Assembly: GCA_004022145.1 (NCBI GenBank)
Contig: RCNU01000007.1
Direction: 5' to 3' (one strand)
From: Paecilomyces variotii
Lineage: Eukaryota
DNA: 64,000 nt
Position 1 is the first letter of the stretch. Each line of letters starts with the position of its first letter. The translations under genes were made by a program, and so were the position numbers. Positions 1 through 64,000 of the stretch are shown one piece after another. Below the pieces are notes generated by a model that was given only the letters and a program-made list of their open reading frames with translations, did no database searches and was not told the origin of the DNA.

Positions 1-1116
1 TCTCCCCACGCTTCAACGGCTCAAAAATAGTTGTCCATAGTTCATTTGCTTCCCCAAGGAAGTAAGTCAAACTAACATCGGCCATGCTGGCATCATCCCC
101 CCCAGCAAGTGTTTCCAGTTGAGAGATAATGTTTTCAAGTCCGAAAGCCTTTCCGGTGGCTTGTGTTGAACCCGCTTCCAGCATAACATTAACGATGTGA
201 ATGTGGAAGTGATAATAAGTTGGTTGATCTGTTATGTTCAGTATGTTTCCAGTGAAGTAGCAAAGATAGATTAACACTCAACGTACAATGAACGTAAAGT
301 TTCAGCTGGTCCTGTTCAAGCTCAGGATACATTTCCACAGTAGCGTCCAGAAGCCTCTGTCTCAAATATCGTAGCCAAGGAATGTGACTCTTCCTCAAGT
401 CACGCAAACTCCATATATCTCGCCTCTGAACTAAAGCAAGTAAATGAAGCGATCCAATGGTCTTGCGGTCCCAATTAAGGTCCGGGAGCATCAAGAAGCC
501 ATCTTCAGGACTATTGCCTGGCTCCTTCAAGATCACGTCTTCTTGTTCCGTTTTTCCTTCTAGGATGTTGAAAATCCAGTTCAGCCTTCCTTCCTCTCGT
601 TGTCTACTCATGTATGGCCTGACGTAATTTTTATAGACCTCTGGGGTCTCGGTGACCATGCGCACAAGCTGAGCGGAGTACTTCTTAATGTGCTTATCTG
701 TGCACGGCCAGATAAGGTTGAGTTTGAGATCCGGAGGTTGGGCGCTTGCAGTATCACCACCAGACGATGCCATATACCAGCGATAAATGTCATTGTCGCC
801 CAAGTTTGTCACCCGTGATATGGCAGCATGGAAAGCTCGCAGGACTTCTACTGATTCGGTAGCGAACACGGCCCGTTCTGCTGTCAGGATGCCCTGCTTG
901 CCCGAAATTGTACCTAGAATAGAAATGCGACGACCATGCTGGTCTGTGCGGTACGAGGATATCAGTTTATCGCGTGTACTAGCGGTATAGTTCTCCTGAG
1001 AGGACGTATATTGCTGCGAAACTCAGAGTGTGAAGGCCAGGGATCGAACCTTGGTTAAGGAGTCTCTCGACCTCGAATTGCGAGATCAGAGCTTCCGGAG
1101 TGGTACCCCCGGCCAT
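1..1116 (-). CDS. DCS1: m7GpppX scavenger mRNA decapping enzyme (DcpS); 3' end runs off the window
   Basis: ATG at 1116 (MAGGTTPEALISQFEVERLL). Exon 2 has LNLIWPCTDKHIKKYS, LPDLNWD and IWSLRDL. After an intron at ~228-284 the HIT-like motif HYQPTYYHFHIH appears. Confidence 0.93.
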
Positions 1117-1864
1117 GTCGAAGGCTTCAAGGTACTACTCACGCTCAGATAAGAGGTATGTTAGAGTTGTGATAAACAAAGCAATTTGTGTCGGCAGTCA
1201 ACTTTCGTCGACTCCAGATTATTTATTGTCGGCAGAATCCAAAGGCGGTCAGGGACGCTAAACTGCGCTGTAAATATATGCCTGTTATCGGCAGTTAAAT
1301 TGTGAAATAGATACACGCCTATCACATAATGCAGGAAAGTATCATGTGTCATATATCGCAGATCTTGCCTATATCGCAATCCTTAGATGTCTAAGAACTG
1401 CCTCCGTAGCTATTCCGGACAACCAGGAATGATTCTGACGGTGGCTATCTGCATCTCCTCTATCTCTTTCGGCGACATCAAAATTGGGCCGTCTTTAGCC
1501 TGCGTTGGGTTCCCGAAGGGAGTTTGTTTTCTGGGTAGGGTTGCGGAACCAGTAAATTTCTTTTTCCATCGCAGTCCGAAGTCTTACCCATAGGCGTCGC
1601 CGTAGTTTTGAGACGCTCACTGGGAAATGTAGCGACATAAACACATGACATAAACACATGCATGTGCTATGAAGTCTTTGCGCCGAGAGGTTCAAGACTC
1701 GAATTGAGAAGCATCGGACCCTGGAAGGCACTAAACGGTCACATCTGTGTTGACCACAATCTAGAAGCGATGCGATTCGCTAGGGTCGTCTGTTATCACG
1801 GCATAACTTCCCCGTAGCTCTATTGTATAGCATGGAAAGCCACTTCCGAGGCAATGGTGACAAT

Positions 1865-2592
1865 TTAGCTGGAAGTGTCTTTGCCCTCTCCCTCAGTCGA
1901 AGCTTCCGGACTCAGGTGCATCTGCCAAATCAGACATCAGACGTCAGCTTCTGCAGCACACGGGTATAGTATAACATCTGGGAGAATTACCGCCTCTGCA
2001 AACTTTATCCACTCTTCTACGCCCTTGACAAAGGGGTCATCTGCTGCTGGCATGATTTCATGGCCCCAGACGACGAACTCGTCGAATGTAGCCTGGGTCT
2101 CAAGAACCTTGACGGGCTCTTCCCGCTCCTCGTCCTGTTCGCCATTCTGCAGTTCCGCCTTTCTGTTCGTCTTCGGATGTAGCACCCGGTCCGTTGGCAT
2201 CGCGACGACACCTAATAACCATATCAGCATCATATGATAGCAACCTAAGTAGAAATGACCATACCTTTATAGCCCTCCGGAATGGCAACACGACGAGCGC
2301 GTAATTTTCGCCCTCTGAAGTGCGCGGTTTGAACATCTCCTTCGTAATTGACATGTGTCAGCAAAGAACGAGTAATGTTCCATGAGAGCGCAGAGCGCAG
2401 AGTCCTAAATTCAAGGCACTCGTGGAGGAGTATGATACCATTTTCATCCACCAGAGGCTTCCAGTAGCGCTCAAGAGATTCTAGAGGACCATCATGATGT
2501 ATGCGACAAGGTAAGATATTCGGAGTAGATGTATTCGAAGACTGCGTGTCCGTCTCTGGGGAGATACTCTGTGCTGATTGAAGTGCAAACAT
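1865..2592 (-). CDS. RNH203: RNase H2 non-catalytic subunit C
   Basis: Spliced pieces NILPCRIHHDGP, AHFRGRKLR...IPEGYKG and ATFDEFVVWGHE...DDPFVKGVEEWIKFAEA|MH; TAA at 1865-1867. Confidence 0.88.
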
Positions 2593-3039
2593 TTCTGCGA
2601 CAATGGAAAGGAACGAAAATGCACTTGTAGGCAGTGTTCGAATAGGTTCTCTTCGATGAATAGCTCGAACTCAGTGTTTCCCAGAATCGGTGTTAGAATG
2701 CTTGAACACGATGTTCTTCGCAGGGTCTTCTGCTCGACGCGACGCGACTACTCGCGTTTAACTACCAATTAAAGTGTGGAGAAATGACCGATAAGGTAAC
2801 GCTTATCAGAAAGTCCTGGTAAAGCAATGTGCAGATTCACTGAAGCTATTTTGCAATTATATCGAGCATTATAGTATGCATTAATGACCTTCCTCCTCCG
2901 ATTATATACACTCATGTAGTACAGACACCGCTATTGATCGAATAGACCAAAGAACCAAAGTCTTGCTAGATTTCGGACACAATTTTCTACACGAAACGTT
3001 GGGGTATTATTCGCATACAGTAATAGTAACACATGTTCT

Positions 3040-4057
3040 TCACCTCTTTCGAGACTTCTTCTTAGGTTTCTTCTTCTTCTTTGCCGGACTGTCCCCGTTT
3101 TCCTTCGCTTCCGTCGTAACCCGGACGGGCCACTTCTTCGCATGCTCCCGCTCGAACGCATCCTTATCTCGTCTGAACAGCATCATTGTTGCTCTGGCAT
3201 CTTCAACACTGGAGTGAGCGCCTTCTTGGATCTTCAAGCCCAGGAGCTCTGAAGCCAGGACCTTTAGACGCGGAGATCCTCCACCTGCGAACTTCCTATA
3301 TGGTGGATGCTTGCTTGTATCTCTTATGTCCCGTTTAGGATGGGGCAGGAGGAGAGCATCGAGATCGTTTCGAACTGCATGGCCGACTAAAACTGTGCCC
3401 TCGAGTATTTTGGCTACATCCCTCTGTACTTCCTCCAGCGAGCGTGCCTCGAGCATATGCTTTGGTAATATTCCGCTGACATGTGTGCGCCAATCGGTGA
3501 CCATTTCTTTGGGTCTAACAAAGGAGTCGTAGACTTGCTCGCCGTTATAGTTGACTATACTTACTCGAGCAAGGACAGAGTCATTGTCAGGATTAGGTCC
3601 GACACCGACCATTTCGCAATCAATCGCGACATATTTTCCTATTTCGACACTATGAAAATAGTCAGAGGCGTTAATGCATATAAGAAGGGCATGACAAAGG
3701 GGAAACAAGGGAAATGACTCACTCGGGAGATAGCCCTGCATTGACTTGTCCATTCCGTGAATCGGCTTTGGGTGTCGAAGTTGCAGAATTCCTCCGCAAC
3801 GCAACCTCTGTGACTGTTTCTCGCACCTCCTTTGCCGCATCCTTTTCGGTTTCCTCCATCGTCCTCTTCCTTTTCAGAGATTTATGCTGTCCCTCAGTTT
3901 TCTTCCCACTGACGCTCTCTGTCCTCCGCCGTTTTACTCCATTTTGGCTGTCACGGTCCGAGGTCTTGCGCTTCGTAGAGGTGGAGACCGAGGGGTTCTC
4001 CTTTTTCAGTTTCTCTTGGAGCTTTTTCCAATTGCTGGATAAAGTTTTGAGCTCCAT
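3040..4057 (-). CDS. REX4: RNA exonuclease 4 (DEDDh family, rRNA processing)
   Basis: N-terminal LSSNWKKLQ; Exo[30 protein letters not shown]; one intron at ~3652-3722. Confidence 0.93.
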
Positions 4058-4441
4058 TCCAAATCGCTTAACGAGAATCTCTTAAGCTTCCATTTTATTG
4101 TCAAGGTGGGACAATAATTCGAAGTTCAATTCTGGTCGGAGATAATTTTCGGAGCGGGATTCTCAATCAAGTGGATGCAAACGCGGCAAACACGATAGCG
4201 GCGATTTTCCGTAGATACTCTTAGAACCCTTTTCCTGTTAGCATTCACCCTCAAAAAGAAACGTGAATACGGAGATGTGTGTTAATATGCCACCAGATTG
4301 ATGAGTATGTCTAGTACTCTTGATACAGTGTAGCTGCTCTAACATGTTGAGCCTGTATGTAGGTTGTTACCTGAACTCTCGTCCAGATACGCCTTTTTGG
4401 ACTATCCATCCCCCTGAAAGTGTTCTTAAAAGCGATTGCCA

Positions 4442-5077
4442 ATGCCTCCCTTGATCTCAGTTTTCTCTGACTCGGAGAGTCCGGAACCTTCACCTATCGA
4501 ATCTTCTGATTCCCCCAGTCCAGAACCTTTACCTGTCGAATCGTCTGATTCCCCCAGTCCAGAAGCTCTATTTGTTGAATCCTCTGGCTCCTCGAGCACC
4601 GGATCTCTATCGGTTGATTTCCATGGTCCCTCTCGCTCTCGGGAGAACTATGATCGGTCGCAGGTAGCTGATCAACCACGTTTGCCCTGGGAATGGAATC
4701 CGAGGGGTAAAACAACAGAACTCTACACCCACACGGCCGTTGGGAAGTGGTGGTTTCATGGGAAGAAGGACATTGAACGTCTCAATCCCAACAAGCGGCG
4801 TGATATTAGCCATATTGGTCGGATTATGGAGACCGAGTTAGGAGAGCAGTTATTTGGGGATAATAGATGCACTGCCTGTCAATTCAACAAACAGGAATGT
4901 TGGGTTTATTCGACAGAGGGGGCTCAGCAGATTAGCCGGCCAGGGGATTCCTGTGCTCGCTGCCGATTGAGTGCTCGTGCTGGGGGCTGCAGTCTATCCA
5001 AGCGACGTAAACGGGTCATTGAGCCACCTGAAACCGGCAATAGGGGGTTTGTGCCTATTCAAAAACGCATGCGTTAG
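4442..5077 (+). CDS. Orphan intronless protein with a 13-aa Ser/Pro repeat and a C-terminal Cys cluster (CxxC-x5-C ... CxxC-x8-C)
   Basis: Open frame of ~211 aa from ATG 4442; CTACQFNKQEC...CARCRLSARAGGC; three copies of a 39-nt repeat near the N-terminus. Confidence 0.55.
   Translation: MPPLISVFSDSESPEPSPIESSDSPSPEPLPVESSDSPSPEALFVESSGSSSTGSLSVDFHGPSRSRENYDRSQVADQPRLPWEWNPRGKTTELYTHTAVGKWWFHGKKDIERLNPNKRRDISHIGRIMETELGEQLFGDNRCTACQFNKQECWVYSTEGAQQISRPGDSCARCRLSARAGGCSLSKRRKRVIEPPETGNRGFVPIQKRMR
4466..4585 (+). repeat. In-frame 39-nt tandem repeat x3 (SDSPSPEPLPVES-like)
   Basis: tctgactcggagagtccggaaccttcacctatcgaatct / tctgattcccccagtccagaacctttacctgtcgaatcg / tctgattcccccagtccagaagctctatttgttgaatcc. 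Confidence 0.85.
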
Positions 5078-5489
5078 ACTCGGATCGTATGACATTTTTG
5101 TCTTATCAATTGCATAAACTTCATGAATTAAGCATCAACTATGTACATACTTGATGGCAAGCGGGTTTGCCATAGGCCGAATGCTTCAGAGTGTCTCAGA
5201 AGGTTTGAACTGCAAGAAATTCCAGGCATCAATCAATATGTTGCGATTTACCAGGTTTATAGTACGTATACTTATCGTACACAGCGTTCGATCAGTCATT
5301 GACCTCACGAGCGAACCGGACCTAGAGCCTGACAACAGAGAAAGTGAATTATATATGAGGACCAAGCACGTTCATCAGTCCTCCCGTCCTAGAGGTCACA
5401 AGTCCCTGCAGATCGATTCAATGCCTTTTTACCTATATTAAACCCCTGACCACCTGAAAAATATATATTTTCTAAATACATATTTTTGA

Positions 5490-5558
5490 CGCAGATTCCG
5501 CATGGCAGATTCCCCTGCAGACCACCGCTGATAACGTTCGCGTTACGAGCACGTAGTG
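5490..5558 (-). mobile_element. Possible CACTA-type transposon terminus (one end only)
   Basis: The minus strand reads CACTACGTGCTCGTAACGCGAACG... from 5558, 4 nt from the start of the rDNA fragment. No partner end was found. Confidence 0.3.
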
Positions 5559-5562
5559 TTGT

Positions 5563-6064
5563 ATCAAGAAAGAGCTCTCAATCTGTCAATCCTTATTTTG
5601 TCTGGACCTGGTGAGTTTCCCCGTGTTGAGTCAAATTAAGCCGCAGGCTCCCAGTTAAAGTCGCAGGGTATTTATGCCTGAACCGTTGGAATTTCTTCCC
5701 ACGCCGGACTATATCTTAAGCTGGTCGACCACCCAACCAACCCACACCCATCTAGTCTCTGAACCTTCCCCATATCCTCAGAGAGGACTGTAGGGGCTTG
5801 GCTGCGGATTGCCCAATCTATCAGCGTTGTAACCATACCCGAGGCAATTAACCTGGCCACCACTATCTTTCGAATCAGTGGCTTGGTAGCTGACAGCTTA
5901 AGGGGTTTCCCGCAATTTGAGTGTGTCGCCCAGAGAGATCCGGACTAGCATTTACTGTTTAGAGGATCACCACATCACCCTTTCGGGCTGCTGTTCGGCG
6001 CAGAGTTGCTGCGGCTGGCAGAAGCAATAATGGTTTACGCCTTGTGGTGCCCTTCCGTCAATTT

Positions 6065-6098
<34 letters not shown>

Positions 6099-6230
6099 AG
6101 AACCCAAAAACTTTGATTTCTCGTAAGGTGCCGAACGGGTCATAATAGAAACACCGTCCGATCCCTAGTCGGCATAGTTTAAGACATCTGATCGTCTTCG
6201 ATCCCCTAACTTTCGTTCCCTGATTAGTGA
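5563..6230 (-). pseudogene. Dispersed internal fragment of 18S (SSU) rDNA with small deletions, interrupted by a group I intron
   Basis: Minus strand: AATCAGGGAACGAAAGTTAGGGGATCGAAGACGATCAGAT...AAACTTAAAGAAATTGACGGAAGGGCACCACAAGGCGT|intron|GGAGCCTGCGGCTTAATTTGACTCAACACGGGGAAACTCACCAGG...GAGAGCTCTTTCTTGAT. The conserved CAGATACCGTCGTAGTCTTAACCATAAAC is reduced to CAGATGTCTTAAAC. No flanking rDNA. Confidence 0.95.
5652..6036 (-). ncRNA. Group I intron (IC1-type) at SSU position S943, 385 nt, no homing endonuclease ORF
   Basis: Inserted after exon ...GGCGU and ends in omega-G. P AAUUGCGGGAAA, Q AAUCCGCAGC, R GUUCAGAGACUAGA, S AAGAUAUAGUCC. IGS GCGCC (5997-6001) pairs with exon GGCGU. Confidence 0.92.
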
Positions 6231-6462
6231 GATCATCTGTGATTGATCTTCTTCCTCATACTTCAATCTAGAAGTTATCGCGTGCTGGAAGATTTGGAAC
6301 ACCTTGTTGGTAGACGTATTGTTCACTCGGACAGGATATCTCTTTTGTGAGATTTGAGTTTATTGATTGCATTGGAAGTGGAAATTCCAGTTTTTCGTGA
6401 CGTTCCTGTCAAATGATGAAATTCCTGCAGATAGGCTAATATATGCACATAAGAAATGATTA

Positions 6463-7883
6463 TTACTCCAACCCAGGAACCTTGAAGTCCTTGTATGTCC
6501 ACTTCTCCGTCGTCTTCCTCTTGGCCTTCTTTGGCTGCGTTACCGGCTTTCGGGACTCTAGCTTTCCATTGACAATCAGATTCCGGAATCTATCATCCAG
6601 AAGATTACCCTCTGGCTTGAGTAGACGAAGCGATTCCTGGAGCTCGTCCGGCAGCACAACTTCTACTGGCTTCTCGGGGACACTGACGGAGTAATTAGCA
6701 CTATAAATATAGGTGTGGTCAGAATATACTCACGGATTCTTCCCAAGAGGTCGTCGACGCAATTTCGTGTCGTCACCTTCATCTGAAGAGTCACCTCCCC
6801 GTTCCTGGCGTTTCCTGCGTTCTTCTTCTTCCTCTTCGACCTTCTTGGCGATGCTCTTGACTTGTTCTGCTTGTTGCTGTCTCTTCTTCATTTGCTCTTC
6901 CCACTTGGCTTTCCTCTCAGCTTCCTTGCGCCTCTTAATCTTGTTCCTCTGAGACTGGGTCTTCCTCTCGGGTCTCTTTTTATTTAACCACTCAGGCTTC
7001 TCGTACTCGCTCTCAAACCCTTCCCATGCACTTTCGTCATCGGATTTCACTTCACCATCGTCACCCTGAGCTTCAGCCTCCGCCCTTTTGCGCTGTCTCT
7101 CCTGCCATCTTTGCTCATCCTCAAGGCGCTTCTTCTCTGCTTCTACCGCCCTTTGGCCTTCCTCTGCCAGGAGTCTATCCCAGTCTTCGAAAGAGGGATT
7201 GTAACTTACTCCTGCGTCAGGTTTCTTCACCGCTGGAACAGGCTTTCCGTTGGCGGTAAGAGAGATTGGTGCCTTCTTTATCGTAGGAGGGGCCACCTTG
7301 GACTTGGGTTTCTCTAGGAAGTCAAATTTTGGGTCCTCATAAGCGGTTGTCTCTTCCGTGTCTGCCCAGGGATCGTAGATCTCATCTCCCTCTTTCTTCG
7401 CATCGGGGTTTCCTTCTCGCGCAACCTGCTTCAAGCGCAGCCATTCCTTGCGACTGACGTAGTCACTCTTGTGCCTCTTCGTCTTTGGCTCAATGACTCC
7501 ATCGGTTACTTTCGAGTTTGCTCGCTTCCTGCTATCAACGGCGGGAATTGCAGATCGCTGGGCGATAATCTCATCGGACTTCAGAGTCTTGTGGTGCTTC
7601 AGGTATGCTTTCCGGATTTCTTCTGAACCGGTAGTATCGATGGTGAAAAGCTCTTCTGAAGGTTTCTCTGCAACGACACCTCTGTGCAAATGGGACTCTG
7701 TAAGCTCAAGAACACCGAAGATCCATTGGGTAAATAAATAGAGCCTTACCCTTTGATTTCTTCTTCCCTCAAGGCCCGGAGACCCTCTTGAACCTCGGAG
7801 ACGTCGACATTCTTCCGCCACGCCTTCTTGCCTTTCCTTGAAGGCTGCTTATATTGGTGAGGAGCCTCCACTGCGGCCGACAT
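6463..7883 (-). CDS. NOP53: Ribosome biogenesis protein Nop53 (60S; GLTSCR2 family)
   Basis: QPSRKGKKAWRKNVD, LFTIDTTG (arch-interacting motif), SYNPSFEDW, and C-terminal LRLLKPEGNLLDDRFRNL...KWTYKDF; 2 introns. Confidence 0.92.
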
Positions 7884-8621
7884 GTTGACAGTTATCCCAG
7901 TTCAGATTATGACTGGGCTTTTGATTGTTCAACCGATGCTTTTTTTGAGAGTCGAAAATCCAAAAATTCTGGACCGCCTAGCGCGGGGAGGACGCTAGTG
8001 CGGCTATCGCACCAATAAGCGCGTTGGTCTGGATCTTTATCAGCTTCTGATCAAACTGCGATTTCAGTATCATCCTCAATAGAGATACAAGCGCTCGCAT
8101 TTAACATTTCCTTTCTGAGTCTGTGATACGTGGAGGAACTCTGTGAGCGCTATGGTAATCTGCAATATCTTGTCTACCTCCTCACTGAAAATGGGCAGTT
8201 TGGGCCGGGTATCTACGCCTTCGCTATGAGTTATATTTCCCAGACAGATAACAAGCATCTCCATTCCATCAGAGGACGTACTTTTCTCATATTGATGTCA
8301 AGAAAGCCCTGTAGACCTGAAATCAATAGAAGATTCGCCAATAAATTTAGTATTCGTAGCTGACGTTCATTGGTCGATCAGCGCAAACGCGACGGCCAAG
8401 TTGGTCTGTATCGCCACCCGCAGCGCTTAACCCTGCATGGAAGCGCGTTCGTCTGCCTTTGCTCAAAACGTCAATCAGTCACTCATACCTTGAGTGAGCT
8501 CCGTCCATTCTTTAGCCGTGGTGCTTTCATACCTTTTCTGCAGATTCGCATAGTTCCTGTGTTCTTATCTTTTTGTCTTTCTATCAGCTTCAGCTGGTGT
8601 CTTCACCAGAGACCCTGCGCC

Positions 8622-11160
<2,539 letters not shown>

Positions 11161-11764
11161 ATTTTTCTTCAGATAATGGTCAGCCAGATATGTCTTATGT
11201 GCATTATATCCCGCGGAGTCGGTTCTAGGATGTCATCTAGTCTTGTATAAAAAATATTCTTCTACGTATGTAATATTGTGTGGCCACTTGTAATTCGACT
11301 TACAGGCAATCATCCCCCTTCGAAGTCAGAAATCTTGGAACTGTTAGCCTACATTGACTATACATTACGTTGAAATGCGTACATATATTTGTAGTGGTCC
11401 TGATGTGTAAGAGTAGAATGGTGTCGCTCATCAGCATAGAAGAGCTCAACCAAGTAGATTCAAGCAGTACAACTTTTTTCCTTTGACGGATGTTCAGATG
11501 TAGAGGTGTTATTGTCCTCCATGAACTACGGCACGAATACTTATGGCTACAAGCGGGTGGCTTTAACTGCAAAGGCGGGAACGGAAGGCGACGCAACAGG
11601 TCTCACTTAGGCTTCAAAGAGCCATTCCCGCAGTGGCGACCCTAGCTAGCAACTTCAACCTCACCAGCAGCGCCATCTGCAAAAAGTCATCTCAATCTCA
11701 ACCACGACGCCATTTCCATCACAAAAATCCATCTTTAATCGAGTAAAATCATCTTGCGGACACG

Positions 11765-13679
11765 ATGGGCGGCAGAGATTCCCATGGCGAGGTCTCTGGC
11801 ACCCCCGATCCCGTCGAGAAAGGGTTCGCCACCCTCAGCTCGCTCAGGTAGGCACCCAAAATCTCCAAAAGAGGGCTTTATGACATTCCCATCCCCGATT
11901 TATACGGTCGCATGTGCTGATTTTCATGATAGAATCGGTGTAAAGGCTATGGTTGAGAAGGTGAGGCATAGACAGCAAATCCTTGCTATGCGTGATTTTA
12001 TATCACGTGATCGTTTCCATTTCCGGTAATATTGACTGACTGACTGACTTGATTGATATAGGATGGCGAGCTTCGCAAAGCAGAGATTTTGTCTATGAGA
12101 CAGCGAAAAGATGGACCTAATTTCTAGTATGGAAGTCCTCATGATTCTGTTTATTCAGTCCGAAATTATTAACGTGCGTTACAGCGTCCACTACGTCGAC
12201 TTCAATAAACGTCTTGATGGTAGGTTATAGAAACGCTAATCTTTTGGGAGTGATACTAACATTTCTCAAGAATGGGTTCCTGCATCAAGAATTGATTTAT
12301 CGAAAGAAGTCGAATGGCCTCTGCCAGAGAAGCCCGAAAAGAAGAAGACCGGTGGAGCAGGCAATAAGGCCCCAAGCAAGAATAAGCGCGCCAGAGCAGA
12401 CAGCCGAGATGTCTCTGCGACGCCTGACTTGCTCACGGGCAAGAATACGAATGTCGGAAAAGCACAGCGTCCATCGAAAGCGGGCGGGAAAGAGAATCGC
12501 CTGGATGATATTCCAGCGAACATCACCGGGTCTGAATCTGTCTCGGTATCTGGCACACCCAAGCCTGACTCTGAGGATATCGAGATGGCCGATGCTAGCT
12601 TCACGGAAACCAAAACTCTTATCAAGGAAGAAGAAAAACAGGACCAAATGTCCCGTGAAGAAGAGATCGAGAAGCTACGGACAGGTGGTAGTATGACGCA
12701 GAACCCGATCGAAGTTCACCGTGTTCGTAATCTGGATCGTTTGCAGATGGGGAAGTACGAGATGGAGCCTTGGTACTTCTCACCATATCCAGCCTCCTTT
12801 TCGGATGCAGAGATGGTCTACATCGATGAATTCTGTCTCAGTTACTTTGACAACCAGCGCGCCTTCGAACGCCATCGTTCCAAGTGTACACTCGTCCATC
12901 CTCCTGGCAACGAAATCTACCGAGATGACTATATCTCTTTCTTCGAGGTCGATGGACGACGTCAACGCACCTGGTGCCGCAATCTATGCTTGCTGAGCAA
13001 GCTCTTCCTTGACCACAAAACACTCTACTATGATGTCGATCCATTCCTCTTCTATTGCATGTGCACTCGAGACGAGACTGGCTGTCACCTGGTCGGATAC
13101 TTCTCCAAGGAGAAGGATTCAGCAGAAGGCTACAACCTGGCTTGTATCTTGACGCTTCCTCAGTACCAGAGACGTGGATTCGGTCGCCTGCTCATCTCCT
13201 TCAGTTACGAACTCAGCAAGCGAGAAGGAAAACTCGGTTCGCCAGAGAAACCTCTCAGTGATCTCGGTCTGCTGGGATACCGACAATACTGGCGAGAAAC
13301 ACTAGTCGACTTACTCATGCAACCTGGACGCGAGGCAATCAGCGAATACGAACTGGCGACCCTTAGTTCAATGACTGAAAAGGACGTCCACGAAACCCTG
13401 GTTGTTTTGGGCTTGTTGAGATATCACGTACGTCCCCTTAACCATCAATTCTTCCCCAGACCGAAACAAACTAGCACTTATACCCCTAGAAAGAATACGA
13501 AGCTAACAATTTTCCTATAGAAAGGTAACTGGGTAATCGTCCTCACCGACGCCATAATCGAGCAACAAAAGAAACACCTCGAGAAAGAAAAAGCCAAGGG
13601 CGTTCACAAAATCGATCCCGCAAGACTTCAATGGAAGCCTCCTGTCTTTACTGCTTCTAGTCGTACCTGGAATTGGTAG
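11765..13679 (+). CDS. ESA1: MYST histone acetyltransferase Esa1 (NuA4 catalytic subunit)
   Basis: Chromo-barrel [62 protein letters not shown]; ends ...RTWNW*; several short 5' exons. Confidence 0.95.
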
Positions 13680-15012
13680 CGCCTTGCTTCCACTTTCAGC
13701 TCTCTCTTTCTCTCTCTCAGTCTCTCTTTTTCAGAGAGATATATACTCATGTCTGCTCAACATTTTATTATCATCGGGGCGGTTTTCATGTCTGTGGGAT
13801 TTACCAGCGGGATGGCGTCCTTGTTGTCTTTTTCTTCTCGTCCTTCGTGCTCGTGGTCGGGTTTGGTCAATCTATACGTTGTTTGGAATTCGGTGCCTCT
13901 GATGTTTTTTTTTTGATTGATACCTTGTGTATGGATTTCGTTGTTAGGTAGATTTTCATTCTATCTGATTATTTGTTTTAATTATTCCTACTTACGAACT
14001 ATATTCGTTGCCATTACGCTATCTGGAAGTAGATCCGTTAAGATCTACGCATCACCACGCTAGACAGCGACTGTTTTCCTCTCCGAAGAGAACCTCGACT
14101 TCTATGATATTCCCCGACCACAGGCCAGAGAAGACTACAACATGGAACAAGAGAATGAAATGTAAAAAACCCTTCAATTCGATTTCATTTGCTCCTGCGT
14201 GAGCCGCGAGAGAGCAAGGGAGAGAGAGCATGGATGAGAGAAAAGAATTTGCTTTCCTAACACGCCATAACAAGCTGATAAACCTCCTGTCCAACGCCGC
14301 CTGCCCCCCTAGTTTCCCTTTTTGAATCGACAAAGCAGGATACGCCAATGAGAACAATAGTGTTGTCGGGATGATCAGGTGTAGTGTACTCATGGTGGTG
14401 CAAGGCACCCATCCATTTCAGGAAAGAAAGCGTGATAGAAAAGCGAATTTCGAGATTTCAAACGAGTCCCCCCGCGACAGGGTAGAGAAAGAGAAAGGTA
14501 CTAGGAGAGGGCCAGGCAGAAGGACGTAATATCGAGGACATGGATCGCGCACATCGAATATGACAGATACAAAGCCTTGCAGCCAAGATGTTCTTGTCTG
14601 ATCCAACAGCAATGAGAAGATGGGTGGATCATCAAGAGTAGCAATAGCATTAAGCTGACGACACCGCAGATCAGATCTCGAGGAGCGAAAGAAAGATGCA
14701 GGGCCCATGGCCGCATATTGCAGATTGGAAAAGACTGCTCTGTCAGAACGAGGACATGATGACACTTCAAAGCCAGTACTGGCGAAACATGTATGGTATT
14801 AGCGGGGAAAGAGAAATTGTTATTTCAAGGAATAAGGGGTTACTGCGTCACCGCGGATCATCTTGGACCTATGGACGGCAGGTTACACCCATCAATACTG
14901 AAACAGTAAACTTTGGTCGCCCACGCATAAACGATAAACAATCCCATGAGATGAAAAATTAGACTACGGCATGGCCGCCTTCAGATCCGAGAGCGCTCTC
15001 AGGGAAGGGGCT

Positions 15013-18000
15013 TTAATGAGCAACCCCAAATGCAGGCGAACCCCAAGAGGCATTTCCGAATGGAGCCCGAGGGGAACTACCAGCAGCGTTGCCAGAGGCG
15101 GAAGCATTCGACTTCTTAAAGTTCCGATTATGACCGTGGCTGCTCGACCCTTCGCTCGAGTTCTTCGTGTTCTTCCGAGACTTGAATCCTGATGCGCTGC
15201 CACGCTGTCGCTGCCCGTGGTTACCGGCCTTTCTCGGCAGTGTCACAGTTCTCGTACTGTCATTGCCTGGGAAATGAATGATTACATGGATATTACCAGA
15301 ACGATCTTTATCATGGAATCCAAAGTTGTAAGGCTCAACGCTGTGGACCTGCATAGGTTTCAGGTACTTAGAGCGGAGTTTAGATGAAGACGGGGGAAGG
15401 GCAGCCACCCAAGCCGCCGGAGGTGCCATATTTGGCACACGGACAACAGGTAGAGAGCCAGCCTCACGATCTTCAAAGATGGCTTCTTCCTCCTCGACCT
15501 CCTTGGATGTCACTTTTCCGACATCTCGCAGAATGTCGCTCTCCACATATTGAGGGAGTGAGACAGCAGCGGGCGCAGGCTGTGACTGAACATCAAGAGG
15601 TTCTTTGGTAGCGGAGGCAACCGCAAGAACTTGCTTCTTCTCCGTCGATGGCTTCTTGCCAAAAAGACCGTTGAAGCGGTCCTGCCACGAAGTTGTGCTT
15701 GCAATGGGCTGGGGAACGACTCGAACCGGTGGCGAAGAAGCGACCATAGAGGCGAAGGTTGGAGGCTGCTGTGGCGCCGTCGGTTTGGGAGGCAGTTTGA
15801 CAACAGGCTTTGGGGTAGGAAGATGGACTAGAGGGCGATCGGTATTTCCGGTGTAGACGGGATGGCTGGATACTTCCTCTGGGGGAGGTGGGGAGGGGCT
15901 CCTAGAAAGTCCACGGTCTTGAACGACAGGAGGCTTAGGCTGTTCCACCTGATGAGGGAAGAACCTTGAACCGCGCCCAGCGGCACTGCTGAAAGCACGC
16001 GAGTGATGTTCAGAGAACGGCAAGCTCCCAACAGCGGGATCGAAGGCGTGCAAGGGTGCCACTGGAGCTCCAGCTTCAGCGGTTCTGCTAACACCAACAA
16101 TCTGTCGCGAACCGACATGATCACCCGTTCGAACTTGGCGCCAGGTCTCATTGAAACTGACCGCTATCGAAGAGGGACCATCATCGCGCATAGCCGCAAG
16201 TTCGCGGTGGAATCGCTCGCTCTCCTCCGCCTCACGTTTTGCAGCGATATTGTGAAAATTGTTCCAAGCTGTAGTCTCACCAGCACGGGTTAGGTCGTGC
16301 TGCCTCTGAGCTGGCTGCGAGCTCGGAGGTGCAATGGGCCCCGGTCTAACGACCGGATTGACAGACTCTGGCAGCGGAGATATAGGCATGCTATCCTGGG
16401 CAATCCCAGGAGGTCCTGAGAAAGGCTGCGGGGCGCCCATCCTGTCGTCATTCGTATGTGGCGATCTGATAGACGACTGGTCATTAAGGCCAAGGTGACC
16501 GCGGAGAGGGTGATCGCCCCCTGTGAAACCAGGAAGATTCCTGTCGAAAGCACCATTCCCGAGAGTCTTGTCACTGCTCAGTGGTTTCCAAGGATTTGGA
16601 TCGGACGATGGGTGACCACCAATTTTCGGCCCGGAAACCCACGGGCTGAGGCTGCTTCTCCATTGAGGGCCCTTCTCGTCAGTCAGAGTCTCCCTGTGTG
16701 CTCCGACCGGCTGCGCAGGAGAGATATCATGTGGTTGGCGCAGTCCGTTCGATTTCGACATATCCGCCTTCGGTTCACGTGCGGGAGATGGGAGACGACG
16801 GCCGTGAGGTGCGGGCATAGACTTGTCGGATGCTCTCTCACTCGCAGCGACGAGTTTCTTCACCGTGTCAGGATGGTGAACCTTCATCATGCCGTACTGT
16901 TTAGGTTCGCCAGTAGGTTCGGGGACCGGTGGTTTTGGGGGTGAGTGCGTAGTTGGTGCGGCCGTCGCAGGAGCTGTTTCCTTAGCAGGTGCCTTTGCCG
17001 TCGAAGATGAATCTTGAGCTTTGGGTTCCTCCTTCTCCGATGGAGGAGGTCCCAGAGCCTGAAGCTTCAACCTGATTCTTTCGCGACGTTCAGCTTCCTC
17101 TCTCTCCTCCTGTTCTTTCCGCCTCTGCCGTGCTTCCATGGTCTTCTCTTTCATGATGCGTTGCTGCATTGCGACAGGATCTTCCTGAGGAATCTGAGGC
17201 GCTGCTGCGGGTTGCTCCGTAGTCATGGAGTCTGCTACTTGAGGGGCAGGGGCCATCCCAGGTGATGCGTAACTCATGTTTGTAGGCGTGCGTGCCCGCC
17301 AAACCCCGGCACCCTGGTGGCCAGGAGAGACGCCGCGCTTAGGTATTTCATTTGGCGAAACAGAACGCTCCAAAGCTCCATTCACCTGAGATCCTCTTCG
17401 AACATCACCCGGCTTGGAAACAGCATCAGGTCTACCTAACGACATCCGACGACCAAAGCTTCCGCTCCCTCCACTAACATTAGAGGATGTGCGACGTCGA
17501 TTCCAGGGGCCAGTCTCTTGAGCACTTGCCCGATGGGTCTGAAATGCTGCAGACGGTTCTGCAGGTCCAGTCTGTTCGTGATGGGAGGGCCTTTGAAGAA
17601 CGGAAGGAGCCCGGAACGGCTGATCACTGCGCTGAGGCCCCCTCCTCGTATCGGAGACCGGTTCATATCTACCTGAATGAGAATTGTACAGCTCCCGAGG
17701 CAAGTTGGACTGGCCCTCTCTCCAAGATCGATTGAAGTCATCCGCTGCAATTTCCTTCGCCGGGAGAGGACCATTTCCAGCTTCCTGGACATGAGACTCT
17801 CTTTTCATGAGACGCGACGAAGACTGTGGTTGCACTGGAGGAATAACGGGAGAAACCTTCTCCATAGGAGGGAGAGGCGCCCACGGAGACTTAGTGGGCA
17901 CAGGAGCTGGGCTTTTGGATGTCAAACCAGACTTTTCGCTTGCTCCCTTGGATGCTGCCATGGCATTCCTGGCTTGTCTTTCGGCACTGGCTCCCAGTCT

Positions 18001-19193
18001 AAGAACAGTAGCGTTAGGCCCAACAGAGGTAGTGGATTTCGTCGTAACGGACTTGGTTGTCGTCTGAACTGTTGTCGATGGTTCTGGCGCAGGTGCAGTA
18101 TCTTTGGTATCCTTTCGATCTTTTGGTTCTTGGCTGGTAATAGTGCCACTTTCCGCATGAGCTGTAAGTGTGATCTTCGTCCCATCATTCCATTCGATAG
18201 TTTCCGGGGCCCAGTCATCTTCATCATCATCAATATCCGCCCATTTCGCCTCCGTCCCTCCTCCGTCTTCCTGGATACGAGACGTCATGTGTATGCCGTA
18301 TTGCTGCTTGAGCTCTTCATCTGTCAGGTGTCTGGTCGGAGCTGGCTGGGTCGCTAAAGGAGAGCAAGTGTCAGTATAGCCTTGGAACAGAAGCAGATGC
18401 GTACGTACGTCTGTTCTTATTCCACACCTGATTCGGATCCGGACCCGATGCACCACCAGCTCCTGCGCCAGGAGTTCTAGAGGAATCCCGTAAACTGCTC
18501 GTTGTTTTAGCGACCAAGCGCGGCCGGGATGTTGACTGTGGCGTAGTGGATGGAGAAGGAGAAGCTAATGATGCTGCTCGCATTTAGTGCTATCCCATCA
18601 ATACATGAGAATCTGAGGATTACCTTTCTCGCTGACGATCTTGGATGTGAGTACCGAGCCTGGAGTCTTCGGAACGCTAAACTTGGCAAATGATACTGGC
18701 TTGAAACTTGTTGGCTTCTTCACAGAGCCTGTGCGCGTGTGATGCCTCCCATCGGTACGGCTGGTATCGGACTCTGATCCACCCTGCGAGCCTGTATCCT
18801 CACCACGGTCCGACCCCGATGCCATCCCATTTAATTCCAGAGCCCTGGACTCAACCGGCCCTGGACCATCCTTTGTGAAATCCTGCTCATAGATCAGTAA
18901 CCACGGCTGACAACGATGTGGACATGCGATCGCGAGGAGCTTACGGCTGTCGACCGTCCCGAAGCATTTCCACCGTCGTCCGCACCAGGAGCTGCCTCAG
19001 CAGCGCCTGACCTCGAATCGTATTCCGCGCCTGTATGTTTCTCGTTGTGTTCAGTGGTAGCTGTATCTTTAATCTCCCCCACGTCCCCTCCAGCAGTGTT
19101 CTTGTCGGAATTGCTCGCAGGAACGTCGGAAGGCGAAGGCTCGCCGCCCGACCGGGTTTGAGTTACCACATCGTGGCTGCTCTGCTCTGCCAT
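15013..19193 (-). CDS. Large low-complexity conserved hypothetical protein, possibly PRRC2/BAT2-like
   Basis: 1147-aa terminal ORF plus upstream exons (MAEQSSHDVV..., KKPTSFKPVSFAKF, RPRLVAKT, QVWNKNR). Motifs WADIDDDEDDW and a charged coil ARQRRKEQEEREEAERRERIRLKL. Start codon uncertain (19193 or further upstream). Confidence 0.7.
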
Positions 19194-20087
19194 AACAATA
19201 CTCGAATCTGCAGGGTCACCCAAGGCCGGGTCATCGTTAGAAGAACACTCTGAAATCACGGGTAATGAAGGAAGGGTATTCCGGGTCATAGTTCTTTTTG
19301 TAGAGAACGAGCTAGGTATGCATGAGGGGATAAACAGGCGGGCCAAGCTATACCTATCGTCAGGTATCAAGAATCGCCACGGTGACTGCCGGCTTTCACA
19401 AAACAGGGCCTCAAAAGCCTCTCTCTGGGTGTCGGGTCGCAAGGTCTAGGAGATGACGCACGGCACAGGGCGCTCGACTTGATAAAGGAAAGATTCGAGC
19501 TCTGAGGCTGTCGGCGGCCGGCGAAGATGGGATATGACGGTAACGCGCCGTAGAGGGATCCGGGGGTCGCTCGCGAAGGCGTTTGTTGTCTGTAGACAGA
19601 TGATGGAGGTGGAAGCATTAGGAGCGGTTCACGGCTAAGCTGAGGTGGCTGCATCCGGTTAGCGTGGAAATGAGAAAATGAAGTCAAGAAGGCCACCTCA
19701 GAGACACTGCGTTCCCCAGCCGCCAGCCACGCGTTCAACGGGTCGTTGCTTTCTATGGATCTACTGGGTAGAAGAGGTTCTGGAGGTGCTAGAGCTCTAC
19801 TTGTCTCAGGGGATACAGGGCGTTATTCTTGGTGTTTGGTTTCTCATACTACAGAACGACTAAGCAACGGTATCGTGCACCCAGACCCGGCCTATTTGAT
19901 GACATCGCCAATATAGATTATGACCCGCTTCCCTGGGATTCCAGAGCATACAAAAGCTAGTCTGGCTAACTGCAAGGGGCGTGGTTGAGATGACTGTATT
20001 CCATAAGGCTTCACGGTAAAAGTTCTTTCATTCTACACCGGGGATATATGTACAGCATCCTCTTCATTCATCACGCACACGACACAT

Positions 20088-20745
20088 TTAGTGAGGGTGG
20101 TTCTTGTGGTGGCCTGTTGTAATTATCAGTCACAGTTAATTATAATCGCTTTATGGACGTTCTCAGAGTATCACTTACGGAGGTGGAAGTAGTATTCAAT
20201 ACTGTAGCCCATGATGAGGATAGCACCGATGGCGTGAACCAGGGCTAATTGGTACAAGATCCAGAGTCAGCAGACAATTAACCAGAACATAAATTCCTTT
20301 TTTTATCACTTACGCATGCCAGAAGCGTTCTTGCCGCTGAAGTAGCGAGCCTGGTAGCGGCCAATAAGGCCCTGAGGCTTGATCTCGGGGGCAGCACCGC
20401 GGGGGAGCTTAGCGTAGAAGCTCACAACGCGCTCCATACGGGCAGCATCCTGGGCGGCACCAATCGCCTTCTCAATTGTCAGTAATCCAGAGCACAAATG
20501 CAGACGGTCCATCAGATAGGTCATCGGGGCGGCGGTCGGTTAGACGTAGACTGAAGACGTGCTGAGGCGCGCGGATATGAGATGATAATGGGACAGAGGC
20601 AGAGGACATGGGGTTCTCACGTTAGGCGAAGCGATCTGAGCAACGGTTAGCAATGTGAAAGACGGCAGGTTGGAGCGCAATTCCAATGGCTATTTACCTT
20701 GGGAGGGATCAAGGTCGAAAGACCTCGGCGGACAACGTAACTCAT
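20088..20745 (-). CDS. ATP17: Mitochondrial ATP synthase subunit f
   Basis: MSYVVRRGLSTLIPPK|IASPN|AIGAAQDAARMERVVSFYAKLPRG...RYQARYF...GYSIEYYFHL|RHHKNHPH*; includes a 15-nt microexon at 20621-20635. Confidence 0.92.
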
Positions 20746-21068
20746 CTTGTCGATCTGTGGGAGGGTTAGTTTCACGGTCACGAGAACCAGTGAGAGTCAA
20801 TCTAGTGTTGGCCTGTGAATTTGCATACCTGGTTGAAAGACAATTGACCGGGAGCGACCGAAGGTGTTGATGTTGGAGAGAGAGAGGTTGAAGTGCCTGC
20901 ACGGTCGGCTCTCCGGATGAACGATCCCTAGCCTCAGAGCCTCACACAGCGCTAAGCCGCATTTGGCGTTGCCTCCATCCCGCCCTACCTCACCTCATCT
21001 GTGCTTCCTGGTCTTGCAGATATCCGTCTTCGACGCTCGACGAGATTTCCGTCCTTGCACCACGCACA

Positions 21069-21857
21069 ATGTCTTTCCTACGGGTCAGAAGCTCTGCCTG
21101 CTTCCGAGTGGGCAGGCTCAGGGCGCCTGTGAACGCCCGCTTCATTCAGAGTTCCTCTGAGGGTCCTTCTTCCGACAAGAATATCAAGACCAGCCCTGCC
21201 GATGCGCCTACGACGCCCCCGAAGGAGAGCTCCTTGATCCGAAAGGAGACTCCCGCGGAGGCAATGGCTCGTCACCAGCCAGACTACGATGCTACCATCG
21301 ACTTCTGCACATCGTACGGATGCCGCCCTTGACGCCCGGAGAAATTCATGACTGACCGTCCGTTTTCTCGCAGGAACTTCTCCCCCGTCCCTAAGCGCGT
21401 CATGGATGGCAGCGAGCCTGGCGAGTCCGTCGCTGCCGCTGTCTTGTCTGGTGCCCCGACGGATCTGCAGGCCCGAACTGTGAGGTATGGACGAGAGTTG
21501 AACCGAGTGGGAGACTGGTCTTCTGGCTGACCACACATACTGTACAGAATCTACCGCCCTACCAAGCCAGCTACTCAGTCTGGCACATGGCACAGCCACC
21601 ACTGGCGCATGGACTGGGATGTTCTTGCCAAGGGCCACCGTTGGGAGAACCCTCTGATGGGCTGGCAGTCGTCCGCCGATTACATGCAGGGCACCCACCT
21701 GAACTTCAAGAGCAAGGAGGATGCCATCCGGTTCGCCCAGAAGCAGGGATACGAATACTTTGTGCAGGAACCCCAGGAGCGAAAGTTCAAGCCCAAGTCC
21801 TATGCGAACAACTACCTTCATCAGCCGAAGAAGCTCAAGGTCGTCCACACCAAATAG
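21069..21857 (+). CDS. NDUFS4: Complex I accessory subunit NDUFS4/NUYM (21 kDa)
   Basis: Mitochondrial presequence; RTVRIYRPTKPATQSG...RWENPLMGWQSSAD...LNFKSKEDAIRFAQKQGY...KSYANN; 2 introns. Confidence 0.92.
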
Positions 21858-23147
21858 ACGCCCCATGTCCCTCTATCCATCGTGTATGTACATAACAGCA
21901 AGTTTTCATCGTGTTAGAACCGAAGTGCATTTTGTGTTCGCCAAGCCTGGTCCATTCTCTGCATAAAGATCAGCAACTGGAGTCGGTGGTGAGTAGACAA
22001 AGCGTTTCATGACCAGACAATCAGATGGCGCTGGCGGATAGCCCTCAAGCCCAGTTTGGTTGAAAGATGTTTCGAAAGACTGTTGGGAACAGATCTCGTG
22101 TTTTACTTGAGCATCGGCTGACGGCAAAGAGGGATCAGCACTTTGGGTGAATCGGCAGATCCATTCACGTGCTGAGTGTTTGTATGAAAATCATGGCATA
22201 GTATAGTCAGGAAGCTGTCCGTCATGTCATCTCACACGGACCCTATCTTGCGAGCGCCACCAGTAGTGTGTGTTCCACGTGAGGACAGAGTTGAATCACA
22301 TGTACGGAACTTGGTTTGGATGAGATATTCTGAGATATTTTTACTGTGCATCTATCGGGGAGGGATTGTTGGCCCGTGATATGGTCGTGATATAGAATGC
22401 TGTGTGTATCAGAAGTATACTATGTAACAACACGGTTGATTGGCCTAGTGTTGGGTGGTTTCGCGTGACTTTCCATGGCGTAATATGTAGGATCCAAGCA
22501 GATGATCAATCGCATTCGCAATGGCTAGACTGGATGATAGTATCCACGCCGTTCTCTGGATGCTACTAATTCCCCTCCTCATCCGACTCCATCCCTCGCT
22601 GTCTCTCCCAGGCCTTTCTCCACGGGGCGGGAGACATCACGTGCGGGGCTGGCGGGCGGATGGCGGGGTGGGGGAAGTGAAGGGCCCATGATGGAAGCTG
22701 TCGACGTTCGCGGCGTTGCTCTGACTGTCCAGTCCGCTCCCGTTGAAAGACGAGTCGATGGTCGATGATCGTTCAGGACTCGCAACGGGCATTTCTTTTC
22801 CCTGTTCATCCGTGCCTGATCGGGACGCACGTGAAGTTCGCTGGTGTTCCAGGCACGTTTTGAGCATTCCGCATCCGCCGCCTGTCAGACGAGGACTTCT
22901 CTCTGAGATTCGAAATTCGAGATCCTACCTACAATCCCTGACCAGCAGCCGGGATTTCCAGAGCTCTGCGGACTCATCGAGCTGCTGGAGTTTCGTCCCC
23001 CCCTGCCACCAGCACAGCTCGAGGTGTTTGACAGCAAGGGAGACCAAGTTGAACATCAATTGAGGCGCAACCCCCCGCGGCCCAGGCCCCCCTCTTCATG
23101 CGGCTCTGGCCGATCGATCTGGGTGAAAGCGTCCTCTCGACATAACA

Positions 23148-24830
23148 ATGGCGGACGATGCCCTCGATCGAGATGCGCCCGCGGAGTCTCAGCAGAGCGC
23201 GAAATCGGGCCTGTCCCCGACCTCCAGCAGTGACAGCGAGCAGAGTGTTGGCAGCAACAGCAACGGCGATCCGAGTCGTACCCTCGCTAGAGCTGGTCAC
23301 GAGGGTTTCGTGCAGCCGTCTTCTTACTTGCGGCCGCAAGCCCATTCCCATCCAGTGACGCCGGCGCAACCCGAGAGAACTATCGACCGTGAAGAGCGAC
23401 TGGGTCTGGTGAGCTTCCCAATCCTCCTTTGTGTCTGATTATTGCTTTTTCTCTCTGCGCGGAGCCATCTCCACGCCAGTCTGGACGTCTCTACCCCCCT
23501 GGCGCAGGCTGAGGAAGCTCTCTCCAACCCCGGATGTCCCGGTCCAGCTATGAGTGGGGACGGACTATCACGATAGATGAGCACCCCCGCGCCAGGCATC
23601 CAGCAGAGCAGATGCGCTTCAGCCCGACCGGATGATGGAGCTAACGAGTTCTTGTTACAGCGTGCGATTCGAGACTTTCTCAAGGTCCGCAACAGCTACG
23701 ATGTGCTTCCGCTCAGTTTCCGACTGATCGTCTTCGATACCTCGCTCTCCGTCAAAGAGAGCTTAAATATCCTCATTCAGAATGGCATGTGTTCTTCGGA
23801 GATCTCCAGCCCCTCCGGGGATATCATCTATTGGACAAGATATACTGACAGAAAAGTGTCCGCGCTGTAGGCATTGTCTCCGCACCGTTATGGGACTCCA
23901 AGACGTCCACCTTCGCCGGTCTGCTGACCACGTCCGATTATATTAATGTTATCCAGTATTATTTTCAGAATCCCGCCGCCCTAGATCAGATCGATCAATT
24001 TCGACTGTACAGCCTGAGAGGTGGGTCGCCGTCTATGCAAGTCCTTGAAGATGAACAGGAGTCTCACATTGATCTGCAGAAGTGGAAAAGGCACTTGGCG
24101 TTGCACCTCCAGAGACGATATCGATTGATCCCGAACGACCACTCTACGAAGCATGCAGGCGTATGCTTGACTCGAGAGCTCGAAGAATACCGCTTGTATC
24201 CAATGACAGCCAGACAGATAGGTCACTGGTTGTGAGCGTCGTGACTCAGTATCGAATCCTTAAGTTCGTAGCGGTCAACGTTGGTGACACGCAAAAGCTG
24301 CGGAAGCCCTTGAAAGAGCTCCGTCTGGGCACATATGATAACATTGTAACGGCATCAATGGAAACTCCGGTCATTGACGTTATCCATAGCTTGGTTGAGC
24401 GTAGCATATCCAGTGTTCCGATCGTCAATTCCGAAGGTAAAGAGCACAGATTCCTTCTCCTCAGATTCTTATTGACCATGCTCAGGAGTCGTATACAATG
24501 TTTTCGAAGCGGTCGATGTCATCACTCTGATCAAGGGCGGTGTATACGACGATTTGAATCTAAGCGTGGGTGAAGCGTTGAAGAAGCGCTCTCCAGTAAG
24601 TGCGGTGCTGCCATCGACGCCCACGGCCCGCTGACTTGGAACTCTAGGACTTCCCGGGCATTTATACTTGTTCGGCCGAGGACGGCCTCGACACCATCTT
24701 CGACACGATCCGCAAATCCCGCGTTCACCGTCTCGTCGTGGTCGACGATCACTTCCGGTTAAAGGGAGTCCTCACGTTGAGTGACATACTACATTACATT
24801 CTGCTAGAAGGCGAAAATGATGAATTGTGA
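23148..24830 (+). CDS. SNF4: SNF1/AMPK gamma regulatory subunit (4 CBS domains)
   Basis: [81 protein letters not shown]; 5 introns. Confidence 0.94.
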
Positions 24831-25484
24831 TCATGATGTAAAGGTTATACGCATGGAACGGGCGTTTGTCGGGTTGGAGTTAGAAACCCAATGCATGAAA
24901 TATTGGCTCTGGATCATGACTGCATAGTTGAGTCGGCCATGCCTAATCCAGTGATACACCGGAAAGGCAACAATTGATGTTTGAACAAAAGCAATGACCG
25001 GCTAGCGTCTCCTTGCGTCGGGACGTATCTAGGAGATACTTGGTATTGTTCGTCCTTTTCCGGTACTTAGATGGTCAATGAAGTTCTTTCGGTCCTCTCC
25101 GATCTCTGTTCACTTCTGCGGCTTCTCACTCTGATGCTAAGCGTCTAGAGTGACGAAGTCAAGTCACAAACAACTACAAGGTCGCAGATCCAATCTATCG
25201 CCGAAACCATGAATTCCAGATTCCTTTCTCACTGGAAGGACCCATAGTACGTACGGTTTCTTCGATGGATGTATCCTGAAATGTTGGCGCGGGTGGTTTT
25301 GTTCGCTGATCCATCTTGAGGTTGAGGTAGAGCTCCGTCGTGCCTTCCGAGTACGACAAGTTGTAGTTTCCAAATCGGGAAGTGGAGGGAGAAGCACCAC
25401 AGAGCCTGAGATCAACCTCGGATGTCCAAGTTTCTCAATCGACATTGCTAATCTCAATGGAGAACGGTCAAGCCTGTCACGAAT

Positions 25485-27842
25485 ATGGGCCTTCTGGACA
25501 GTCTCCCATTCATCTCATCGCTCTATGGCAGCGACAAGAACGCACCGGTTAAGCGATCATGGTCCAGGATCTCCCGTACGCACTCAGATGTCGTCCCGCT
25601 CAACCCTAATTCCTCCACAACAGAAGAGGCTCCAGTTCTACCTCAGGCGTTGGACCTACAGCTCGCAAACACGTTACTGAGCAGGGCAAGCCAGCATCAT
25701 CTCCAGAAGGTTTCTGGCCGACAAAACGTTAATGATGTCGACGAAGCTCAACCGAAAGGCGAAAATATCTCCCCTAGAGATCCTGAACTCAGCAAGCATA
25801 CATCTGATGCGTCTAAGAGGTTGAAGCCAACAGATTCAGGTTATGAAGAACTCGACCCAACTACTCCTGTCCAGACCAGTGGTTCCAAGAACTCGAAAAG
25901 ATCCAGAAGGCTGGAGGGTCTGAAGAAGTTGCTCAGTCGTCACAAATCGCAAGAGCAGCAGATGCCAACTGAAATCCGGGTCGTTTCTGTGCAGCCTGAG
26001 GCTAATGAGATAGGCGACGAGGGCAGGAGAAGATCAAAATCTTCTCAAAGCCATATCGATACGCACGATGTTGAAGTCCAAGAGAAAGAGAACAAGGAGC
26101 CGCAGACACCAGGAGCGGACTTCCGGCTAGATGAGCCTTCTGAACCGCGAAAGGTCAGCGATCAAACTATCCTGTCCTTGGAGTCTGATAAGACAAGTGT
26201 AACTGTCTGCCGTCGACCTTCGAAACATGCGTCAAGTCCGATAGCCACGGTTGATAGAAACTACATGTACCAGAACCCATTCGAGGATGTCAGAGAAGCC
26301 TCGCATTCTCAAACGGAATCCAATCCCTTTACGGACCGGCCAGCATCCTCTACTCACTCCACAAGACTGTCGAGTTCTGCATACAGCGACTCTGACGGCC
26401 AGCGGATTAATTATACAGAACCTCTATCTGTGACGCCAAAGGAACCGATCATCCACCGTCGTTCCTCAAAGAAACCAAGTATCTCGCAAGAGGATCTGCG
26501 TCAGCGATCTTTTGCGGCTGGCAACCTCCAATTGAGGCAGTTCGGTCAGCGACGAGCTGCCATCGAATACAACAGGATGGCAGCGAAATTGCACCTACAT
26601 CCTTTACCTCTGGGCTGTCTTAATTATCCTATGTGTGGTAAGTGAACAGGGACTGTTTGGTGTTGCGGAGATAGCTAATGAAGTCTAAAGATGACCCTCT
26701 CCTCAATGAAGGCCGAGGACCGAAGCGTAAGGATGCTTTCTTGCGCAAGATCCGTAGCATGCGCTCAAGCCTGGCCCTCAGGTCGGCCCAGCGAAGCCCC
26801 GGGGGAAGGACTCTGAGGCGGATCAAGACGCTGGCCAACCTGACCAATCGGTCCTGTCAGATGGACTCGCTTAAAGGCAAGAGCCTAGAAACGATCGCTC
26901 GTCTGGGAGGGCACAGCTTCCTTACTCTACCTGCGGACTTTGCTCCGTGCACTCTCAGACTGCCTGTCTGTATTGTAGCGACGGCTTCTTATTTAAAATG
27001 TTATGGTAACCCTCTCCATCAGAGCTCCACTGGATCCTACGATACAAGCTGACATGGCGTGTACAGCTCCCAAAGCACGAAACATGTTCTTGGACTATGG
27101 GGACCTGAAAGCTGCTGCTCGAATGTACGACCATTATGCTAATCAAGTACTGTCCGCTGAGAAAGAGAAGATTAAGATTGACGTGACTATGAGAGAATGC
27201 AATCTCCCATCTGATTCGATTGGCTCTGATAAGGACTACCTATTCAATGAAGGATTTCACGTCCGCAGTGTTGGATGCGTTTTCAAGCAATTGTTGGCTG
27301 GTTTGCCTGGCGGTATCCTGGGCTCCACAGAGCTGTATCGAACACTAGTTGATATCTACGAGCGACGTTTCTTCGATGCTGAAGTAGATAGTTCTGAGAG
27401 CCGCCTCGGTGGCATGTCGTCGGCTGCTTCGATGAGGATTAAGGTCATCACACTGGCAATACTGGCATTTACAAGCGAAATGCAGCTTGCGCTTATCTGT
27501 GCAGTATTTGGCCTGTGCACCCTGCTGCTTCATGAAACGGAGCGCCTGGTTGAGATCGAGAAACAGATGATGAGCGAGACATGTGCAGGGGCCAGCCTTG
27601 CAGGGCTGTTAGATATGGAGCATCTGGCTCGAGTGTTTGGTCCGCTTCTCACCAGCGCCACTACTTCCGCAGGCCATGATCCCTTTGTCGATATCGAACG
27701 GGAAATCCAAGGGGAAAGGGTGGCAGTCATGCTGATCGAGAACTGGCGGAGCGTCAGTAGACAATTGAGGGTGTGGGAGGTGTTCCGGCATCCTGCCGGA
27801 GCCGGACGGCCTCCATCGAGGGTATGCGAGGAGAAAGAATAA
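25485..27842 (+). CDS. Hypothetical protein with a disordered N-terminus and a C-terminal RhoGAP-like fold
   Basis: Three ORFs linked by GT-AG introns; LRLPVCIVATASYL, VRSVGCVFKQLLAGLPGGILG and LARVFGPLL resemble RhoGAP boxes. Confidence 0.6.
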
Positions 27843-28475
27843 ATGGACAGTGATAAAAGGCAGCTCATCAAAGAACTTCCTGAGGGTCTAGACGATAGTC
27901 GGTCTGATTAAAAGGTCGTGGCGGTTATAACAGCTGTATGTGATATTTATATCATTAGAAACGCGTGATGAGTCTGTCCTATCAAAGCTGGAAATCCAAA
28001 GAAGTGTTTCCTTTTCCTATACTTGATGCCTTGACCAAAGTAAACGGCCTTTCCTTCCTCACGAGACAGCAGCAAGGGTCTAACTAATCCCCCAACTCCA
28101 AAAGTCTTCTCTACACAAACTTGGGAATCCTACTGTATCACATTATACATGTTCATATTCATCACCTGGATAACCTCGTGATCTATAGTAGTAAAATCGA
28201 AACAGGAGTTTTACAGAGTAGTTACAATCCAATATCCCATTTGGAATCCAGATTTGACAGCTCTCTTTTCATTCTATGTCCATATATATGAATATATATA
28301 AACTATGGATATATATAATGCGTTCTGTGTCTGTCTATCCATCTATCCATCTATCTGTTCACTGCTGCTTCTACCATAGCTACCCTACTGTTTCTTTTCT
28401 CCCTGAGATATAGATACGAATTTGCAAATTCGGACTTTACAAAGGGATGTATTTGTTAACTAAGTTACTACTCTG

Positions 28476-28690
28476 TAGGTAGGTAGGTAGTTAGGTAGTT
28501 AGAACCGGATATGATCGACCAGTAGTACTCTATGGGGTGTTAGTATTATTATCCGGACGGAGTACTTAGGTATAGTTATAGAGTACAGATTAGCTAACAT
28601 ACTTAGAATGTGTTAGGTAGGTACTCGGAGTCAGGCTACGATTTAGGTTAGTTGGTTGGTTGGTTGGATTGGATTGGATTTACCGTGTCT

Positions 28691-28731
<41 letters not shown>

Positions 28732-28811
28732 GGATGTTTGTGATTCTGTTTATGTCTCAGATAATGTAGATACTAAGGTAACTAACTACTTAGTTAGTTA
28801 CTTAGTTAGTT
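28476..28811. repeat. Microsatellite-rich patch: (GTAG)n, (GTTG)n, T39, (TAGT)n
   Basis: Seen directly; the poly-T run spans 28692-28730. Confidence 0.85.
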
Positions 28812-31178
28812 ATTCCGAAATGGTGGTGATAAATGTAATCTAATAAGTAGGAACTTGATACATACGTTCTAGGGACCGAGGAAATCATACCATACAGAAA
28901 GAATACTCAGATTACGGGAGCTGGTCACGTCAGATCACATACCTACTTACAGGGTAATTAATTAATTATCTATCTGCTTGCGTAATTCAAGTACGATATG
29001 ATGATGTTTACGAGTATTTCATTAGATACTTTTCCTTTTCTTTTTTATGTATGTATGTACTTCTTCCCGTCTTTATTTTTATTATGGAGACGGAGACGGA
29101 GACCATGGTGTGACGAGGTATGAGCCAAAAAATGAAAAAGGGCAATCAGCGCACTAATCTATGGCTGAGTTGAGACACGCTCCAGGGTCGCACTTCCGGT
29201 TTGGGACAGTATCTATCCGTTGAAACTAATAATAATAATTTGTGATCATCGTAGAAAGAAACTCGGATGTGATGATGGTGGTGATGCACGGGGAGGTGGT
29301 TCTCGGGAGAAGATGATTATCTATCTATGGTGATTACTCCGTACACTGCCACGCGGCATTGTTCTACTACTAACTACTCCGTACTGTTGCGACATCAACA
29401 GCCAAGTTCTAGTTCTAGCTAGGATGAAATGAAGAAAGTTGGTTTGGGTCTGGTGCTGTGCCGCACAACCGTCAACGAGGGGAGGAATAATGAATGGCTG
29501 GGAGAGACTGGTTATCGGGTCTCTTGGTATAGATACTAGTTATAGATCGACACGAATCACGCTTGGATGCTGGATAGATTTCCTCCTGCATGGTCCCGCA
29601 GTACCATAGACCAATCTGGTCGTGATGATGACAGCGCCTCTTGGTTGTTGTTGAGAAGAATCTGCTCAACAGTGTCAGCACAACTTGTTCCAGCCAAAGA
29701 AGGGAGTTCTCTCTGGCTGGCGAGGTAGGACCCGGGACTGCTTGCGAGGAAGCGAAGCTTGGACGCTGGAACAAGCTGCGATAGATACTTTAGCTGACTA
29801 GCGAGAACGACTGGGATTCTTAGCGATGGTCTTCCCCCTGTTCGAATCCACTAGAAGGATCCCTAATGGGGAGCAGCTTCAGGGCCCAGCGCGGTAGTCG
29901 TCCATCGGGCGTGCTGCAACCTGCACGAAATCCAAGGAAAACCGGACAAGATGGCCTAGACAACATCGCCTGCTGAGAATGTGATTCCATCAAAAACCCA
30001 CCCAGTCAGCAGTAGTTGATGAGAGTCGCAGAGGTATCCGATCCCCGCCGACAGTCGCACGGAGATGTGACCGGGTGTGGTAGTGGAGGTGCAGACAACA
30101 GAGTAGTATCTAGTATCTAGTACTAACTAGAAAAAACCAGAGAAAGAAAGAAAGAAAGAAAAGAGCCTCAGCCAAGGCCGATCGAGAGTATCACTTTTGG
30201 CTTGTCCTGCCAGGTTTCTCTGTATGGTATTCTTGGCGCAGCGCTGTCCCTGACAGCAACCAGGCCCTCTTCTGCCCCTCTCGTCCCCGAGACAGCTTGC
30301 TCAGGGACAGTGAATCCAGACGAATGGGAAACCGCAAGCGGGGGACGGGCGAGAAGCAAGGCGATCAGCTCGTTTTCTCTTCTTCTGTCTTGTCCATCTC
30401 CACACTCGACAGAGATTGTTACCTGTCGAAGGAACTGGCGGGATGATCGAAAGGGACCGCCAAACTGGCCCGCCAAATCCTCCGGGCACGTGCCGATCGC
30501 CAAGTGCCCGCGAGACATTCGTCGTTGCAGAGACAGTTCGACCCCGTAACGGACATCGTGCACATCGCGTCTCGCAACTGTCAGACATGACCAGACGGGT
30601 CGTAGATATCGCTCGAAACGGGCCCAAGCGGTCCCTGAGACCCCGACCCGACAGCGCTGATTCTGGCTCCAGAATCGCCAGAAGAGGAGAAGGCCACGAG
30701 CGAGCTTCCCAGGACGGCAGCGTGTGTTTCACAAAAGAGTCTTCTGCTTCCCAAGATAGAAGGATGCGACAGCAGAGGCTGGAAGGTTGAACGTCAGCTG
30801 CAGACGATCATCGAGCGGGATGGAGGAGATAAATGTTTTGGCCTCGTGTGGCCCCTTAATTTGGGGACATGGTCTTTAACTGGTCTGGTTCCCTTTTGTA
30901 GTTGATGTTATTTGATTTTATATCCCAATCTGGCATTGTGCTTCTACTTTCGGGTCTCTCTCTCTCTGTTGTAATTGTTCCCTTTTATTATTGTTCTAAG
31001 AGGCTGGTCACTCTTTTTGTTCCTCATATCAAGTCCTTCTATTCTTTGATTACGTACGTTTTTCAACATTTACCCCGTTGCTTGCCAACGCATTCAAAAG
31101 AAAGAAAGGAAGGAAAATATACGTACCATCTACAGTTCAATAAAGAACCACTTACATCTGAAGACATCTGAAGACATC

Positions 31179-32001
31179 ATGAGACCGGTGACAGTTCTTC
31201 CTCTCCTGCTGGCCGTGGCGTCCGCCCGTATAGTCAACTTCAACCGCCGGGCAGACAACCTGCAGACGTTCACAGGCGACCTGGGAGGTGCTGCGCCCGC
31301 TGTGACCAACAGTGGTGACAGCACCAGGCCATTCGAAGTCAACGGAGACACTTTTGTCAACGAAGCCGGTGCCCTGCAACGCTCCTGCGACGTGCAGTTT
31401 AACACCTGTGCCAACCAGGCCAACGGAGGGGCCAGTTTCTCAGTGGCTCAATGCCAGCAGCAAGAGGGTAAGTATCAAGATGCGCAAGACACAAGCCTGC
31501 AGATTGCTGATTTGAAGTCTCTAAACAGACCAATGCAACGCAGCTGCCGGTGCTGCCAAGCGCAGTATAGAAGAGCGTTCAGAGCATATCACGCCTCGCT
31601 TCCCCCAGATCCAAGTCAGAGCCAACTCCAACAGCACCGGCAATAATGACCAAGCCAGCCGCGTTGGCAACATCAAGCGCAAGGTCGACTTTGAGAAGCG
31701 TAACGGTACGGCTGCGGACTTTATCAAACGCGGAGACATCATCGACAAGCGCAACGACGCAGCGCAGAACGGTCATGCGAACTTCATCAAGCGATTCACC
31801 AGCGACATGGAGAAGCGCGCTGGGAACGGAACGGACGCTGCGCAAAAGTTCGGCCAGGCCGCGAAGGAAATTGGCGGTATCGTGCAGGGCATTGGGAACC
31901 TCCTCGGCGGCGGCGGCGGAGCTGCTGCTGGCGGCGCTGGCAACAAGGCTTCTGCGCCGTTTGGCCTGAAGCCTCGGAAGACCCACTTCTTCCGTAGCTA
32001 G
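31179..32001 (+). CDS. Secreted precursor: signal peptide, small 4-Cys domain, then an array of KR-delimited peptides (KEP-like)
   Basis: MRPVTVLPLLLAVASA signal; intron 31468-31528 (GTAAGT...AAACAG) restores a frame with 7 KR sites that ends at TAG 32001. Confidence 0.8.
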
Positions 32002-35000
32002 AAATGATTCCTTTTGGCTACGATGTGTTTTCTTTCAAATATGGACCATCAATGTGTGCAATACCCGGGATAGCTGGCAGGAAGCAGCAGTGATAAGGGA
32101 GGGAGGCAGTCGAGATGGGGGAGGAACCCGAATGCGTCACAGTAGAGCTGTGATGTGACCGCTGGTTCTGTGAACTCGATTTGCCACTCGTCCTTGGTTA
32201 TATCATTCATGTATTATAGGGAAGGAAGGGGGAAACTGGACAAACAGGAATCGTAAGAGATCTTTCTTTTTTTTTCGATGTTCAGATGGAAAACGGCCTT
32301 GTCTCGCTAGCAGAAAGAACAATGATCGGAAGCCAAAAAAGGGAACTAGAGTAGAATATGGTTCCTGGGACAGTCTGCTGATTGGCACTGAATCCTTATC
32401 CGGCCCTATCACCACTTGCAGAACCTTGTGCATTGTTCATGTTCATGTTCATGATCGACGTGGACCATAACTTATCCTCGGGTCCGATAAAGGGGAACGT
32501 CACCAGGGCAATAATGGCAGCGTAGAGCAGACAAGACAGTTCGTTCGCGATAGGTAATAATCAGAGAAAAAAGCAAGAAAGGGCACGAGGGACGTACTCT
32601 GACTCGCAAGATGCATGGCATTGAGCGATCCATCGATCGATGGATAGTTATGATGTGACAGTACTCCACAGGTAGCGTCACTTGTCGCGTTCCGTAGAGA
32701 CATGTTCTTTTTTTCAAGGACAGATAAGAATATGGCAATAGCAAAAAAGAAATCGGGTCGAGATTCTAGAAATCTGCCTGGGAATTCGACGAAAGTCGCT
32801 CTGTCTACTCTCTAGAGTAGCATATGCGCTCGCTGGTTCTCTCTTTCTCCCTGTGCGTTTGTGGAACTTGGGTGGTTCCTCAACGTCTTTGCATCATGGC
32901 TTGTTTTTCCCTTTTTCCACATGTTTGTGACTGCAGTAAGTACTTGCATCCATGCAGAGTGAAAAAGTCAAATCATCTTTTTCTTTTCTTTTTTTTCTCT
33001 CCGCATTTGGGGAACAGCCATTGATCCTCTACTTACAACTTTTCAACGCTTCTTGGCAAGGAGAGCGGGGATCAACTGTCCTGCAGATTGATGGGCTGCT
33101 CTAATGTCGATCATGACTTCAACCACGCTGGGAACAAGCGATCAAGCGAGGATAGTTCATATCTCTCTCCGTTCGGTAGACGAGGCCGCGCAAATAACTT
33201 TCGAGAGGATAACACAGCCGGACGACACACTCCACTTTTTTTACAAGTTCCCCCCCGTCTAAGAAAGTATGGTAGAGTAGTTGTCAGTCCGATCGTGGTT
33301 TAGTAAACCAGCCACTACGTCGTAACTAGTGGGTACTGTTATGTGTTCTAGACGTTCAACGTTTTCGTATAGATCCTGTTTGAGAGGGGAGAATTGAGGG
33401 CGAGGCCGTAGGTCAAAAAGGGAATTGTTCCATTTGTCTAGCTGCAGCTATGATTATTACCTCTCACCGAGATGAAAAAGGAGGAAAAAGGAATCAGAAA
33501 AGAGAGTTCGTAGACGCGTTCGTCAGCTTGTTAGCCACTGTGATTTGTTGGTAGTGGTCGTCGTCTATCCCTTTTGCCGTATGAGAACCAAGAATTCTCC
33601 GAAAGGGAAATCGACAGCCAGTTACTTAGTTGGTGCAGCCAACTTGCGATTGAACTACTAACTACAGTATGGTATGGGATTCTGTGTCTGGTCTTGGTCT
33701 GCGGGGTTGCGATCTCCACGGCCAGACCAGTCCGTGTGCGGTGGCTGAGTTGGCAGCCTGAGGACAGCGGGTATTATGAGCTTGAGAGAGGTTTCCTTGT
33801 TTTGACCTGGAGAAGTTGGGATAACGCTCTCTGCGTTGCCCAGTTTTCGAGTGGAGAAGAGTGATGCCAAGCGACCAGTTCATGGGTCTTGTTAGCTATT
33901 GTTACTACCCTGACTAACTGAGACTCTACTCCCGTGTTATCATTGTGCGACTGTGCGACTGTAGATGTTCCTAGAGTAGATAGATAGGGCAGAATAGAGT
34001 ATGGTAGAGTAGAGGAGAGAAGTCGAATCAAGTTCTTGATTCCTCCGCTGTCCGTATCCGCGCGGAGTCACGGTGGGCGGGCTTGACGTCGATGCTGGCC
34101 AGTAATTGCCTGGAAGCTATTGGAGCGGTGTCGAGTCCAGGCTGAAAGATGGAGAAGAAATAGAGAAAGAAAAAAGGACAGGAAAAGGAAAAGCAAAAGG
34201 GCGGAGAGGATCTGCAGTTGCAGCAGTTCGTCTCTTCTCTCTCTCTCCAGGCGACGGGGATCATTCGGACCAGTTGAACAAACGTTTTTGCCACCACCAG
34301 CCCTATGATTGTTCTGACTGCTGCGGTAACGTTCTCCGGAAATTTGATCTTGACTCGTCTCGTTGTCTTGTCTTTTTTTTTTCTTGTACTATAGTCTTCT
34401 CGTCAAGCCAACCCCTGGACTGACAGCGCCGCCATCCAGGGTTCCGTTGCGGCGGGTATTCCTCCCGGTCTTGATCAGAGGGCGGCCTCTGCGCTAGATA
34501 GTAGACTGCTGGATAGTGAGTCTACTCTATTCTATTCTACTCTACTCTACTCGACTCTCCTTGCTCTTTCAAACTGCTGAACCGATCCTATCACCGCAGT
34601 CCTGCTTCTGTATCCGTGGTCGCCAGACGGCCCCTACGCTCAGTACCAGACCTGACAAACCCATGAGTTGAAAGACCTTCTCTGTCCTCTGCACCACTGA
34701 GACAACTGATAACCGGACGCGGTGGTTTGCCTGGAATGCCAGACAGCAACATCGATCTGGTTCGGCGCCGTTCTCGTCGATCCCCACCGGTCGTGATGTC
34801 AGTGACTGCGGCAGTCTGGACTCTCAACTAAACTTGCCCGGTGGATCGTGCTCTCAAGTCCTCTACCATAGAGTCTCTCGAGACTCGAGAGAAACTAACT
34901 AACTATCCTGATCGCCTTTCCGATCGCTCGCCCTGCGGATTTCTTTGTCGCGCCAATGACTCCGGTCCGTGCGGCCCCTTCGGAGCGACTACTAGGCCAA

Positions 35001-36397
35001 TGATGAGTTGCGCGGGGGAGCAAGCCAGATACGAAGCAGAACAGGAGATGAGCTTCTCGAGGCTTCGGAACCCTTGGGTCCGTTGCCTGTTACGGCCAGC
35101 ATCCCCCTCGCTGTGCCTCCTTGAAGCTTGGGATCTCCTACCGGTCCGGGATGGAGTTGGGGATGGCCTTCTGGGACCAGGAGTGCCTTGTAGATCCACG
35201 ACGTCACAGAGTCCAGTTAGTACTTAAGATGAATACGAAACATCAAGTCAAATCCAATCCAATCCAACGCTTGGTTCGTGGTTTTCTTATTGCAGACAAG
35301 AGAGCTCCATCTCCCTCTCTCTCCCCTTCTACTCTCCCCCCAGATATAATATTAAATCACTCCCAACAAATCCAAACGGGCCCTCGTTGCTGAACCCGGT
35401 AGTCCGCCCATTCCAGACCAGACCAGACCAGACCATAAGTGATTATTACCATAAACTCCATTGAACTATACGGAACCAAACCCAGAAATCTGCTCGATCC
35501 AAGATTCACAATCATTGTTATTGTTATATTAACAGGCCGTGTGTCTCCTGTTAAATTAAACCTGGTGATCCACGGCTGCCGGCAGAAACTCAACTCAACT
35601 TCCAACCATCAGGTGCTTCGACAGAGCTATCCGGCATTCCTGCAGTCCTGTCTAGACCTGGCTGGTTCCTCTTCCGTGCTTTTCCTGGCTTTTCTGCTCC
35701 AGACAAACTCGCATTAAACCGACAGGCGCTGCTGCAGCCTAACCTTGATCGCTGCTCCGACGTGGCTGCATCCCTGGCTGGCCATCGCCTTCTCTCGCGG
35801 TCCTGCCAAACTCCCACTGCAATCCCAAGGTAGAAGCCGTCCAGCCTACCGCGTTGGCCCTCCGGCTGCATCGCCCCGGCTCTCCTTGCAATTCCCTCCC
35901 TCTCTCTGTGGCAGCGGGCGGTGGTTTGCTTGGCCGTTTTATCACCTGCAATTGACCGTGGTATAACGGCAGCTCGACCGCCGTCGTCCTGATTTCCTCT
36001 CCACCTCGACCATTACCACCACCATCAGCATCTCTCCCCATCCACGGTCTGGACACGCCGTATCAAATCTCCGACGCTCCTGGCGCTTTGAAGACCAACG
36101 TGCCGTGGAACCATCCATCAGGTCCAATTACCTTTTTTCTGGCCTGCCCACTTGCCATCTTCACCCCAGCTCAATTCGATCGATCTACAAGCTAGCTTCG
36201 TTTCGTTTCTCCGTCTCGAAATTCATCCTCTTATCCCGCTGTGGTGTCGGTTGAAACCTGTCTGCCTGTCGTCCTTACGCTACGAAACGAATTTAGCCAG
36301 CAGAGAGACTACGGACTCTCAAGTATACACTGACAGCTCTGGAATCGGTGAAAGAAAAGAAAAAGCTACAAGAGAACTCCGCCGGGATCAAGACTAC

Positions 36398-37357
36398 ATG
36401 TCGACACTCAACATGCTGGCTGAACAACCAACGTTCGCTGGATCGGCCTTTGCCAGTGCCGATACCGTCAATCCTATGGCATCCTCCTTTGAAACAGGAA
36501 CAGCTTTCCCGGGGGACTTCCTCGGTCTGTCATTGCAGGACGATGACAATGTCTGGAATCTCAGCCCGACCTCGCCTACGCTGGGGTCGTGGAACCCCAA
36601 GACAGAACCCGCCTTTGTGAACCCGAGTCTCGAGCGAGATCTGAAGAACTCGCGGGTGCGCAATGGACAGCCGACCCCTCCCCCGTTCGAAGACAAGAAG
36701 GCGGTTGCTACGGACGACTTGTTTGCCATGAGCTCCAGCTGGGAGGACTCCATGATGAAAACTGCCAACAGCCGCCAGCGACGGAGCACCAGCGATTCAT
36801 CAGAGAGCAGCGGGACGAAGCGTCGCAAGGTCCGCGAGCACAAGCAGTCCTCCAGCGGTCCCGAAGACGAGTCGAAGCACGACAAGGCAAAGCGGGAGAA
36901 ATTCCTGGAGCGGAATCGACTGGCGGCCAGCAAATGCCGCCAGAAGAAGAAGGAACATACGATGCTGCTCGAGTCCAAGTACAAAGAACAGTCGCAGAAG
37001 AAAGAAGAGCTGGTGGCCGAGATCGCGCGCCTGCGGTCGGAGATCCTGGGTCTCAAGAACGAGGTGCTCAAGCACGCCCAGTGCGGGGACGAGCCCATCA
37101 AGCTCCATCTGGCGCAGATGGTCAAAAGAATCACCTACAACGACACCGCTGAGGGCCACGACCCAGCGGACCCGGCTGACGTGACCGACTCGACCACATC
37201 CCCATCCATTCACGGTGCCATGTCGTTTGGCTTCGACGATCCCTTGCAGCTGGATCCCTGTCAATCAGCAGATTTGGAGCAGCAGCTCCGTCGGGAATCC
37301 GATGCGTCCCTGGTCTTCTCGACCGACGATAACTTTGATGACCTGATTAACGTATAA
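36398..37357 (+). CDS. ATF/CREB-family bZIP transcription factor (AtfB/AtfD-like)
   Basis: KREKFLERNRLAASKCRQKKK basic region, leucine zipper, LKHAQC; GQPTPPP motif. Start may lie further upstream. Confidence 0.88.
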   Translation: MSTLNMLAEQPTFAGSAFASADTVNPMASSFETGTAFPGDFLGLSLQDDDNVWNLSPTSPTLGSWNPKTEPAFVNPSLERDLKNSRVRNGQPTPPPFEDKKAVATDDLFAMSSSWEDSMMKTANSRQRRSTSDSSESSGTKRRKVREHKQSSSGPEDESKHDKAKREKFLERNRLAASKCRQKKKEHTMLLESKYKEQSQKKEELVAEIARLRSEILGLKNEVLKHAQCGDEPIKLHLAQMVKRITYNDTAEGHDPADPADVTDSTTSPSIHGAMSFGFDDPLQLDPCQSADLEQQLRRESDASLVFSTDDNFDDLINV

Positions 37358-38538
37358 CATGTTTTGCCCTCTTTGGGGACAAGCGTGCGCCACAGGAGAC
37401 ACGTGATAAGTAGCGCACGTGTTTCTTCCCTTTTCGGGTCTATATACGACAATTATCCTTTTTAATCAATGTCATTCTCCTCCTTACGTTCTCGGGGCCG
37501 GTTTATTCCAAGGCGTTATGTGTGCTGCTGCGTTTTATTTTTTTTCAAGCCCGCGGACAGGAACACGGAGGCCATCTATTCTCTCACTTTGGACGACTGA
37601 TGATGATTTTTTGTTTTGTCTTTTTGAGATGTGCATAGTCCGAGGTCTATGGAGTACGGCGCAAAAGGGATACTGGAGGATTCGCTTCAGTGGAACACGA
37701 AAAGCTGATTGTCTTGCTATATCCTCCATGGGGACTTGCTTTTGCTTACGAGGCTTCTCTGCTATACTGTCTTTTCCGAGTTGCTATGAGCATCGGAGGA
37801 TGAAGCTTCGCATATTATTTACGAGGACTGGATCACTCGTAACGAAAACATTTTTTAACACGAACACGCTCATTGAGAGCCGACCACTCATGGCATCTCA
37901 ATGGAAGCGAGGAAAAAGGGACGTCACAGGATGCGCATGACAGAGCACACGCACCACTACAGTTCGACATGCTACCTTTGTCTTCGTTGATGCAGCTATG
38001 GTGGATTTATCTGACTATCCGCGTCACTGCTGCCGCCATTTCTATCGATGCTCTCTGTCTTTTGTACATTCCAACGCTGACCAGCTAGCGCCCCTGCTAC
38101 AGATTGTCAGTCGAGATTGAATTGGACAGGGATGGGTTCATGCGATGTGAGCATATGGTCATGACAATGCTTGACCACGAGGAATGTGTATCCTACGCCT
38201 TTCCTTCTTCTTATAATAATAATATATGTATCTTATATGTAGCAAATATGTGCGACGACCTCCTAGTTCCTCTTCTGTGACCTAGTCTGGTTAAACTAAA
38301 CCGCCCAAAATTATCTATTGGCCGGTTCGGTTCAGGTATTCTCTATAAATATGACAATTCAAGTGTTACTGGCTATTTACTGTGAAAGGCTAGCGAAATA
38401 TAATAAAATAAGAGACTTCTCTCTATGCTACGGGAACTTCATCTTCTTCTTCATCTTCTCTTTTTTTTTCTTTTTTTTTCCATAGGTAATAGTGATAATA
38501 ATCCCGATACAATGTATTGTATTGAAATATTGTCTATT

Positions 38539-38539
<1 letters not shown>

Positions 38540-38621
<82 letters not shown>

Positions 38622-38629
38622 CTACTACT
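38540..38629. repeat. Compound trinucleotide microsatellite (AGC)11(AGT)16(ACT)3
   Basis: Counted directly from the sequence. Confidence 0.95.
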
Positions 38630-39043
38630 AATGTACAGTACAGTATATTTTCAGGAAATGACTCAAGTTTAAAGGTAGAGAACTATGATAAATTCTGAAT
38701 TTCGTCAAGGTTATAAAATTAAATTAAGTAAATAAAACTAGAGATACTCTATAACTATAGCAATAACCTCTAGTTATCTTCTATTATCAGTAATAACTAA
38801 TTCATATCTTATTATAAAGTCCCATCCTATCTGTTAACTTTTCACTTAATAAATCTGGCTAGTCGGTCGGTCGATAACGATAAATTATCTAAGGTAGCGA
38901 TTCGCAGTTCGCTATTATGGAATTTTTAGTAAGTTACCTATATAGGAATAAATAAATAAATCAGATTTCGTTCTTAGCAAGTATTGGTTTTACTCTAAAT
39001 ATATGTATATACATATACATAATAGTAAGAAATGTAATTTTCA

Positions 39044-39523
39044 GTTCCTTCTGAATCCTTGGTAAATCCCTCCCGTCGACGTGTTTGACGGGGCGAAGGC
39101 AGGACTATGTTCCACGTTGGACGGAAGAATGGGGGGCAATCTGTTATAAAGCTTTGATCTGTATTGCGCGGAAAGTTGATGACATGGCCTCTGGGTTTTG
39201 TATGTATGTACTGTACATACCTGACGCACTTCTACGAAGAATATGAATTTGGGCAATAAGCATCTCCTTCGACCTGCGTCAGCTTAGGAAGCTGCGGCGT
39301 AACGCTCGGGTCCATCCATCCCATTCCGTGTTTCGTACAGAGGAGTATAGTATCATTGCCGCGGGAGTCCCTCGCACACAGCGGTCACAGATGCCAGTAG
39401 GCCTCACCTTCATGGACCATCGCTCATGGTAGACATCACAGGTTCGCATCGTGGTTGTTCCTGCATCCGGAGATAGAACCCGCGGAGATTCTCCTAATCG
39501 TCAGCAGACAGGGCTGGTTCATC
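39044..39523 (-). mobile_element. Degenerate Helitron Rep/helicase N-terminal relic (DUF6570-like region)
   Basis: Across frameshifts: DEPALSADD*ENLRGFY..MRTCDVYHERWSMKVRPTGICDRC...MDPSVTPQLPKLTQVE/EMLIAQIHI/FVEVRQV...RGHVINF...LYNRLP..LP...RPSN. This matches the recalled fungal Helitron motif LPxLTQVEEMLIARxHxFVEVRQxRGxQYxYxGHVINF. Confidence 0.7.
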
Positions 39524-39766
39524 CGCAGGGATTGTAGTGTCAAAAGAGGGGGAACTGGAGGCACTACTAAATACTGGCAAATGGTCAGATACAGAAACTG
39601 AATCCCCCCAAGGCTCCATAATCTCCATGATGAACACCCGCTACACCTTGACCACCCCGGATATCACGGATATCATTGTAGATTCGAGAATTCTTATTCA
39701 ATATCTGAAAGGAGTGTTTTTCGGATCCGCTAAACCTGTGACCCTTGGGGAGAAGGCCTTGGAAGG

Positions 39767-40897
39767 TCATTGAGATGGCGCGCGGGCTGGACTACCACTG
39801 GGAGTGCCAGCACGAACCGACGGAAGGAGATTAGGCGTTGAGCACTCGTATAACAGCTTGACGGACGGAAGTCCCTTGAGTTGAGAGTAAACTGCGTATG
39901 ATCCCTGAAAAACAAAACCAGTTGAACTAGTCTTGTAGACCCCGTCGAGTGTAAGTCCAACGTTTGGACTTAGCGAACGTAGCCACCCCATGAGATTGCG
40001 CAACTCCTGATCCGAGAAATCTCGGTCTACTTCAATGCCAAATACAGCACGAAGAGCAGGTGGGCCGGAAGGACGTAGTCCTGGAGTTGAGCCGGGGAAA
40101 GGGAGACGTGCAGATGTTACTCCGAGAGGCACTACATGCGTTGGCTTCCGCTGCGGCGATTCGGCTCTTAGGATGGCAATCAGCTCAGCCATGTCGATTG
40201 TCTCGCGACCCATCTCTTTCAGCTGGGCGATATTCGTTGCCAGTTTGGCAGAGAAGGATATACGCTGACCAGGTATAAACGCACCAGGAGCGTTCGCGTC
40301 CACTGCCGCAAGGATATCAACCGAGCGCTTAACAGGCTTCGTACTCTTAGTGGCAAGGTAACTGTAGCAGCAATCGAGGACGATAACCACATCAACCAAA
40401 GCATCGTAGGAAAACATCCCTTCTGCCACGAACTGGTCGATCAGCAAGTTGGTATTTATCGTTTTGTTGCCCGACGCTGACGTGAAGAACAGATTGTCAT
40501 GAGGACCAACTGTCCCGTGACCCGTGTAGTGTATAAAACAGATGCATCGGCCTTGAGGAGAGTAGTTTAAGGCCGCTAGAAACATTTTCGTTGCCTTCTC
40601 TTGAAGTGTCCACCCAGGGGCTAGGTCTTTCTTCTCGAGGGTGAGGATGACAGGGGCAGGAAAACCAAAGGCAGCAAGGAAATCTCGAAAGTTGTCGCAA
40701 TCTCTCTGTGCCTCCGTATTGTCCTCCTCCCACCTTACGTGGAGAGCGAAGGACTTCGAGTAGACCTTGCCATGTTGGTCGACAGCCTTCTCAAGAGAGT
40801 GACGAAACTGGGTTTCGGTGAGCTGGGTTTGAGACTGAGGCTGAGGCGGAGGCTGAGAGTGAGAGGAAGACTGAGAGCGAGAGTGAGAGTGAGACAT
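39767..40897 (-). CDS. Caspase/metacaspase-fold (clan CD, C14-like) protein, intronless
   Basis: ALHVRWEED strand; CFIHYTGHG (His) and VVIVLDCCYS (Cys) dyad motifs; DILAA; SFSAKL. Confidence 0.75.
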   Translation of the reverse strand: MSHSHSRSQSSSHSQPPPQPQSQTQLTETQFRHSLEKAVDQHGKVYSKSFALHVRWEEDNTEAQRDCDNFRDFLAAFGFPAPVILTLEKKDLAPGWTLQEKATKMFLAALNYSPQGRCICFIHYTGHGTVGPHDNLFFTSASGNKTINTNLLIDQFVAEGMFSYDALVDVVIVLDCCYSYLATKSTKPVKRSVDILAAVDANAPGAFIPGQRISFSAKLATNIAQLKEMGRETIDMAELIAILRAESPQRKPTHVVPLGVTSARLPFPGSTPGLRPSGPPALRAVFGIEVDRDFSDQELRNLMGWLRSLSPNVGLTLDGVYKTSSTGFVFQGSYAVYSQLKGLPSVKLLYECSTPNLLPSVRAGTPSGSPARAPSQ

Positions 40898-41399
40898 GGT
40901 AATGTAATGTCAGGTGTATGGACAGTTGTGATGGTGAATATGTTATAGACTTCAAACTCGACTTCTGAACTGATGGCTTGAGGGAGGTGAAGAAGGAAGA
41001 ATGCGAGAAGAGAAGAGAGGGGGGTATGCGGGCCTTATATATTCAGAATCCTGAGGACTATTCCCCTTCATCGCTTGAGTAGACAAAGTGAATAGTTCCT
41101 ACATGACGGTTAATCCCAACTTGAGACGCGTAGTAGTGAGTGGCTAATCCCAACTTGACTGTATGTGAATACTACCTACCTACTGTGCTATAGGCACTAG
41201 TACTGATTGGGCATCCTGTAGCCAGAGCCATCAACGCATCAGCTTTGTGTCGGATTCCAATCTCTGTATGAAGCCAAGCTGCACCTGTTTGCTAGCTATC
41301 CGAGACAATGGATATCACCGCCTACAAACAAACTGTACCATGGCTCAACTCCGTGATACGGGTAGGAGGGTGTAACCATGTCTCAGGCAGCAGCATAGG

Positions 41400-41962
41400 A
41401 AGCTTCAGCAGGATATCCGGGTCTAGGAACATAACTATCAGATAGATTCCGGTGTTTTTTAGATAGCAATTAAGCAATAGAGAGTTTTTACCCTCACCTA
41501 CATGTTGAGCAGGAATCTTTGCGTCCGTGATCCAACGCTCGACACTTTGCAGCCTAGTAATCTACCGCTATATAGTATAACGGGAAGTTCTATAATATTC
41601 TGCCTACATAAATATATATACTGACCATGTGTCAGATCCCGCGGTTCCTACAGGGGCGAGCTGCAAACCTTCTGCGCTCCGCTGCTGTGTTCCCTATACA
41701 AACCGGATAGCAGCTGCAACGGGAAGCTACCTAGATCGACCTGCATGGAATCAATAAAGACGGGAGTAGAACCATGGAACAGTTTAATTAATTAGATATT
41801 CAGCTCAGCTCAGAACAGCCGACGCATTGGGATAGAGTCGAGGAGCATCATTAGCTGATAGATTCCGGTGTCAATTAGTTCTTCAAGCAATCCAGAGATC
41901 ATTCCCTTTTCATATGCTTTCTCAGAATCTTTGCTTCCGTGATCCTAGATCTTCACACCATG
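41400..41962 (+). pseudogene. Two diverged copies of a ~130-bp, formerly coding segment with TAG stops
   Basis: GATAGATTCCGGTGT at 41441 and 41857, followed by AAGCAAT and GAATCTTTGCnTCCGTGATCC in both copies; reads RV*EHNYQIDSGV versus RVEEHH*LIDSGV. Confidence 0.5.
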
Positions 41963-42103
41963 TAACTTATGCCCGTTAATTAGATTTAAATACCGTAGTT
42001 GACTAACCCCACCTGGCACTTTTGTGCTTCAGAATCAGATGGTCAGACTACAGGAAAAGAAGATATACTGACTTAAGTGTATCTATAAATAATGGCTCTG
42101 TTT

Positions 42104-42757
42104 CTAATCTAGAATTTCATCGAACTTGACGTTTCCATCTACGTCCTCTGAAACGGCAAAAGTCCGCCATCCAGCTGCTGGTACGGCAAAATGCTTATCG
42201 TCCATAATATGGGTGAGAATGCCACCATGAGAGACAATAACGATATCGCGCCGTCGATCTCCATTGCGATCCAACTCCTTGAACTGCTCGATCAAACGGC
42301 GTCGAACATTACGAGCCCGTTGATCGAGAGATTCTTTGTCCGGTGCATATGGCCCCTCTTTCACATACCAGTCTGTTGTCAATTTTGCCAGAGAGACGGT
42401 AGGGAAAGAAGCTTGTAACACTTTGATCTCGGATCCTGTGTCGCATGGTCGATCGGAGTGTGCCTGCAACTCCGGATCGAGAAGCAATGGAGCTCCATTT
42501 GGTATGCCTTCATTAGAACCCTGAATAAAGGCTTGCTGATCGATAATATCCCGGAACCCTTCGATCGCAGTATGAAGGGTGCGACGTAAAGGAGACGTGA
42601 TAACCAGGCCAACGTCCTGTTTGTAGGGAAATGTTTGGTTGAGTCTTTTCGATTGTTCGATTCCGTTGGGCGATAGTTCGGGATCGAGAATGGTTTTGTC
42701 GTGGTGGATGTTGTGGACTCCTTCCGCGTGTCGAATTATATGTACCCGGTTGACCAT
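42104..42757 (-). CDS. Histidine phosphatase / phosphoglycerate mutase-like protein (PMU1-like)
   Basis: IIRHAEGVHN, DPELSPNG, SPLRRTLHT, PCDTGS, IVIVSHGG. Confidence 0.88.
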   Translation of the reverse strand: MVNRVHIIRHAEGVHNIHHDKTILDPELSPNGIEQSKRLNQTFPYKQDVGLVITSPLRRTLHTAIEGFRDIIDQQAFIQGSNEGIPNGAPLLLDPELQAHSDRPCDTGSEIKVLQASFPTVSLAKLTTDWYVKEGPYAPDKESLDQRARNVRRRLIEQFKELDRNGDRRRDIVIVSHGGILTHIMDDKHFAVPAAGWRTFAVSEDVDGNVKFDEILD

Positions 42758-43210
42758 GACTGAGTGGTAGGTATGTACCTGATAATATCGAACTAATTGA
42801 AAGCCTGGCGTTCAGTATATATAGATCGTAGAGAAAGAAAATAACAGGAGAGGCTGGGAAAGACTTAAAGCCCTAGTAACTTATAATATGTGTCGCCGTT
42901 TAAGTATGCTATAATAATAATAATTCCAACCTCTATCCCGGTGTGAAAGCTAGTCGCATATAAAATGGCCTAAAATTACGGCCGTGTGCTTTTCAGAGGA
43001 TAATAGCAAGCCATTACGTGGTCACCGGAGCGGCCAAATGAATATTCTCCACCGTGGGTGTTAGCTGCGGCTGTCTATCTCTGCGATTGCGTGTGGAGCC
43101 TGGGATATCGCTGCTGAAGAGGGTGCAGAACATACTTACAGGGGAAGCAGGCAGGAGATTCATGTCTGGTCGACCAGGTGGGGTCTGGGATTCAAAGAGG
43201 ACACAGAAAG

Positions 43211-43262
<52 letters not shown>
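43211..43262 (+). repeat. Poly(A)52 tract
   Basis: Seen directly. Confidence 0.95.
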
Positions 43263-43265
<3 letters not shown>

Positions 43266-43629
43266 TCGAAGACGAAGAGACAGCAAGAGGCGAATTGATA
43301 TAGATTCAGCTCACAAGGAGAGCTGGAGTTGTCGAGAGAAGATGGGCTCGGTGCGTCCCTCTGAGATCTCGCTTGTGGGCCGCTACTGTGATAATCTGAC
43401 GTCCTGTATACTACTTCGGTAGGCCGTGGGCAGACGATCGCTCAACGCTAAAGAGTCCTACAGCAATTCGCGGTTCGCAGTGATTCTTTAAGATCAGAAA
43501 TTTGATCTACTGCTTGCAAATTGTACCGCATGATGGTTCTCTAACTGAAATTGCATCTACTCGAGGACCAAGAAAGAATTGAAGGAATGGAAGGTAACCT
43601 TCCGCCACTGCGGCATAAGTTGCATACTT

Positions 43630-44481
43630 ACACCATCCAGGTGAGATCTAGCGCGTGACGCGGTCGTTAATGTTAGACTATGTATAAAGGCCGATAACGG
43701 ATCATCCCTGAGATCAAACCGTAAGATATCATATTAGATATAGTCTAGGCTAGGCCGTGCTAATTTGATGCCTAATTTTTGTGCTCCAGATAGACGCTAG
43801 TTGAGTATCCTAGCTTACGTGTTTCTAGTTTCCTGTTAACTATCTCATGTGGCTATGCAAGATGCTAAGATTGGAATATATAAAAAGGGTTGGAAGTGGG
43901 CAGTGCTCATTAGAAGATCCGCAATCTTAGAAGTTATAGGGGACTATTCAGCTATGACGACCAGAGGAGAGAAACGAGATGGTCTTATCATGTCTAGTGT
44001 GTAATGTTAGGCGCGAGTTAGGATAGAACAATTGATATATTGGGTGTGAGGATGACGGTATGTCACTTTGACCTGGTGTAGGTGTATATTGACTGCCTAA
44101 ACTAATGCTGGGATATGGAAAAAGACGTGGACCTTATTCGAAAAAGAAGTCTCTCGAAAATAATTCAGACCAACCATGCTTCCCGCGTTGCAGAGGTGAT
44201 CTCTCTGCTGGGACCTCCGCTCGCTCGAATTCCTCAAACGGAGTGAAGACAGTTTTTTGAATTCTGGGATAAAAAACGGTACCTCAATCCATACAAGTAT
44301 CCGGTTCCCGTTAGTTACTAGTATGAAGCCTCAAGAGACCTGGTAAAACGCCGTTCCGAATGACAGAAAAATGTCTAGAAAGTTGCGAATCGCGCCTCGA
44401 GGGCGATAGTAAGAGATTTTTCCTGCAGTTTATATACGGAAAGTTCTACACTGGCTGATTACAGAGAGACCGACTGCGGGA
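43630..44481 (+). pseudogene. SRPK-like (CMGC) protein kinase pseudogene
   Basis: Fragments HPG, MLGAS*DRTIDIL, RVAEVISLLGPP/EFLKRSE..FWDKNG and LESCESRLEGDSKRFFLQF/IRKVLHW..ERPTA, with frameshifts and a TAG stop where W is expected. Confidence 0.65.
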
Positions 44482-45023
44482 GCTGATGAGCGGGTTCAGG
44501 GAAATGATTGTTGAACAAGGTGCATTTTAAGATATATTAGAGCTGATTTATTTCGATTCCTGTTGAAATAAATAGTTGTTTGTAATATTTTAGCGATTCA
44601 AGTAGGATAGAAACTCGGACCTTTTCACCTCCGATTTCAGTAATCAGAGCCACTACCTACCTATGTAAACTCCGCTTGCCTCGGCCCAATCTCCCCGCAC
44701 GCGTTAATAGGCGTATTTGGCTTTCTGAACAAATGCGTCATGTCTGACGATCTAGAATAAATGGATTAATCTGTAATAGCTTCGGGGGAATATTCAGTGC
44801 TGTGAGTAAACCATATGCCACGTCATCGAAGTATAACTTACTTATTATATGGGAGTTGTTTCTGAGAGGAGTTGGCTTTGCGGGGTAGAGATTATCTTGT
44901 CTATTTATTTCAAGAAACATCCTTCTCGTGATATTCTGTCGTAACAATATCTGGATATTTTGATCTACTAGTTCATCAATCACTGACTTGATTCTAAACG
45001 GAAACTGGAATAAACCTCCTATA

Positions 45024-45727
45024 ATGCCGCTATACGAGGTAATTATCAATCCGTTCCCTCGTCCCTTAAACCTTACCCATCTTCCAATTATTCCCATTGC
45101 CTACTTTCTAACTCCTCCTTCTGAGCTAGATCTATCATTCCACCCCCCTGACAACTATCCAAAAATCCCACCTGGCCCAATCCATCACATCCCTCCACAG
45201 CACAACATTCCGCACCCCCTCCCTCTTCGTAAATATTCGCTTCGTCGCCTCTGAGCCTGCTGGCGACTACTTCGTTGCCGGAAAGCCGACTCAGCCTACG
45301 TCTCCGAATCGCATCGTTGCGATGGTGCGTACGGGCGGGCCGGGACGGTCGAAGGAGACATTTGATGAGGTGGCGAGGAAGATCGAGGGAATTTGGGAGG
45401 ACGTTGTTGTCAACACGGACGGAGGAGAGAAGGGGAGGAAGTTGCATTTTATTGTCTTTACGACGATTTTGGCGGCGGTGGAGAATGGGGTTGTTATTCC
45501 GGGGGTGAGTCTGCATTTTCATGTCTTTCGTTTGTGGTTTTGGATGGTGTGCTGGATGGATTCCTGCTGATGATACGTATCTGCGATAGGCGGGTGAAGA
45601 GGGTACTTGGCTGAAGAGTAATATGGCTTATTTCAGAGAGCAGGCAGAGGTGGGTAGGGATGAACATTTCAGGGATATGCTGCAGGAGATAGAGGAGAGG
45701 GAGGATTTGAAGGGTTTGGTGTTGTGA
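45024..45727 (+). CDS. Tautomerase superfamily protein (cis-CaaD-like, Pro1)
   Basis: MPLYE|IYHSTPLTTIQKSHLAQSITSLHSTTFRTPSLFVNIRF...YFVAGK...NRIVAMVRTG...ENGVVIPG|AGEEGTWLKSN; 2 GT-AG introns; split across frames in the ORF track. Confidence 0.82.
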
Positions 45728-45996
45728 TTGGTATATAGAGTATCGATCTATCATGTCTATCGGAAATAATATTTTAGTAAAATATATGACCCTCTCTAGA
45801 AATCGAACTGCAAGAGATGCATATTGCGCGCTGTGAGATTCTATAGATGAGACGGGGGACTCCGGAATCACGCCAAATGTGACGTTGCGATGCGAAATGT
45901 AACTGCTAATGAGATTACTCCTCGTCGTCGGCCTGCTGATTTCCCGGTGACTTCGGAAATAGCAATGGTTCTTGATGTCTGGTCAGTACAATATTC

Positions 45997-47524
45997 TCAG
46001 CTTGCACGGGACAACTTACCATCTTCTTGCGGTTCTTCTCCCGGCTTATTGGCTGAAGGTATGGCGTGGTATACAGCAGGCTCAAACATGGCGTTGATCT
46101 CCTCCAGCGTCTTGCGCGCGGTTTCCTTAACGCAAAAGTAAACGAAGGCGAAAATGAACACGTCAAATATTCCGAACAGAAGAAACGTCGCCCATCCCAG
46201 GCCGGACATGATATAAGGAGTGCTGAACGACCAGACAAAATTGAACAGCCATTGTGAGCCAACGCCCAGAGCGACGCCTGGCTCTCGGATGCGTGTTGGG
46301 AAGATCTCCGATGTGCATGGCCATGGGAGCGGGCCCCATGATAGATTGTAAATGCAGATGTCGAGGTAGATGAGCGAGACAGTAAGAATCCCAGCGGGTG
46401 TAATGTGTCCATCACCTGGTGGCTGATGCGTCTTGACCACCGCGGAAATAACAAGCATACACACGCACATCAATGCTGCTCCCACCATGAGGACTGGACG
46501 GCGGCCAAACCTGTCAGAGATGAAAAAGACAAAGATGCCACATGAAATGACCTTGATGGCACCGAAGAATCCAGTCAGCAGCAGGTCCTGGTCACCTGGG
46601 CCTGTGAGAAGTGAGAAGAATTGCGGTCCAAAGTACGCCAGCGCTGTCGACCCTGTCGACTGTTGAGCCATGAAAAACCCAAATCCAATGAGTAGCCTGT
46701 GAGCGTTGTGCCATTCGAATAATTCCTTCAGGCTGAGTCCGGCCATGACGCGTCTCTCCTCTTCTGCGCCTTGCTTCATCTCCATGAGCTCCGTCTCAAC
46801 TATCTCGGAGTCACTAGCACGGAGCCACACGAGACTCCTCCATGCTTCGTCGTAGCGTCCGTTGGCCACCAACCATCGCACACTCTCCTCCAGGGTCAGC
46901 ACGCCGAGGCCCATCAGTGCGCCCGGGACGATCTGGAGGCCAATTGGGATCTGCCATTGAATTGCCGATGGCTTCATATATTTAACGCCGTAATCAATCC
47001 AGTAGGATGCGAGAATACCAATGGTGAACGAAAACTGGTAGCAACTACCTAGTCGACCGCGAATATCCTTTGGTGATGACTCGGCCATGTAGATTGGCGC
47101 GACTGTCGAAGAGCCTCCGATACCAAGTCCACAAATGACACGGCCAAGGTAGAACGCTGAGATGGAATGCGTATTGAGTGTCTCAAGCACAACCCCAATG
47201 CAGAAAATGAGCGAACACGCCATGATTGCTGGCTTTCTTCCATATCGATTGGTAACCGGCCAGATGGCGAAACAGCCCACCAGAGCACCAGCCTGCTGGA
47301 TGCCCACAGCGATCGAGCTGACTCGAGTTGCTTCCGACTTTGCATAGCTGAAATCATTCGCAAACTGTTCGAATGTTAAAACTCCGCCTGGGCAAATGTC
47401 AGCGATGAACATCAATACAGAACGGGGGCTACATGCCTATTACTCCAGAGTCATAGCCATATAACATCCCTCCACAGCACAGGACTGCAGCCAGCCAATA
47501 GATGCGAAAGCTCTCCAGCTTCAT
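45997..47524 (-). CDS. MFS sugar-porter family transporter (quinate permease-like)
   Basis: GYDSGVIG|G, RYGRK, ESSPKDIRGRL, ESVRWL, QQSTG, DRFGRR, SWGPLPW, EIFPTRIR, KETARKTLEE; first intron is GC-AG (47388-47436). Confidence 0.92.
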
Positions 47525-47884
47525 TTTAGCGATCAGATAGATCTCTACCCGGATTACTGGCCAGAATTAGCCTTCATGCAACGGTGGTCGACAACAAGGA
47601 AGCGACTAAAGCTGGTCGCATCGCAAGTTGCTTCGACGCTGACTCCGACGGCCTTAAATGCGAGACGGCGACATAGGATCACTCTTGATATAGCACGTTG
47701 ATGCTTGTTACCTTCTACCTTCACATCTGCATTTGTTCCCGACAAATGTTTAAGCGACTTGCTCAGATCATGTCCCGTATTTGATGCGATAAAGGGGCCA
47801 TATCTGATCCGGGCATCGGTTAGTTATGTCATCGAGATAGCGTCGCGTCGATCCACGCGGCCCATCGCATTCCATTTGTCTTTG

Positions 47885-47900
47885 CAGCCGACGGCCGATG
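47885..47900. promoter_or_regulatory. 16-mer CAGCCGACGGCCGATG upstream of the MFS transporter (copy 1)
   Basis: Identical to 52336-52351; contains CCG/CGG triplets. Confidence 0.4.
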
Positions 47901-48677
47901 TCGATTTAGAGCTGATGTTGCAAGATCGTGGGGGAAGCACGCCAGCTTGTTTCATCTTCGCAGCGCATTCGTAAGCTTATCATAAGTTATGGTAGATCCG
48001 ATACGCGTGGCTTGACTGGGTCAAAGAAAGACATCATCTGAGGTACCCAGCAAGTATGTACTTAGCCATTCACCGTTGATCATTCATCCATCAAGTATCG
48101 AGGATTGGAGCAGCACCCCGTCCTTGTCTGACTGTGTCAAATATCCGTGAAGAGTCCTCGTGGCTTTGTGAATTGTGAAGTGACTTGGCCAAAAGACGGA
48201 GGTCTCCGCAGTGGATGAAACCGTGAAGCAGCTCGATGAAGATCGACCCACTACAGATATATCTCCTACTTCTTCCTCCTTAACTATTTTATTTTCATAA
48301 CCATTCATACACAGGACTCCTGCGTATATGAGAACTCCAGAAAGAACTTCATCAGTAGTACGATATATACACCTTATGTGCCTTTATATACACGCTTCTG
48401 CAATCAATCTATCCCCAATAGATGTCGTTAAGCCATTCAAGATAATCCTTAGAAGGAAATTGAAAGCAACGTGGTTCTTGATGCAATCGCGAAACTATGA
48501 TATATACAGCACTTCCAGCTCACTGGTGGTGATTGTTTTGCTACCGCTCCTAGGGAGGAGAATTTCTTCCACGGTCACATCACCACCACTATTGTCGTCA
48601 TCACTGCCTGTCATACAGTGATAGAATAGCCTTATCTATTCAATTGTAATTCCAGTCCCTCAATTGATTGTACGACA

Positions 48678-49380
48678 ATGGCCTCTCGAAAGGGAGACCC
48701 CTCAAAGAAAGGAGGCAATTCCAATTTGCCGTCCAAAGGTACGGTAAGTTCAGGGTCAAGGAATCTAAGCTCTCGCATATTTGACTAATAGTCTAACAAA
48801 ATCATCAACCAGGGGCTTGCCCTATTAATTGGTACTATGTCCATTAAGATCTGGAACCCCTATCATCAGCTCAGATGTTTGAACTCATTTCTTCGTTCCT
48901 TTCCTTCTTTGCCTGTTTGTACGGGTGTTTTCGTGGGGCTCCCACAGCCGTCAAGACTAGTATCCTCTTTTCATCACAACCGCAAATAAGTTCACCATTT
49001 CCTTATTGATCCCTATATATCGGATCTAGAGATTCTGCTAGTTTGAACCTAAATATGAGAGCTGCTGTTGTTGGTTGTCTTGTCCTCTACTTGAGAGTCA
49101 TCGTGAACAAAGCCAAAAATATGTTGACGACCACGGGAATATTGTATCCGACACCCATATCATTTTATAGCACAACAGACGTTCGACCAGGATTATGCTA
49201 AGTGGAAGCAAGAGCGACAAGCATAGGAATGGAATCTCTTTATCGCCAACAGGAGTCACCCTGGTATAATCTGGCCGCAAGGAACTACGACCCGCAACGC
49301 TGAATCCGTCGATAGGGAGGAGGCCATATAGGATGAGGAATGGGACGGTTTCGGACAGACGAAGGCCAAGACTAATGAGG
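48678..49380 (+). pseudogene. Possible decayed orphan gene
   Basis: MASRKGDPSKKGGNSNLPSK followed by a GTACGG donor; downstream QQTFDQDYAKWKQERQA*EW...EEAI*DEEWDGFG with TAG stops. Confidence 0.3.
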
Positions 49381-50012
49381 TCTTCGCGTGGCTATGGCGT
49401 TTCTCTACTTTAAAAGTTTTTTATTTGTGACCAAACAACGAGGACGTTGTTTTTCTCAAACGGGGGGAGCTGGCCCTGATTCTGCCAGGGCTCATCGCCC
49501 CTACAGTATTTAGGCAGCTACAACAGTATCTTAATAGGATCATCACTTGACACCTTGCTTTCATGGCATCATCCGGGTCTAGCCCGACCATCTCCATAAC
49601 AGTACCTCCAAAACATACTCCTATGTTGATGAAAACGGCGCGATGACATCGGAGAGCCGTGCCGGGCTGTCTGGTTTTGCTCAGGAGGGATAGGGTAGAT
49701 ATAAACTAGTTGCAGAGACTCTGGGCGACGTCTATCGGGATCTATTATCTTCATCAGAATTCTGCACTATCCTCGTTAAAATTAGATTACTAACGTTGTC
49801 CTGATTCATCCCCATCCCAAGCACGATGAAGTGACTCCGATGTTCAAAAGTTTCTGGTACATCACTCTCCGAAGCGTCAGCTCTACATAGATCTCGACGC
49901 ATATGGCACAGGATTCTCCGCGGTAGACCACTTCGAGTTTACCGAATACCTTCCAGCCTCACTGAAACCTTCCCGTCTTTTAAGAATATAAATTCTCATC
50001 CATATAGGAAAC

Positions 50013-50207
50013 TTACTTGATATCAAGATCTAGAGGGGAAGCTTCTCCCAATTCAACTGAAACGTGTGGGTCGGAATCCCTCCTACGGCATCTCCACCGT
50101 CGAATGCGATTCCATACCTCGTTCGCTTTTTCGATGAACCAAACCGTGGTGCTGAAGATGGCGCAGATCGCACCAACTTTAATGGTGATTGTCCAAAATG
50201 GAGTCAT
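50013..50207 (-). CDS. Small single-TM orphan protein (64 aa)
   Basis: MTPFWTITIKVGAICAIFSTTVWF hydrophobic segment followed by the basic RIRRWRCRRR. Confidence 0.4.
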   Translation of the reverse strand: MTPFWTITIKVGAICAIFSTTVWFIEKANEVWNRIRRWRCRRRDSDPHVSVELGEASPLDLDIK

Positions 50208-50814
50208 TGTGAGAGCAGAGTAGAATTCACACAGTAAGGGAGCAGGGACAAGGAAATGGGTACTTGAGAGGGGAAAAGAAAGAGAAACAAGCTGCATGGC
50301 TGGGGATTATTAAATAGCGTTGGTAAACACTACATTCAAGGCAATATTTGGGAAGGAACCTTTTAGATCTGGTTGTGGATGGAAAGAAAGGATGGGGAAT
50401 TAAGATGGAAAGAACGCCTGATAGAAAAAATGCAGGACCAACACAGCGGGAAACAGTGAGCAAGCATCCTCCGAGGATCAAGCAGTGCGTATAGATAATG
50501 CCAGAGTACCGGTGTTCTGAAATATAGGATTCTCTGAGGTCGTGTTGGACTTAAGGGGCACGCGTTTCACTGGCAATTAATCTACTCATACATAACACGT
50601 CCAGCTTAGAATCGATGGCTGAAACTTGCAAGTAGCACACAAATTGCCTTCGTTTTGACCAAGCCATTTATAGGGATAAAATCAAGATCGGTTTTACTGG
50701 GCTTCGCATATCATCCCTTACATTTCTACAAGAGAGGAAAACAACAATAGAACTGGTTTCGAATCTGTCAATCCATATACACATCAGAAGCAAGCGATAG
50801 CAAGATGAAAAATC

Positions 50815-51798
50815 TCAATGGTGACTAAAAGCGCACCAATCTCTATCAGGCCATTTGTTGACTCCTAGACGCCGACGGACAAATATACTGAAACTATACA
50901 TATGTATCGGCTTGTTGTCCCTTCTTGTTTCAAAGCTTGCAGTCAAGGGAAAACCTGAGAAGCTCGAACCAGCCTCAATGAAGAACTGCCTTATCCATTT
51001 CTTAGGGCTCTTGAATGGGCATATTGAAGTGGTTTTCACAGCCCTGCACAAGGCTTGTGGAGTCTTTTCTGGAAGTATTTTCGGTTCGAATTCATACCAG
51101 GCATGGAGATAGAGACCGCCCTTATTGATATGAAGCAATGTAAGGATTCTCACCTTGGCCAGACGATGCTTGTCAAAGTGGCAAACGTGTGTAACGAATG
51201 GACGTTTATCAAGATGCCTCAGCGTCAGAATCTTACTATAGTAAGCTTTAAAACCATCAGGATCTTTAAGAGATCTTCTGAAATCCTCCATCAGGTGGAG
51301 CTTATTGCGGAATGTGATAGTAAGGCAAGGACAAATATCCATCTGTCCAGCGACCAGCATGCAGCCATATCGTCCATAAAGTTGTAGATTTCCAGGATAT
51401 GTCTCTGAGAAAATGTATGGAGAAATAAATAACCGCAGGAAACACCTGTACCATGCCGAACGTGGGTGGAGGTTCCAACATTCATAACAATATTCCCAGC
51501 GTTCATTTCGAAGCTGGCGGAGTAGGTGTATTCTAGGACGGCTCTCTATCTCAGCATTACGGCATAATATTGGCCGTATTTCGCGTGGAAGGAGCTCACG
51601 CAGGCTTGTTCCTCGGGCCTTGAGAAAGAAGAAGTAATAAGCGTATAAATGTTTGCAGCTCAAAGATAAGCATATTTGGTCTGGTGTTGAAAGGAGATCG
51701 AAGATTATATCCAGTATCTTTGATGGAATCTCCGTGATAAACGTTAAGTCCTGCCGTTGGAGTACGGATTTTGTTATAAAGCGACGTATCCTATCCAT
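50815..51798 (-). CDS. F-box-like domain protein, intronless
   Basis: EIPSKILDIIFDLLSTPDQICLSLSCKHLY; WEYCYECWNLHP; DICPCLTITF. Confidence 0.72.
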   Translation of the reverse strand: MDRIRRFITKSVLQRQDLTFITEIPSKILDIIFDLLSTPDQICLSLSCKHLYAYYFFFLKARGTSLRELLPREIRPILCRNAEIESRPRIHLLRQLRNERWEYCYECWNLHPRSAWYRCFLRLFISPYIFSETYPGNLQLYGRYGCMLVAGQMDICPCLTITFRNKLHLMEDFRRSLKDPDGFKAYYSKILTLRHLDKRPFVTHVCHFDKHRLAKVRILTLLHINKGGLYLHAWYEFEPKILPEKTPQALCRAVKTTSICPFKSPKKWIRQFFIEAGSSFSGFPLTASFETRRDNKPIHMYSFSIFVRRRLGVNKWPDRDWCAFSHH

Positions 51799-52330
51799 CT
51801 TGGTTGTTTGAGGCTGATGCTAAGGAATAGTCGAGGCAGAGAAAAGGCCTGATAGAACAGACCCTTCCGCTTACTAGGCAGATATGGGAGACTTCCACAG
51901 ATCTTAAGTCATTCTTGCGTGATCCTTAAGCTTTTTTCGAAGGATTAAGTAGTAATGACAACCTCGCTTTCCAAGGCGGTCTTTCTAGACTATAAGCTAT
52001 TCTTTCATTATATATACCAACCAATTTAGAGAGGTTAATGCTTTATTTGTGAGGCCTATAGAATGACTTATTCAGGCCAAGTTTATAATCTGTCAGAACA
52101 TAATAATTCCTTTATCATCATCCGTTAACGTTAAAAGACACCGCTTTTGGGTCATTCACCGCTCTTGACCCGTCTTGGAGGTAAGTATTTATTCCGGCAT
52201 TGAGTACTGAGTACTTCAAGCTACCTATATTGCACAGATCACATAAGCACGCAATTATAGAAGTGAATGACTGATATATCTAACTATTTCAAGAAGGGGA
52301 TGTAAACAGTCTAGATGCTTGCGTCAAATA

Positions 52331-52357
52331 GCCGACAGCCGACGGCCGATGGCCGAC
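52331..52357. promoter_or_regulatory. Four GCCGA units at 7-nt period upstream of the arylsulfatase, including the shared 16-mer (copy 2)
   Basis: gccgaca gccgacg gccgatg gccgac; TATAAA at ~52471. Confidence 0.4.
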
Positions 52358-52582
52358 CAGCAGCCTTAGGCCCTCACTCGAGACAGCTGCGACGTGGACA
52401 CGACGACGATCATGGCAGGTGGGTTGGATCTCTGAGGATGAAGAGTACCTAGTGATCAGTTAAGCTCGAGTATAAAGATGGAGCTTCGTCCCCTGAAGAT
52501 GTGCTTCCGGAACCGCGACAAGTCGATCTCCCAGGGAAGTTCTATGAACAACGCCCTGCTTGTCATTGATTGGTTACTTTAA

Positions 52583-54509
<1,927 letters not shown>

Positions 54510-54658
54510 ACGACTACGGGCCTTCTGTTAATATGAAGCCAAAGTCGCCTGCTCGTTATGTCTTATGAAGCTTATTGTAGCAAAATACCCACGAATGCAA
54601 GTCATGTATTGGAAGGTACGAATTCACTACTGATGCTAGGCCGTCTCCTGGAATCAAT

Positions 54659-56363
54659 CTAACATGAAACACCCTTCTCCGTAGATTGGTCATTCGTCTT
54701 TCCATCGCCCCATTGGATATTATCGTAGCCGTTAGCCCTCAGGTACTCCTTCCATTCCTCATCTACATTTCCCAGACGATTATCCAAATCTGGAATCACA
54801 AACCAAGCTATCAGCGCACCTAAAACCGCAAATCCCGATCCAATCAAGAACACAGCCTGAGTCCCGCGAAGAGAATCATCGCCCCAGCTAGCCAGAATCG
54901 GTTTGAAAACCTGCGTTCCGATAGCAGCACCAGCTTTGCTCCACGCCGCAGCGAAACCTACCCCATGACCACGAAGAGCAGTTGGAAAACTCTCCGTCGT
55001 AGTCACAACGATGGTAGCTCCAGGCCCAACTTCACCCAACGTAAGAAAGATTCCATATAGAACGATAAAGAGAGGAAGTATTGTCTCGATTGGTCCTAAT
55101 GCTCCTCCCAAGATGAAACCTAGAAGAGCTTGGAGGGTGTAGCCTAAGGCCATGGTCTTTCGTCGGCCAATTCGATCGGAGATGAGACCGCCAATGAACG
55201 CACCGGGGATGTAGAAGCAATTTATGATCGTCCCCCAGGCCATATTAAGGACAAGAGAGGATGAGGGGTTTACCCGATCCAGGATCGTGGAAGAGAATAG
55301 TCCGAAGGGGTAGGCTATCCAGTTATATCTGAACATAACTATGTGTCAGACATCTCTTGGAAACGGACGATCCTGAGATAAGTACTTACAGAAACCAAGA
55401 CGCACAACATCCCAACATAGGTCGCCAGTACTTCTTCACCGCTAGTAGATACGGTACTCTTTGTTTTCTCATAGAGCTTTTCCTCTCAACCGAACTGGCC
55501 ATCATCTTGTATCGGAACCAGAAGATGGATAGAGGTGGTATGACGCCTGTAGCTAGAGAGATGCGCCATACGGCATTGTAGTGCTTTATTTCCTGGTGAT
55601 AGCAAAGTAGCAAGATGAGAGGTATGAGGGCTCCGAATGCCCAGCCCAGAGATGATCCTGCATCTGAGATTATGGCCATGATGATTCCTCTGCGATTGCG
55701 GGTCTTGGATTCTTCGTCAGTCGCTTCTGCGGCACCGGCGCCTGCTACGGGGTATTCTCTGTTTAAATAGTATGGTTAGATATGAGTCTCTTATATGTCG
55801 ATATTTGGGACAATGTAAGTCGTCGTATGCCCAAAAAAAAGAAGAAAAGGAGCATCTACTAACCCTCCAGCCCCCACTCCAGCAATTCCTCGTGCAACAA
55901 TCAACATCCAGAACATGCCCTTCTGCGTTACGCCGCTAGCACCAGCACTCAACGCTATTCCAACGACCAGAATCGAAGTCGTCAGTACCGCGCCAGCCCT
56001 GCGTCCCACTCTGTCTGAGATGTATCCGAACGAAAGCATCCCAAATATCATACCTACCAAGAAAGAATTGGATAGCCGTGAGGCGATTGACGTGGTGAGG
56101 GAGTTTGGATAAATTACTTCCATAACTAGTTCGACGTTACCGATGATTGAGGCGTTGAAACCGTCGGATCCGATCGCGAGGGCTGAGAAGATGATCATGA
56201 GGATGGTCGATAGCTTCGATGGCTGGTTTTTGATTTCCTGGGATACATTGTCACTCTTGCTTGGTGGTCCTTCGGATGCCACTGTGATGTTGTTCTCTGC
56301 TTCCTTCTTGGTGAGTGGATGCGATATCTGTGTGATTTCCATTGATTCTTCTTCGATCGACAT
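54659..56363 (-). CDS. MFS glycerophosphoinositol/metabolite permease (GIT1-like)
   Basis: ALAIGSDGF, SDRVGRR, GVGAGG|EYP, WFL|YNWIAYPFG, GEVGPG, ESFPTALRG, KAGAAIGTQVF; 2 introns. Confidence 0.88.
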
Positions 56364-57124
56364 GATCAGTTGAAGAGGGAGGTCCTCATACAGTGCGTGC
56401 CTTTTTCATGATTCTAACTCCTCCGACTTATGTATAAATGGTTAATCCCATCGGTAAATGCCGACATTCTTCGAAATCATCATTCTCAGGACAGCAGGGT
56501 TGCAGATAAGATATCCCCGTCTTTAGTATATCTATAGCAGCTAATTATGCCAACGAATGCAGAGTTAAACTACCTGCGCTACCAAATTTGGATATGTTAT
56601 CCTGAGGAGGATCTTTACGGTGAGACGCTTAGTAGCTAGTCTTCCAGTGGAGAGATAAGATGATCTTTTCAGTGAGATCTCTTCTGGCAAGACCCCAAGA
56701 AATGGCATATCTTCCCCTAACCGCATACGTCGTTTGTTTTCTCGCTATCTGATTAACTGGCCTCTAACCTTTTAGCAAAAGGTGATGTTTTAGAAGAACA
56801 ATTGTTGGCATTTCGACCTATACTATAACATTCAACTGCAGGGATGGCGGAGAGACCGACAGCGGGGTCTCCGCCCGCGCCAGATGGACACGCGACTCTC
56901 TCTCTCTCTCCATCCTTGACACATACCGATGGACTACAGTTGCTTGGCATCCTACTAATACGCAGGCCAGTTTCTCGTTTATAATTACCTTGCCCTCATT
57001 AGCACTATGTTAAATTAATTAGAAGGTGCAACTGTCTGATTCTATCAGTACCTAGGTACTCTGAATGATCAATAGCTAGAGGCGACCTCTCACTGCTGTC
57101 CTCCCTTTCTCCAGCTATCGAGGG

Positions 57125-59077
57125 ATGACTTTGTCAAAACAGGGGCCAGTGTTGCCACAATTCGCGGGTAATGGTCTCCTGCAGAATAAGAGAACGAAGA
57201 ACAGGTCTTCTGTCCGTGATCTATTGCGAGTAGCAGCCACATTTCTTCTTATCGGCTTTGTTCATCGAGTTTACCAAGGAGTAAGCGTATACCCTCTCGT
57301 CTAATGATAATGCCATTCATCTTTTATCAATGAAAGTCGAAATGGCTAACACAGATCTAGACACCAATTCTGAGCTTCTCCGGAAAGTATCATGGGGCCA
57401 TTGACCACTCAGTATTAAAACCACTTTCGTCGCCAGACCTGGAGTCTTTTCAACGATGTTCAATAAAAAACCTCCTTGACACAGATCTTTACTTCCTGAA
57501 AAATATAAGCCCAGTGTCATTCTCGGAATACCAGTCTCGCAGAGACCGGTTAGCAAATGCTCTCGTAGCAGATGGCGCAGATGCTTTCTTGGTAGAACCG
57601 GGCTATACGTTCAAATATTATGCCAATGTCAGTCAGGTGGAATGGGAAGTCTGGGAGGTAAGTATTGGATACGCCATTTCATTGCATATTCATGTGCTCT
57701 AGTTGATACCCATGCAGCCGGAAGAGAGGCCGTTTGTGATGGTTGTGAGACCAGTCCTTGAGCCGGAGACCGGAAAGATCGTATCCAATACCACTTTTCT
57801 CTGCCCGTCTTTCGAGGCGGAAAGAGCTCGACTGCTGGATATGCCTTTTGCAGAGCCAATCCAGATTATTCCGTGGGAAGAGCATTGGAATCCGTACGCT
57901 ACCTTGATGTCGTCTGGGATTTTTGAAGACTTGAATCACGCCCCACGGCTAATGGTCGATGAAGAGATGAGAGATTTTATCCAGAGAGGTTTCTCGAAGG
58001 AAGGCTTTGATGTTATTGGATTAGGAGGCAGGGTTGAGGCTGTCAGGCAGACCAAGTCTCAGGAAGAAATCGATATCTTGCGAGCTGTCAACACTGGGAC
58101 AGTAGAGGCAGTGAGGCAAATGAGGAAGTGTCAGTTTCTTTCCAAATAGGACATTGCACTGCAGTTCTTTCAACTAACACATGCGGCACTTTAGGCCTTT
58201 ATCCAGGTTTAACAGAAAACCAAATCATAGAAGTCCTCGATAACACCATCCGAGCAGCTGGGATGGAGCCGTTCTTCGATATTGTATTATTTGGTGAGAT
58301 CAGAAAGGCGCAGAATAGGTATTCGGCTTATGGTTAATTCCCTGAACAGACGAAAATGCCTCGAATCCGCATGGCGGTACCAACGGGACCAAGGTTCTCG
58401 AATCAGAGTCATTTGTCTTGATCGATGTTGGGTTCGTGAACAGACTAGAATCCCCTTTATACATACACGATATCTAACCTCTATGATACTGCAGGGCACA
58501 TCTCCACGGGTACTCCTCAGACATCTGCCGGACCTTCTTCCCGCCATTTCTCAAGAAGCCGGAACACAATGAGGATATCCCTCCTCGATTGAGGAAGAAA
58601 CTTAAGGTAACTGACCTTCATGTCTCAATATCTCTCGTATGAGAGGTTAATACAATTGTTGTAGGTTTGGGATATTATCTTTGAAGCTCAGACTGCATCG
58701 ATTCATCAAATGCGAGCTGGTGCAACTGCAGCCAGTGTTGATCTAGCTGCACGAGCCGTGATCACGGATGCTGGTTATGGGGAAGCCTTTACACACCGTG
58801 TCGGGCATGGAATCGGTATAAAAGGTTAGAACATCCGCCCTAACATTGACTGAAGACTCTCATAACTGAGACACTCCCTGCAGCGCACGAGAGCCCTTAC
58901 CTTAATAAGGGAAATATACATACTATCCTGGAGACAGGAATGGCATTCACGTCTGAGCCTGGAATATATTTAGTTGATGAATTTGGTGTCCGACACGAAG
59001 ATATCCTCCTGGTTCAGGAGGATTCAGACCCCATTCTTCTGACTGGGCAACGGGCACAGGGGCCCTGGGATCCGTAG
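57125..59077 (+). CDS. M24 family metallopeptidase (Xaa-Pro dipeptidase-like) with an N-terminal hydrophobic anchor
   Basis: Spliced exons give VRQTKSQEEID, PHGG, LIDVG|AHLHGYSSDICRTF, FTHRVGHGIG, HESPY, TSEPGIY, GVRHED; metal ligands D, D, H, E, E present. Confidence 0.88.
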
Positions 59078-59476
59078 GCAGTCTTCTTTGGATGGATTTA
59101 AAGTATTGATATTCCTTTGTATGGATAGACAATAAGCAGCTCGTATTATTGGCTCATTGGTTAGCTAGCTTTATTTACTTTCACGCGGCTAACATTATGT
59201 GTTTCTTTTTTGCTTACTTTAGAAGAGAGAATAAATCTTGGACCCAGCTAACGATGATTACCCCGAGAGTTAGCCCCGAATGGCCTAGTGAAAGCGCCGA
59301 GAATGCGGGGAGAGTTAAGGAACAATTGATTGATTGATTTCTTGATAGATTGATTAGACTTATTGCTGAAGCACGCGATCCATGTGGGGCACGGCCTCAT
59401 CATCTCCCCCAAGTTCCGCCCACGTTGACCTTCACCCGACACTTTCTGGTCGCTTATACATGATAGCGATGACATT

Positions 59477-61512
59477 ATGGAGGTATCTGATATCCCTACT
59501 TTGATTCTCTAAAAAGAGAGGTTTTGCTAACTCCAATTGCTAGTCACAGGAGCCGCGGGGCATAGGCAGGTCCGGCCCCCGAAGAAAGACCGGCTGTATG
59601 ACCTGTCGACGCCGCAAGGTACGATGTGACGAAGCGAAACCGGTCTGCTCACATTGCACCCGATTAAGAATTCAGTGCGTATATAATTCTCCGTCGGAGA
59701 CACCGCGGCGACGAACTGCAAGACGAACTACCCCAGCAACGCACAGAGCTACACCCGCATATACTCCTCCGACAGCACCAGAAGCAGAGGCAACACTTCT
59801 CGACACAGCGACGCATGAGCACGAGCGAAGGACTGAAGGCTTGTTTCAATCTCTGGGAGGACTGGACGCATACAGCCCGAATTTCTCTGCTGGATTCGAT
59901 GTACATGAGTTCATTGGGGGGATTACGTTAGAGTTGGAGCAGAAACAACAGGGCTTGAGCGATGAGGCGCTGAACCAGGGTACTATATTAAATACACTTG
60001 TTTTCCCTTCAGAGGTATTTGGCAATGGTGGAGAGAGCTACACAAGCTCAACTGCAAATGTACCATCTTTGGTCAGTGATACGCGACGCGGCAGTTCTCC
60101 TAGTCCTTGCAATGCGAGTCCGTGTGCCGAAGCTATCGACCTGCCAACTGGAATATGGTCCTCAGCAAAGTCTGAATATGAAGAGCATCTTGTGCGACAC
60201 TTCGAATCCATCGAGTCTCTCCCTGCCATTTTCGTCCCTTTGGGTGCTGAATGGAAGTTTGCGAGACCGGCGATTCTAGCACTCGCCAAGGGATTCAGCC
60301 CCTTAATGAACGCTATTTACTGCTTCTCAGAAGTTCACAAGTCACGCCAGGATGAAAGAGCATGGAGATGGGCCCCATCTTATTACGCACTCGCGAGCGC
60401 TGAGGTTCAGTCACGCATGATGGACGATATAGACGGTAGCACTCTCAGGAAAACATTTGCTGCTGTCTTCTTGCTTATGTTGTCTGAAGTATTATCCTTC
60501 TCACCTGTCCCTGTTTCTCTAATAATCTACTAACTCGCGATGATAGCTGCTCTCGACTTCGGACCTTGGAAGGCCGGGTCATTCCTTCCTCCATTCGGCA
60601 TATCTCTTGCTGAAGAAATTCTACTGCAAGACCAAATCGTGGAAGGGCCTTGGTCATCTCTTAGTTTCTTGGATTTCGCTATTCGATGTGAAATCTCTCA
60701 TCGCAGGCAGGGAAGGAGACCCTCTCGTCGAACTGGGTGATCTATCATCCTCCGATATCGACTCCGAACAAGTGAGTCCAGTGGTGGACCAACAGATGAC
60801 AGCAGCAGAAAATGAAATCGACAAATCTATATCGAGTCCGGGTTACCTAATCTACGATGCAATCGTAGGCCCCGCTTTCACCTTTTTCGTCAAAGCCCAG
60901 CAAGTCATACGGCGTATCGTCCGTATCGACCTTCATCATCGCAGCCGCGGCACCCTGAATGACGAATTTGAGGTCCTCCAAATAGCACATAAGGTCGGAG
61001 CTGATCTGGAATCTCTCTGGAGCTCGCGACCCCCAGTGTTGGATCTTTACGATAAACCTGACGATCTCTGCGATACACTGTCTGGTTCTCTTGCTACGGA
61101 GATATGCAGGACATTCAGGCAGTATGTTGCCAACTTTCTCGCCAACTTCATCTACCTACATCGTGTGGCTTTTGCCATCTATCCACGAACAGATCGAGTA
61201 AGAAGTGCCGTGGACAAGATTATCCGTCTGGCAACCGTTGAGCTGGGCAATTCCCGGTTCTTGCCTGTCAGCCTTCTGTGGCCTCTCTTCATTGCGGGTC
61301 TGGAAGGGACACTGCCCCAGCGTCAGTGGATCATCAACGAGATCCGGCGCATGGCTGACAGTGATAGCGAGATTACCTCGCGGCACCCTAACGCAGAAAA
61401 GGCCCTGCTGCTTCTGGGTGAGATGACGCGCCGGCAGGATGAGTCGAAAGCGTTGGCCGATTCTCGATGCGTCAGAAGAGAGATGTTTCCAGACTTCTTC
61501 ATTATGATATGA
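59477..61512 (+). CDS. Zn(II)2Cys6 transcription factor with a fungal-specific TF domain
   Basis: [35 protein letters not shown]-terminal [11 protein letters not shown]; 2 introns. Confidence 0.9.
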
Positions 61513-61589
61513 GCAGTTATGGAAAAACTTCCAGCCATCCATCCAGAGTCATGCCAGTATCGTAAAGACCAGAAAGTTCGGCTATCGTT

Positions 61590-63426
61590 TCAGAAACTGG
61601 CTTCTCTTCTGTTCCTGTGTCCGACCCGGTTCGTCCGACTTGGTGACCAGAGTTTGTCGCCACCGAGACACTTCGACGTGTGCAGCAGATGCCCTCTCTC
61701 CCTCCTTACGTATACGGCGAAACATATTGCCGCCACTGCAACCGCGCTGTAACTGATAAGAACAGGATACTTGAACTGCTCTGGGAGAGGGAACATAATC
61801 GTGGATGCAAAAGACAGAAGCTCAAAGATATTCTGCAGCGCCATCTCCGTGGATGAAAAGCGTGCTCGTGTACCCTCATCGGTATTCTGCGCAACGTAGA
61901 TTTGTTACTAGCTGGCCTTTGCTAACGGGAGTCATAACATACCTCCTGAACCAGAAATTGTACAGCCAGATCAAACCCCCACAGCCCTAGCCGACTCAGA
62001 GCAACTCCCAAGATGAGGCAGAGCGCAACCAGTCGCGAGCTGGGATCCAGAAACAAAAATGCCGCCGCGGATGCTGCAAGGCAGGCAAACTGGTAGTTTA
62101 TGAACCACAGTCCGGACCTCACCGGTCCGATCTTGTTCATGGCTAAGGGAGCAGCCCACGTGCCTGCTAGCTCCGCTACGACAGCACCAATTCTCATACA
62201 ACTTACCTCAAGAGAGTTAAATCCAGTATGCAGCAGGTATGTGACCATCTGCGCGCCAAAAGACAAGACGGTGAGGTACAGAACGCTCAATGCAAAAGAA
62301 GGGAGACACGCGGGACTGGTTACATATTCCCGCCATGGTTGGAGGGCGCTTTTGGTATAGGTCACTGCTCTTTGCAGGAAGCCTTCATTCATGGGCTCTG
62401 ATGGTACATTGTTGTCATCAAGCGCGGAGTCGCGCCCCCGTGCAAGCTCTGGTACTGCTTTGTAGACCTTTTCAAAGTTAGATTTGCCTACCCACATACA
62501 GACAGATCTGCTCACCTGAGCAATGGCGAGATACTCCACAAGAACTGAGGATGCATTCAGACAGAAGACCGTCCAGATAGCAGCCCTTGTGGAGAAACTG
62601 TCGACAAGTGAAATAAAGACTGGAGCAAATAACTTGCAAAAGAGATCAATACGTCTCATTGATGCATTCAACTCTGGGGTCATTCATCAGTAGCTGTGAT
62701 ACCTTCAACAGGTTTAGATTTAGCACTAATTGGAATCTTACCTTGTCTGGGAAGACTAAGGCTATCTGAGACGACAATTACCTGTACAGAATTAGCATGG
62801 AGGATTGCCAAGCGATTCCCAGCAGAGAGCAATGAACGTACCCAGTCTCTCTCCACAGCCACTGTATTCACAACAGAAGCCAACTTTTCAATGCAAGCGA
62901 GCAGAGCCGCAATTGAGAACAATGGCAACACCACGGCCGAGTTTTTCGATGCCAGAAGGGCAACAAAGCACAAGCAAGAGCCTGCAACAGGTACTCTCTG
63001 CCATACTAGCATCAAGTCAGCGAAATACCTTTGAAGCGTCTATCCAGGATAACCATAAACCTTACCGATTGACTTTCTCAAAACGCTGAGTCTATTCGAC
63101 CGATCAACTAACGACCCCAACCACGAAGACAAAACGATCGCAGCCAACGACCGCACCAGAGCATAGATCGAAGCGTAAAGCAACGTTGCCGGGAAAATTG
63201 AAGCGAGGAACAAAACCGCACCGAATTCGAACATGCGCGAACTCCATGTTGAAAGGAAATGGGAAATATAGAGCCTTCTGCACACGCCTTGAGATGGTGC
63301 GGTTCTATGGTTCGATGAAGTCTCTTCGGGATTCGTAATTAGAGGCGAAGACGAATCGTCGTAGACGACGAGGGAGTCGTCTGTGCTTGAGTGTGCCAAT
63401 TCCTGTGTTTCTGTTCCTGGTGACAT
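61590..63426 (-). CDS. Ferroportin / SLC40 (FPN1) family iron or divalent-metal exporter
   Basis: LYISHFLSTWSSRMFEFGAVLFL, NTVAVERDW, LNASMRRIDLFCKLFAP, LYLTVLSFG, SRLGLWGFDLAVQ. Confidence 0.9.
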
Positions 63427-63712
63427 ATTGTCTGGTTTATAGTGTTTTATTCGATAAATATCATTTCTCATGGAGACCAGGTTCGAGAGACATCTACTTG
63501 AATCTGAATGTTCGTCGTGGGAGATCTTTTACCTCTTAGTGGGTTTCCCGATCGTCCGCGCGTGGTACGAGGCGGCTTTTGAACCGCCCGAGGTCCATGG
63601 TTGAACTCAAGTGAATCCCTATCTAACTATGTCTTTCCAACGAAAATATCTCCGTATCTTGTCTGGTTATATTCATAAGCCTATCGAGAAGTCAGATTGT
63701 AACGCCCTTTTG

Positions 63713-64000
63713 CTACGACAAACTCTCCGCTCTGTTCTTCAAATCGCCCGCCTGGACCTCAAATGCATTCACGAGTTGTTTCCCCAATGTCATCTCAACC
63801 GCTACTCCTCCAAGAACCTGATAATACGTCTCCCAACTATTATACCACGCCGTGTTTTCATCAACAGACACAACCTGGGACACATGCTCAGCAAGCACAA
63901 GCGCCGGTGCCGGGCTATCATAGCGCCAAACGGCAGTGGTCTCTTGGTCCGAGAGACTAGTAATGATCTCGTAGCTCGTAGCCTTGACGTCCGTGGGTGG
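63713..64000 (-). CDS. C-terminus of a probable SRPBCC/START-like protein (5' end outside the window)
   Basis: Open frame ...AEHVSQV..AWYNSWETYY...AFEVQAGDLKNRAES* with a START-like terminal helix. Confidence 0.5.
   Translation of the reverse strand, partial: PPTDVKATSYEIITSLSDQETTAVWRYDSPAPALVLAEHVSQVVSVDENTAWYNSWETYYQVLGGVAVEMTLGKQLVNAFEVQAGDLKNRAESLS

Follow-up and report, generated by a model that had tools for sequence, protein, structure and literature searches.

A 64-kb stretch of Paecilomyces variotii DNA (64,000 nucleotides, in the following called the window) carries, in the spacer that separates two converging reading frames at their 3' ends, a short piece of 18S rDNA that is interrupted by a complete group I intron. 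We regard this piece as a young, inert and non-functional fragment of rDNA that was captured as DNA, i.e., as a truncated rRNA pseudogene or 'orphon', and assign to this reading a probability of about 0.7. The mechanism of capture, the youth of the copy and its inertness are what we infer, and there is no indication that possible self-splicing of the intron matters to the cell. The locus is a further case of a known kind of ectopic rDNA, and its noteworthy property is that the group I intron within it is intact.

The rDNA Fragment and Its Surroundings

The block comprises 663 nt and runs from 6225 to 5563 on the minus strand. It consists of a 5' exon fragment of 189 nt (6037..6225), identified as 18S rDNA by Rfam and by alignment and carrying one 9-nt and one 6-nt deletion, an IC1-like group I intron of 385 nt with 51% GC (5652..6036), and a 3' exon fragment of 89 nt derived from 18S rDNA (5563..5651), in which the homology ends at 5563. 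An earlier reading of the same DNA from its letters only (the sequence-only reading) had described about 280 nt of minus-strand SSU rDNA split by a 385-nt intron; direct reading gives 189 nt and 89 nt for the two exon parts.

In Rfam the flanks of the intron match eukaryotic SSU rRNA at 66.5 bits, and two further short SSU pieces, at 6069-6096 and 5562-5595, reach 28-29 bits each, which in both cases is below the gathering score. An extension of the Rfam SSU match to 6483 was dismissed as low-probability padding, since neither alignment nor BLAST shows homology past 6237. When a complete environmental 18S gene (L079, see below) is used as BLAST probe against the whole window, a single rDNA-like stretch is found, 6237..5563, and this full-length genuine 18S reveals no other 18S-like stretch in the 64 kb. 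The homology is sharp at both edges, with a clear start at 6225 and an abrupt stop at 5563. At the 5' junction (6226..6237, minus strand), where the BLAST alignment reaches 6237, the 11 flanking bases before 6225 fit the rDNA expected to precede it at 8 positions. Judged from the bases themselves, such a partial match may reflect imperfect microhomology used in the joining, or mutation associated with the junction.

Only 278 nt of the approximately 1800 nt of an 18S gene are present, and 15 nt are missing from a conserved helix. The copy at 6225..5563 is unable to encode functional rRNA.

Upstream of the fragment and on the same strand lies the gene for Nop53, a protein of 60S biogenesis, in two exons (6463..7821, minus strand; PF07767, E values 6.6e-76 and 1.2e-15). 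Its stop codon, 6465..6463, is located 237 nt from the fragment, in good accordance with the distance of about 230 nt on the same strand that had been given before. In the 3' region of Nop53 there is an AATAAA hexamer (6359..6364, minus strand), some 98 nt past the stop codon, from which another 134 nt or so lead to the fragment. The opposite flank holds a convergent frame of 213 amino acids without Pfam match (4436..5077, plus strand), whose stop codon is 486 nt from the fragment. This frame has a Ser/Pro-rich, repeated N-terminal part and a Cys-rich C-terminal part, and it may be a real lineage-specific gene. Farther from the fragment follows a gene for an RNase_T exonuclease, REX4-like (3040-3840). 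The sequence-only reading had placed the fragment in a REX4-NOP53 interval; both genes are indeed present, but the REX4-like gene is not the immediate neighbour. From the position of the 213-aa frame between this gene and the fragment follows that the fragment is flanked by the 3' ends of two convergent frames. The spacer between these ends is 1.4 kb long and would be about 0.7 kb without the insert.

Within the window, the fragment thus lies outside the rDNA array and among unrelated genes, and its neighbours are ordinary single-copy genes: Nop53, the RNase_T exonuclease, DcpS, RNase H2 subunit C and Cef1. The earlier claim of an ectopic, intron-bearing, rDNA-derived copy among single-copy genes is borne out by Rfam, alignment, BLAST and the identity of these neighbours. 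It may be added that five of the genes within 11 kb (189-11160) belong to RNA metabolism, namely those for DcpS, RNase H2 subunit C, the RNase_T exonuclease, Nop53 and a Cef1-type Myb splicing factor, a clustering that is probably due to chance.

Structure of the Intron

Rfam detects a full-length group I intron at 5685-5986 (minus strand), which covers positions 1-253 of 253 of model RF00028 with 95.5 bits and an E value of 2.3e-23. The gathering score of this model is 50 bits, so that the covariance-model check proposed in the sequence-only reading comes out clearly on the side of a group I intron. The features of subgroup IC1 are present, i.e., an extended P5abc, AAU in J3/4 and GC/GU in P6, and the insertion is at the same exon position as in S943 introns, where we take the site number 943 from the literature and from the earlier note.

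The internal guide sequence (5997..6005, minus strand) begins with CUCU (6005..6002), the partner in P10, and continues with GCGCC (6001..5997), the partner in P1. In P1, the end of the 5' exon, GGCGU, pairs with GCGCC, which gives a U.G pair at the 5' splice site, and in P10, CUCU pairs with GGAG, the first four bases of the 3' exon. The core helices extend over 5743..5925 (minus strand), with P3 formed by 5925-5919 and 5749-5743, P4 by 5914-5909 and 5808-5803, P5 together with P5abc in 5904-5812, and P6 in 5802-5763. The P7 strands (within 5707..5757, minus strand) are GACUA at 5757..5753 and UAGUC at 5711..5707, and they enclose the 3' strand of P3 and P8 (5742-5719). All P3-P8 core pairs, including the P3/P7 pseudoknot, are standard in the window copy. 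The P9 hairpin with its GAAA loop (5685..5702, minus strand) has a basal G.A mismatch, and this is the only broken consensus pair. The terminal G at the 3' splice site, omega-G, is at 5652 (minus strand). P1 with its U.G pair, P10, P7, omega-G and the P/Q/R/S core had all been described before, and direct reading together with alignment reproduces the description.

If the block 6225..5563 were transcribed, the RNA would accordingly be expected to hold all local needs for self-splicing, namely P1, P10, the core and omega-G. A homing-endonuclease gene is ruled out, since 385 nt leave no room for one. The folding energy of the single sequence (z = -0.35) gives no signal in either direction.

Related Introns and Covariation

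Homologues were sought in metagenome contigs with a conserved 18-base exon motif followed by any base except G, and at least 108 loci were found. Among the 108 listed, 97 are 18S-like and 11 are without 18S similarity. Two of the latter, L039 and L077, are situated inside contigs of 411 kb and 497 kb, respectively, and were considered as further ectopic copies; they have no SSU similarity and were rejected, and all 11 are chance matches in a very large collection. An exact 28-mer from the P5b region of the window intron has no match in the metagenome contigs.

The closest introns among the matches listed are L079, L043, L053 and L051, which occupy the same position inside genuine environmental 18S genes. 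Their identities to the window intron are 84% over 323 aligned nt (L079), 83% over 342 nt (L043), 81% over 297 nt (L053) and 78% over 367 nt (L051). The first of these is situated in a complete 18S gene (Rfam model positions 1-1831). With RF00028, the four array introns score between 88 and 112.5 bits, an interval in which the 95.5 bits of the window copy fall.

A further metagenome contig (L033, 735-2071) contains two inverted and nearly identical 18S pieces with an S943 intron, each with about 330 nt of 18S upstream and 74 nt downstream of the intron and with non-18S sequence on both sides. It was set aside as an ectopic precedent, because it looks like a fold-back contig of intron-rich rDNA; it may also be a real palindromic ectopic copy.

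The window copy and 19 other introns, picked for their similarity to it, were aligned (alignment A1, 20 introns). In this alignment the guide sequence covaries with the exon, GGCGU occurring with GCGCC and GGAGU with GCUCC. The covarying P1 pair (columns 6 and 54) is CG in 12 sequences, AU in seven and GU in one. The CUCU/GGAG pairing of P10 is found in 19 of the 20 introns, and the terminal G in all 20. RNAalifold recovers P1, P3, P4-P6, P5abc, P8 and P9, with compensatory change in 46 of 79 pairs. P7 covaries as well, with GACUU facing AAGUC in five of the 20 sequences, which is a compensatory change. Another UAGUC word, located upstream in the P2.1 region (5945-5939, minus strand), is also complementary to the 5' strand of P7 (5757-5753); it is probably not the partner, as it shows no covariation, whereas the true partner does.

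In nearly all 20 introns, RNAalifold also pairs columns 62-69 of A1 with columns 638-644, corresponding in the window to about 5991-5984 with 5653-5647, that is, the segment just after the guide with the last bases of the intron and the first bases of the 3' exon. As modelled, this pairing may be an alternative one, or a contact resembling P9.0/P10.

Exon Lesions and the Extent of Decay

Compared with genuine rDNA, the 5' exon has lost 9 nt between 6186 and 6185 and a further 6 nt at about 6179/6178, the two deletions being 7 nt apart. The placement of the 6-nt deletion is ambiguous by 3 nt due to a TAA repeat, and its position between TAA repeats is of the kind that slippage or microhomology joining would produce. 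The deleted segment is nearly invariant in seven genuine rDNAs, two of which differ there, by one and by three bases.

Outside the two deletions the exons are virtually undamaged, as measured against genuine environmental rDNA. The remaining differences of the 5' exon all fall in one variable hairpin: one mismatch and one 1-nt indel to L079, and two mismatches to L051 and to L053. The 3' exon has no mismatch in its 89 nt to L079, L051, L053 or L043. At positions that are conserved in the nearest genuine rDNAs, no substitution is found in the exons outside the two deletions. From the lack of substitutions in approximately 260 conserved exon sites follows, by a three-over-n bound, that the neutral divergence since insertion would be below about 1%.

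The intron shows the same absence of decay. The other 19 introns show a conservation of at least 85% at 155 columns, of which the window copy departs at none and the others at between one and 24, and in a tree of the introns the terminal branch of the window copy is 0.044, to be compared with a median of 0.36; A1 was chosen by similarity to the window intron, and both the low departure count and the short branch are thereby favoured for this copy. It breaks one of 73 consensus pairs, while the array copies break between 0 and 10, in a count that leaves out P7 and the six RNAalifold pairs that join the segment after the guide to the region of the 3' splice site.

The sequence-only reading had contrasted an undamaged ribozyme core with an exon that carries two deletions. 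Both observations stand, but the contrast fails as a sign of maintenance, in that the exons are otherwise free of substitutions at conserved positions. Most simply, exon and intron have remained unmutated to the same degree. When the copy is young and its exons unsubstituted, an intact intron is the neutral expectation, and selection need not be invoked. Instead of youth, occasional gene conversion from the array could have kept the exons free of substitutions.

Origin of the Fragment

According to the reading that we prefer, a 678-nt piece of an 18S gene that already contained the S943 group I intron would have been copied or captured as DNA, and inserted into the spacer that Nop53 and the convergent frame face with their 3' ends, most likely when a chromosome break was repaired by end joining. 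Both small deletions would date from the insertion or from a later time, and the ribozyme would be intact because there has been too little time for mutations, and not because it is maintained.

Two other routes to an rRNA pseudogene leave marks that can be looked for. Inspection of both ends of the block revealed neither a poly(A) or A-rich tract at 5563 nor a direct repeat flanking the block, so that nothing marks retroposition; with no 3' poly(A) tract and no target-site duplication at 5563 and 6225, a processed (retroposed) pseudogene was rejected. As for repeat-induced point mutation (RIP), the TpA/ApT index of the block is 0.84 and the (CpA+TpG)/(ApC+GpT) index is 1.15, both on the non-RIP side of the usual values. 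With negative indices and no transitions at conserved exon positions, a pseudogene generated by RIP was rejected as well. The piece is, with its 663 nt, also shorter than the length of about 1 kb quoted for RIP of unlinked duplicates in PMC5555474.

Concerning the source of the DNA, the fragment could be a fossil, i.e., the last copy of an S943 intron that has since been lost from the array, or a copy from another fungus. Strains of a single species can differ in whether they carry an S943 intron, as exemplified by Bdo.S943, which PMC3699495 reports in 11 of 37 strains of Botryosphaeria dothidea, and the nearest intron among the matches listed is only 84% identical to that of the window, with no array copy from the same species seen there. 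The metagenome collection is environmental, however, and the absence of a close match among the matches listed means little; exons without substitutions speak for a recent source, and the variable hairpin, which is close to those of L079, L051 and L053, agrees with a donor from the same broad lineage. By its 18S signatures the exon would tentatively be placed with a Pezizomycotina mould of the Eurotiales type. We consider a fossil or foreign copy unlikely. An RNA template must be weighed in addition, since the presence of the intron means that the template was either DNA or an unspliced precursor, and these two cannot be separated by the sequence alone. Reverse transcription of a fragment of unspliced pre-rRNA, followed by insertion, could also account for the small internal deletions, which can come from template switching. 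Against this route, neither a poly(A) tract nor a target-site duplication is present, and self-splicing group I introns usually leave their precursor fast (see also PMC8527467). The probability of the RNA route is small. That the locus is an assembly chimera, with rDNA reads misplaced into a single-copy region, is a natural suspicion, rDNA being a classic source of misassembly. Yet both ends of the block run into unique sequence within one 64-kb window that shows a normal convergent gene pair here, and the loss of 15 bases from a nearly invariant segment is not expected of functional array copies. In 14 sequencing runs of DNA or of unknown kind, from isolates and food-fermentation metagenomes of at least eight studies, a fraction of 0.93-0.98 of the sampled words from the 3.6 kb of window 4300-7900 was found; this is not decisive, since the array or rRNA may also supply words that belong to the insert, and the word shares of the runs therefore prove neither junctions nor expression. 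A chimera is, in our judgement, exceedingly improbable.

The remaining alternative does not concern how the fragment arose, but what it does. It states that the fragment is transcribed by Pol II, by read-through from Nop53 or from a cryptic start, and that the ribozyme splices itself out of the transcript, whether or not this regulates Nop53 or ribosome biogenesis. In favour of read-through, the fragment shares its strand with Nop53 and is located 237 nt after the stop codon of that gene, and all local elements for both splicing steps are intact. In six metatranscriptome runs, 0.32-0.61 of the words from positions 4300-7900 of the window are found, a share that is compatible with the insert being either present or absent. 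Against this, the Nop53 stop codon is followed, ahead of the fragment, by the AATAAA at 6364-6359, which suggests, as a weak argument, that most Nop53 transcripts end before the fragment is reached. Furthermore, the intactness of the ribozyme is explained by youth, in vitro self-splicing fails for some of the group I introns of fungal rDNA (PMC8527467), and the adjacency to a gene of ribosome biogenesis can be due to chance. Transcription with self-splicing is distinctly unlikely on this balance. Little probability is also given to a wider proposal, in which the fragment is co-transcribed by Pol II with or downstream of Nop53 and self-splices there; if true, no natural nuclear group I intron before it would have been shown to act elsewhere than in a Pol I rRNA gene. 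In this proposal the fragment could also be an off-array store of the intron, from which gene conversion returns it to an array that has none. We therefore retain the recent capture of an inert piece of rDNA as the best explanation of the locus.

Significance and Comparison with Known Systems

Nuclear group I introns have been stated to be confined to rDNA (PMC9223047). The present locus shows a trivial way round this rule, in that stray rDNA can bring a complete ribozyme into Pol II territory, and it makes it possible to ask, on natural material, whether a ribozyme of this kind folds and splices away from the nucleolus. It is, moreover, a datable marker for the capture of an rDNA fragment in a food-fermentation mould, and it carries a warning, since PCR of 18S or of the intron and metabarcoding in this species could amplify the deletion-marked copy. 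In the open-access literature, no description of an intron-bearing ectopic rDNA fragment was found. Ectopic rRNA pseudogenes have already been described, and the surprise of the window copy is thereby lowered.

The nearest relatives of the intron are the S943 IC1 introns in the 18S genes of Pezizomycotina, for which Bdo.S943 of Botryosphaeria dothidea can serve as example. This intron is described in PMC3699495 as an IC1 intron of 366 nt with AAU in J3/4, GC/GU in P6 and an extended P5a-c. Introns of this type are, like the window intron, inserted after an exon motif that ends in GGCGU or GGAGU. The two also share a similar size, a U at the 5' splice site, a terminal G, the P/Q/R/S elements, AAU in J3/4, a P6 that starts with GC/GU, the extended P5a-c and the lack of an endonuclease gene. 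They differ in that the window intron is located outside a functional rRNA gene, with 189 and 89 nt of 18S on its two sides and then unrelated single-copy DNA.

Ectopic rRNA pseudogenes are known from filamentous ascomycetes (Li et al. 2017, PMC5555474), and copies outside the NOR of Neurospora are cited in the same paper. These pseudogenes and the window copy are alike in being derived from rDNA, in having escaped from the array and in being unable to give functional rRNA. The published pseudogenes are long paralogs with 13-28% RIP-type transitions, from which introns were removed before analysis, whereas the window copy has 663 nt, no RIP signature, no substitutions at conserved positions and an intact intron.

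Engineered group I introns have been expressed from Pol II genes in artificial constructs (PMC3151216), and they are comparable to the window locus only if read-through occurs. Dispersed fragments that derive from rDNA have been classed with junk DNA (Robicheau et al. 2017, cited in PMC10946416).

Stray DNA can be captured at repaired chromosome breaks, as in NUMT-like insertions. Dispersed rDNA fragments and captures of this type share with the window copy that a short piece of an abundant DNA, sharply bounded and free of transposon marks, is found in an intergenic spacer. What distinguishes the window copy, for which the capture mechanism is a presumed one, is the complete ribozyme that it contains.
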